A stretch of 64,000 nt of DNA from Heterodontus francisci (lineage: Eukaryota), in NCBI RefSeq assembly GCF_036365525.1, contig NC_090399.1, forward strand, positions 60,110,430 through 60,174,429, written 5' to 3'. The notes below the pieces were generated by a model. The model made no database searches. It worked only from the letters and a program-made list of their open reading frames with translations, and was not told where the DNA came from. The position numbers and the translations under genes were made by a program. Below, in pieces: positions 1 to 64,000 of this stretch. Every line of letters starts with the position of its first letter. Positions within the stretch are counted from its first letter, which is position 1.

Positions 1-1292
1 GTGTATTTGGATTGTCAGAAGGCATTCGATAAGGTCCCACACAAGAGTAAGTAAGCAAAATTAGAGCACATGGGATTGGGGGTAATATACTGGCATGGAC
101 TGAGAATTGGTTAATGACCAGAAAACATGGAGTAGGAATAAATGGGCCATTTTCAGGTTGGCAGGCTGTGACTACTGGGGTATGGCAGGAATCAGTGCTT
201 GGATCCCAGCTATTCACAATCTATATCAATGATTTGGATATAGGGACCAAATGTAATATTTCCAATTATGCTGATGACACAAAACTAGGAGGCAATGTGA
301 GTTGTGAGGAGCATACAAAGAGGCTTCAAGGGGATTTAGATAGGCTAAGTGAATGGACAAGAACATGACAGGTGGAATATAATGTGGATCCAGAGTATTT
401 CTTAAATGGTGAGAGAATGGGAAGTGTTGATGTCCAAAGGGACCTGGGTCTCCTTGTTCATCAGTCACTAAAAAGTAACATGCAGGTGTTTAAAAAAAAA
501 ACGCCACAGTATACAAGGCGATGGGCCAAGTGCTGGAAAATGGGATTAGAATAGTTAGGTGCTTGATGACTAGTACGAACACGATGGGCCAAAGGGCCTA
601 TTTCTGTGCTGTAGAACTCTATGACTCTAGGTACAGCAAGCAATTAGGAAGGCAAATGGTATGTTGGCCTATATTGCAAGAGGATTTGAGTACAGGAGTG
701 AAGATGTCTTGCTGCAATTTTATAGAGCCTTGGTGAGACCGTACCTGGAGTGTCGAGTATAGTTTTGGTCTCCTTGCCTCCGGAAGGATATACTTGCCAT
801 AGAGGGAGTGCAACGAAGGTTCACCAAACTGATTCCTGGGATGGTGGGATTGTCCTATGAGGAGAGATTGAGGAGACTGGGCCTGTATGCTCCTGAGTTT
901 GGAAGAATGATCTCATTGAAGCATACAAAATTCTTCGAAGTCTCGACAAGGTTGATGCAGGATGGAGGTTTCCCCTGGCTGGGGAGTCTCGAACCAGCGG
1001 CCACAGTCTCAGATTAAGGATTAGGCCATTTAGGACTGAGATGAGGATGAATTTCTTCACTCAGAGGGTAGTAAATCTTAGGAATTCTCTAACCCAGCGG
1101 GCTGTGGAGGCTCAGTCATTGAGTGTGTTCAAGAGAGAGATTGATAGTTCTCTAGATATTGAAGATATCAATGAATATGGGGATAGTGCAGGAGGATGCC
1201 CTTAGGGTAGAAAATCAGCCATGATCTAGTTAAATGGTGGAGTAGGCTCAAGGGGCTGAATGGCCTACTCTTGCTCCAATTTCCTATGTTCT
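1..1292 (+). mobile_element. CR1-type LINE, 3' part (RT and 3' UTR), decayed; interrupted at ~486-628 by a short 3'-tail fragment of another CR1
   Basis: Frameshifted RT motifs (YLDCQKAFDKVPH, SVLGSQLFTIYINDL, YADDTKLGG, LVRPYLE, VQRRFTKLIPG); CR1 3' end ggctgaatggcctactc...cctatgttc; the insert ends in actctatgactcta. Confidence 0.9.
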
Positions 1293-1315
1293 CTAATCTG
1301 ATTGATTTAATTTAA

Positions 1316-2721
1316 TTAAATCAGCTCATACACCAAGAGGATGCTGAACGACTTGGCCTCTAAAGCTTTGATAAAGTGAATAGTTTGAGCAATGCTGAGA
1401 AAGAGAAAGTAAAGCTCAGCCACGTCATTAGCAACCTCCTCATCCCTGAAGCATTTCCATCGTATTTTGGGGCATTCTTGCTCACCTAAACTCTGAAATG
1501 ATCTTGTTCGAGTTTTCCAGCATTTCCACAATCTGTCAATAGCCAGCAGTAGAAAAAGCCACCTGATCACAACGTGCTTCAACAGATTGCACTCCTCCAT
1601 GCCAACAAAGTCACAAAACTCCCTTAAATGCTCTGTTCTGATTGCAGAAGTGTGGAAGTGACCGTATACCTTGAGAATGATGGTTTTTTGTATCAACAGC
1701 GAGGTTTCAGATGATGTACCTTGTTGTATTATGCAAAATATGAGCCAAACAGTTGGCTGCAACTATGTCCGTTTGAGAGCCTTTTACTTCTTGGTAAATA
1801 CTGTTGTGCTTTTCAGAATTAACACTTGTGTTGTCAGCCAAATACACGGAAAGTCTTCATGGGATGAGATCAAAGGCACTGAGTTTGGATCATTTTTCTG
1901 TTGCGATTGCTTCCCAGGTTTCCTGGCTATCAGTATAAAAATCCAACAGTAAATGCGGGATCCCCTTCTCAAAATTAAAATATCCCAAACCGAAGGGGAA
2001 ACATTTTGTTTCACCCTTGTTTGACGCATCAATTGTCAAAGAAAATAAAAAGATCATCTGCTTTAATGCAATCCAAGTACTTCTGCATGAAGCTTCTCGC
2101 TCAGTGTTTTTGCCTTTGTTTCCCCACATGTCAGGTCTCTTGGTATGAAGGAGATTTCTTTGTCACCTTGTACTGCAGTCGATATTTCTATAAGACTGGT
2201 GATTCTTCACCGCGTGGCAGACATTTGTAGTTCAGCAGCAGTTACTTTATTGTTTTGAGGTGATGCAGATGATTTGAAAAAAAGACCTCAATGATGATGT
2301 ACTTGCAAATTGGGTGCTCACTTTGTGTTTTTCCAACAAAATGTGTTGATCCACATCTCCCTTTCCTTGGTGGCTGACATTGGTATCACCTTGGTACAAA
2401 ATGCAGAGTGTTTGATCCTCTCCCTTCCTGATTTTTGTTTTGGCTATGAAATCACTTTCTTTTGACCATACTGCGTTGAACAATGTCTTTTGCTTGAGCA
2501 TTTTGATGAACAAGACAATGGCTCCACTTTCATCACAGTACAAGCAACAGATATAGCGTTCGGGCGTCTAAAAGACAGGCACATGGTTAGGTCCAATAGG
2601 ATCTTTGCGGGTACTCACAGGACCAATAGAATTCTGATTTTAAATGACACTGATATTAGCCAATGAAGACGAGAGGCTGGACATTTCCAAAGTAATGGAT
2701 GCAGACCAAATGGCCACCCTA
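1316..2721 (-). mobile_element. hAT-superfamily DNA transposon remnant (transposase pseudogene plus one TIR)
   Basis: Minus-strand ORF fragments: BED-like C..VSHQG..DV..H....KH (2247-2543), catalytic DASNKG..KCFP (1890-2129), LLKHV..RWL (1316-1762); terminus TAGGGTGGCCA (tggccacccta at 2711-2721). Confidence 0.7.
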
Positions 2722-2739
2722 CCACATTGTATTTCATCT

Positions 2740-3065
2740 GACATGTTCTTGCCTACTCTTGGTAATCAGTCCCCTAGGGCCCTAACCTGCCCTATCCCTC
2801 TGTGGAACTTTTTGTGTCTTGGGCCTAAATAGCTGAGACCCAAGTACTGATCCCTGTGGTACCCAACTCATTACAGCCTGCCATCCCGGAGATGACCCGT
2901 TTATTCCTACTCTCTGTTTTCTGTCCTTTAACTAATCCTCAAAGCCTTGAGTCCTAATTTAGTGGAAAAAAGCTCTTGGATGGCACCTCATTGAATGCTT
3001 TTTGAAAATTCAAATACACAACATCCATTGGTACTCCTTATTCATCTTATCAGTTACTTCTTCAA
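2740..3065 (-). mobile_element. CR1 LINE RT fragment
   Basis: Reverse complement of the DFQKAF and GVPQGSVLG regions (cccaagtactgatccctgtggtacc). Confidence 0.7.
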
Positions 3066-3367
3066 AAATCTCAAACATATTTTCCAAACACAATTTTTGT
3101 TTCAGACGTTCCAACCGTAATGGTCTCTCCACTATATAGTAAACAGAAGCCAGGAATTGGGTGGAGTGATGCACTTTGTTGTGGGGCTGAAAGACAGGAC
3201 CAGCTCTTTACCAACTCCCAATCATTCCCGGCTTTCCCCCACCTCCCCTTCACTCTGCTCCTGGATCTGTTTGGCTGTGTGTGTTTCACTGACAGTTGTG
3301 GAAGGCAGTCAGAACTGTTGGCTCTCTGTTATTTGGCTCTGATTGGCTGTGTGTGTTTGATTGACAG

Positions 3368-3640
3368 GGATCCACACAGTACAGGTGATGTATGGCTGTG
3401 AGCTGCGGGATGACGGGAGCACCAGCGGGTTCCATCAGGAAGGCTGGGACGGGCGGGATTACATCAGCTTTGATAAGGATAACATGGTGTGGGTAACACC
3501 GGTAAGCTGGGGACTGATTACCAAGAACAAGTGGGACCAGGACAAGGCCAGGAACCAGCAGAGGAAGGGTTACCTGGAGGGGACCTGCATCGAATGGCTG
3601 AAGAAGTACCTGAAACTTGGAGAAAAGGAACTGAGACACG
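3368..3640 (+). CDS. UAA: MHC class I heavy chain, alpha2 domain exon (classical UAA-like)
   Basis: gacag|GG ATC...CAC G|gtgagt; 273 bp, phase 1-1; GIHTVQVMYGCELRDDGSTSGFHQEGWDGRDYISFDKDNMVWVTPVSWGLITKNKWDQDKARNQQRKGYLEGTCIEWLKKYLKLGEKELRH; C101/C164 pair and Y123, T143, K146, W147, Y159, W167, Y171 equivalents present. The UAA symbol is a lineage-level call. Confidence 0.96.
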
Positions 3641-4066
3641 GTGAGTGAGTGGGTGGGGGTGGGGGGAGGGGGGAGAGTCAGTGAATGAGGTGGGACTGAG
3701 AGTCAGTGAGTGAGGGGGGTCTGAGAGTCAGTTAGTGAGGGGGGGGGACTGAGAGTCAGCGAGTGAGGGGGGACTGAAAGTCAGCGAGTAAGGTGGGACT
3801 GAGACTCAGCGAGTGAGGGGGGGACTGAGACTCTGAGTGAGGGGGGACTGAGACTCTGAGTGAGGGGGGACTGAGACTCTGAGTGAGGGGGTCTGAGACT
3901 CTGAGTGAGGGGGGACTGAGAGTTGGTGAGTGAGGGGGGACTGAGAGTCGGTGAGCGAGGGAGGAGGGACTGAGAGTCGGTGATTGAGGGGGAAGGGACT
4001 GAGTGTTGGTGAGTAAAGGGGGGACTGAGAGTCGGTGAGTCAGAAGAGGTGACTGAGAGTCGGTGG
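3641..4066 (+). repeat. G-rich intronic minisatellite, ~20-25 bp unit (gagtgagggggggactgagagtc)
   Basis: Imperfect tandem copies starting at the alpha2 splice donor. Confidence 0.9.
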
Positions 4067-4200
4067 TCTAAACCCCAGTTTAAAGGGGTACGTACTGTTA
4101 CCTGGAGTCAGGGTGTCTAAACCCCAGTTTAAAGGGGTATGTACCTTTCCCTGGGGTCAGGGGTCTAATCCCCAATTTAAAGGGATATTTGCCATTCCCT
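4066..4200 (+). repeat. ~50-bp tandem repeat, about 3 copies (gtctaaaccccagtttaaagggg...)
   Basis: Copies start near 4066, 4115 and 4164. Confidence 0.8.
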
Positions 4201-4241
4201 GTCTCTCACACTGACCTGCCTCTGATCTGTTTTACTCTCAG

Positions 4242-4517
4242 TTGCTCCTCAAGTGTTTCTTTCCGCGGACAAGGCATCAGCTGCTAAACCGACACAACTC
4301 TGCTGCCTCGTCACAGGATTTTACCCTCGCGATATCGAAGTCACCCTCTTGAGAAATGGCGCACCGATTGCAGACACATGTTCCACTGGCATCCTACCCA
4401 ACCACGATGGCACCTACCAGCTCAGGAGATGGGTTCAGATCGCACCTGAGAATGGTGCCAACTATTCCTGTCAGTATGAGCAAAGCGAAAAAGAAGGAAT
4501 GGAGATCCTAGACTGGG
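4242..4517 (+). CDS. UAA: MHC class I heavy chain, alpha3 (Ig C1) exon
   Basis: tttactctcag|TT GCT...TGG G|gtaaga; 276 bp, phase 1-1; VAPQVFLSADKASAAKPTQLCCLVTGFYPRDIEVTLLRNG...GILPNHDGTYQL...YSCQYEQ..LDW; C1-set motifs CxxxGFYP, PNxDGTYQ and YSC. Confidence 0.96.
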
Positions 4518-4539
4518 GTAAGAGGAACAGTGACTGTTT

Positions 4540-5115
4540 AGAATCACCTCTCCTCATTCTGCCTTCCAAAATCAATCACCTAACACTTCTCTGCATTAAA
4601 CTGCATTTGTCACATGTCTGCCCATTTCACCAGTCTGTCTATGTCCTCCTGAAATCTGTTCTAATCCTCTTCATTGGTTACTGCATTTCTGAGTTTTGTG
4701 TCATTGCACACCTTGAATTTATGCCCTTATACCCAAGTCCAGATCATTAATATATATCAAAAAGAGATGTGATCCTCATACCAATCCTTCACTTTCTACT
4801 TCCTTCCAGTCTGAAAAATAATCATTCACCATTCCTCTCTGATTTCTGTCCCTGATCCAATTCCATATCCACTCTGACACTGTCCCTCTTATCCCATTGG
4901 CTTCAATTTTACTAGTAAGTCTATTTTGTGGCACTTTATCAAATGCCTTCTGAAAGCCCATATACACAACATACAGCACACTACCCTCATCAACACTGTC
5001 CGTCTATTCATCAGAGAACTTGATCAAGTTTGACAAGTTTGCCTTTGACAATTCTGTGCTCGCTTTCAATTTATTAACCCATGTTTTTCCACCTGACATT
5101 AAGTTTGTCCCAGAT
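4540..5115 (-). mobile_element. CR1 LINE RT fragment
   Basis: ORF 4776-4979 VVYMGFQKAFDKVPQNRLTSKIEANGIRG. Confidence 0.85.
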
Positions 5116-5129
5116 TGTTACAACATTAA

Positions 5130-5920
5130 CAAGAGAGGATCGAGGTAAGTGAAAGCAATCAATGGAGACTGTGATAAGAATTGTAATGGGAGTTGGCTAC
5201 AGGCATCCTGATAATACATTCTTCCACTGCATAGCTGTTAATTCAGAGATCAAAGAGACTTGTAGTAAATGAAGAGATGTTTTAATGGGAGACTTTAATT
5301 CCCATATAGATTGGGAAGAACAGAGTAGCTCAAGTCAGAAAGCTTGTGAATTTCTTGACTGCATTCAACATAGTTTTCTGGAACCAACAAACAGGCAGGC
5401 CACACTAGATCTAGTAGTGAGCCAGACATAGTTAATCTAACGGTAAGGGAACATTTACTTAACTGCGAGCCTGACATGTTTGAAAAGGAAAAACATAATA
5501 CTGTTATGAAGATCCTCGAATTTGGTAAGGCTAACTTTTAATAGGATGAGACAGAGACTGATGACCGCAAACTGAACAAAACTGTTATTGGGTAAAACTA
5601 CAGATGAACAGTGGGAGGTGTTCAGAAAAGAATTTAGCTTAATACAGAAACGAGAAGCGCCAAGAGGTCTACTCGAGAAGAAGTGAAAGGTAACCTAAAA
5701 CTAAAGGATAAAGCAAAGCATAGTATAGATCGAGTGGACTGGGAGAGAGCGAAAGAACATACAGTAAGAGCAGAAATATCAACAGACATTTCTGAGGGTA
5801 TCAAGATTAACACAAAGCTTTTACAATTATGTCAGAAGAAAAAGGCCCATGTGGCCCTTTAAAAATCATTGCGGTCATATTGCAAATGTGAATAAGGAAA
5901 GGGTAGGACTTTTAGAATAA
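5130..5920 (+). mobile_element. Old CR1 LINE endonuclease region (probably the 5' part of the element resuming at ~9690)
   Basis: Degenerate GVGYR and MGDFN (atgggagactttaat) and LDLV endonuclease motifs. Confidence 0.6.
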
Positions 5921-5924
5921 TACA

Positions 5925-6150
5925 ATAAAAACAGACAATGTTGGAAATACTCAGCAGGTCAGGTAGCATCTGTACAGAGAGCAATAGTGTTAACCTTTCA
6001 GATCAGTGACCTCCATTCTGACAAAGTGGTATTGACCTGAAACATTAACTCTGTTGCTCACATCATAGATGCTGCCTGACCTGCTGAGTATTTCTAGAAT
6101 GTTATGTTTTTATTTCAGATTTCCAGCATCTGCAGTGTTTTATTTTGTTG
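5925..6150. mobile_element. Palindromic short repeat (inverted pair of Penelope-like/hammerhead-bearing units)
   Basis: Left arm ggaaatactcagcaggtcaggtagcatctgt...gttaacctttcag is the reverse complement of right arm ctgaaacattaac...agatgctgcctgacctgctgagtatttc. Confidence 0.75.
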
Positions 6151-6164
6151 GAACTTCGTGTCAT

Positions 6165-7000
6165 TGAATCATAGAACCCTACAGCACAGTAGGAGGCCAT
6201 TTGGCCCATAGAGCCTATGCTGGCTCTTGGGATGAGTAGTCATTCTTAGTCCCATGTGTCTGCTTTTTGTCCCTAAATGTGTCAGCTCATCATCCTCAAA
6301 TATCTGTACAACACCCTGTTTAAAATTGTTTCTGGAATCAGCTTCCACTTCTTTTCAGGTAGAACATTCCAGATCCCGACAGCTGAGTAAAAAAAAATCC
6401 TCATTTCCCCTCTCTATCTTTTACCAATGATTTTAAATCTATAACCTCTGGTTATTGACCCACTCACCGGAGGGAATAACTTTCCTCTCTCTACCTTAGC
6501 AAAACTGCTCATCATCTTGAAAAAAATCTATTAGGTCACCTCTTAACCTTCTCTATTCCAAGGGGAACGGTCCTAACTTTTCCAACCTCTCCTCATAACT
6601 ATAGTCTGTTATCTCTGTTAACATCCTGATAAACCTCCTCTGTGCCCTTTCTAAGGCCTTTACATCTTTTCGGAAGTGTGGTGGCCGGAATTGTCCACAA
6701 TACTCCAACCGAGGCCTAACCAGTGATTTATAAAGTTCTAGCATGATCACTTTACTTTTATATTCTGTACCTCGATTTATAAATCCATGTAACCCATATA
6801 CTTTTACAACCACCTTATCAACTTGCTGTGCCATCTTTAAGGATTTGTGCATATGGAAACCAAGGTCTCTTTATTCATCTACACTTTTCAAAATATCATC
6901 TACATTCTTTCAACATTAGTCCTTCCAACGTGCATCAGTTCACACTTCCCTACATTGAACTTCACCTGCCACGTCTTTGTCCATTTCACCATCCTGTCAC
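6165..7000 (-). mobile_element. CR1 LINE 3' fragment
   Basis: ORF 6553-6852 LYKSLVRPRLEYC...YEERLEKLG; CR1 tail near 6170-6215. Confidence 0.9.
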
Positions 7001-7011
7001 CCTGAAGCCTA

Positions 7012-8500
7012 GAATGATTGAATCACAGAATCGTTACCGTGCAGGAGAAGGCCATTCAGTCCATCTTGTCTACACTGGCTCTCTGAAAGAGCAATTTCCT
7101 CAGTTCCATTCAGCTGCCTTCTCCCTGTAACCCTGCACATTCTTCCTTTTCATATAACTGTCTAATTCCCTTTTGAATGCTTCAATTGAACCTGCCTCCA
7201 CCACGTTCTCAGGCAGTGCATTCTAAACCATAACCACTCACTGCATGAAACAGCTTTTCCTCATGTCACTTTAGCTTAACTTTACCAAATACTTGAAATC
7301 TGTGCCCTCTCATTCTCGATCCTTTCACGAGTGGGAACAGTTTCTCTCTCTCTACTCTGTTCAGACCCCTCATGATTTTGAATACCTCTATCAAATCACC
7401 TCTCAGCGTTCTCTTCTCCAAGGAAAACAGTCTTAACTTCTCCAATCTATCTTCATAACTGAAGTTCTTCATCCCTGGAACCATTCTCGTGAATCCTTTC
7501 TGTAATCTCTCCAATGCCTTCACATCTTTCCTAAAGTGCAGCCACCAGAACTGGATGCAATGCTCCAGCTGAGGCCAAACTAGTGTCTTATATAAATTCA
7601 ACATAACTTCCTTGCTCTTGTACTCTATCCCCCTACTAATAAAGCACAGGATACTGTATGCTTTATTAACCTCTCTTTCAACCTGTCCTGCCACCTTCAA
7701 TGACTTTTGCACATATACACATAGGTCCCTCTGCTCCTGCCCCCCCTTCTGAATTGTACCCTTTATTCTATATTGTCTCTCCATGTTCATCCTATCCTCA
7801 TTACTCCATACTACTTTGCCAAAAGTTTTATCATTTGCAAACTTTATAATGCTGTTCCCTACACCTAAGCCTAAGCCATTTATAAATGTTGCCAAGAGTA
7901 ATGGACCCAAAACTGACCCTTGGGAAACAACACTGCCCCCCACTTCCCAATCTGAAAAACATCTACCAACATCCTTTGCTTCCAGTCACTGAGCCAGTTT
8001 CATATCCCCTTGGTTCCATGGGCTGACATCTCCTTAATAAGCCTCCTGTGCAGCATTTTGCTGAACGCCTTCCAAAAGTCCATATGTGCAACATCTATTG
8101 AACTATTTGTCAGTTCCAAAGAAGGGTCACTGACCCGAAACATTAACTCTGCTTCTCTTTTCACAGATGCTGTCAGACCTACTGAGTGGTTCCAGCATTT
8201 CTTGTTTTTATATCTATTGAAATATGTTGATCAATCTTCTTCGTTACCTCATCAAAGAATTCAATCAAGTTGGTCAGACACAATTTGCCTTTAACAAACC
8301 CATGCTGGCTCTTCTTAATTAACCCATGCCTTTCCAATTGAAAGTTAATTTTGTCCTTGATACTGGATTTGAATAACTTCCCCACTACCAATTATCAGCT
8401 GACTGGCCTGTGATTTCCTGGTTTATCCCTCTCCCCTTTCTTTAATAGTGGTATAACATTAGCAACCCTCCAGTTCTCCAATAGCGCTCCTATATCCAAT
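7012..8500 (-). mobile_element. CR1 LINE fragments (at least two abutting or nested copies)
   Basis: ORFs 7266-7943 (SQGSVLGPLL, LYKTLVWPQLE), 8179-8391 (SQHGFVKGKLCLTNL), 8395-8583 (WRVANVIPL..KPGNHRPVS). Confidence 0.9.
8103..8211 (+). mobile_element. Short hammerhead-like/Penelope-type retroposed unit with 10-bp TSD
   Basis: Flanked by atctattgaa at 8093-8102 and 8212-8221; same body as the 5925, 34310 and 39605 copies. Confidence 0.75.
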
Positions 8501-8504
8501 GAAG

Positions 8505-9425
8505 ATTGAAAGATTACATAGGATAAATAGTAGAGAAACTGGCCATTCGGCCCAACCAGTCCATGTTGGTGTTTATGCACCACTCAAGCCTCCTCCCATC
8601 TTTCCTCATTTAAAGGGCGGCACAGTGGCGCAGTGGTTAGCACCGCAGCCTCACAGCTCCAGCGGCCCGGGTTCAATTCTGGGTACTGCCTCTGTGGAGT
8701 TTGCAAGTTCTCCCTGTGTCTGCGTGGGTTTCCTCCGGGTGCTCCGGTTTCCTCCCACATGCCAAAGACTTGCAGGTTGACAGGTGAATTGGCCATTAGC
8801 AATTGCTCCTAGTATAGGGAGGGAAATATAGGGACAGGTGGGGATGTGGTAGGAAAATGGAATTAGTGTTGGATTAGTATAAATGAGTGGTTGATGGTCA
8901 GCACAGACTCGGTGGGCCGAAGGGCCTGTTTCAGTGCTGTATCTCTAAACTAAAAAAAATCTATCATCGTAACTCTGTATTCCCTTCTCCCTCATATGCT
9001 TGTCTAGTTTCTCCTTAAATAGATCGATACTATTTGCTTCAATCACTCCCTGTGATAGCGAATTCTGTGTTCACATGGTAGCTATCTGTTATTGATCTCC
9101 TCCTGTTATGGTCTTCCCAACAAGTGGAAAATTTCTCTCTCTATCCACTCTGTGAAATCCTGTCAAATTTTAAAGACCTCTTTTCAGTCACAATTCATCC
9201 TTGTTTTTAAAGAGAAAAGAGACCCAGCTGTTCATCCTTTCCTGATATGTATACCCATGTATTTCCTGTATTGTCCTTGTAAATCTTCTTTCACTCTCTT
9301 GAGTGCTTCTATCTCTTTTTTTATAATATGGCAACTGGGACGTCGCGCGGTTTGATACAGGTTTAACATAATTTCAGTACTTTTCAATTCTATTCCTCTA
9401 GAAAGAAAGCCTTGCTAACCTGTAG
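8505..9425 (-). mobile_element. CR1 LINE 3' fragment hosting the SINE at 8615
   Basis: Reverse-complement CR1 tail (ggccattcggccc) and decayed ORF2 C-terminal sequence on both sides of the SINE. Confidence 0.65.
8615..8959 (+). mobile_element. tRNA-derived V-SINE (HE1-like elasmobranch SINE), full length
   Basis: Box A tggcgcagtgg (8626), box B ggttcaattc (8670), V-domain gtggagtttgca..ttctccc..gtctgcgtgggtttcctccgggtgctccggtttcctcccaca, CR1-like tail gggccgaagggcctgtttc..tgctgta, A-rich end. Confidence 0.9.
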
Positions 9426-9689
9426 TGATTGGTGTATTTGTACATTCCTGTACTTTTCATAATCTTCCTGGTTATTAACTGAATCTTGCTAGTGACATCT
9501 GTCATAGCCTCCTTTTTTCTCTGCTTTAGTTTAACTTTTACTTCCTTTGTCATCCAGGGCACATTAGCTTTGGATGCTCTGCCCTTTCCCCTTCAAAGGA
9601 ACATATCTAGTTTATATGTTTCTGTCTGAACTATCTCTTCCCGAATGTTCTCCATTGTTCTGTTACTGCTTTACTTTTTCCAGGCTTCA

Positions 9690-11165
9690 ATCTTCATAGG
9701 AATGGGAAAGGATAATATACCTGACATTCCAGGGAAACAAATAATGAACCAATGACAATGTAAGCTGGAAAATAGTATTTAGAAAAATGACTGTAGAGAC
9801 TGAGAAATGCCCAGGACCTGTTGGTTTCACCCCTGGGTTTTAAAGAAAGTAGGTGAGGAAATTGTAGATAATTTCGCCATAATCTTCCAAAGCTCCCTCG
9901 ATGCAGGAATTATTCCTATCGATTGGAAAATTGTATACATAACTTCATTATTAAAGAAAGGTGAGAGAGAAACCAAGAAATTATAAATCTGTTAGTCTAA
10001 CATCTGTTGTGGGGAAGGTTATGGAATCTATCATTAAGACAGAGTGACTGAGTACTTAGAGAAATTTGAGCTGATTGAAGAGAGCCAATGTGGATTTGTA
10101 AGGGGGAGGTCATGTCTAATGAAACAAATTGAATTTTTTTGAGGAAGTAACTAAAGTAGTGGATAGGGGAATGTCTATGGATATAGTTTATGTGGACTTG
10201 CTGAAGACTTTCGATAAGGTTCCACATAAGAGATTTCTTAAAGCTCTTGGAATTGAAAGCATATTATTGAGCTGATTAGGAAATTGATTTGGCAGTAGAC
10301 AGACTGTAGGGATAATGGGTATGTATGAATTGGAAGGAAATGACCAGTGTTATCTCACGGGGATCTGTGCTGGGGCCTCAACCATTCAGTATTTAAAGTC
10401 TTAAAAAGCACAATAGAGCGACACATATCCAAGTTTACTGATGACACCAGGTTCAGTGGCATAGCAAGCAGAGTAGACAGGAGCATAAAATTACAAGAGA
10501 CATTGATTGTTTGGGTGGGCAAAATTGTGGCAGATGTATTTCCGTGCAGGCAAACGTGAAGTCATCCATTTTGGATGAAATAAGGGTAGATCAGCGTATT
10601 TTCTAAATGGTGGAAAGCCTTGTCTCGGACCAGACCTGGAGAACTGTGTACAGTTCTGGGCACCTCATCTTTAGAAAGGTATAAATATACTGGCCTTGGA
10701 AGGAGTGCAGCACAGATTCAACAGAATGTTACTTGGCTACAAAGGTTTAATTATGAGGAGAGATTACACAGACTAGGCTTGTGTTCCCTGGGATAGAGAA
10801 GGTTAAAGGACGATTGAGGTTTTCAGGATTTTGGAAGGAATTGAGGGTAAGGTAGATGGAAAGAAACTTTTCTGCTGGTGGTGGAGTCTCGGACAAAGGG
10901 GATATAACATTGAAATCAGACCCAGACCATTCAGGAGAGAAGTTAGGAAGTGTTTCTTCAAACAGATGGTGGGAGAAGTGTGTAACTCTGTTCCATAAAA
11001 AGCAGTAAATGCTAGCTCAATTAAATTCAGATCTGAGGTCAATAGATTTTTTTGCTAGCTAATCTATTGAGGTATATGGAGTTAGGACACAGATCACCCT
11101 CAATATCACTGAATGGCAGAACAGGCTCTAAGGATTGAATGGTCTACTCCTATTCCTGTTGTCTC
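9690..11165 (+). mobile_element. Decayed CR1 LINE RT and 3' end
   Basis: PGP(V)GFHP, ESQCGF, DKVPH, KFTDDT motifs with stops and frameshifts; tail gaatggtctactcct. Confidence 0.85.
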
Positions 11166-11205
11166 AACATTCTCGCACCACTGAAGTCAGGCTAACAGTA
11201 GTTGC

Positions 11206-11259
<54 letters not shown>

Positions 11260-12075
11260 CTATGTATAACATTTGAACCTCTCCAGTCCTCTGGCACCAT
11301 CCCACTACCGAAGGAGGATTGCAAGATTGTGACCACAGCCTCCGATATCTCCACCTTTAATTCCCTCAGTAATCTCAGTGACTTTTCTACTTTCAGCATT
11401 GCCAACCTTTTAACTACCTCCTCTTTATCAATTTTTATTCTATTCAGTTTCTCTACTACCTCTTCCTCTACTGTGAAATTAGCAGCACCCTCTTTAGTGA
11501 TGTTTATCAAACCAATCGACTGCTTTTCAACTCACTGAAATTAGCCCTCCTCCAGTTGAGTAATTTCATGTTCAATTTTTCCATGTCATTTTCCATAACT
11601 ACTGTAAACCTGATGATATTGTGATCACTGTTTCCCAAATGCACCCCAATTAAAACATGCTCCACTTGCCCTACTTCATTCCCCAGAACTAAATCCAACA
11701 CTGCCTCCTTCCACATTGAACTGGAAACACAATGATCAATAAAGTTCTCTTGTATACATTTCAGGAATTCCTTTCTGACCTTTGCCTTTACATTGTTACT
11801 ATCCCAGTCTATATTAGGATGATTGAACTCCCCCATTATCACCATTCTAAAGTTCTTACATCTTTCTGCAATCTAACTGCAGATTTGCTTCTCGACCTCC
11901 TTCCCTATATTTGGGGTGACCAATAGTTTACACCCAGCAATGAAATAGCTCCTCTATTGTTCCTTAACTCTACCCAAATAGATTCTGACATTGAATCCTC
12001 CAGCATGTCACCCCTTTCCAGTGCTGTAACAGTATCTTTGATCAATATGGCACCCCCTCTTTCCTTTCCCTAGAA
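11165..12075 (-). mobile_element. CR1 LINE endonuclease/tether fragment
   Basis: ORF 11507-11845 VIMGEFNHPNIDW...LDLVL...LGNSDHNII; ORF 11187-11510 MVPEDWR. Confidence 0.85.
11208..11259. repeat. (TG)n microsatellite
   Basis: Direct inspection. Confidence 0.95.
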
Positions 12076-12422
12076 ACTCCCTACCTCCCATCACTATGCT
12101 GCAACAAGCCTATTCTGAGATTGATGTGGGAATTAATCACTTGTTTGGGTGACTGGAAGTGTCTTTGGAATGATGTGGAATTCCAATGTCTGCATTTATT
12201 TATCTCCTTTAATGTAGATAAACATCCCAAAGTGCTTCACAGGAGTGTAATCCAAGTCATGCTGACCCTTTCTAACCTAAAACATGCTCTGCTCAGACTG
12301 CCCATTACATCACAGACTTGAATCTTATTCAAACTCAGGCCCCGCTTTGGTACACTTGCTTCTGAATGAGCAGCGATTGTGGTTATTCATTGATCTCCTC
12401 CTCATTCTCCCCCCCCCCACAG

Positions 12423-12548
12423 CCAGGATGCTCCCAGTGACTGTAGGATCTTCAGAGGGAACAAATATCAGACTGATTGTTGGAATTGTTGTTGCTGCCA
12501 TCGCTCTGATTGCTGTTGTCATCGGTGCAGTTGCGTTGAAAAGGAGAG
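12423..12548 (+). CDS. UAA: MHC class I connecting peptide and transmembrane exon
   Basis: Pyrimidine tract ...cccccacag|CC AGG...AGA G|gtagga; 126 bp, phase 1-1; ARMLPVTVGSSEGTNIRLIVGIVVAAIALIAVVIGAVALKRR, a hydrophobic stretch followed by a basic stop-transfer. A weaker in-frame acceptor exists at 12447. Confidence 0.9.
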
Positions 12549-12677
12549 GTAGGAAGTGAGGGCAGGGTCTGTCACTCTCTGGTATCAGCAGTTTTAAAAT
12601 GTTAAAGCACAAATATCAAAGCATTAGAGACTTTCCTACACATGTGGGAAATGCACACACAGTCCAGTGATGTACAG

Positions 12678-13478
12678 AGCGTGAGGGGGCTGAGGAACAG
12701 GAAGTGAGAGGACCGAGGGCCCATATGGGGAGCTGGGACTGAGGGACTCTTACACGGAGTGAGAGGACTGGGGGTCCCGTACATGGAGTGAGGGGACTGG
12801 GGGCCTGTACAGGGAGTGAGGTGACTGAGGGCCTGTACAGGGAGTGAGGGGACTGGGGGCCTGTACAGGGAGTGAGGTGACTGAGGGCCCATATCGGGAG
12901 TCAGGGGACTGAGGTCCCGTACAGGGAGTGAGGGGACTGGGGGCCTGTACAGTGAGTGAGGTGACTGAGGGCCTGTACAGGGAGTGAGGGGACTGTGGGC
13001 CTGTACAGGGAGTGAGGGGACTGGGGGCCCATATCGGGAGTCAGGGGACTGAGGTCCCGTACAGGGAGTGAGGTGACTGAGGGCCTATATGGGGAGTCAG
13101 GGGACTGAGGGACCCTTACATGGAGTGAGGTGACTGAGGTCCCGTACAGGGAGTGAGAGGACTGAGGTCCCGTACAGGGAGTGAGGGGACTGAGATCCCG
13201 TACAGGGAGTGAGGTGACTGAGGTCCCGTACAGGGTGTGAGGTGACTGAGGGCCCATATAGGGAGTCAGGGGACTGGAGTCCCCTACAGGGAGTGAGGGG
13301 ACTGGGGGCCTGTACAGGGAGTGAGGGGACTGAGATCCCGTACAGGGAGTGAGGGGACTGAGGTCCCGTACAGGGTGTGAGGTGACTGAGGGCCCATATG
13401 GGGAGTCAGGGGACTGAGGTCCCCTACAGGGAGTGAGGGGACTGGGGGGCCTGTACAGGGGATGAAGGGACTGGGCTG
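12678..13478 (+). repeat. G-rich intronic minisatellite, ~28-bp unit (gtacagggagtgaggggactgaggtccc)
   Basis: About 28 imperfect tandem copies with recurring variants. Confidence 0.92.
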
Positions 13479-13632
13479 AATGCAGAGTAAAGGGTTGAGT
13501 GAGGAGCAGAGTCTCCTGTAAGCGAGCTCAGGTTAAGCTGGTCATTGCCCCCATGTCTACAGTAAGTTTGTGTGGGTGAGGGGTGGGTGGGGGAGCTTTT
13601 GTTAACTGAAGTTCTGTTTCTGATCTTTGTAG

Positions 13633-13668
13633 GAGGAGAATATAAACACAGTTACAGCTCAGCAAATC
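13633..13668 (+). CDS. UAA: MHC class I cytoplasmic exon 1
   Basis: ctttgtag|GA GGA...AAT C|gtaagt; 36 bp, phase 1-1; GGEYKHSYSSAN, with YSSA matching the class I YxxA tail motif. Confidence 0.85.
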
Positions 13669-13800
13669 GTAAGTGTGCAAATATTACAATAGTCTGGTTC
13701 AGTTGTTAGCTGCCTTGTCTTCGAGGCAGAACTTTCTGGCATGGACTCGATTGGCTGAACAGCCATTTCTGGTCTGTTAAGACAGTATAGCTCCATTACT

Positions 13801-13911
13801 TTGTCTCTGTGTGTGTTTACCTCTCTGTTTCTCTGTCTCTCTCTCTGTCTGTCTCTCTCTCTCTGTCTCTCTCTCTCTGTCTCTCTCTCTCTGTCTCTCT
13901 CTCTGTCTCTA
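13801..13911. repeat. (CT)n/(CTGT) microsatellite
   Basis: Direct inspection. Confidence 0.9.
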
Positions 13912-13970
13912 TATGGAACATTCACCATGTTGTAAAGTGACTGTGTGACTGAAATCTTTCTTTTTCACAG

Positions 13971-14017
13971 CTGTAAGAGGAGTGGAATCATCCTCGAACT
14001 CATCAGCCCTGGCCTGA
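13971..14017 (+). CDS. UAA: MHC class I cytoplasmic exon 2 with stop codon
   Basis: ctttttcacag|CT GTA...GCC TGA G|gtatga; PVRGVESSSNSSALA*; Ser-rich end typical of class I tails. Confidence 0.85.
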
Positions 14018-15344
14018 GGTATGAATCACTCACTGGAGTTTAACAGCAGCTAAACTAGCATCAAAGCAGTTTATAAACAGCAGTAACTGTGAGCTCAGGG
14101 TATCGGAAGGGACTTTCCTGAGTTTCACCACTGGCTCGCAGTGTTTTCACTTGTTTACATAAATTTCTCACATAGTGCTGTATCTCTAAATAGAAATAAA
14201 AATAAATAAATAAAGTGTAAGTTGAGTTTCATGAGCCAGTCTGTAAGAGACACAAGCTCCAATGGTAAAGTGACTAACTCTGATAGTAGTGGCCTACCAT
14301 TGATCAACTCTGGTTTAATACACAGGAGTTCCATCAATATCAGCTGGTTTTGTGACAAGGAGCAGTTTTTTTAACCCACCATCAGTATCGAGCAGGCCCA
14401 GGTCTGGTCAGGTAGAATGAAGCTTTCCTCCTCAATTTAACCTCGAGTCACCTCCTTTCATTCTCCTACTGCTCCTCACCATTCATTGCTGCTCTTCCCC
14501 ATCACAAAGATATACTTGTATATTACAAACCACAGGGAGGCCATTCAGCCTCTCTGGCTCCTCCTTGCTCAGACTGCTATGATTCCTCACACTCCCCCAT
14601 GTCTAACTGCTGTCCACGTCTCTATCCAGAGACCAGTCTAAGTACTGCTGACTTGTTCTGAACTTGTCTTGTTACTTTGTACCCCTGGTCCTGCACTGAT
14701 GGTGTAACATGAACCTCCTGGGATTCTCTTGTTCTGTTAAATGTGCCTGACCTGCATCCAGTTCCCTTGAGCCAATGAATTAAACGTACAACTGTTTTGG
14801 ACCAATGGGAGGTCAATATGTTGGGAAGGGAGCAGGTGATTCCAGGAGTGTGACTGGATTGTGCAGGTTAATATTCCAGGCAGCAAAGACATGAATCACA
14901 CGGAGAACTGGAACTTTCTAAAGCTGGTCTGGTGAGCAACAAACTTCCGGATGCTGTCAGCTGTTTAGTGAGACACTGCAGCTGTTTAATATACTGGAGG
15001 ATGGGATCTGTCACCTGGAGAGGGGGAGATAGTTGTGCTGTGTACGTGGGGACAGAGATTAGACTTCATTTTGGAGCCTGGGTCTTAGACTGATAGATTG
15101 TGCAGTGAGCCTGGTGATCCTGTGCTGGGACACTCGATCTTCACTGAGATATGGTGCTCCTGGAGAAGTTTCAGGGGATGGATTGTGGGTTCAGGCTGGT
15201 CAGTCTGGGTTCAGTCATATCACTGCACTCTTTACCTGTGACTGTAGGGAACCTGTCCCATGACACCTGGAACAGCTGCCAATGATGTGTTAAAGGGAGT
15301 GGGATTGGGGGGGGAGGGGGGGAAGAAAGAGGTCAGAATTGGAG

Positions 15345-15810
15345 GTGCGTAGAGATCTCTAAGTTGGGGGGCTACAGAGGTTATGAAGATATGGAGGGAT
15401 TTGACAATGAGGATGAGAACCTTAAAATCAATTGAGACATTACCGGACCAGGAACCTATGTAGGATAGAGAACGCAGGGGTGATGGTGAATGGGACTTGG
15501 TGTGAGTTAGGATTCGGGCAGCAGAGTTTTGGATGACCTGAAGTTTATGGAGGATGAAATATGAGAGGTTGGTCAGCAGTGTCTGGGGGTAATGAAGGTA
15601 TTGATGAGAGTTTCGGCAGCAGATGAGCTGAGGCAGAGATGGAGTAGGTTAGTGTTACTGCGCTGGATCAAGAGGGGATCTTGGTGATGGAGAGGTTATG
15701 GTGTTGGAAGCTCAGCTCAGGAATAAATAGGACACTGAGGTTGTGAACAATCTGGTTCAGTCTGACAGTGACCAGGGAGAGGGATGGAGTAAGTGTCTAA
15801 GGAACAGAGT
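15345..15810 (-). mobile_element. L2 LINE fragment
   Basis: Reverse strand reads LHKLQVIQNSAARILTHTK..ITP, the L2 ORF2 C-terminal signature. Confidence 0.75.
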
Positions 15811-15892
15811 TTCCACATTGATCTTTCTGGGTTCCAACTCCTGTACTGGGTGTGAAGCCTCCATGTGATTCTGTCCATCTTTCATTTGCCAG

Positions 15893-17060
15893 GTTGATTC
15901 CGAATTGAAGATTACTCGAACTAGAGATTGGACTGGCTGTGTCACTGGGAGGATTCATTTAGAAACAATCTGGATGTTTTATCTTTATTTGGCTGTGTTT
16001 TATATAGTGAAACAATACATCTATCATTTATTGGAATTCTGAGTTTATTTTCTGCTTGGTAATTTGGTAGAAATCTCCAGTTGAATATTTTGGAGTTTAA
16101 TATTGAGATGTTTCTAATTGCTGTTGTTGCTTGCATTCCTGCATCTGAGAAATGTTCATTTAAACCAGTAAAGGGAAGGGATCGACAGGCCGTGACCAAT
16201 CACAGATCACTGAGCACAGGGAGGGATCGACAGGCCGTGACCAATCACAGATCACTGAGCACAGGGAGGGATCGACAGGCCGGTGACCAATCACAGATCA
16301 CTGAGCACAGGGAGGGATCGACAGGCAGGTGACCAATCATAGATCACTGAGCACAGGGAGGGATCGACAGGCCGGTGACCAATCATAGATCACTGAGCAC
16401 AGGGAGGGATCGACAGGCCGGTGACCAATCATAGATCACTGAGCACAGGGAGGGATCGACAGGCTGGTGACGAATCACTGAGCACAGGGAGGGATCGACA
16501 GGCAGATGAACAATCACAGATCACTGAGCACAGGGAGGGATCGACAGGCCGTAACTAATCACAGATCACTGAACACAGGGAGGGATCGACAGGCCGGTGA
16601 CCGGTCATAGATCACTGAGCACAGGGAGGGATCGACAGGCCACTGACCAATCACAAATCACTGAGCATAGGGAGGGATCGACAGGCCACTGACCAATCAC
16701 AGATCACTGATTATAGGGAGGGATCGACAGGCCACTGACCAATCACAGATCACTGACTATGTTTCTATCTCTTCCCTCTGGGAGGTTCGACGTTTTAATT
16801 CTCTGATCAGTTTAAGTTTCTGTTTTTTAACTGTCCGTCTTCATTGGTGCCTGAGGTTGGATCCTGTGTTTCCCGGGAATGTGGTTTATTAAATGAAATG
16901 AACAGCTTCACTTCCCTGAACCCAGTCTGTCACTGGCCTGTTGTGTGAGCCGAGGGTGGGGAATGTAAAATGTTTGGGATTGCACTCTGTACCACTCTAC
17001 GTACTGGATTAAAGTTTACATTTGTACCTATTGAATAATAAAAACACTTGTTCCACAAAC
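15893..17060 (+). other. Candidate terminal 3' UTR exon of the class I gene
   Basis: Acceptor ctgtccatctttcatttgccag at 15892; ATTAAA 17008 and AATAAA 17037 followed by a GT-rich tract; inferred only. Confidence 0.35.
16173..16757 (+). repeat. 45-46 bp minisatellite, ~13 copies (gggagggatcgacaggccggtgaccaatcacagatcactgagcaca)
   Basis: Highly similar tandem copies; one internally deleted copy near 16450-16490. Confidence 0.95.
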
Positions 17061-17099
17061 TGTATCTGTGTGTTCACTCTGTCCAGTCCCAGACCCTGA

Positions 17100-18790
17100 C
17101 ACAAAGAACCAGGATCACTAAGAATCATTTGATCAGGGTTGACTTTGAAACCATCACCCTGACCATCCCTTCCCCCTGCCCCATGACCAGTACAATACTA
17201 GACAGGGAATTCCCAGAGCAGCCAGTAATTCTCACTGGCCTTCACCATCCTACCTGGATGAAAGTTCCATGTCTATCCAGAGCTCAGTTACTGCTTTCCC
17301 ATTACCCTCCTTCCCTCTCTGCTGCCTCTCAGGGAAATCTTGCCTGTCCCTCCTGCTCTACTATCTAGAGTAGGCCAGTGGACTGGTTACACTATGAACA
17401 GTTTGAGACAGTTCCCTGTGTCTTTGGACAGACCAGCCTTTCATTCCACCTCCATCACGAGCAGCTTAGCCCCACTACCACAGTCTGCCGTTTGCCTGTA
17501 TTTGCATTGACCGGACAGTGTTCTCACTTACCCTGCCAACCAAAGACTGGACAATTACTGGCTCCCTGAGGAACTGACTGTCCACTGGCTCCTGGCACTA
17601 CCCCTGAACGGAGGGAATGTAGGTATAATATTCCTTGAAGGAACAGAAAGCCACAACCAAGAGCTCTCTCCAACCCAGCAGTAAATTAGGAATGGCCTTT
17701 GGAGACGTCCCTGTTAACTACTGGCCCAATCCCTCTGTGGCAGCAGTGTGGGATGGCAGATACCAACCTGCTCCTGGTCTCTGACTCTCTCTCTCTCTCA
17801 TGAAAAGGCCTCAGCAGATGCTGGTTGTGTTCCGACTCTGGCTCCCAATTCCAGGAAGCTTCCACAGGCTGAGCCGACAGGGAAGGTTGATAGGGAGTCC
17901 TGGGAGCAGGGATCAAGGCAGCTATCAACTGATGAATACAAGTCATTGGTTAAACCTTCGAGATGTGAACCCCTGCCACTTGGGGGAAGTGGCACTGAGA
18001 CACATGTACCCTCCTTGGGAGAGGGTGCCCTCGCAATCTGGCTGTCCCTCAGCAGTTAGAGGGAGAGGTTGAAGGTGGCTCCACAGTGATGGTGGGGGAG
18101 ACACTGATCTATAAAAAGTGAACAGAGACCTGCGACTGCCCTCACCAAGGTGGAAATCACCCACAACATCGACGATCCTGAGCATGGTTGAGTCCTCAGA
18201 GGGTGATGTCCCCAAATGAGCCAGTGCCAACTGGAGACCAATGTCCCAGGGCTGGGTTAGTGGCACCAGAGGGGATGGCAGATGCCTCGGGTGATGGACT
18301 CACCGACAGTAGCTGGTGCTGCCTGGGTGAACCAGCCTGACTCTGGCACCATAGACCCACAGAACAATTACAGCACAGAAGGAGGCCATTCAGCCCATTG
18401 TGTCTGTGCACAGACACCTCAGAGGCGCTGGTGCCCAAAGAGGACCATTTGTCTTCATCCTGGGAGGTCTCAATAGAAGCTGTTAACAGGGCTTCACCTG
18501 ATGGTGTGGACTGGGATATCAGGGACAGGTTGGTGAGTGGCCATAAGCATCCTGTCCCACTCTGAACCATCAAGACAACAGGAGCCTCCCCATCCTGAGC
18601 CTGTCCTGTTCAGTCCCAAGGTGAACCCACAGCTGACATCAGTGGGAGATGACTGTATGGACTTGGCACTAACCAGTTTCAGTGTCATTAACCCCAAGCA
18701 ATGGTGAAGTGGAGTTGGAGCTGGAGCAGGTTTGCTGCTTGATGCTGATGTGGGGACAGGATGGCTGGATGTGGAGGTCCAGCACAAGGG
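17100..18790 (+). mobile_element. Possible highly decayed Tx1/L1 ORF1 region
   Basis: Weak frameshifted resemblance to Tx1 ORF1 (LWT..F, RLP.FAL, TYP-QPK at ~17420-17550) followed by low-complexity sequence. Confidence 0.25.
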
Positions 18791-18904
18791 GAGACGGGGT
18801 CAATTTATATATTTAACAATAGAAATCAATGTCAGAATCCCGAAGGTGGAAGTGGTAGGGATGACAGACTCAGTGACCTTACTCTCCAAACTCTGACTCA
18901 CACA

Positions 18905-19235
18905 CTATAGACAGCCTCTGTGAGCTCTGCAATCTGACCAACCAGTCTCTTTCACTCCTTCAAATATTGATCCAATTTCCCTTTAAAAGATGCAAAGCTC
19001 TTTCCATCACCCACTCCCTGTTTGTAGGGCATTCCATGTTCCAAACAACTCAGAAGGAATGTCTCCTATCCTCTCTCCTCACTCAATGAGCATTTTAAAT
19101 TATTGCCCCCTCTTCAATGGCCCCTAAAACAGAGGAAATCGTATTTCCCGATTCACTTGATCAAAACCCTTCATCATTTGAAAATCCCTCAATGAAATCT
19201 CCTCTTGTCTCCTTTGTTCCAGTTGAAACAGTCTG
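18905..19235 (-). mobile_element. Decayed CR1 3' fragment
   Basis: Reverse-complement CR1 C-terminal and 3' sequence (ggcattccatgttcc; aaaacccttcatcatttgaaa). Confidence 0.55.
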
Positions 19236-19694
19236 AGCACAGATGGTTGGATGACATTGGAGGATCGGCCTGGAGATGAGGCACTGTAAGGGCACGGAAT
19301 AAGCTTTCTCTTCTCGATTTTTAATTACAAGTATGCAGCAATAATACGTGTGTAAAAATAAATTACAGTATGCAAATGGTCATGCGAGGTGCAAAAGGAT
19401 CTGTGTCAAATATAAAGCTAAACTGTTGATGCCTACAAAATGCAAAGCTCAGGACAGGTGCATCCTGGTCTGAACTGATGAGAAATGAATGTGATATGAT
19501 GTGAGAAGAGGGGTGGGGGAGGAGCTCTTTGAGCTGTTTCACAGTCGTCCTGGGAGCACATTTCTTTGTGGATATTAACTGTCCAGAAAATAGCTCAAAC
19601 TGTATGGGAGCCAGATAAGACAAGTAACATTACCTGTAAGCACAGTACAATCCTCCTACAAACACCAACTGCACTTTCCTGTACAAGTAGCAGA

Positions 19695-21155
19695 TGGAAT
19701 TTACTACAGAGCAATGTGAGATGTTGCATTTTGGCAGAAGAAATAGGAAGAAGCAATAGAGACTTAACAACACAGTTTGCAGGAACAGAGGGACCAGGGT
19801 ATTCATGTGCGTAGACCTTTGAAGGTGGCAGAACATGTTGAGAGAATAATTAGCAGAGCATGTGGGAACTTGTACTGCATAAATAGATAAATAATTGAAT
19901 AGAAATTATGCTTTACCATTTTGAAGCTCTGGTTAGGCCACAACTAAAGTATTGCATCCAGTTCTGAACATCACACTTTAGGAAGGTTGTGAGAGTCTTT
20001 GAGAGGGTGCAGAGGAGATTTACCAGAATGGTTCCAGGGATGCAGGCTGGAATTGTACGTTGGGCTGGAGGCCCCACCCAATGGCCAAGAATTCGGGGGT
20101 GAGCCCGCCTCCATCCCACCTGGAAGCCATGCAGAGATTTTACGGGCCCCTGGCCGTTAATTGTCCTCGGGCAGGAGTTCAACCCCTCTGAGGCAGGAAC
20201 TCCAACCTCCAGGAGCTGCCAATCAGCGGGCTGTCAGCTCTCAGTCCCAGCAGTGCCACCAGGAGCGGTGGCACGACTGGTACTGCACCCGGCGAGAGGT
20301 GCAGCATGGATGCTGGCCTTAGAATGAAGCTAAGTGTGCAGGGCCTCACCGGGGACAATCGGCCGGGCCCTGTCAAGGCAAGCGGAGTCAGTTGTGGGGG
20401 CAGAGGGGAGGAATGTGCTGCAGTGGTGGCTGCTAGGTTTTGCCGAGTGGCCTCTTAAGGTCTTGAGCTGCCCACATGCTGCTGGTAATGGACTGGCAGT
20501 GATGGGAGGAGGCCCTGAAGTGGCTGTTAATTGGCTACTTAAGGGCTTTAATTGGCCTGAGGCGGGTGGGCCGTTTCTTGCCGCCACCACCGCACGTGAA
20601 ACTGCAGCGAGTGCTGGAAGGCGACGGGAACGGCACCCCCCCACCTCCCACTCAGTTTTACAACCTCCCTCCTCCACCTCCAGCCCGCTCCTGCAGGGGG
20701 TGTAAAATTCCAGCTGCAGGATTTTAGTTCCAAGGTTAGGTTGGAGAAACTGGGGTTATTCTTCTTGGAGCAAAGGAAGTTGAGGGGAGATTTAACAGAG
20801 AGGTACACATTTATGTCAGATTTAGATAAGGTAGACAAAGAAAATCTGTTCCCATTGGCTGATGGTGCAAGGACGAGGGGACACAGATTTAAGGTTTTGG
20901 ACAAAAGATGCAGGGGAAATATGAAGAAGAATTTTTATATGTAGCGAGTGGTAATGACCTGTAACTCGCTGCCTACGAGGGTGATGGAAGCAGGGCCGAT
21001 CAATGATTTCAAAAGGAAATTGGATCGACACTTGAGAGAAAGAAACTTTCCGGCCTACGGGGGTAGGGCGAGGGAATGGGACTGACTCTGTATAGGGAGC
21101 TGGCATGGACACAATGGGCCAAATGGCTTCAATCTGTGTTGTAATGACTCTATGA
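19695..21155 (+). mobile_element. CR1 LINE 3' fragment, split by a MITE
   Basis: LVRPQLKYCIQF, RVQRRFTRMVPG, LEKLGLFFLEQRKLRGDL; tail atgactctatgac. Confidence 0.9.
20045..20715. mobile_element. GC-rich non-autonomous DNA transposon (MITE, PIF/Harbinger-like)
   Basis: TIRs gctggaattgtac / gtaaaattccagc; flanking duplication gca (or tgcag); cleanly interrupts the CR1. Confidence 0.75.
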
Positions 21156-22121
21156 CCTCCTGCAGGACCCTGGATGCACCTTCAGCTCGATGTTATCAGT
21201 TCATTGCCAACTCCTCCAGTTAACCAGTAACATGTGCTACTTATATTAGACAAGTTGATCAAATGGACAGAGGCTTTTCCTTACCATAATAATCGTGCTT
21301 TTGTTGAGGCTAAAATACCATTGATTGAGGTGATCTGCAGGTGGGGAGTGCACATACAGGTAGCTAGTGATCAAGGATCACATCTTACAGGAAACGTTTT
21401 GACTGAACGACAGAAATTGATGAGGATTAAATACAAATTGCCCATATGTCACCATCCTCAATGATCTGGAGTAGTGGAAAGAGAGAATAGGACTTCAAAC
21501 AATGTTTAAAAAGTTCTGTGCAGATCACCCCTTTCAATGGGTGAGCATGTTACCAATGTATTTACTGGTGATGTGATCTAGACAGTGTCGTACTACATGA
21601 ACTTACCCCTATCGGGTAATGACAGGATGTCTGATGTGTATGCCTGGACACCTACTGGTGCCCACAGCAGGTCCTTTGCTTTAAAGCAGTTGTACCACTG
21701 AGTGGTTGAAGCAGATGATCCATTACATCGATCAGACGAATCAATTCGTAACATGGAATTTGGGAGAATCCAAGAATCAGGTCTAAAAGTACTTTGACAA
21801 ATAGGATCATCCATTTGAGTATCAAATTGGAGACTCTGTAATGGTCCTAAATTATGGTAAAAAGGACCATTTTGTTAGAACAAAAACGGCAGGACTATAC
21901 CCTATCACTGATCAGGCCAGTCCTGCCATGTATATAGTTCAGTTTTCAAGTAAGAAATGTCTGAGTTATATCAAATAGTATCACATTAATCAGCTCAAAA
22001 CTGTCAAGGAATAAATACTACACCTTGCCGGCAGGTGGAATGTGTTTCTTAGAGTATTAATTGTTCTAGGTCTGGTTACCTACCTTGAGAGGCTACCTAC
22101 TACTACAGAGATCGTATGGAG

Positions 22122-22445
22122 AGTCATAGAGTCATATCCAGCACAGAAGGAGGCCATTCGGCCCATCAAGTCCATGCCAGTTCTCCACGGAGCTCCCTAA
22201 TCAGTCCTACTCCCCCACTCAATCTCCTGAAGATATATTTCCTTCAACTGGCCATCTAATTTCCTTTTGAAGTCATTGATTGCCTCCACTTCCACCACCC
22301 TTGTGGGCAGCGAGTTCCAGATCCTTACCACCCGCTGTGTAACAAGTTCTTTCTCATATTCCCACGCTTCTCTTGCCCAAAACCTTCAATCTGTGTCCCC
22401 TAGTCCTTGTACCATTAGTTAATCGGTACAGTTTGTCCTTGTCTA
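22122..22445 (-). mobile_element. CR1 3' end insertion
   Basis: gagtcatagagtcat tail, aggccattcggccc, TRTRGHRLKV. Confidence 0.85.
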
Positions 22446-22994
22446 GAGTGAGACAGATAAAATGTGTCTGAATGTCACTATGCCACCAAGCTGTAATATA
22501 ACTGATGTTTGTAGTCACTGTCATATAAACTAATGCTACCATGGAAAGGGGCACAGTAATGTTAGGCAATAATAAATGGTGCAAAGTAGGGTATAATGTC
22601 AGTCAGCACCCATGGAGAGGGATTTGGTCTATGATTATAATTTGTGCTCAGAGAATTGTAATCACTGTACTAATAATCATGATGTATGTTATTTGTGATG
22701 CTTAATGAAATGTTTGACAAAATATTTGAGTTTTAAATTGGCTGCATTAATTAAAAACTAATTGTCTAAATGTGAGGAGTTGGATAGGATTCCTTCTCTT
22801 CAAGGTGAAGAGTATACATGGGATAAACTTTCTCTTCTCCATTTTTAATAACAAGTATTTAACAAGATGTGTAAGAATAAATTGCAGTATGCAAATTGTC
22901 ACATAAGGTGTGAAAGGATATGTAAATATTAGCTAAACTGTTGATGCCTTGAAATGCTGAGCTCAGGACAGATGCATCCTGTTGTGACCTAGTG

Positions 22995-23740
22995 TGAAAA
23001 AATAGAAAAGCAGATTATTTTTTAAAAGGTGTGAAACTTCCAAACATTGGTGTTCAGCAGTGCTTAGGTGTACTCATAGAAAGTTAACATGTAGGTACAG
23101 CAAGCAATTAGGAAGGCAAATGCAAGGGAATTGGAGTCCAGGAATAAGGAAATCTTGCCACAATTGTACAGGGCTTTGGTGAGACCACATCTGGAATGCT
23201 TTGTGCAATTCCAATCACTATACTGAAGGAAAGATCTATTTGCATTGGAGGCTGTACTTTAAAGGTTCACTAGATTGGTTCCTAGGATGAGAGAATTGTC
23301 CTATGATAAGAGGCTGAGTAAATTGGGTTCATGTTCTCTGGAGTTTAGAAGAATGAGAGGTGATCTCATTGAAACATACAGCATTCTGAAGATGCTGGAT
23401 AGGGTAGATACTGAGAGATTGTTTCCACTGATCAGGGAATCTAGAATCCGGGGGCACAGTGTCAGGATACAGGACCGATCATTTAGGAATGAGATGAGGA
23501 GAAATTACTTCACTCCAAGCGTTGTGAATCTTTGGAATTCTCCACCCCAGAGGGTTGTGGATGCTCCATCGTTGAATATATTTAAGGCTGAGAGAGACAG
23601 GTCACTCAGGGAATCAAGGGATATGGGGAATGGGATGGAAAGTGGAATTGAGGCAGAAGGTCAGCCATGATCAAATTGAAAAGTGGAGCAGGCTTGACGA
23701 ACCGTATGGTCTACTGCTGCTCCTATTTCTTATATTCTTT
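22995..23740 (+). mobile_element. CR1 LINE 3' fragment
   Basis: ORF 23275-23670 SLEFRRMRGDLIETY...VVNLWNS. Confidence 0.9.
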
Positions 23741-23954
23741 TAAATGTCACGTAATGTGGAAAAAGTTGTTATTCCTGATGTTGAATAAGATTATCATGGA
23801 TTAATTTATTCATATTTGTTTTACTGACTCATTTGCAGATATGTTGTAAAAATAGGATTCTAAGCACAGAAGAAATAGGAGGAGTCGATGATAAGGCCCA
23901 TTGAACCTTCCCCACCATTCACTATGATCATGGCTCATCTTCTGTCTCAACGGA

Positions 23955-24260
23955 TCAATAGTATAGTAGTAATGTTACAGGACAACTAATCCAGAAGCTC
24001 AGACTAATACTCCATAGGCATGAGTTCAAATCCCTCAATTAAAGCTGGTGCAGTTTAAATTCAATTATTTCATAAATAAAATAAAATAAAAAGTATGTCT
24101 CAGAAATTGGAATCATCAAGTTACCAGATTGTCATAAAAACCCATCTGGTTCACTGCTGTCCTTACCTGATCTGACCTACATGTGACTTCAGACTGACTG
24201 TAATTTGGTTGACTCTTAACTGCCCTCTGAAATGGCCTAGCAAGCCACTCAATTGTATCA
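23955..24260 (+). mobile_element. tRNA-derived SINE-like head and body (Deu-domain/SacSINE1-like by recall), contiguous with the LINE downstream
   Basis: Degenerate box A ~23960, box B gagttcaaatcc 24022-24033; body aaaacccatctggttcact...tccttacctg...cctacatgtgact...ttgactcttaactgccctctgaaatggcc. Confidence 0.65.
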
Positions 24261-27200
24261 AACCATGACAGAAAAGTCAAAGAATAAAAATAGACAGACC
24301 ACCCGGCATTGACCTAGACAGCGAAAAAAACAAAGGCTCCACCCTGCCCAGTCGACCCTGCAAAGCTCTCGTCGCTAACATCTGGGGACTTGTGCCGAAA
24401 TTGGGAGAGCTGTGCCACAGACCAGTCAAACAAGAGCCTGACATAGTCATACTCACAGAATCATACCTTACAGCCAATGTCCTAGACTCCTCCATCACCA
24501 TCCCTGGGTATGTCCTGTCCCACCGACAGGACAGAACCACCATTGGTGGCAGCACAGTGGTATACAGTTGGGAGGTAGTTGTCCTGGAAGTCCTCAACAT
24601 CGACTCCAGACCCCATGATGTCTTATGTCATCAGGTCAAAAATAAACAAGGAAACCTCCTGCTGAATACCACCTACAGCTCCCCCTCAGCTGTTGAATCA
24701 CTCATCCATGATAAACATCACTTGGAAGAAGCACTGAGGGCAGCAAGGGTACAGAATGTACTCTGGGTAGGGGACTTCAATGTCCATCACCAACAGCAGT
24801 TTGGCAGCACCATTACTGACCAAGCTGCCCAAGTCCTGAAGGGCATATCTGCCAGACTGGGCCTGCAGCAGGTGATGAGAGAACCAACAAGAGGGAAAAA
24901 CATACTTTACCTCACCAACTGCCCATGTCAGTCTTGGTAGGAGTGGCTACACATAGTTCTTGAGCAGATGAAGTCCCATCTTCACACTGAGGAGACCCTC
25001 CATCATGTTGCATGGCACTATCACCATGATAAATGGGATAGATTCAAAACAGGTGTGGCAGCTCAAAGCTGGGAATCCATGAGACACTGTGGGCCATCAG
25101 CAGCAGCAGAATTATATTCAACCACAATCTGTAACCTCATGGCCTTTCATATCCTCCACTCTACCATTAGCATCAAGCCAGAGGACCTATCCTGGTTCTA
25201 TGAGGAGTGCAGGAGAGCATGCCAGGAGCAGCACCAGGCATACCTAAAAATGAGGTGCCAACCTGGTGAAGCTACAACACAGGACTACATGTATGATAAG
25301 CAGAAGAAGCAGCATGGGATAGAGAGAGCTAATCGATCCCACAACCAACGAATCAGATCCAGGCTCTGCAGTCCTGTCACATCCAGTCAGGAATGGCGGA
25401 GAACAATTAAACAACTAACAGGAGGAGGAGGCTTCACAAACAACCCCATCCTCAATGATGGGGGAGCCCAGGATGTCAGTGCAAAAGACAAGTTTGAAAT
25501 ATTTTCAACCATCTCCAGCCATATGTGTGGAGTGCATGATCCATCTTGGCCTCCTACTGAGGACCCCAGCATCATAGATGCCAGTCTTCAGCCAGTTTCA
25601 CTCCACATGATATCAAGATAGGTAGATAAGGTGGCGAGGAAGGTATATGAGATACTTGCATTTATTAGCCAAGGCATAGAATATAAGAGCAGGGAGGTTA
25701 TGATGGAGCTGTATAAAATGCTAGTTAGGCCACAGCTGGAGTACTGTGTACAGTTCTGGTCGCCACATTATAGGAAGGATGTGATTGCACTGCAGAGGGT
25801 GCAGAGGAAATTGCCTGGGCTGGAGCATTTCAGCTATGAAGAGAGATTGGATAGGCTAGGATTGTTTTCCTTAGAGCAGAGAAGGCTGACGGGAGATCTG
25901 ATAGAGGAATACAAAATTATGAGGGGCATAGATTGGGTAGATAGGAAGAAACTTTTTCCCTTAGCAGAGGGGTCAATAACCAAGGGGCATAGATTTAAGG
26001 GGAGGAGGTTTAGAGGGGATTTGAGGAAAAGAAATTTCACCCAGCAGGTGGTTGGAATCTGGAACACACTGCCTGAAGGGGTGGTAGAGGCAGGAACCCT
26101 CACAACATTTAAGAAGTATTTAGATGTGCACTTGAAATGCCATAGCATACAAGGCTACGGGCCAAGTGCTGGAAAATGGGATTAGAATAGATAGGCTTGA
26201 TGGCCGGCGCAGACCACAGTGGGCCAAAGGGCCTGTTTCTGTGCTGTTTAACTCTATGACTCTGAGAAATAGCAGCGCACTGTGGATACAGCAAAGGCTA
26301 TGGGCCCTGAAAACATCCAAGTTGTAGTACTGAAAATTCGTGCTCCAGAACTAGCTGCACCCCTCGCCAAGCAGTTCCAGTACAGCTACAACACTGGCAT
26401 CTACTCGACAATGTGGAACATTGCCCAGGTGTGTCCTGTCCACATATAGCAGCCCAATTCAATCCAGACAATTACCACCCCATCAGTCTACTCTAATCAT
26501 CAGCAAAGTGAGAGAAGGTGTTGTCGACAGCGCTGTCAAGCGGCACTTACTCAGCAGCAACCTGCTAACCAATGCTCAGTTTGGGTTCCACCAGGGCACT
26601 CGGCTCCAGACCTCACTACAGCTTGGATCAAACTTGGACAAAAGAGATGAATTCAGGAAGTGAGGTGAGAGTGACTGCCCTTAACATCAAGGCAGCCTTT
26701 GACCGAGTATGACATCAAGGAGCACTCACAAAATTGGAAGTCAATGGGAATCGGGGGAAAACTCTCCACTGGTTGGAATCATACCCAGCACAAAGGGAAG
26801 ATGGTTGTGGTTAGGAGGCCAATCATCTCTCCCAAGGATATTGCATATTCACTGAGGATGGCACAGTGTTCAGTACCGTGTGCCACTCCTCAGATACTGA
26901 AGCAGTCCATGCCCACCTGTAGCAAGATCTGGACAACATTTAACCTTCAGGCTTATGCTGATAAGTGGTAAGTAATATTCATGCCACACAATGCCAGGCA
27001 ATGACCATCTCCAACAAGGGAGAATCTAACCATCTCCCTTTGACATTCAACAACATTACCGTCACTGAAATACCACGTTCAACATTTGGAGGAAGGCAGT
27101 GGGGTTTACCATTGACCAGAAAATTAGCTTAAGCAGCTATATACTGTACCTACAAGAGCAGGTCAGCATCTGGGAATTCTGATGTGAGTAATTCCCCAAA

Positions 27201-27728
27201 TTCTGCTCAATATTTGGAAAGCTTAAGTCAGGTGTGTGATGAAATACTCTCCACTTGCCTGGATGAGTGCAGCTCCAACAACATTCAAGAAGCTCGACAC
27301 CATCCAGGAAAAATCAACCTCTTGATCTGCACCCATCCACCACCAGTGCACAGTGTAGCAGTGTGTACCATCTACAAGATCCATTGCAACAACTTACCAA
27401 GTCTCCTTCAACAGCATTCTCCAAATCCTCAACCTTTACCACCTACAAGGACAAGGACAGCAGACATATGGGAACACCATCACCTGTAAATTCCCCTCCA
27501 AGTCACACATCATGCGACTTGAAAGTATATCACTGTTCTTTCACTGTCGCTGGGACAAAATCCTGGTTTCCCTCCCTAACAGCACTGTGGGTGTACCTAC
27601 ACCACACGGACAGCAGCGGTTCAAGAAGGCAGCTCATTACTACCTTCTCATGGGCAATAAGGGATGGGAAATAAATGCTGTGGCCTTGCCAGTGACTGTC
27701 ACACCTCATGAATGAATTTTAAAAAAAA
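24260..27728 (+). mobile_element. CR1/L2-group LINE with (TGAA)n tail, near full length, decayed (EN and RT)
   Basis: EN motifs PDIVILTESYL, GDFNVHH; RT motifs AQFGFHQG, YADKW; 3' end catgaatgaattttaaaaaaa. Confidence 0.88.
25620..26263 (+). mobile_element. CR1 3' fragment nested in the (TGAA)-tail LINE
   Basis: ORF 25631-26185 LVRPQLEYCVQFWSPHYRKD; tail actctatgactct; host LINE resumes afterwards. Confidence 0.92.
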
Positions 27729-27806
27729 CAGATCATTCAATGGCCTTCAACTGGAACTTTATAACTGGTGCTTACTGTACAATCTTAATGCAGTGTCTGT
27801 CTCTCT

Positions 27807-28010
27807 TGTTCTATTGCAGAAAACCAACTGATGAAGGATGATATGGGACCCAAACTTTACTCAGTCTTTACAGTGTGAAACATTACAAGCATATACCTCC
27901 TAACTCGACCACACAGTTTCAGTAAGTGTCACTTTATATGTGCTAAAATAAAACTCCAATTAATGCCCTTCACCTGCATATAAATAAACACAATTGATAT
28001 ACAATTAACA
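27807..28010 (-). repeat. 3' LTR of the Copia-like element
   Basis: tgtt...aaca termini; aligns with 37524-37734 (cagtttcagtaagtgtc, taatgccct.cacctgcatataa.taaacacaatt); preceded on the minus strand by purine tract aaaaagaaagaaggg. Confidence 0.88.
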
Positions 28011-28857
28011 GATTCCCTTCTTTCTTTTTAAATAAATCTTAAGAGTTAATATGCACAAATAACATTTCAAAAGAAAATCAGAAACAATTTCCATATTCAG
28101 TACAGAGCGTTATATTGCCAGATGCTCCTCCTCGAGGACATGGAGAGTCAAAGAGAGAGAGAGAGAGATACAGCACCGAAACAGGCCCTTCGGCCCAAAG
28201 ACCCCTAACAAGTTCTTTGTACAAGCATTTCTTTTTGTAAAACAATTCAGATTGTTGGTGACTTGCAGCTACCCATTTAATTTTAGAGATTTCATTTCTC
28301 TCCAACATTTGTTTTAAGCCAGTAAAGTCAATCCATATCCTTTTCTCACTCACATGTTTCATAGAGTGTACATTATCCCAAAAGGAACGATTATCTACAT
28401 GGCATTCAATGGGTAGACTATCTCCCAGTATGTCCATTGTATAGAATCCTACTTAAAATGTTTGTCAAATAGAATCCCACTGCCTCACAAAAGCCAGTGT
28501 TTCTGCACTAAAGTACTTTTAATAGGCCTGCTTTATTTTCTTAACCTTCCTAACTAAAGGACAACATTTCCCATTTTCACCCATTAGAAATAACATGAAA
28601 CCAGCTGCACTCTAATACCAATCAGGAAGATTAGCAGGTGAAGCCTCACTAAAAATAACTATTGTATGTTCTTTGGGTCACCTAAGTTGGGAACTTAAGT
28701 ACACATTTCTCCAGATTTATTTTTTCAACATTTTATTTGCCCTTCAAACCTTTTTGACTTTATGGTGTTTCATCATAGAACTTAACACCAACATATCAAA
28801 ACTAGAATCTGGTCTAGTCTGAGTGCACAACCAGTTCAAGTGACCGATCAAGCTTTG

Positions 28858-30353
28858 CATGGATGATGTTGCCGTCTTCTGCTCAGATCCGCTGTCAGTT
28901 CGCACACTGATGAGCATCTGTGACCACTTTGAACTGGCCTCTAGAGCCAAAGTAAATTGTGGCAAGAAAGAGGCCAAGTTCTTTGGGAATTGTGCCAATC
29001 GATCCTTTGTCTCCTTCACTGTCAGGTCAGACTGTCTGAAGGTGCTGGGGATATGGCTCGGAGGGACTGGGGCTGGGGACAAAAACCGGAAGGAGTGAGT
29101 AGCCATGGGGAAACAGAAACTGGTCATGTGGGAGTGGCACTCCCTCTATATTGTGGCTAAGAACCTGGTCATCAGGTGTGAGGCGCTCTCAGTGTTGCTG
29201 TACATGGCACAGGACGGCCCATATCCACTTCTGCGTCATGGCGGTCACCAGAGCTTTCTTCTACTTTACCTGGAGATTGAAAATGGACCACGTCCGCAGG
29301 GACATGATGTTCAAACCTCTAGATAAAGGGGGGGAGGGGAAACGTACCCAACATCACCCTATCACCCTCATCCTGATGGCCACCTTTGTCTGTGGCTGCA
29401 TCAAGCTGTGCGTAGACCTCGGGTATGCAGACACAAGCTGTCACTATGTGCTGTTGATCTGTCTGTCCTCAGTATTGTGAAGGATGGGTCTGGCTACGTT
29501 ACCGTGGAACGCTCCATTCAGTTGGACTGTCCAGTACCACCTCTCCCTTGTGGAAATGTTTGTACTGAAAAACATCTTTGACCAGAAGTCCATCAGGCAT
29601 TGGTCCGCACAGAACGTCCTCAAGGCCCTGCGGGAAAAGGAGATGGTGGATCCTGTCGGATGGTTCCCCGAGCAGACTGTCAGAGTCATTTGGCAGAATG
29701 CCTCATTGCCAGAACATTCAAACAAGCACCAAGACATAGCTTGGCTGGCGGTGACAAGGGCCCTCCCCATCAGATCCTTCCTGCATAGCCAGAGTCTCAC
29801 CGCCTCTGCACACTGCCCTCGAGGTGGCTGTGGTGGGGGAGAGACTGTCACCCACCTCCTTCTGGAATGTGCATTTGCAAGGCAGGTCTGCAAAGAGATG
29901 CAGTGGATTTTGTCGAGGTTCATCCCGAGCAGCTCCATAATGCAGGACTCTGTGCTCTACAGGCTGTTACCAGGGACGCACACTGAGATAATCATCAACC
30001 AGATGAAAGACTCACTTTAATCTGCCCAAAACATGCTGGTCTTCCAGTGCAAAGAGTTGTCCACAACCAAGTGTTGCAGACTGGCACATTCCAAGGTATA
30101 GAACTACATGTTGAGGGATGCATTAAAGCTTGGGGCAGCAAAGGCTCAATGGGGAAAGACCACTATGTAAGGTCCTACTGTCAAAGTGTAACAAGGGTGG
30201 AACCCATGTAAAACCCCTCGGGCTGTATGGCAAGAGTTGTGAGGCACCTCCTGGACCGCATTGAAAGAAACTGAACTTGATGAAATATACAATTTGAATT
30301 TTGCAGTATACTTTTAAAAATTTTATAAATAAAGCATATCTTTGGGAAAAAAA
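28858..30353 (+). mobile_element. Tx1/L1-clade LINE, 5'-truncated, inserted into the Copia RT
   Basis: MDDVAVF RT core, KVLGIW, zinc finger CPRGGCGGGETVTHLLLEC; AATAAA plus A tail; flanking duplication agctttg. Confidence 0.88.
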
Positions 30354-31197
30354 TCAGCTTTGAAATTGTTCTGTCTCTTCTTCAGATATAACATCATCTT
30401 TCTCTGATGACCAATTAACCAGGATGGGAGTAACACCTCTCTATTAGGATTGTGATTAAAGTTACTTCAGATCTACTTTGCTTCATATCTAAACCAATAT
30501 ATTTAAAAGTCCCACTGGTCTGACTCCCAATTTTAAATTCTAATCTAATCTGAGAAAGAACACATTTCTCAAATTCTCCAATACCACCCCATAAGAAATC
30601 ATTAACACGTATCATGAAGATTCCTGAAAGTGTTCCTTTAGGATACAAATAAAACATTGCGGATCTACTTTTAGTTGAACAGAAGCTATTTTCAGCAAAA
30701 CAGATCTCACTGAAAGATACCACACCCTGGAAGCATCATTCAGGCCATTGATGCATTTGTTTAGTTTCCATAGTTTTCCTTCTGTATCTGCTGCCTCTAG
30801 TCAGTTTCAGAAACATTTCATGCTGAAAAGTGATACCCAGCAGAAATACAGCTTTTATGTCAATTGACCGACCCTCCAATGACTATGTGGCCAAAAGAGC
30901 TCGAAACAGATGTTTAAGATTACTTTTCCAGCTGTGGCAGAGTCCACTCCATCATCTGTATTGCCCAGTCCCTCTTAAAGAAACCCAGCAACAAGCCTCA
31001 CTTTAGCCTTATAAGTCACATCCGCAACACTTTTTCAGCACAAATCCATTTATGTCACAAGGCTGGCTGTCCCCTATCTGATAGCTCAGAATAACCACCA
31101 AACTCTCTCCAACTCTCGAACTCCTTTTGTTTTGCCTCTCATTAGTTTATCCTAAAGTTTATTGGCAGCCACTAACACTTGATGGTCATGAGGGTTT

Positions 31198-33945
31198 CTT
31201 TTTTTTTATTCATTCATGGGATGTGGGCGACGCTGGCCAGGCCAGCATTTATTGCCCATCCCTAATTGCCCTTGAGAAGGTGGTGATGAGCTGCCTTCTT
31301 CAACCGCTGCAGTCCATGTGGGGTAGGTACACCCACTGAAAGGAAGCGAGTTCCAGGATTTTGGCCCAGCGATAGTGAAGGAACGGCGATATAGTTCCAA
31401 GTCAGGATGGTGTGTGACTTGGACGCGAACTTGCAGGTGGTGATGTTCCTATGTATTTGCTGCCCTTGTCCTTCTAGGTGGTAGAGGTCGCGGGTTTGGA
31501 AGGTGCTGTCTAAGGAGCCTTGGTGCATTGCTGCAGTGCATCTTCTAGAATGTACACACTGCTGCCACTGTGCGTCTGTGGTGGAGGGAGTGAATGTTTG
31601 TAGATGGGGTGCCAATCAAGCGGGCTGCTTTGTCCTGGATGGTGTCGAGCTTCTTCAGTGTTGTTGGAGCTGCACCCATCCAGACAAGTGGAGAGTATTC
31701 CATCATACTCCTGACTTGTGCCTTGTAGATGGTGGACAGGCTTTGGGGAGTCAGGAGGAGAGTTACTCGCGAATGTTACTTGCCACTTATCAGCCCAAGC
31801 CTGGATATTGTCCAGGTCTTGCTGCATTTCTACACGGACTGCTTCAGTATCTGAGGAGTCACAAATGGTGCTGAACATTGTGTAATCATCAGCGAACATC
31901 CCCACTTCTGACCTTATGATTGAAGGAAGATCATTGATGAAGCAGCTAAAGATGGTTGGGCCTAGGACACTACCCTGAGGAACTCCAGCAGTGATGTCCT
32001 GGAGCTCAGATGATTGACCTCCAACAACCACAACCATCTTCCTTTGCGCTAGGTATTACTCCAGCCAGCGGAGAGTTTTCCCCCTGATTCCCATTGACGT
32101 CAGTTTTGCTAGGGCTCCTTGATGCCATACTCGGTCAAATGCTGCCTTGATGTCAAGTGCAGTCACTCTCACCTCACCTTTTGAGTTCAGCTCTTTTGTC
32201 CATGTTTGAACCAAGGCTCTAATGAGGTCAGGAGCTGAGTGGCCCTGGCGCAACCCAAATTGAGCGTCACTGGGCAGGTTATTGCTTAGCAAGTGCCGCT
32301 TGATGGCACTGTTGATGACCCCTTCCATCACATTACTGATGATAGAGAGTAGGCTGATGGGGCAGTAATTGGCCGGGTTGGATTTGTCCTGCTTTTTGCG
32401 TACAGGACATACCTGGGCAATTTTCCACATTGCAGGGTAGATGCCAGTGTTGTAGCTGTACTGGAACAGCTTGGCTAGGGCGCGCGGCAAGTTCTGGAGC
32501 ACAGATCTTCAGTACTATTGCCGGAATTTTATCAGGGCCCATAGCCTTTGCAGTATCCAGTGTCTTCAGTCGTTTCTTGATATCACGCGGAGTGAATCGA
32601 ATTGGCTGAAATCAGGCATCTGTGATGCTGGGGACTTCAGGAGGAGGCCGAGATGGATCATCGGCACTTCTGGCTGAAGATTGTTGCAAATGCTTCAGCC
32701 TTATCTTTCGCACTGATGTGCTGGGCTCCCCCAACATTGAGGATGGGGATATTTAAGAGCCACCTCCTCCAGTTAGTTGTTTAATTGTCCACCACCATTC
32801 ACAGCTGGATGTAGCAGGACTGCAGAGCTTAGATCTGATCCGTTGGTTATGGGATCACTTAGCTCTGTCTATCGCATGCTGCTTACACAGTTTGGCACGC
32901 AGATAGTCCTGTGTTGTAGCTTCACCAGGTTGACACCTCATTTTGAGGTATGCCTGGTGCTGCTCCTGGCATGCCCTCCTGCACTCTTCATTGAACCAGG
33001 GTTGGTCTTCTGGCTTGATGGTCATGGTAGAGTGGGGGATATGCCGGGCCATGAAGTTACAGATTGTGGTTGATCACAATTCTGCTGCTGATGATGACCC
33101 ACTGCGCCTCATGGATGCCCAGTTTTGCATTGCTAGATCTGTTCAAAATCTATCCCATTTAGCACGGTGATCGTGCCACACAACACGATGGACAGTATCC
33201 TCAATGTGAAGGCGGGACCTCATCTCCACAAGGACTGTGTGGTGGTCACTCCTACCAATACAGTCATGGACAGAAGCATTTGCAGCAGGCAGATTGGTGA
33301 GGACGAGGTCAAGTAGGTTTTTCCCTTGTGTTGGTTCCCCCACCACCTGCCACAGACCCAGTCTAGCAGCTATGTCCTTTAGGACTCGGCCAGCTCGGTC
33401 AGTAGTGGGGCTACCGAGCCACGCTTGGTGATGGACATTGAAGTCCCCCACCCAGAGTACATTCTGTGCCCTTGCCACCCTCAGTGATTCCTCCAAGTGG
33501 TGTTCAACATGGTGTAGTACTGAGTCATCAGCTGAGGGAGGGCGGTAGGTGGTAATCAGTAGGAGGTTACCTTGCCCATGTTTGACCTGATGCCATGAGA
33601 CTTCATGGGGTCCGGATTCAATGTTGAGGACTCCCAGGGCAACTCCCTCCCAACTGTATACCACTGTGCCACCACCTCTGATGGGTCTGTCCTGAAGTGG
33701 GACAGGACATACCCAGGGATAGTGATTGCAGTGTCTGGGACATTGTCTGTAAGGTATGATTCCGTGAGTATGACTATGCCAGGCAGTTGCTTGACTAGTT
33801 TGTGTGACAGCTCTCCCAACTTTGGCACATGCCCCCAGATGTTAGTAAGGAGGACTTTGCAGGGTCGACAGGGTTGGGTTTGCCGTTGTCGTTTCTGGTG
33901 CCTAGGTCGATGCCGGGTGGTCCGTCTGGTTTCATTCCTTTTTCT
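31198..33945 (-). mobile_element. Second, less decayed copy of the (TGAA)-tail CR1/L2-group LINE, nested in the Copia element
   Basis: TTYRPPS, GDFNVHH, GRSDHHTV, NYCPISLLSII, LDIKAAFDRVWH, GVPQGSVLGP, FADD; tail ttttattcattcatggg. Confidence 0.92.
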
Positions 33946-34309
33946 GCTTCTGGTTCTGCTCAAGACTGTTCTATAGCCCTCATTTCATTGTGTAATCTAT
34001 TCAAGATATAGCTTGTACTTGCACGTTGATGTTTTTTGGGACTATTGCTGTGAGATCTCTATCTCACACTATTGCATGCTCCTTCTCTGGTATATGACTG
34101 TTTTCTGACTAGAGTCACCTTTGAACCCATTTAGAACTTGCACTGCGCTTTCTTACTCTCCATTCATTCACCCAATTCTGCCAGTCCATGGACCTCACTT
34201 CTTGACCACCATCCTGAACATTCAACCAATATTTAAACTTGGCCGTAGCTTTTCCTGCATGCCCCCCAATTGTCACATCCCTTCATTTTCCAGACTCCTC
34301 TGGAATATA

Positions 34310-34404
34310 AACACGAGAAACACTGGAAATACTCAGCAGGTCTGGCAGCATCTGTGGAGAGAGAAGTAGAGTTAACGTTTCAGGTCAGTGACCTTTCTTC
34401 AGAA
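34310..34404 (-). mobile_element. Short hammerhead-like/Penelope-type retroposed unit with 13-bp TSD
   Basis: cctctggaatata at 34297-34309 and 34405-34417. Confidence 0.8.
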
Positions 34405-34405
34405 C
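34368..34405 (-). ncRNA. Minimal type I hammerhead ribozyme-like motif
   Basis: Minus strand GTT-CTGAAGA-A-AGGTCA-C-TGACCT-GAAAC-GTT-AAC: conserved core, stem II, palindromic stem III, short stem I. Confidence 0.55.
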
Positions 34406-35136
34406 CTCTGGAATATACATCACTCATGGACCCACTGTGGACAATTGGTCTTTGGATGTAATAGCTCTGTCCTGTGTTTCATGATCACTCATGTTACCAG
34501 TATCCGCCCTTGATCACTGTATTTTGTTCCTCAGGACCTTCTCACAAAACACATGAGCATTTGAGGTACAAGGTGCCTTGTTTCCTTCTATCAGCTGCTC
34601 AGATTCTGAGATTTTGTAATCAACTCTGACTAATCATGAAGAATGAAGCTTAACAGTTTGATTGAAATGTTTGATAAGTAGTGTCTTCCCATCACGATCT
34701 ATTACATTACCAGGGCATTTCCATTTCCTATGACCCTCTCTTTTATAATACACCAAACCTCCTGAATTAAATTCTGTTTAAAATGGCCTTATTTGATGCC
34801 TCACAGCTCTTCAAATTTTCTCAGAGAACTCAGTCTTGATGAAAGCCCGTCTCCCTGCATGTAAAGAAGTCAAGTGTGCAGCAAAAATGGAACTAACTGT
34901 CGTACCTTCTCGTGTAGGAGGACTATCACACAGCACAGAAAGCAATTTTAGATTTCGCCCATAGACCAATTGAGAGGGACTATATCCCCCAACCATCTGA
35001 CACGGATTCTTTGCATGAACTGCCCATGCCAGAGCAGTTGCCAACTTGCAGTTTGCTTGATCATCTGGATTTTAAGCAGCATTTCATTGATTGCCGTGTG
35101 ATTCCTTTCACAGAGTCCATTGCTGAAAGGATATAC

Positions 35137-35445
35137 GAACATACAAATTAGGAGCAGGAGTAGGCCACCTGGCTCCTTGAGCCTACTCCGCCATTCAATA
35201 AGATCATGGCTGATCTGATTGTAAGCTCAACTCCACATTCCCACCTTCCCCCAATAACCTTTCACCCCTTGCTTATCAAGAATCAATCTACCTCTGCCTT
35301 AAAAATATTAAAAGACTCTGCTTCCATCGCTTTTTGAGGAGGAGAATTCCAAAGACTCACAACCCTCTGAGAGAAAAAAAAATTCTCATCTTTGTCTTAA
35401 ATGGGTGACCCCTTATTTTAAAACAGTGACCCCTAGTTCTAGACT
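35137..35445 (-). mobile_element. CR1 3' end inserted in the Copia integrase
   Basis: gaacatac..ttaggagcaggagtaggcca tail; splits the TAESP|FSNG integrase motif. Confidence 0.85.
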
Positions 35446-36271
35446 AGGACTTTCGGCAGTCGAATTCATGACCATAATGTTTATCTTTTCACATATGTGT
35501 CTGAACTCATCATTGGCAAATTCCCCTCCATTATCAGTCAGTGCCCCAAGTCCAGTCCCTATCCATTTCTCCATGATTGTATCTATAATCACCCTTTTGT
35601 CCTTGCTATGAATTATTATTAAAAGACGGAATCAAATTGTCTGGTCAATAAAATGTAGAATAAAAATATTTCTGTCTTTGTCCCACACCTTTAGATCCAG
35701 GACAACTCCCTTGTTAAAGTCACTTGTCAATGGAAGGCTGGCAATAGGCCGCGGCAGTGTCCTTCGATACTTTTTACAGATTTCACAATTCTCACTAATC
35801 TCTTCTATTAACCTCATAGAACCTTCATCAACCACACCAGCATCTTTTAACAGGATTTTTAACCATTGACAAGTAGAGTGTGTAAATTGTCTATGCAACT
35901 TTAAGACAATTTGTTTGTTTTCCTCTCTGATTCTTATCACCTGATGCCATTAATTCTTGTCTTATACTCTGATGTGAAACATTAGGTTGTGTTAGGGGGA
36001 TACAATAATGTCCTGATTGGGTAAACTCCAGATCCACTGCCTTGTTATGTTCCATGTCAAGTTTCATTTGTGCTTTATTCAGCAGCAGAGGTATGTCACT
36101 GGAGATTGTATCAGGACTGATAAAGTGGCTTACTCCAGCCGGAAACTCCATCGATCAAACATGATGGACACGGAGCAAACAATCTATTTAGGTGGAGTGT
36201 CTTCTTTTGGTGCACCTTTGCTGATGGCTGTGAAGGCCAATCCTTGAGAGGCAGAGCCTACATGTGCCGCA

Positions 36272-36408
36272 CAGGAATGTGATTGACTCTTAAAATGCCC
36301 TCTGAAATGGCCTCGAAAGCCATTCAGTTCAAGGGCAATTAGGGACTGGCAACAAATGCTGGCCTTGCCAGTGATGCCCACATCCCATGAATGAATTAAA
36401 AAAAAAAA
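36272..36408 (+). mobile_element. SINE 3' half (body joined directly to the LINE (TGAA) tail)
   Basis: ttgactctta..tgccctctgaaatggcc...cagtt|caagggcaattaggga...catgaatgaattaaaa. Confidence 0.75.
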
Positions 36409-36566
36409 TGCCTTTTCGAGGACCCTGCCTCTTTGCTGTGGGCAGTTCATCACATAACAACACTTTGAGTCACACCTGAAACACTTATTAACTGTTCCTT
36501 GGCATTCCTGGGATTCACCTATTATTGCTATTCCAATTCTGTCTTCTGCTGTAGTAGCCAAATCTC

Positions 36567-36727
36567 ATGTGGGTCACATGTAGGCCAGACCAGGTAAGGA
36601 TGACAGATTTCATTCTGTAGAGGACATATGTGAACCAGATGGGTTTTTGCAATAATCAATGATAGTTTCATAGCACCATTACTGAGACTAGCTCTCAATT
36701 CCAGATTTTTTATTCATTAATTGAATG
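36567..36727 (-). mobile_element. SINE body fragment (same family as 23955-24260)
   Basis: gtcacatgtaggccagaccaggtaagga...tgaaccagatgggttttt is the reverse complement of the body. Confidence 0.7.
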
Positions 36728-37505
36728 TAAGTAGCTTTCATGCTCATTCCACCTGTCTGTAATTCTTCCTTTGTATGCCTGCATCCAATATCTGGACCAT
36801 TTCAAATCTGGGAATCATTGAGTTTTCTATTCTTTGTGTCACTGCAAAATATTCCATCTGTTCGACAAAGACTGCAGCAAATGACTGTTTCCTCTGGATT
36901 TTTTTCAAGGCAGCAGACATCTAATCCAACAGGATTCTCTCTGAGAACCAAAAACCATTTAGAACCAGGAGCCTATCCATATGCAACCTTAGTATAATCC
37001 AGCAATTTAAATGCTAGCACTGAACCAGGGATCTCTAAATTGAATTTCCTCAATCTTTATGCAGTCTGTTAGAATCCATGGTATATTCTTCCATTGACTA
37101 ACTATCTGTCTTCTGAAATCTATCAAATTCTGACCATGCCTCATAGGTATTTAATAGATGATATTTCTTGTAGATTTCATCCAAGAACTCTAATGGAAGA
37201 TCCAAACCTTCATCAGTATTCAACTGATGAGCACTTTGCTCACAAAATACTTTTCTTCTGATTTTACTTCTTGTAAGAATTGACAATGCCAAGGCCATAC
37301 CTTGTTTCCTGTTTGGTAGGGGCATAACCCATGTCCACCAATCCACTTCATGCTTCCACTGGTTATATGGCTCACTCTGAGAACATTGGAGGGTAATCAA
37401 ACCCAGATAATTTACACTCACTTTCTGTAATTTCTCACAATGGCTATTAGGATTGTAGTCTTCTGTCTCATTTTTTTTCTTGCTTTTCTACCTTCACCTT
37501 TAGGC

Positions 37506-37523
37506 AACTATCCTCTGCTACCA
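37506..37523 (-). other. Primer binding site complementary to initiator tRNA-Met
   Basis: Plus strand aactatcctctgctacca vs vertebrate tRNA-iMet 3' end AACCAUCCUCUGCUACCA (17/18); abuts the 5' LTR. Confidence 0.9.
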
Positions 37524-37734
37524 TATTATATTCCAGGAAGCCAGTTGGTGAAGGAAAGCACTGGAGCCAATCTTTAGTCAATCTCACATTTATTTACAGA
37601 GTCAAACATTACATGGACACAGCTCCTAACTCAACCACAGTTTCAGTAAGTGTCTCTTTACATGTGCTCAAGTGAAATCCTAATTAATGCCCTCCACCTG
37701 CATATAATTAAACACAATTCATATGCAATTAACA
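37524..37734 (-). repeat. 5' LTR of the Copia-like element
   Basis: Starts TGTTAATTG on the minus strand; direct repeat of 27807-28010. Confidence 0.88.
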
Positions 37735-37774
37735 CATAGACAGTAATGAGATAACTAGATAAAACAAAGTTAAA

Positions 37775-39192
37775 GGATGTAAAGATAAGCCCAGCAACTA
37801 CAGGCCAATCAGTTTAACATTGGTGGTGGGGAAACTTCTAGAAACAATAATTCAGGACAAAATTAATAGTCACATGGACAGATGCGGGTTAATTAAGAAA
37901 AGCCAGCATGGATCTGTCTCGGGAAAATCATGTTTAACTAACTTGCTGGAGTTTTGGAAGGGGCAACTGAGATGGTTGATGAGTGCAATGCTGTTGATGT
38001 GGTGTACATGGACATCCAAAAGACATTTGATACAGTGCCACACAACCGACTTGTGAGCTCAGTCATAGCTCATGGAATAAAAGGGACAGTAGCAACATGG
38101 ATACGAAATTGGCTGAGTGACAGGAAACAGAGAGTAGCGATTAATGGATGTTTTACGGGCTGGAGGAAGGTTTGTAGTGGAGTTCCCCAGGGGTCAGTGT
38201 TAGGGCCTTTGCTCTTCCTAATCTATATTAATGACTTTGACCTTGGTGTACAGGGCACAATTTCAAAATTTGCGGATGATACGAAACTTGGAAACATTGT
38301 GAACTATGAGGGGGATAGTGTAGAACTTCAAAAGCACATAGACAAGCTGGTGGAATGGGTGGACAAGTGGCAGAAGAAGTTCAATGCAGAGAAATATGAA
38401 ATGATTCATTTTGGTAGGAAGAACATGGAGACAATATAAAATAAAGGGTACAATTCTAAAGGGTGGTGCAGGAACAGAGGGACCTGTGAGTATATGTGCA
38501 TAAGTCATTGAAGATGGCAGGATAGGTTGAGAGTGCGGTCAATAATGTATGCAGTATCCTAGGTTTTATTAATAGGTGCATAGAATACAAGAGCAAGGAG
38601 GTTATGTTGAACTTCTATAAGACACTAGTTTGGCCTCAGCTGGAGTATTGTATCCAGTTCTGGGTGCCACATTTAAGGAAAGACTTGAAGGGATTGGAAA
38701 GAATCCGGAAAAGATTCACAAGAATGGTTCCAAGGATAAGAAACTTCATTTACGAGGATAGACTGGAGAAATTTGGACTGTTTTCTTTGGAGAAGAGAAA
38801 GCTGAGAGGAGTTTTGATAGAGGTATTCAAAATCATGAGGGATCTGGACAGAATAGAGAAGGAGAAATTCATGAAAGGATCGAGAACGGGAGGGCACAGA
38901 TTTAAGATAATTGACATAGGAAGCAATGGTGACATGAGGAAAAACCTTTCCACACAGCGAGTGGTTGGGATCTGGAATGCACTGCCTGATAGCGTGGTGG
39001 AGGCAGGTTCAAACAAGCCATTCAATAGGGAATTAGTCAGTTACCTGAAAATGAAGAATGCACAGGGTTATGGAGAGAAGGCGGGGGTGGGGGTGGGAAC
39101 TGCACTAAGCGAATTACTCACTCCGAGAGCTGGTGCAGACATGATGGGCCGAATGGCCTCCTTCTGTGCTGTAACGATTCTGTGATTCTGTG
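37775..39192 (+). mobile_element. CR1 LINE RT and 3' end
   Basis: ORFs 37954-38439 (GVPQGSVLGPLLF, FADDTKLG) and 38604-39185; tail gattctgtgattctgtg. Confidence 0.93.
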
Positions 39193-39604
39193 CGGATCTG
39201 CTAACATTCTAATGATGCCAACTGAACTGCTTTTAATGTCATTAAATATTGTTTCTTAATGGTCTACACACGCAATCAGTTCATATCCAATACAAACAGC
39301 TGTTGGCTAAATCAGTATTAACAGCAGTCACACCATTTCAGACGTTTAACAGACTCAAAGCAGGTTACATTTTTTTTTTAAACATCCTTTAAACAGATGA
39401 GTTCCTTTCCCTCTAATTCTATTACCTAGTACTCACTGGAAAGTGACATTCTTGGGATTATTTTACAGAACAGTTCAAATCCAGCCAAGTTTCAGTGTTA
39501 TTTAACAATGCAAGGGATTTATATATATGGTGGAAGATTTTAGTTCGGCCAACTGACAGAATTTCCATGATTATAAGAATTAAACCAACAAGAGATTAAT
39601 ATCA

Positions 39605-39788
39605 AGATAAAATGGTGGAAATGCTCAGCAGGCAGGTAGCATTATGTGTTCTGATGAAAGGTCACTGACCTGAAACATTAACTCTGCTTCTCTCTCCACA
39701 GATGCTGCCAGACCTGCTGAGAATTTCCAGCAATTTTTGTTTTCATTTCAGATTTTCAGCATCTGCAGTATTTTGCTTTTATTTTAGC
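39605..39788 (+). mobile_element. Hammerhead-like/Penelope-type short repeat with partial inverted 5' arm
   Basis: gtt-ctgatga-a-aggtca-c-tgacct-gaaac-att-aac at 39648-39682, then agatgctgccagacctgctgag...; inverted arm at 39615-39642. Confidence 0.75.
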
Positions 39789-40329
39789 ATTATAATGACA
39801 CTTGCTAACTGCACGAGTCAAAATAAAATGCACCCGAGAATCACAGCAGAAGCTGGCCTCCCACCTTCACTCCCATTGAAAGTAAATGTGAGGTTCTAAC
39901 ACAAACCACTGTTAATTCATAAAAAGCTGGCGGCTTGCCTTTTTATTGTTCATTCCCTTTCTCCCCCTTCTGTTTTTTCTCTCTCAGTCCCACGCCAGAG
40001 ATTATGCAGCAAACCCTCTGGAAAGGCAATAGAGACATCCTGCGGTCCAGTGAGCCCCAGTCTGAGGACCACTACTTTATACAGTGAGATTTGTGTTGTG
40101 TCTGTCTGTCCCTCTGTTGTGCGTGTTTGTCCTTGTGTTTTATACAGTGAGATTCGGGCTGTGTCTGCCTGTCCCACTCTGGGTTCATGTGGAATCATTT
40201 CCTTTTACTGATCCTGTTCATTCTCAATTTGTTCTACACAAAACAGCACAGATTCCTTTCCTACCCTGTACAAGGTCACCTGGAATAAACCCATCCCATT
40301 CCATGTCCCTGCACTTTACAATATATACA

Positions 40330-43300
40330 CATTTATCAACCTCCTCTATTTGTGTCTCACTCTGTATCACTGTATTCTGTCTCACCTTTATCAATCACCC
40401 TCTGTTTGTGTGTCTCACACTGTATCACTGTATTCAGTCTCACCTTTATCAATCACCCTCTGTTTGTGCGTCTCACTCTGTATCACTGTATTCAGTCTCA
40501 CCTTTATCAATCCCCTCTGTTTGTGTCTCTCTGTATCACTGTATTCAGGCTCACCTTTATCAATCTCCTCTGTTTGTGTCTCTCTGTATCACTGTATTCA
40601 GTCTCACCTTTATCAATCACTCTCTATTTGTGTCTCACTCTGTATCACTGTATTCTGTCTTACCTTTATCAATCACCCTCTGTTTGTGTCTCTCTGGATC
40701 ACTGTATTCAGTCTCACCTTTATCAATCTCCTCTGTTTGTCTCACTCTGTATCACTGTATTCATACTCACCTTTATCAATCACCCTCTGTTTGTGCGTCT
40801 CACTCTGTATCACTGTATTCAGTCTCACCTTTATCAATCACTCTCTGTTTGTGACTCTCTGTATCACTGTATTCAGTCTCACCTTTATCAATCTCCTCTG
40901 TTTGTGACTCTCTGTATCACTGTATTCAGTCTCACCTTTATCAATCTCCTCTGTTTGTGACTCTCTGTATCACTGTATTCAGTCTCACCTTTATCAATCA
41001 CTCTCTATTTGTGTCTCACTCTGTATCACTGTATTCTGTCTCACCTTTATCAATCACCCTCTGTTTGTGTGTCTCACTCTGTATCACTGTATTCAGTCTC
41101 ACCTTTATCAATCCCCTCTGCTTGTGTCTCTCTGTATCACTGTATTCAGGCTCACCTTTATCAATCCCCTCTGTTTGTGTCTCTCTGTATCACTCTATTC
41201 ATTCTCACCTTTATCAATCACCCTCTGTTTGTGCGTCCAAATCTGTATCACTGTATTCATTCTCACCTTTATCAATCACTCTCTGTTTGTGTCTCTCTGT
41301 ATCACTGTATTCAGTCTCACCTTTATCAATCACTCTCTGTTTGTGTCTCTCTGTATCACTGTATTCAGTCTCACCTTTATCAATCTCCTCTGTTTGTGAC
41401 TCTCTGTATCACTGTATTCAGTCTCACCTTTATCAATTTCCTCTGTTTGTGACTCTCTGTATCACTGTATTCAGTCTCACCTTTATCAATCACTCTCTAT
41501 TTGTGTCTCACTCTGTATCACTGTATTCTGTCTCACCTTTATCAATCACCCTCTGTTTGTGTGTCTCACTCTGTATCACTGTATTCAGTCTCAACTTTAT
41601 CAATCTCCTCTGTTTGTCTCACTCTGTAACACTGTATTCATACTCACCTTTATCAATCACCCTCTGTTTGTGCGTCTCACTCTGTATCACTGTATTCAGT
41701 CTCACCTTTATCAATCACTCTCTGTTTGTGACTCTCTGTATCACTGTATTCAGTCTCACCTTTATCAATCTCCTCTGTTTGTGACTCTCTGTATCACTGT
41801 ATTCAGTCTCACCTTTATCAATCTCCTCTGTTTGTGACTCTCTGTATCACTGTATTCAGTCTCACCTTTATCAATCACTCTCTATTTGTGTCTCACTCTG
41901 TATCACTGTATTCTGTCTCACCTTTATCAATCACCCTCTGTTTGTGTGTCTCACTCTGTATCACTGTATTCAGTCTCACCTTTATCAATCCCCTCTGTTT
42001 GTGTCTCTCTGTATCACTGTATTCAGGCTCACCTTTATCAATCCCCTCTGTTTGTGTCTCTCTGTATCACTCTATTCATTCTCACCTTTATCAATCACCC
42101 TCTGTTTGTGCGTCCAAATCTGTATCACTGTATTCATTCTCACCTTTATCAATCACTCTCTGTTTGTGTCTCTCTGTATCACTGTATTCAGTCTCACCTT
42201 TATCAATCACTCTCTGTTTGTGTCTCTCTGTATCACTGTATTCAGTCTCACCTTTATCAATCTCCTCTGTTTGTGACTCTCTGTATCACTGTATTCAGTC
42301 TCACCTTTATCAATCTCCTCTGTTTGTGACTCTCTGTATCACTGTATTCAGTCTCACCTTTATCAATCACTCTCCATTTGTGTCTCACTCTGGATCACTC
42401 TATTCTGTCTCACCTTTATCAATCACCCTCTGTTTGTGTGTCTCACTCTGTATCACTGTATTCAGTCTCACCTTTATCAATCCCCTCTGTTTGTGTCTCT
42501 CTGTATCACTGTATTCAGGCTCACCTTTATCAATCCCCTCTGTTTGTGTCTCTCTGTATCACTCTATTCATTCTCACCTTTATCAATCACCCTCTGTTTG
42601 TGCGTCCAAATCTGTATCACTGTATTGATTCTCACCTTTATCAATCACTCTCTGTTTGTGTCTCTCTGTATCACTGTATTCAGTCTCACCTTTATCAATC
42701 ACTCTCTGTTTGTGTCTCTCTGTATCACTGTATTCAGTCTCACCTTTATCAATCACCCTCTTTTTGTGTCTCTCTGTATCACTGTATTCAGTCTCACCTT
42801 TATCAATCACTCTCTGTTTGTGTCTCACACTGTATCACTGTATTCAGTCTCACCTTTATCAATCTCCTCTGTTTGTGACTCTCTGTATCACTGTATTCAG
42901 TCTCACCTTTATCAATTTCCTCTGTTTGTGACTCTCTGTATCACTGTATTCAGTCTCACCTTTATCAATCACTCTCTATTTGTGTCTCACTCTGTATCAC
43001 TGTATTCTGTCTCACCTTTATCAATCACCCTCTGTTTGTGTGTCTCACTCTGTATCACTGTATTCAGTCTCACCTTTATCAATCTCCTCTGTTTGTCTCA
43101 CTCTGTATCACTGTATTCATACTCACCTTTATCAATCACCCTCTGTTTGTGCGTCTCACTCTGTATCACTGTATTCAGTCTCACCTTTATCAATCACTCT
43201 CTGTTTGTGACTCTCTGCTTCACTGTATTCAGTCTCACCTTTATCAATCTCCTCTGTTTGTGACTCTCTGTATCACTGTATTCAGTCTCACCTTTATCAA

Positions 43301-46300
43301 TCTCCTCTGTTTGTGACTCTCTGTATCACTGTATTCAGTCTCACCTTTATCAATCACTCTCTATTTGTGTCTCACTCTGTATCACTGTATTCTGTCTCAC
43401 CTTTATCAATCACCCTCTGTTTGTGTGTCTCACTCTGTATCACTGTATTCAGTCTCACCTTTATCAATCCCCTCTGTTTGTGTCTCTCTGTATCACTGTA
43501 TTCAGGCTCACCTTTATCAATCCCCTCTGTTTGTGTCTCTCTGTATCACTCTATTCATTCTCACCTTTATCAATCACCCTCTGTTTGTGCGTCCAAATCT
43601 GTATCACTGTATTCATTCTCACCTTTATCAATCACTCTCTGTTTGTGTCTCTCTGTATCACTGTATTCAGTCTCACCTTTATCAATCACCCTCTGTTTGT
43701 GTCTCTCTGTATCACTGTATTCAGTCTCACCCTTATCAATCTCCTCTGTTTGTGACTCTCTGTATCACTGTATTCAGTCTCACCTTTATCAATTTCCTCT
43801 GTTTGTGACTCTCTGTATCACTGTATTCAGTCTCACCTTTATCAATCACTCTCTATTTGTGTCTCACTCTGTATCACTGTATTCTGTCTCACCTTTATCA
43901 ATCACCCTCTGTTTGTGTGTCTCACTCTGTATCACTGTATTCAGTCTCACCTTTATCAATCTCCTCTGTTTGTCTCACTCTGTATCACTGTATTCATACT
44001 CACCTTTATCAATCACCCTCTGTTTGTGCGTCTCACTCTGTATCACTGTATTCAGTCTCACCTTTATCAATCACTCTCTGTTTGTGACTCTCTGTATCAC
44101 TGTATTCAGTCTCACCTTTATCAATCTCCTCTGTTTGTGACTCTCTGTATCACTGTATTCAGTCTCACCTTTATCAATCTCCTCTGTTTGTGACCTCTGT
44201 ATCACTGTATTTAGTCTCACCTTTATCAATCACTCTCTATTTGTGTCTCACTCTGTATCACTGTATTCTGTCTCACCTTTATCAATCACCCTCTGTTTGT
44301 GTGTCTCACTCTGTATCACTGTATTCAGTCTCACCTTTATCAATCCCCTCTGTTTGTGTCTCTCTGTATCACTGTATTCAGGCTCAGCTTTATCAATCCC
44401 CTCTGTTTGTGTCTCTCTGTATCACTCTATTCATTCTCACCTTTATCAATCACCCTCTGTTTGTGCGTCCAAATCTGTATCACTGTATTCATTCTCACCT
44501 TTATCAATCACTCTCTGTTTGTGTCTCTCTGTATCACTGTATTCAGTCTCACCTTTATCAATCACTCTCTGTTTGTGTCTCTCTGTATCACTGTATTCAG
44601 TCTCACCTTTATCAATCTCCTCTGTTTGTGACTCTCTGTATCACTGTATTCAGTCTCACCTTTATCAATCTCCTCTGTTTGTGACTCTCTGTATCACTGT
44701 ATTCAGTCTCACCTTTATCAATCACTCTCTATTTGTGTCTCACTCTGTATCACTGTATTCTGTCTCACCTTTATCAATCACCCTCTGTTTGTGTGTCTCA
44801 CTCTGTATCACTGTATTCAGTCTCACCTTTATCAATCCCCTCTGTTTGTGTCTCTCTGTATCACTGTATTCAGGCTCACCTTTATCAATCCCCTCTGTTT
44901 GTGTCTCTCTGTATCACTCTATTCATTCTCACCTTTATCAATCACCCTCTGTTTGTGCGTCCAAATCTGTATCACTGTATTCAGTCTCACCTTTATCAAT
45001 CACCCTCTTTTTGTGTCTCCCTGTATCACTGTATTCAGTCTCACCTTTATCAATCACTCTCTGTTTGTGTCTCACACTGTATCACTGTATTCAGTCTCAC
45101 CTTTATCAATCTCCTCTGTTTGTGTCTTTCTGTATCACTGCATTCAGTCTCACCTTTATCAATCTCCTCTGTTTGTGTCTCTCTGTATCACTGTATTCAG
45201 TCTCATCTTTATCAATCACCCTCTATTTGTGTCTCACACTGTATCACTGTATTCAGTCTCACCTTTATCAATCACCCTCTGTTTGTGCGTCTCACTCTGT
45301 ATCACTGGATTCATTCTCACCTTTATCAATCACTCTCTGTTTGTGTCTCTCTGTATCACTGTATTCATTCTCACCTTTATCAATCTCCTCTATTTGTGTC
45401 TCTCTGTATCACTGTATTCAGTCTCACCTTTATCAATCACTCTCTGTTTGTGTCTCTCTGTATCACTCTATTCAGTCTCACCTTTATCAATCACTCTCTG
45501 TTTGTGTGTCTCTGTATCACTGTATTCATTCTCACCTTTATCAATCTCCTCTATTTGTGTCTCTCTGTATCACTTTATTCACTCTCACCTTTCTCAATCT
45601 CCTCTATTTGTGTCTCTCTGTATCACTGTATTCAGTCTCACCTTTATCAATCACCCTCTATTTGTGTCTCTCTGTATCACTGTATTCAGTCTCACCTTTA
45701 TCAATCACTCTCTGTTTGTGTCTCTCTGTATCACTGTATTCAGTCTCACCTTTATCAATCACCCTCTATTTGTGTCTCTCTGTATCACTGTATTCAGTCT
45801 CACCTTTATCAATCCCCTCTGTTTGTGTCTCTCTGTATCACTGTATTCATTCTCACCTTTATCAATCTCCTCTATTTGTGTCTCTCTGTATCACTGTATT
45901 CAGTCTCACCTTTATCAATCACTCTCTATTTGTGTCTCTCTGTATCACTGTATTCAAGTCTCACCTTTATCAATCACTCTCTGTTTGTGTCTCTCTGTAT
46001 CACTGTATTCAAGTCTCACCTTTATCAATCACTCTCTGTTTGTGTCTCTCTGTATCACTGTATTCAAGTCTCACCTTTATCAATCACCCTCTATTTGTGT
46101 CTCTCTGTATCACTGTATTCAAGTCTCACCTTTATCAATCACTCTGTTTGTGTCTCTCTGTATCACTGTATTCAGTCTCACCTTTATCAATCACTCTCTG
46201 TTTGTGTCTCTCTGTATCACTCTATTCAGTCTCACCTTTATCAATCACTCTCTGTTTGTGTCTCTCTGTATCACTCTATTCAGTCTCACCTTTATCAATC

Positions 46301-49300
46301 ACTCTCTGTTTGTGTCTCTCTGTATCACTCTATTCAGTCTCACCTTTATCAATCTCCTCTATTTGTGTCTCTCTGTATCACTGTATTCAGTCTCACCTTT
46401 ATCAATCACTCTCTGTTTGTGTCTCTCTGTATCACTGTATTCACTCTCACCTTTATCAATCACCCTCTATTTGTGTCTCTCTGTATCACTGTATTCAGTC
46501 TCACCTTTATCAATCACTCTCTGTTTGTGTCTCTCTGTATCACTGTATTCACTCTCACCTTTATCAATCACCCTCTATTTGTGTCTCTCTGTATCACTGT
46601 ATTCAGTCTCACCTTTATCAATCACTCTCTGTTTGTGTCTCTCTGTATCACTGTATTCAGTCTCACCTTTATCAATCACCCTCTATTTGTGTCTCTCTGT
46701 ATCACTGTATTCAGTCTCACCTTTATCAATCACTCTCTGTTTGTGTCTCTCTGTATCACTGTATTCAAGTCTCACCTTTATCAATCACTCTCTGTTTGTG
46801 TCTCTCTGTATCACTGTATTCAAGTCTCACCTTTATCAATCACCCTCTATTTGTGTCTCTCTGTATCACTGTATTCAAGTCTCACCTTTATCAATCACTC
46901 TGTTTGTGTCTCTCTGTATCACTGTATTCAGTCTCACCTTTATCAATCACTCTCTGTTTGTGTCTCTCTGTATCACTCTATTCAGTCTCACCTTTATCAA
47001 TCACTCTCTGTTTGTGTCTCTCTGTATCACTCTATTCAGTCTCACCTTTATCAATCACCCTCTGTTTGTGTCTCTCTGTATCACTGTATTCAGTCTCACC
47101 TTTATCAATCACTCTCTGTTTGTGTCTCTCTGTATCACTGTATTCAAGTCTCACCTTTATCAATCACTCTCTTTTTGTGTCTCTCTGTATCACTGTATTC
47201 AGTCTCACCTTTATCAATCACTCTCTGTTTGAGTCTCTCTGTATCACTCTATTCAGTCTCACCTTTATCAATCACCCTCTATTTGTGTCTCTCTGTATCA
47301 CTGTATTCACTCTCACCTTTATCAATCACTCTCTGTTTGTGTCTCTCTGTATCACTGTATTCAGTCTCACCTTTATCAATCACTCTCTGTTTGTGTCTCT
47401 CTGTATCACTCTATTCAGTCTCACCTTTATCAATCACCCTCTATTTGTGTCTCTCTGTATCACTGTATTCAGTCTCACCTTGATCAATCACTCTCTGTTT
47501 GTGTCTCTCTGTATCACTGTATTCAAGTCTCACCTTTATCAATCACTCTCTTTTTGTGTCTCTCTGTATCACTGTATTCAGTCTCACCTTTATCAATCAC
47601 TCTCTGTTTGTGTCTCACTGTATCACTCTATTCAGTCTCACCTTTATCAATCACTCTCTGTTTGTGTCTCTCTGTATCATTGTATTCAGTCTCACCTTTA
47701 TCAATCACCCTCTATTTGTGTCTCTCTGTATCACTGTATTCAGTCTCACCTTTATCAATCACTCTCTGTTTGTGTCTCTCTGTATCACTCTATTCAGTCT
47801 CACCTTTATCAATCACCCTCTATTTGTGTCTCTCTGTATCACTGTATTCACTCTCACCTTTATCAATCACTCTCTGTTTGTGTCTCTCTGTATCACTCTA
47901 TTCAGTCTCACCTTTATCAATCACCCTCTATTTGTGTCTCTCTGTATCACTGTATTCACTCTCACCTTTATCAATCACTCTCTGTTTGTGTCTCTCTGTA
48001 TCACTGTATTCAAGTCTCACCTTTATCAATCTCCTCTGTTTGTGTCTCTCTGTATCACTGTATTCAGTCTCACCTTTATCAATCACCCTCTATTTGTGTC
48101 TCTCTGTATCACTGTATTCAGTCTCACCTTTATCAATCACTCTCTGTTTGTGTCTCTCTGTATCACTGTATTCAGTCTCACCTTTATCAATCACTCTCTG
48201 TTTGTGTCTCTCTGTATCACTCTATTCAGTCTCACCTTTATCAATCACTCTCTGTTTGTGTCTCTCTGTATCACTCTATTCAGTCTCACCTTTATCAATC
48301 ACCCTCTGTTTGTGTCTCTCTGTATCACTCTATTCAGTCTCACCTTTATCAATCACTCTCTGTTTGTGTCTCTCTGTATCACTGTATTCATTCTCACCTT
48401 TATCAATCACTCTCTGTTTGTGTCTCTCTGTATCACTCTATTCAGTCTCACCTTTATCAATCACCCTCTGTTTGTGTCTCTCTGTATCACTGTATTCAGT
48501 CTCACCTTTATCAATCACTCTCTGTTTGTGTCTCTCTGTATCACTGTATTCATTCTCACCTTTATCAATCACCCTCTGTTTGTGTCTCTCTGTATCACTG
48601 TATTCATTCTCACCTTTATCAATCACTCTCTGTTTGTGTCTCTCTGTATCACTGTATTCAGTCTCACCTTTATCAATCACTCTCTATTTGTGTCTCTCTG
48701 TATCACTGTATTCATTCTCACCTTTATCAATCACTCTCTATTTGTGTCTCACTCTGTATCACTGTATTCTGTCTCACTTTATCAATCACCCTCTGTTTGT
48801 GTGTCTCACTCTGTATCACTGTATTCAGTCTCACCTTTATCAATCCCCTCTGTTTGTGTCTCTCTGTATCACTTTATTCAGGCTCACCTTTATCAATCCC
48901 CTCTGTTTGTGTCTCTCTGTATCACTCTATTCATTCTCACCTTTATCAATCACCCTCTGTTTGTGCGTCCAAATCTGTATCACTGTATTCATTCTCACCT
49001 TTATCAATCACTCTCTGTTTGTGTCTCTCTGTATCACTGTATTCAGTCTCACCTTTATCAATCACTCTCTGTTTGTGTCTCTCTGTATCACTGTATTCAA
49101 TCTCACCTTTATCAATCTCCTCTGTTTGTGACTCTCTGTATCACTGTATTCAGTCTCACCTTTATCAATCACTCTCTGTTTGTGTCTCTCTGTATCACTC
49201 TATTCAGTCTCACCTTTATCAATCACTCTCTGTTTGTGTCTCTCTGTATCATTGTATTCAGTCTCACCTTTATCAATCACCCTCTATTTGTGTCTCTCTG

Positions 49301-52300
49301 TATCACTGTATTCAGTCTCACCTTTATCAATCACTCTCTGTTTGTGTCTCTCTGTATCACTCTATTCAGTCTCACCTTTATCAATCACCCTCTATTTGTG
49401 TCTCTCTGTATCACTGTATTCACTCTCACCTTTATCAATCACTCTCTGTTTGTGACTCTCTGTATCACTCTATTCAGTCTCACCTTTATCAATCACCCTC
49501 TATTTGTGTCTCTCTGTATCACTGTATTCACTCTCACCTTTATCAATCACTCTCTGTTTGTGTCTCTCTGTATCACTGTATTCAAGTCTCACCTTTATCA
49601 ATCTCCTCTGTTTGTGTCTCTCTGTATCACTGTATTCAGTCTCACCTTTATCAATCACCCTCTATTTGTGTCTCTCTGTATCACTGTATTCAGTCTCACC
49701 TTTATCAATCACTCTCTGTTTGTGTCTCTCTGTATCACTGTATTCAGTCTCACCTTTATCAATCACTCTCTGTTTGTGTCTCTCTGTATCACTCTATTCA
49801 GTCTCACCTTTATCAATCACTCTCTGTTTGTGTCTCTCTGTATCACTCTATTCAGTCTCACCTTTATCAATCACCCTCTGTTTGTGTCTCTCTGTATCAC
49901 TCTATTCAGTCTCACCTTTATCAATCACTCTCTGTTTGTGTCTCTCTGTATCACTGTATTCATTCTCACCTTTATCAATCACTCTCTGTTTGTGTCTCTC
50001 TGTATCACTCTATTCAGTCTCACCTTTATCAATCACCCTCTGTTTGTGTCTCTCTGTATCACTGTATTCAGTCTCACCTTTATCAATCACTCTCTGTTTG
50101 TGTCTCTCTGTATCACTGTATTCATTCTCACCTTTATCAATCACCCTCTGTTTGTGTCTCTCTGTATCACTGTATTCATTCTCACCTTTATCAATCACTC
50201 TCTGTTTGTGTCTCTCTGTATCACTGTATTCAGTCTCACCTTTATCAATCACTCTCTATTTGTGTCTCTCTGTATCACTGTATTCATTCTCACCTTTATC
50301 AATCACTCTCTATTTGTGTCTCTCTGTATCACTCTATTCATTCTCACCTTTATCAATCACCCTCTGTTTGTGCGTCCAAATCTGTATCACTGTATTCATT
50401 CTCACCTTTATCAATCACTCTCTGTTTGTGTCTCTCTGTATCACTGTATTCAGTCTCACCTTTATCAATCACTCTCTGTTTGTGTCTCTCTGTATCACTG
50501 TATTCAATCTCACCTTTATCAATCTCCTCTGTTTGTGACTCTCTGTATCACTGTATTCAGTCTCACCTTTATCAATTTCCTCTGTTTGTGACTCTCTGTA
50601 TCACTGTATTCAGTCTCACCTTTATCAATCACTCTCTATTTGTGTCTCACTCTGTATCACTGTATTCTGTCTCACCTTTATCAATCACCCTCTGTTTGTG
50701 TGTCTCACTCTGTATCACTGTATTCAGTCTCACCTTTATCAATCTCCTCTGTTTGTCTCACTCTGTATCACTGTATTCATACTCACCTTTATCAATCACC
50801 CTCTGTTTGTGCGTCTCACTCTGTATCACTGTATTCAGTCTCACCTTTATCAATCACTCTCTGTTTGTGACTCTCTGTATCACTGTATTCAGTCTCACCT
50901 TTATCAATCTCCTCTGTTTGTGACTCTCTGTATCACTGTATTCAGTCTCACCTTTATCAATCTCCTCTGTTTGTGACTCTCTGTATCACTGTATTCAGTC
51001 TCACCTTTATCAATCACTCTCTATTTGTGTCTCACTCTGTATCACTGTATTCTGTCTCACCTTTATCAATCACCCTCTGTTTGTGTGTCTCACTCTGTAT
51101 CACTGTATTCAGTCTCACCTTTATCAATCCCCTCTGTTTGTGTCTCTCTGTATCACTGTATTCAGGCTCACCTTTATCAATCCCCTCTGTTTGTGTCTCT
51201 CTGTATCACTCTATTCATTCTCACCTTTATCAATCACCCTCTGTTTGTGCGTCCAAATCTGTATCACTGTATTCATTCTCACCTTTATCAATCACTCTCT
51301 GTTTGTGTCTCTCTGTATCACTGTATTCAGTCTCACCTTTATCAATCACTCTCTGTTTGTGTCTCTCTGTATCACTGTATTCAGTCTCACCTTTATCAAT
51401 GTCCTCTGTTTGTGACTCTCTGTATCACTGTATTCAGTCTCACCTTTATCAATCTCCTCTGTTTGTGACTCTCTGTATCACTGTATTCAGTCTCACCTTT
51501 ATCAATCACTCTCTATTTGTGTCTCACTCTGTATCACTGTATTCTGTCTCACCTTTATCAATCACCCTCTGTTTGTGTGTCTCACTCTGTATCACTGTAT
51601 TCAGTCTCACCTTTATCAATCCCCTCTGTTTGTGTCTCTCTGTATCACTGTCTTCAGGCTCACCTTTATCAATCCCCTCTGTTTGTGTCTCTCTGTATCA
51701 CTCTATTCATTCTCACCTTTATCAATCACCCTCTGTTTGTGCGTCCAAATCTGTATCACTGTATTCATTCTCACCTTTATCAATCACTCTCTGTTTGTGT
51801 CTCTCTGTATCACTGTATTCAGTCTCACCTTTATCAATCACTCTCTGTTTGTGTCTCTCTGTATCACTGTATTCAGTCTCACCTTTATCAATCACCCTCT
51901 TTTTGTGTCTCTCTGTATCACTGTATTCAGTCTCACCTTTATCAATCACTCTCTGTTTGTGTCTCACACTGTATCACTGTATTCAGTCTCACCTTTATCA
52001 ATCTCCTCTGTTTGTGTCTTTCTGTATCACTGCATTCAGTCTCACCTTTTTCAATCTCCTCTGTTTGTGTCTCTCTGTCTCACTGTATTCAGTCTCATCT
52101 TTATCAATCACCCTCTATTTGTGTCTCACACTGTATCACTGTATTCAGTCTCACCTTTATCAATCACCCTCTGTTTGTGCGTCTCACTCTGTATCACTGG
52201 ATTCATTCTCACCTTTATCAATCACTCTCTGTTTGTGTCTCTCTGTATCACTGTATTCATTCTCACCTTTATCAATCTCCTCTATTTGTGTCTCTCTGTA

Positions 52301-55300
52301 TCACTGTATTCAGTCTCACCTTTATCAATCACTCTCTGTTTGTGTCTCTCTGTATCACTCTATTCAGTCTCACCTTTATCAATCACTCTCTGTTTGTGTG
52401 TCTCTGTATCACTGTATTCATTCTCACCTTTATCAATCTCCTCTATTTGTGTCTCTCTGTATCACTGTATTCACTCTCACCTTTCTCAATCTCCTCTATT
52501 TGTGTCTCTCTGTATCACTGTATTCAGTCTCACCTTTATCAATCACCCTCTATTTGTGTCTCTCTGTATCACTGTATTCAGTCTCACCTTTATCAATCAC
52601 TCTCTGTTTGTGTCTCTCTGTATCACTGTATTCAGTCTCACCTTTATCAATCACCCTCTATTTGTGTCTCTCTGTATCACTGTATTCAGTCTCACCTTTA
52701 TCAATCCCCTCTGTTTGTGTCTCTCTGTATCACTGTATTCATTCTCACCTTTATCAATCTCCTCTATTTGTGTCTCTCTGTATCACTGTATTCAGTCTCA
52801 CCTTTATCAATCACTCTCTATTTGTGTCTCTCTGTATCACTGTATTCAAGTCTCACCTTTATCAATCACTCTCTGTTTGTGTCTCTCTGTATCACTGTAT
52901 TCAAGTCTCACCTTTATCAATCACTCTCTGTTTGTGTCTCTCTGTATCACTGTATTCAAGTCTCACCTTTATCAATCACCCTCTATTTGTGTCTCTCTGT
53001 ATCACTGTATTCAAGTCTCACCTTTATCAATCACTCTGTTTGTGTCTCTCTGTATCACTGTATTCAGTCTCACCTTTATCAATCACTCTCTGTTTGTGTC
53101 TCTCTGTATCACTCTATTCAGTCTCACCGTTATCAATCACTCTCTGTTTGTGTCTCTCTGTATCACTCGATTCAGTCTCACCTTTATCAATCACTCTCTG
53201 TTTGTGTCTCTCTGTATCACTCTATTCAGTCTCACCTTTATCAATCACTCTCTGTTTGTGTCTCTCTGTATCACTCTATTCAGTCTCACCTTTATCAATC
53301 TCCTCTATTTGTGTCTCTCTGTATCACTGTATTCAGTCTCACCTTTATCAATCACTCTCTGTTTGTGTCTCTCTGTATCACTGTATTCACTCTCACCTTT
53401 ATCAATCACCCTCTATTTGTGTCTCTCTGTATCACTGTATTCAGTCTCACCTTTATCAATCACTCTCTGTTTGTGTCTCTCTGTATCACTGTATTCAGTC
53501 TCACCTTTATCAATCACCCTCTATTTGTGTCTCTCTGTATCACTGTATTCAAGTCTCACCTTGATCAATCACTCTCTGTTTGTGTCTCTCTGTATCACTG
53601 TATTCAGTCTCACCTTTATCAATCACCCTCTATTTGTGTCTCTCTGTGTCACTGTATTCAAGTCTCACCTTTATCAATCACTCTCTGTTTGTGTCTCTCT
53701 GTATCACTGTATTCAAGTCTCACCTTTATCAATCTCCTCTGTTTGTGTCTCTCTGTATCACTGTATTCAGTCTCACCTTTATCAATCACCCTCTATTTGT
53801 GTCTCTCTGTATCACTGTATTCAGTCTCACCTTTATCAATCACTCTCTGTTTGTGTCTCTCTGTATCACTGTATTCAGTCTCACCTTTATCAATCACTCT
53901 CTGTTTGTGTCTCTCTGTATCACTCTATTCAGACTCACCTTTATCAATCACTCTGTGTTTGTGTCTCTCTGTATCACTCTATTCAGTCTCACCTTTATCA
54001 ATCACCCTCTGTTTGTGTCTCTCTGTATCACTCTATTCAGTCTCACCTTTATCAATCACTCTCTGTTTGTGTCTCTCTGTATCACTGTATTCATTCTCAC
54101 CTTTATCAATCACTCTCTGTTTGTGTCTCTCTGTATCACTCTATTCAGTCTCACCTTTATCAATCACCCTCTGTTTGTGTCTCTCTGTATCACAGTATTC
54201 AGTCTCACCTTTATCAATCACTCTCTGTTTGTGTCTCTCTGTATCACTGTATTCATTCTCACCTTTATCAATCACTCTCTGTTTGTGTCTCTCTGTATCA
54301 CTCTATTCAGTCTCACCTTTATCAATCACTCTCTGTTTGTGTCCCTCTGTATCACTGTATTCATTCTCACCTTTATCAATCACTCTCTGTTTGTGTCTCT
54401 CTGTATCACTCTATTCAGTCTCACCTTTATCAATCACCCTCTGTTTGTGTCTCTCTGTATCACTGTATTCATTCTCACCTTTATCAATCACTCTCTGTTT
54501 GTGTCTCTCTGTATCACTGTATTCAGTCTCACCTTTATCAATCACTCTCTATTTGTGTCTCTCTGTATCACTGTATTCATTCTCACCTTTATCAATCACT
54601 CTCTGTTTGTGTCTCTCTGTATCACTGTATTCAGTCTCACCTTTATCAATCTCCTCTATTTGTGTCTCTCTGTATCACTGTATTCATTCTCACCTTTATC
54701 AATCACTCTCTGTTTGTGTCTCTCTGTATCACTGTATTCAGTCTCACCTTTATCAATCACCCTCTGTTTGTGTCTCTCTGTATCACTGTATTCAGTCTCA
54801 CCTTTATCAATCACTCTCTATTTGTGTCTCTCTGTATCACTGTATTCATTCTCACCTTTATCAATCACTCTCTGTTTGTGTCTCTCTGTATCACTGTATT
54901 CAGTCTCACCTTTATCAATCTCCTCTATTTGTGTCTCTCTGTATCACTGTATTCATTCTCACCTTTATCAATCACTCTCTGTTTGTGTCTCTCTGTATCA
55001 CTGTATTCAGTCTCACCTTTATCAATCACCCTCTGTTTGTGTCTCTCTGTTTCACTGTATTCAGTCTCACCTTTATCAATCACTCTCTGTTTGTGTCTCT
55101 CTGTATCACTCTATTCAGTCTCACCTTTATCAATCAGTCTCTGTTTGTGTCTCTCTGGATCACTGTATTCATTCTCACCTTTATCAATCACTCTCTGTTT
55201 GTGTCTCTCTGTATCACTGTATTCAGTCTCACCTTTATCAATCACCCTCTGTTTGTGTCTCTCTGTATCACTGTATTCAGTCTCACCTTTATCAATCCCC

Positions 55301-58300
55301 TCTGTTTGTGTCTCTCTGTATCACTCTATTCATTCTCACCTTTATCAATCACTCTCTGTTTGTGTCTCTCTGTATCACTCTATTCAGTCTCACCTTTATC
55401 AATCACCCTCTGTTTGTGTCTCTCTGTATCACTGTATTCATTCTCACCTTTATCAATCACTCTCTGTTTGTGTCTCTCTGTATCACTGTATTCAGTCTCA
55501 CCTTTATCAATCACCCTCTGTTTGTGTCTCTCTGTATCACTGTGTTCAGTGTCACCTTTATCAATCACTCTCTGTTTGTGTCTCTCTGTATCACTCTATT
55601 CAGTCTCACCTTTATCAATCACCCTCTGTTTGTGTCTCTCTGTATCACTGTATTCAGTCTCACCTTTATCAATCACTCTCTGTTTGTGTCTCTCTGTATC
55701 ACTCTATTCTGTCTCACCTTTATCAATCACTCTCTGTTTGTGTCTCTCTGGATCACTGTATTCATTCTCACCTTTATCAATCACTCTCTGTTTGTGTCTC
55801 TCTGTATCACTGTATTCATTCTCACCTTTATCAATCACTCTCTGTTTGTGTCTCTCTGTATCACTGTATTAAGTCTCACCTTTATCAATCACCCTCTGTT
55901 TGTGTCTCTCTGTATCACTGTATTCAGTCTCACCTTTATCAATCACTCTCTGTTTGTGTCTCTCTGTATCACTCTATTCATTCTCACCTTTATCAATCAC
56001 TCTCTGTTTGTGTCTCTCTGTATCACTCTATTCAGTCTCACCTTTATCAATCACCCTCTGTTTGTGTCTCTCTGTATCACTGTATTCATTCTCACCTTTA
56101 TCAATCACTCTCTGTTTGTGTCTCTCTGTATCACTGTATTCAGTCTCACCTTTATCAATCACCCTCTGTTTGTGTCTCTCTGTATCACTGTGTTCAGTCT
56201 CACCTTTATCAATCACTCTCTGTTTGTGTCTCTCTGTATCACTCTATTCAGTCTCACCTTTATCAATCACCCTCTGTTTGTGTCTCTCTGTATCACTGTA
56301 TTCAGTCTCACCTTTATCAATCACCCTCTATTTGTGTCTCTCTGTATCACTCTATTCAGTCTCACCTTTATCAATCACTCTCTGTTTGTGTCTCTCTGTA
56401 TCACTCTATTCAGTCTCACCTTTATCAATCACTCTCTGTTTGTGTCTCTCTGTATCACTGTATTCAGTCTCACCTTTATCAATCACTCTCTGTTTGTGTC
56501 TCTCTGTATCACTGTATTCAGTCTCACATTTATCAATCACTCTCTGTTTGTGTCTTTCTGTATCACTGCATTCACTCTCACCTTTATCAATCACTCTCTG
56601 TTTGTGTCTCTCTGTATCACTGTATTCAGTCTCACCTTTATCAATCACCCTCTGTTTGTGTGTCTCTGTATCACTGTGTTCAGTCTCACCTTTATCAATC
56701 TCCCTCTATTTGTGTCTCTCTGTATCACTGTATTCATTCTCACCTTTATCAATCACTCTCTGTTTGTGTCTCTCTGTATCACTGTATTCAGTCTCACCTT
56801 TATCAATCACTCTCTGTTTGTGTCTCTCTGTATCACTGTATTCAGTCTCACCTTTATCAATCACTCTCTGTTTGTGTCTCTCTGTATCACTCTATTCAGT
56901 CTCACCTTTATCAATCACTCTCTGTTTGTGTCTCTCTATCACTTTATTCAGTCTCACCTTTATCAATCACCCTCTTTTTGTGTCTCTCTGTATCACTGTA
57001 TTCAAGTCTCACCTTTATCAATCACTCTCTGTTTGTGTCTCTCTGTATCACTGTATTCAGGCTCACCTTTATCAATCCCCTCTGTTTGTGTCTCTCTGTA
57101 TCACTGTATTCATTCTCACCTTTATCAATCACTCTCTGTTTGTGTCTCTCTGTATCACTGTATTCAGGCTCACCTTTATCAATCCCCTCTGTTTGTGTCT
57201 CTCTGTATCACTGTATTCATTCTCACCTTTATCAATCACTCTCTGTTTGTGTCTCTCTGTATCACTGTATTCAGTCTCACCTTTATCAATCACTCTCTGT
57301 TTGTGTCTCTCTGTATCACTCTATTCAGTCTCACCTTTATCAATCACTCTCTGTTTGTGTCTCTCTGTATCACTGTATTCAGTCTCACCTTTATCAATCA
57401 CTCTCTGTTTGTGTCTCTCTGTATCACTCTATTCAGTCTCACCTATATCAATCACTCTCTGTTTGTGTCTCTCTGTATCACTCTATTCAGTCTCACCTTT
57501 ATCAATCACTCTCTGTTTGTGTCTCTCTGTATCACTGTATTCAGTCTCACCTTTATCAATCACTCTCTGTTTGTGTCTCTCTGTATCACTGTATTCAAGT
57601 CTCACCTTTATCAATCACTCTCTGTTTGTGACTCTCTGTATCACTGTATTCAGTCTCACCTTTATCAATCACTCTCTGTTTGTGTCTCTCTGTATCACTC
57701 TATTCAGTCTCACCTTTATCAATCACCCTCTGTTTGTGTCTCTCTGTATCACTGTATTCAGTCTCACCTTTATCAATCACTCTCTGTTTGTGTCTCTCTG
57801 TATCACTCTATTCATTCTCACCTTTATCAATCACTCTCTGTTTGTGTCTCTCTGTATCACTCTATTCATTCTCACCTTTATCAATCACCCTCTGTTTGTG
57901 TCTCTCTGTATCAATGTATTCATTCTCACCTTTATCAATCACCCTCTGTTTGTGTCTCTCTGTATCACTGTGTTCAGTCTCACCTTTATCAATCACTCTC
58001 TGTTTGTGTCTCTCTGTATCACTCTATTCAGTCTCACCTTTATCAATCACCCTCTGTTTGTGTCTCTCTGTATCATTGTATTCAGTCTCACCTTTATCAA
58101 TCACTCTCTGTTTGTGTCTCTCTGTATCACTGTATTCAGTCTCACCTTTATCAATCACCCTCTGTTTGTGTCTCTCTGTATCACTGTGTTCAGTATCACC
58201 TTTATCAATCACTCTCTGTTTGTGTCTCTCTGTATCACTCTATTCAGTCTCACCTTTATCAATCACTCTCTGTTTGTGTCTCTCTGTATCATTGTATTCA

Positions 58301-61300
58301 GTCTCACCTTTATCAATCACTCTCTGTTTGTGTCTCTCTGTATCACTCTATTCAGTCTCACCTTTATCAATCACCCTCTATTTGTGTCTCTCTGTATCAC
58401 TGTATTCAGTCTCACCTTTATCAATCACCCTCTATTTGTGTCTCTCTGTATCACTGTGTTCAGTCTCACCTTTATCAATCACTCTCTGTTTGTGTCTCTC
58501 TGTATCACTCTATTCAGTCTCACCTTTATCAATCACTCTCTGTTTGTGTCTCTCTGTATCATTGTATTCAGTCTCACCTTTATCAATCACTCTCTGTTTG
58601 TGTCTCTCTGTATCACTCTATTCAGTCTCACCTTTATCAATCACCCTCTATTTGTGTCTCTCTGTATCACTGTATTCAGTCTCACCTTTATCAATCCCCT
58701 CTGTTGGTGTCTCTCTGTATCACTGTATTCATTCTCACCTTTATCAATCACTCTCTGTTTGTGTCTCTCTGTATCACTGTATTCAGTCTCACCTTTATCA
58801 ATCACTCTCTGTTTGTGTCTCTCTGTATCACTCTATTCAGTCTCACCTTTATCAATCACTCTCTGTTTGTGTCTCTCTGTATCACTGTATTCAGTCTCAC
58901 CTTTATCAATCACTCTCTGTTTGTGTCTCTCTGTATCACTCTATTCAGTCTCACCTATATCAATCACTCTCTGTTTGTGTCTCTCTGTATCACTCTATTC
59001 AGTGTCACCTTTATCAATCACTCTCTGTTTGTGTCTCTCTGTATCACTGTATTCAAGTCTCACCTTTATCAATCACTCTCTGTTTGTGTTTCTCTGTATC
59101 ACTGTATTCAGTCTCACCTTTATCAATCACTCTCTGTTTGTGTCTCTCTGTATCACTGTATTCAAGTCTCACCTTTATCAATCACTCTCTGTTTGTGACT
59201 CTCTGTATCACTGTATTCAGTCTCACCTTTATCAATCACTCTCTGTTTGTGTCTCTCTGTATCACTCTATTCAGTCTCACCTTTATCAATCACTCTCTAT
59301 TTGTGTCTCTCTGTATCACTGTATTCAGTCTCACCTTTATCAATCACTCTCTGTTTGTGTCTCTCTGTATCACTGTATTCAAGTCTCACCTTTATCAATC
59401 ACTCTCTGTTTGTGTCTCTCTGTATCACTGTATTCAAGTCTCACCTTTATCAATCACTCTCTATTTGTGTCTCTCTGTATCACTCTATTCAGTCTCACCT
59501 TTATCAATCACTCTCTATTTGTGTCTCTCTGTATCACTGTATTCAGTCTCACCTTTATCAATCATTCTCTGTTTGTGACTCTCTGTATCACTGTATTCAG
59601 TCTCACCTTTATCAATCACTCTCTGTTTGTGTCTCTCTGTATCACTGTATTCAAGTCTCACCTTTATCAATCACTCTCTGTTTGTGTCTCTCTGTATCAC
59701 TGTATTCAGTCTCACCTTTATCAATCACCCTCTATTTGTGTCTCTCTGTATCACTCTATTCAGTCTCACCTTTATCAATCACTCTCTGTTTGTGTCTCTC
59801 TGTATCACTCTATTCAGTCTCACCTTTATCAATCACTCTCTGTTTGTGTCTCTCTGTATCACTGTATTCAGTCTCACCTTTATCAATCACTCTCTGTTTG
59901 TGTCTTTCTGTATCACTGCATTCACTCTCACCTTTATCAATCACTCTCTGTTTGTGTCTCTCTGTATCACTGTATTCAGTCTCACCTTTATCAATCACCC
60001 TCTGTTTGTGTCTCTCTGTATCACTGTGTTCAGTCTCACCTTTATCAATCTCCCTCTATTTGTGTCTCTCTGTATCACTGTATTCATTCTCACCTTTATC
60101 AATCACTCTCTGTTTGTGTCTCTCTGTATCACTGTATTCAGTCTCACCTTTATCAATCACTCTCTGTTTGTGTCTCTCTGTATCACTGTATTCAGTCTCA
60201 CCTTTATCAATCACTCTCTGTTTGTGTCTCTCTGTATCACTGTATTCAGTCTCACCTTTATCAATCACTCTCTGTTTGTGTCTCTCTATCACTTTATTCA
60301 GTCTCACCTTTATCAATCACCCTCTTTTTGTGTCTCTCTGTATCACTGTATTCAGGCTCACCTTTATCAATCCCCTCTGTTTGTGTCTCTCTGTATCACT
60401 GTATTCATTCTCACCTTTATCAATCACTCTCTGTTTGTGTCTCTCTGTATCACTGTATTCAGGCTCACCTTTATCAATCCCCTCTGTTTGTGTCTCTCTG
60501 TATCACTGTATTCATTCTCACCTTTATCAATCACTCTCTGTTTGTGTCTCTCTGTATCACTGTATTCAGTCTCACCTTTATCAATCACTCTCTGTTTGTG
60601 TCTCTCTGTATCACTCTATTCAGTCTCACCTTTATCAATCACTCTCTGTTTGTGTCTCTCTGTATCACTGTATTCAGTCTCACCTTTATCAATCACTCTC
60701 TGTTTGTGTCTCTCTGTATCACTCTATTCAGTCTCACCTATATCAATCACTCTCTGTTTGTGTCTCTCTGTATCACTCTATTCAGTCTCACCTTTATCAA
60801 TCACTCTCTGTTTGTGTCTCTCTGTATCACTGTATTCAAGTCTCACCTTTATCAATCACTCTCTGTTTGTGTCTCTCTGTATCACTGTATTCAGTCTCAC
60901 CTTTATCAATCACTCTCTGTTTGTGTCTCTCTGTATCACTCTATTCAGTCTCACCTTTATCAATCACTCTCTGTTTGTGTCTCTCTGTATCACTGTATTC
61001 AAGTCTCACCTTTATCAATCACTCTCTGTTTGTGTCTCTCTGTATCACTGTATTCAGTCTCACCTTTATCAATCACTCTCTGTTTGTGTCTCTCTGTATC
61101 ACTCTATTCAGTCTCACCTTTATCAATCACTCTCTGTTTGTGTCTCTCTATCTCTTTATTCAGTCTCACCTTTATCAATCACCCTCTTTTTGTGTCTCTC
61201 TGTATCACTGTATTCAGGCTCACCTTTATCAATCCCCTCTGTTTGTGTCTCTCTGTATCACTGTATTCATTCTCACCTTTATCAATCACTCTCTGTTTGT

Positions 61301-64000
61301 GTCTCTCTGTATCACTGTATTCAGGCTCACCTTTATCAATCCCCACTGTTTGTGTCTCTCTGTATCACTGTATTCATTCTCACCTTTATCAATCACTCTC
61401 TGTTTGTGTCTCTCTGTATCACTGTATTCAGTCTCACCTTTATCAATCACTCTCTGTTTGTGTCTCTCTGTATCACTCTATTCAGTCTCACCTTTATCAA
61501 TCACTCTCTGTTTGTGTCTCTCTGTATCACTGTATTCAGTCTCACCTTTATCAATCACTCTCTGTTTGTGTCTCTCTGTATCACTCTATTCAGTCTCACC
61601 TATATCAATCACTCTCTGTTTGTGTCTCTCTGTATCACTCTATTCAGTCTCACCTTTATCAATCACTCTCTGTTTGTGTCTCTCTGTATCACTGTATTCA
61701 AGTCTCACCTTTATCAATCACTCTCTGTTTGTGTCTCTCTGTATCACTGTATTCAGTTTCACCTTTATCAATCACTCTCTGTTTGTGTCTCTCTGTATCA
61801 CTCTATTCAGTCTCACCTTTATCAATCACTCTCTATTTGTGTCTCTCTGTATCACTGTATTCAGTCTCACCTTTATCAATCACTCTCTGTTTGTGTCTCT
61901 CTGTATCACTGTATTCAAGTCTCACCTTTATCAATCACTCTCTGTTTGTGTCTCTCTGTATCACTGTATTCAAGTCTCACCTTTATCAATCACTCTCTAT
62001 TTGTGTCTCTCTGTATCACTCTATTCAGTCTCACCTTTATCAATCACTCTCTATTTGTGTCTCTCTGTATCACTGTATTCAGTCTCACCTTTATCAATCA
62101 TTCTCTGTTTGTGACTCTCTGTATCACTGTATTCAGTCTCACCTTTATCAATCACTCTCTGTTTGTGTCTTTCTGTATCACTGCATTCACTCTCACCTTT
62201 ATCAATCACTCTCTGTTTGTGTCTCTCTGTATCACTGTATTCAGTCTCACCTTTATCAATCACCCTCTGTTTGTGTCTCTCTGTATCACTGTGTTCAGTC
62301 TCACCTTTATCAATCTCCCTCTATTTGTGTCTCTCTGTATCACTGTATTCATTCTCACCTTTATCAATCACTCTCTGTTTGTGTCTCTCTGTATCACTGT
62401 ATTCAGTCTCACCTTTATCAATCACTCTCTGTTTGTGTCTCTCTGTATCACTGTATTCAGTCTCACCTTTATCAATCACTCTCTGTTTGTGTCTCTCTGT
62501 ATCACTCTATTCAGTCTCACCTTTATCAATCACTCTCTGTTTGTGTCTCTCTATCACTTTATTCAGTCTCACCTTTATCAATCAACCTCTTTTTGTGTCT
62601 CTCTGTATCACTGTATTCAAGTCTCACCTTTATCAATCACTCTCTGTTTGTGTCTCTCTGTATCACTGTATTCAGGCTCACCTTTATCAATCCCCTCTGT
62701 TTGTGTCTCTCTGTATCACTGTATTCATTCTCACCTTTATCAATCACTCTCTGTTTGTGTCTCTCTGTGTCACTGTATTCAGGCTCACCTTTATCAATCC
62801 CCTCTGTTTGTGTCTCTCTGTATCACTGTATTCATTCTCACCTTTATCAATCACTCTCTGTTTGTGTCTCTCTGTATCACTGTATTCAGTCTCACCTTTA
62901 TCAATCACTCTCTGTTTGTGTCTCTCTGTATCACTCTATTCAGTCTCACCTTTATCAATCACTCTCTGTTTGTGTCTCTCTGTATCACTGTATTCAGTCT
63001 CACCTTTATCAATCACTCTCTGTTTGTGTCTCTCTGTATCACTCTATTCAGTCTCACCTATATCAATCACTCTCTGTTTGTGTCTCTCTGTATCATTCTA
63101 TTCAGTCTCACCTTTATCAATCACTCTCTGTTTGTGTCTCTCTGTATCACTGTATTCAAGTCTCACCTTTATCAATCACTCTCTGTTTGTGTCTCTCTGT
63201 ATCACTGTATTCAGTCTCACCTTTATCAATCACTCTCTGTTTGTGTCTCTCTGTATCACTGTATTCAAGTCTCACCTTTATCAATCACTCTCTGTTTGTG
63301 ACTCTCTGTATCACTGTATTCAGTCTCACCTTTATCAATCACTCTCTGTTTGTGTCTCTCTGTATCACTCTATTCAGTCTCACCTTTATCAATCACTCTC
63401 TATTTGTGTCTCTCTGTATCACTGTATTCAGTCTCACCTTTATCAATCACTCTCTGTTTGTGTCTCTCTGTATCACTGTATTCAAGTCTCACCTTTATCA
63501 ATCACTCTCTGTTTGTGTCTCTCTGTATCACTGTATTCAAGTCTCACCTTTATCAATCACTCTCTATTTGTGTCTCTCTGTATCACTCTATTCAGTCTCA
63601 CCTTTATCAATCACTCTCTATTTGTGTCTCTCTGTATCACTGTATTCAGTCTCACCTTTATCAATCATTCTCTGTTTGTGACTCTCTGTATCACTGTATT
63701 CAGTCTCACCTTTATCAATCACTCTCTGTTTGTGTCTCTCTGTATCACTCTCTTCAGTCTCACCTTTATCAATCACTCTCTGTTTGTGTCTCTCTGTATC
63801 ACTCTATTCAGTCTCACCTTTATCAATCACTCTCTATTTGTGTCTCTCTGTATCACTCTATTCAGTCTCACCTTTATCAATCACTCTCTGTTTGTGACTC
63901 TCTGTATCACTGTATTCAGTCTCACCTTTATCAATCACTCTCTGTTTGTGTCTCTCTGTATCACTCTATTCAGTCTCACCTTTATCAATCACTCTCTGTT
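40330..64000. repeat. 54-bp satellite array (at least 23.6 kb, roughly 430-440 monomers, runs off the window)
   Basis: Consensus ctctgtatcactgtattcagtctcacctttatcaatcactctctgtttgtgtct; monomer variants of ~52-58 bp; higher-order periodicity. Confidence 0.99.

What the first reader, a model, noticed from the sequence alone, without database searches (positions are those of the whole stretch)
34297..34417. Short retroposed elements with a minimal hammerhead ribozyme-like core (4 copies in 35 kb)
Seen: a 95-bp insert with a perfect 13-bp TSD begins, on the minus strand, almost exactly at GTT-CTGAAGA-A-AGGTCACTGACCT-GAAAC-GTT-AAC. Related copies are at 39648 (CTGATGA core; triplet ATT, consistent with CpG decay of GTT), 8113 (10-bp TSD; degenerate core, but stem II is GGGTCA/TGACCC, a compensatory change) and ~6017. 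Knowledge: CUGANGA...GAAA with a loopless palindromic stem III is the minimal type I hammerhead found in Penelope-like elements, thought to cleave as dimers. Inference: a non-autonomous, ribozyme-processed retroelement family in this shark, mobilised by target-primed reverse transcription.
Basis: partly seen in the sequence, partly recalled or inferred. Interest (0 to 1): 0.7.

Follow-up and report, generated by a model that had tools for sequence, protein, structure and literature searches.

The report
Hammerhead-headed Penelope retrotransposon run-off stubs
These short repeats are the 100-140-base end module of an ordinary, very abundant Penelope-like jumping gene rather than a separate ribozyme family; they start about 31 bases before the predicted ribozyme cut, likely because the element's capped RNA begins there and is copied uncut.

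Summary
In detail: four loci (six arms), a 13-bp and a 10-bp target duplication, and a minimal type I hammerhead motif. The reading 'non-autonomous, ribozyme-processed family' does not. The same module ends 3.3-kb Penelope-like elements with a 916-codon RT + GIY-YIG frame (Neptune-type linker). I extrapolate about 4x10^5 arms genome-wide (100 in 1.37 Mb sampled). 5' ends peak at the hammerhead's first bases (22 of 99 in 9 nt). The 14 nt around the cut site hold 8 of 99, five of them beside a nested DNA element. The peak sits on an initiator-like TCAGTT with a TATA-like box 25-31 nt upstream and shows excess 5' G (22 of 35 versus 11 of 43). 3' ends fall at two sites about 37 nt apart (the PLE tail). 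Best reading: cDNAs primed at the tail and run off the capped 5' end of uncut element RNA. The youngest subfamily carries a U4C core change. Cleavage and RNA start were not testable (no raw reads). This scan has reported this reading before, in this genome (79 notes match) and in other genomes.

The parts
34297..34309 (.). Target-site duplication, left copy (13 bp)
   Evidence: exact repeat
34405..34417 (.). Target-site duplication, right copy; base 34405 also supplies the G of stem I (1-nt overlap)
34310..34404 (-). 95-bp insert: Penelope-like end module from the inferred RNA start (reference 3160/3161) to the proximal 3' end (about 3255-3259), no tail
34371..34405 (-). Minimal type I hammerhead motif: stem I GTT/AAC (34405-34403 with 34373-34371), core CTGAAGA 34402-34396, bulged A 34395, stem II AGGTC/GACCT 34394-34382 with loop ACT, GAAA 34381-34378, loopless palindromic ACGT stem III, triplet GTT 34376-34374
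   Evidence: sequence; stem II pair probability 0.89-0.94, stem I about 0.1
34373..34374 (-). Predicted cleavage site (after GUU), 31 nt inside the insert; not cut in this copy
   Evidence: sequence; hammerhead numbering from established knowledge
39648..39787 (+). 140-bp copy (reference 3160-3299) with tail; older subfamily, core CTGATGA, triplet decayed to ATT
39598..39646 (-). Inverted stub of the same module, head-to-head with the 39648 copy; no target duplication found outside the pair
8104..8211 (+). Copy of the young subfamily starting about 8 nt upstream of the usual start; core CCAAAGA (CpG decay of CCGAAGA, inferred), triplet ATT, proximal 3' end
8093..8102 (.). 10-bp target duplication, left copy (right copy 8212-8221)
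5924..6019 (-). Old head-to-head pair, left arm (proximal 3' end)
6033..6141 (+). Old head-to-head pair, right arm (reaches into the tail); no target duplication found

Best explanation
The inserts are dead copies of the 100-140-base hammerhead-plus-tail end module of an autonomous Neptune-type Penelope-like retrotransposon, likely made when the element's reverse transcriptase primes at the tail near the 5' end of its own uncut RNA and runs off the capped RNA start, which likely lies at the hammerhead's first base. Shown: the module is identical in kind to the end repeat of 3.3-kb RT + GIY-YIG elements; there are two 3' ends about 37 nt apart; 5' ends peak sharply at reference 3159-3160 with a shoulder downstream; target duplications run about 10-16 bp; many copies are head-to-head pairs. 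Inferred: (1) a TATA + initiator promoter in the upstream pseudo-LTR starts RNA at A3159/G3160; (2) the protein nicks target DNA and primes at one of the two tail sites, as shown in vitro for the anole element PAc; (3) on a pLTR-ORF-pLTR RNA, priming at the first tail copy gives a 100- or 138-nt run-off cDNA, and priming at the last gives long copies; (4) priming from both nicked strands, one per site, gives the head-to-head pairs; (5) the stubs lack the upstream TATA box and are mostly not re-mobilised; (6) the ribozyme does not define the copied RNA and may cleave weakly or only with protein help.
For: 17 of 20 independent best hits extend 20 to more than 1,500 nt upstream of the module. L066 is a partial tandem with a 916-codon stop-free frame carrying RT motifs, a CX4CX2C linker and a GIY-YIG-like motif. 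Its homologues carry PF00078, and 22 of the 120 listed carry PF01541 (counted by eye). In 137 unselected 10-kb stretches, 22 of 99 5' ends fall in 3155-3163, against 9 in the 54 nt upstream (p 1e-12) and 25 in 3164-3181: a sharp upstream edge with a downstream shoulder. Copies that continue into the ORF start there too (6 of 30). In 5 of 6 composite copies an ORF stretch is joined to a module starting at 3158-3162, without a GT donor. Long copies of both subfamilies show initiator-like YCAGTT at the peak and mostly an AT-rich TATA-like box at -31 to -25. G precedes the start in 22 of 35 copies starting at 3159/3160, against 11 of 43 at other starts (Fisher p 0.0013). In genome-wide listings it is 58 of 100 against 38% expected, and 49 of 73 against 43% (tallied by eye). 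An extra G at full-length L1 5' junctions is attributed to the cap (PMC11702581, passage). 12 of 13 scorable head-to-head pairs have one proximal and one distal 3' end (p 0.0013). For PAc, RT starts at two internal sites that define the tail, both strands are extended, and ribozyme mutants insert normally (PMC11167929).
Against: No RNA 5' end was seen: only assembled contigs were offered. The G excess is modest (about 1.5-1.8-fold). In some copies the G is target- or partner-arm-derived, and 7 or more paired arms slipped into the 35 'solo' copies. D. virilis Penelope has a TATA-less internal promoter with an intron 46 nt after the start (PMC2377424), and that intron ends at helix I (PMC4209133), so an RNA start at the hammerhead is not the rule in PLEs. 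The same bases read as a 3' splice acceptor (pyrimidines, then CAG). The test against a short-only lineage has low power (27 and 52 copies). Clade assignment rests on motifs, not a tree.
Confidence: 0.7

Rival explanations
1. Ordinary 5' truncation: all copies are primed at the last tail of the RNA, and the RT tends to stall or drop at the 5' edge of the hammerhead fold or at a protein bound there. The peak is a pause site, not an RNA start.
For: 36 of 99 copies extend upstream and form a continuous truncation series; heavy 5' truncation is typical of PLEs (PMC8557442); solo minimal hammerheads were read as truncated PLEs (PMC4209133). Needs no promoter inference.
Against: An RT moving 3' to 5' has already opened stem I before reaching its 5' strand (inference), and stem I is weak (pair probability 0.09-0.27). 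It does not explain the initiator/TATA match, the 5' G excess, or ORF-bearing copies that begin at the same base.
Confidence: 0.18
2. One reading: a non-autonomous, retrozyme- or SINE-like family. Short copies are transcribed on their own (the initiator and RT start sites lie inside the module), processed by the dimeric ribozyme and re-mobilised in trans.
For: 63 of 99 copies hold nothing upstream of the module; clean target duplications; PLE-derived retrozymes are reported in vertebrates, including one chondrichthyan (bioRxiv 10.64898/2026.07.22.740005).
Against: 5' ends do not match the cut: 8 of 99 in 3182-3195, five abutting a nested inverted-repeat DNA element. No tandem arrays of the module in the window or among the copies listed. 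No short-only cluster (p 0.13 and 0.71). Both subfamilies have long and short copies. The youngest master carries U4C.
Confidence: 0.07
3. The boundary is a 3' splice site (AG|TTC) and the stubs come from spliced RNA.
For: Pyrimidine-rich run and CAG directly before the module; an intron ends at helix I in D. virilis (PMC4209133).
Against: Stubs keep the A and/or G of the AG and share no upstream exon. Target duplications abut the start (L126, L293, window 34.3 kb). None of five composite junctions has GT after the breakpoint, and several have 2-8 extra bases.
Confidence: 0.05

Closest known systems
Endonuclease-positive Penelope-like elements, Neptune/Nematis type (Craig et al. 2021, PMC8557442; passages read)
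   Same: Single RT + C-terminal GIY-YIG frame with CX2-5CxxC linker, partial tandems forming pseudo-LTRs, adjacent inverted truncated copy, 30-40-bp tail on one side, hammerhead in the pLTR.
   Different: Most copies here are only the 100-140-nt module; no microsatellite targeting was apparent in the flanks printed; clade not confirmed by a tree.
Minimal hammerheads of metazoan PLEs (Cervera and De la Pena 2014, PMC4209133; parts 1-2 of 4 read, supplement file 2 searched, file 1 not searchable)
   Same: No loop III, palindromic 15.2-16.2, bulged base between A9 and 10.1, short stem I, mostly solo motifs, nearby motifs on opposite strands.
   Different: Stem II is 5 bp; the 10.1-11.1 pair is A-U or G-U in older copies; the young subfamily has U4C. 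No shark term in the searchable supplement. That paper proposes RNA processing, which the insert ends here do not show.
Poseidon PAc of Anolis carolinensis (Frangieh et al. 2024, PMC11167929; parts 1-2 of 4 and passages read)
   Same: Two internal RT start sites defining the tail, extension of both DNA strands, uncut RNA as substrate, no RNA ends at the cut site.
   Different: PAc's ORF starts inside the hammerhead; here the first ATG of the long frame lies about 30 nt after the tail. The text I read does not discuss an RNA start at the hammerhead or run-off stubs.
Non-LTR retrozymes (Li et al. 2026, bioRxiv 10.64898/2026.07.22.740005; part 1 of 5 and passages read)
   Same: Type I hammerhead units related to PLE pLTRs, non-coding.
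   Different: Retrozymes are defined as tandem arrays with cut-to-cut monomers; these are solo or head-to-head, with target duplications, and do not begin at the cut.

Membership tests
EN+ Penelope-like element (parent of the module) | RT domain in a single long frame | tested here: met
   916 codons, no stop; DVQSLY, GVAMG, YIDD; RVT_1 E 1.6e-5 but 25.2 bits, below the 29.6 cut-off; homologues carry PF00078
EN+ Penelope-like element (parent of the module) | C-terminal GIY-YIG endonuclease | tested here: met
   VVY...YIGET in several copies (L066 itself has CIGE); no Pfam GIY-YIG hit on L066; PF01541 on 22 of 120 listed homologues
EN+ Penelope-like element (parent of the module) | Partial tandem/pseudo-LTR, inverted truncated copy, 30-40-bp tail, target duplication | tested here: met
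   L056, L065, L066 direct repeats; L052, L054, L062, L070 inverted copies; two 3' ends
Neptune/Nematis clade | CX2-5CxxC zinc-finger linker before the endonuclease | tested here: met
   CNRKRCNTC at residue 782; definition from PMC8557442
Neptune/Nematis clade | CCHH motif in the endonuclease | tested here: inconclusive
   CxxC present in the GIY-YIG spacer; a strict-spacing pattern found no match; histidines seen by eye only
Neptune/Nematis clade | Placement in an RT tree with named references | not tested
   no named reference sequences were in hand
Minimal type I hammerhead | Core CUGANGA...GAAA...UH with stems I and II and palindromic 15.2-16.2 | tested here: met
   window 34.3-kb copy fits fully; 23 of 61 sampled full motifs are intact (8 with U4, 15 with C4)
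Minimal type I hammerhead | Covariation in stems | tested here: inconclusive
   one pair (10.1-11.1) switches G-C, G-U, A-U and loop II varies, but this is one or two inherited events; the other stem pairs are conserved without compensation
Minimal type I hammerhead | Self-cleavage as monomer or dimer | not testable with these tools
   hammerhead dimer evaluated at -8.9 kcal/mol against -20.0 for the best dimer of the 34.3-kb motif; needs an assay
Non-LTR retrozyme | Tandem units bounded by the cleavage site | tested here: not met
   no tandem array at these loci; 5' ends not at the cut
Non-autonomous SINE-like family | Own lineage distinct from the autonomous partner | tested here: not met
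   nearest-neighbour test p 0.13 and 0.71, low power; both subfamilies have long and short copies

The most novel reading that the evidence does not exclude
In this Penelope lineage the hammerhead is the very first 36 nt of the capped mRNA and is not what sets the ends of the copied RNA. On the order of 10^5 genomic stubs are a 'strong-stop'-like record of internal priming and run-off, and head-to-head pairs record two primings, one per DNA strand and one per tail site. The youngest, most successful subfamily (30,994 exact motifs) spread with a U4C core, so the fold may now serve as a 5' leader or protein-binding switch more than as a nuclease.
Probability: 0.5. Interest if true: 0.55.

Novelty: new member of a known kind. 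Interest (0 to 1): 0.33.

Why it matters
As a repeat it is ordinary: a Penelope-like element with the minimal hammerhead already described for the group. Its use is mechanistic. What the PLE hammerhead does, where PLE RNA starts, and how inverted pseudo-LTRs with a one-sided tail form are open questions. The stub ends give base-level predictions (RNA start at A3159/G3160, uncut template, two priming sites used on opposite strands), testable by CAGE and by the existing in vitro PLE assay. The score is held down because the family type is known and the mechanism is inferred from DNA only.

Tried and rejected
Rfam scan of the window: no hammerhead family up to E 5. PDB sequence search of the parent protein: 0 matches. 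The protein atlas did not hold the sequence. Lunse et al. 2016 was not held, so it is known only through a review's citation. Sequencing runs: only contigs were offered, most only guessed to be RNA, so start, cut, strand and expression could not be read. They show the module and the same 3' ends in runs labelled as organisms A-E, and U4 with N7=U in D and E. Apparent starts at the cut site: L048 is split by a GGGC...GCCC inverted-repeat element with the 5' half on its far side; L076, L100, L232 and L279 abut a similar end, far side not found or not checked. Splice-site reading rejected. The ten 99-100% hits are one duplicated block, not recent transposition. The column table was shifted by one base; pair and core counts are from the corrected. 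Literature: searches for hammerhead + Penelope + shark, Penelope-like + Neptune + shark, Penelope-like + twin priming, promoter terms and elasmobranch terms listed no paper on this family or on run-off stubs. Repbase/Dfam, subscription papers, the bioRxiv supplement of Li et al. and supplement file 1 of PMC4209133 were not visible and may hold the family.

Full report
Observation. The 95-bp minus-strand insert at 34310-34404 and its exact 13-bp duplication are real. Such a flanking repeat arose in 43 of 20,000 random spans. Related sequence lies at 39648-39787 with an inverted stub at 39598-39646, at 8104-8211 with a 10-bp duplication, and as a head-to-head pair at 5924-6141: four loci, six arms. 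The 34.3-kb copy reads as a minimal type I hammerhead: stem I GUU/AAC, CUGAAGA, a bulged A, a 5-bp stem II with a 3-nt loop, GAAA, a loopless ACGU and the triplet GUU. The predicted cut is 31 nt inside the insert. Rfam does not detect it.

What it belongs to. The genome is 6.0 Gb. Ten of the 30 best hits fetched are one duplicated block. Of the other 20, 17 share the module's 3' end but extend 20 to more than 1,500 nt upstream, and the longest carry RT and endonuclease remains. One of these, L019/L031, has the window's own hammerhead variant. A search with the RT region gave 4,338 candidates. Among 20 stretches fetched, L066 is a partial tandem with a unit of about 3.3 kb and a 916-codon stop-free frame. 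It has RT motifs, a CX4CX2C linker and a GIY-YIG-like motif; Pfam RVT_1 matches below its cut-off. Homologues carry RVT_1, and 22 of 120 listed carry GIY-YIG; the closest named is a bamboo shark protein at 70%. The linker marks Neptune/Nematis-type PLEs (PMC8557442, passages); no tree was made. Positions below are in the L066 unit: A of TCAGTT = 3159, cut after 3191, unit end 3299.

Abundance and ends. A profile search of 137 unselected 10-kb stretches (1.37 Mb) found 100 arms covering the module and 0 in the reversed control. That extrapolates to 4.4x10^5 arms (3.6-5.3x10^5). One arm at a stretch edge was dropped. Of 99, 36 start upstream of 3150, 1 at 3150-3154, 22 at 3155-3163, 25 at 3164-3181, 8 at 3182-3195 and 7 later. 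The peak against the 54 nt upstream has p 1e-12. Five of the eight near the cut abut the end of an inverted-repeat DNA element; for L048 the 5' half was found on its far side. 3' ends are bimodal: 42 at or before 3274, 54 at 3292-3299, 3 between. The same two ends appear as loose ends in contigs of the four runs laid. Exact 34-base motifs number 30,994 for the young variant and 4,560 for an older one, controls 0. Of the young motifs, 14,522 have the native 8 upstream bases. 2,842, 4,788 and 5,048 lose the native sequence one, two or three bases upstream (cores of 34, 33 and 32 bases). After allowing for long copies in those sets (1 of 20 and 4 of 20 sampled), about a third end at 3159-3161.

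Why they start there. The peak lies on an initiator-like YCAGTT, with an AT-rich TATA-like box at about -31 to -25 in most long copies of both subfamilies (consensus motifs recalled). Six of 30 copies that run on into the ORF start at 3157-3164 (four ran off the fetched DNA, two are duplicates, one starts at 3193). In five of six composite copies, an ORF stretch is joined to a module starting at 3158-3162, with no GT donor and up to 8 extra bases, as expected if cDNA ran off an RNA end and jumped. G precedes the start in 22 of 35 copies starting at 3159/3160, against 11 of 43 elsewhere (p 0.0013; some paired arms are among the 35). The first 100 genome-wide matches show the same excess (58 of 100 against 38%; 49 of 73 against 43%; tallied by eye, tested). 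In some copies the G lies between duplication and element, in others it is target- or partner-derived. For L1, an extra 5' G is attributed to the cap (PMC11702581, passage). Against this: no RNA end was observed, the excess is modest, and D. virilis Penelope uses a TATA-less internal promoter with an intron ending at helix I (PMC2377424 passages; PMC4209133 part 2). A rotifer PLE pLTR does have putative TATA and initiator motifs (PMC3846280 passages).

Head-to-head pairs. Fourteen pairs account for 28 of the 100 arms. One is cut by the stretch edge; 12 of the other 13 have one proximal and one distal 3' end (p 0.0013). PAc extends both DNA strands, starts at two internal sites that define the tail, and inserts equally well with a dead ribozyme (PMC11167929, parts 1-2). 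Two primings joined head to head is the simplest inference.

The ribozyme. In 61 full motifs (correcting a one-column shift) the core bases other than positions 4 and 7 are conserved in 56-61 of 61, N7 and loop II vary, and pair 10.1-11.1 is G-C 23, A-U 22, G-U 12, A-C 0. This follows subfamily (young G-C in 19 of 19; older A-U or G-U in 29 of 32), so it is one or two events, not independent covariation. The young subfamily has C at position 4 in 18 of 19; contigs labelled as organisms D and E have U, so U4C looks derived. U4C is a known natural variant that lowers activity in vitro (PMC3088659, passage). 23 of 61 motifs are intact on paper. Stem II folds well in the window copies, stem I poorly, and the hammerhead dimer is 11 kcal/mol above the best dimer for the 34.3-kb motif. 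Minimal PLE hammerheads show no monomer and low dimer activity (PMC4209133). Cleavage here is untested.

Independent family? Short and long copies occur in both subfamilies (15 and 12; 36 and 18). Short copies are not each other's nearest neighbours more than chance (p 0.13, 0.71, 27 and 52 copies, low power). Retrozymes are defined by tandem units (bioRxiv 10.64898/2026.07.22.740005, part 1 and passages); none is seen at these loci. Occasional re-mobilisation of a stub is not excluded.

Verdict. A new member of a known kind: stubs of an autonomous PLE with a PLE-type minimal hammerhead. Identity as a PLE end module is near certain; the run-off-from-capped-start mechanism I put at 0.7. I wrote that reading in my notes before opening the scan's earlier notes, which reach the same reading in this genome (79 notes fit) and others (138 findings). 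They are unchecked repeats, not independent support. My paper searches listed no description of this family or of run-off stubs, but repeat databases, subscription papers and two supplements were not visible.

Noticed in passing
window 40328-64000: 54-bp tandem satellite, about 436 copies at 93% match, strongly strand-skewed, running off the window end.
   Followed up: no
window 32800-35900; L001-L010: The flanks of the 34.3-kb insert are part of a duplicated block of at least 3 kb present 10 times (7 on C29 between 57.4 and 62.7 Mb, 3 on small contigs) at 98.5-100%.
   Followed up: partly
L048 (minus strand, near 1304), L076, L100, L232, L279, L057: A DNA element with GGGC...GCCC-type inverted ends sits repeatedly at the TTAA of the hammerhead's GTTAAC and mimics 5' ends at the cleavage site.
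   Followed up: partly
L177, L184, L283, L292, L298, L303-L305: Short pieces of the module's first bases are repeated at 5' junctions, like templated insertions of end joining.
   Followed up: no
L066:6880-7150, run X8: The one run on record as RNA shows 12 A>G places against 1-2 in the other three runs laid; possibly editing of hairpin copies, but there is no matched DNA.
   Followed up: no
L070:7443-7537: A more distant module with core CTGACGA and a stem II of GGCC/GGCC type, a further compensatory variant.
   Followed up: no
window 3673-4201, 12697-13473, 16172-16756: Minisatellite arrays of 25/49, 28 and 46 bp.
   Followed up: no
L068/L069: A 7.1-kb tandem duplication at 99.9% that includes a 2.3-kb truncated copy of the element.
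   Followed up: no
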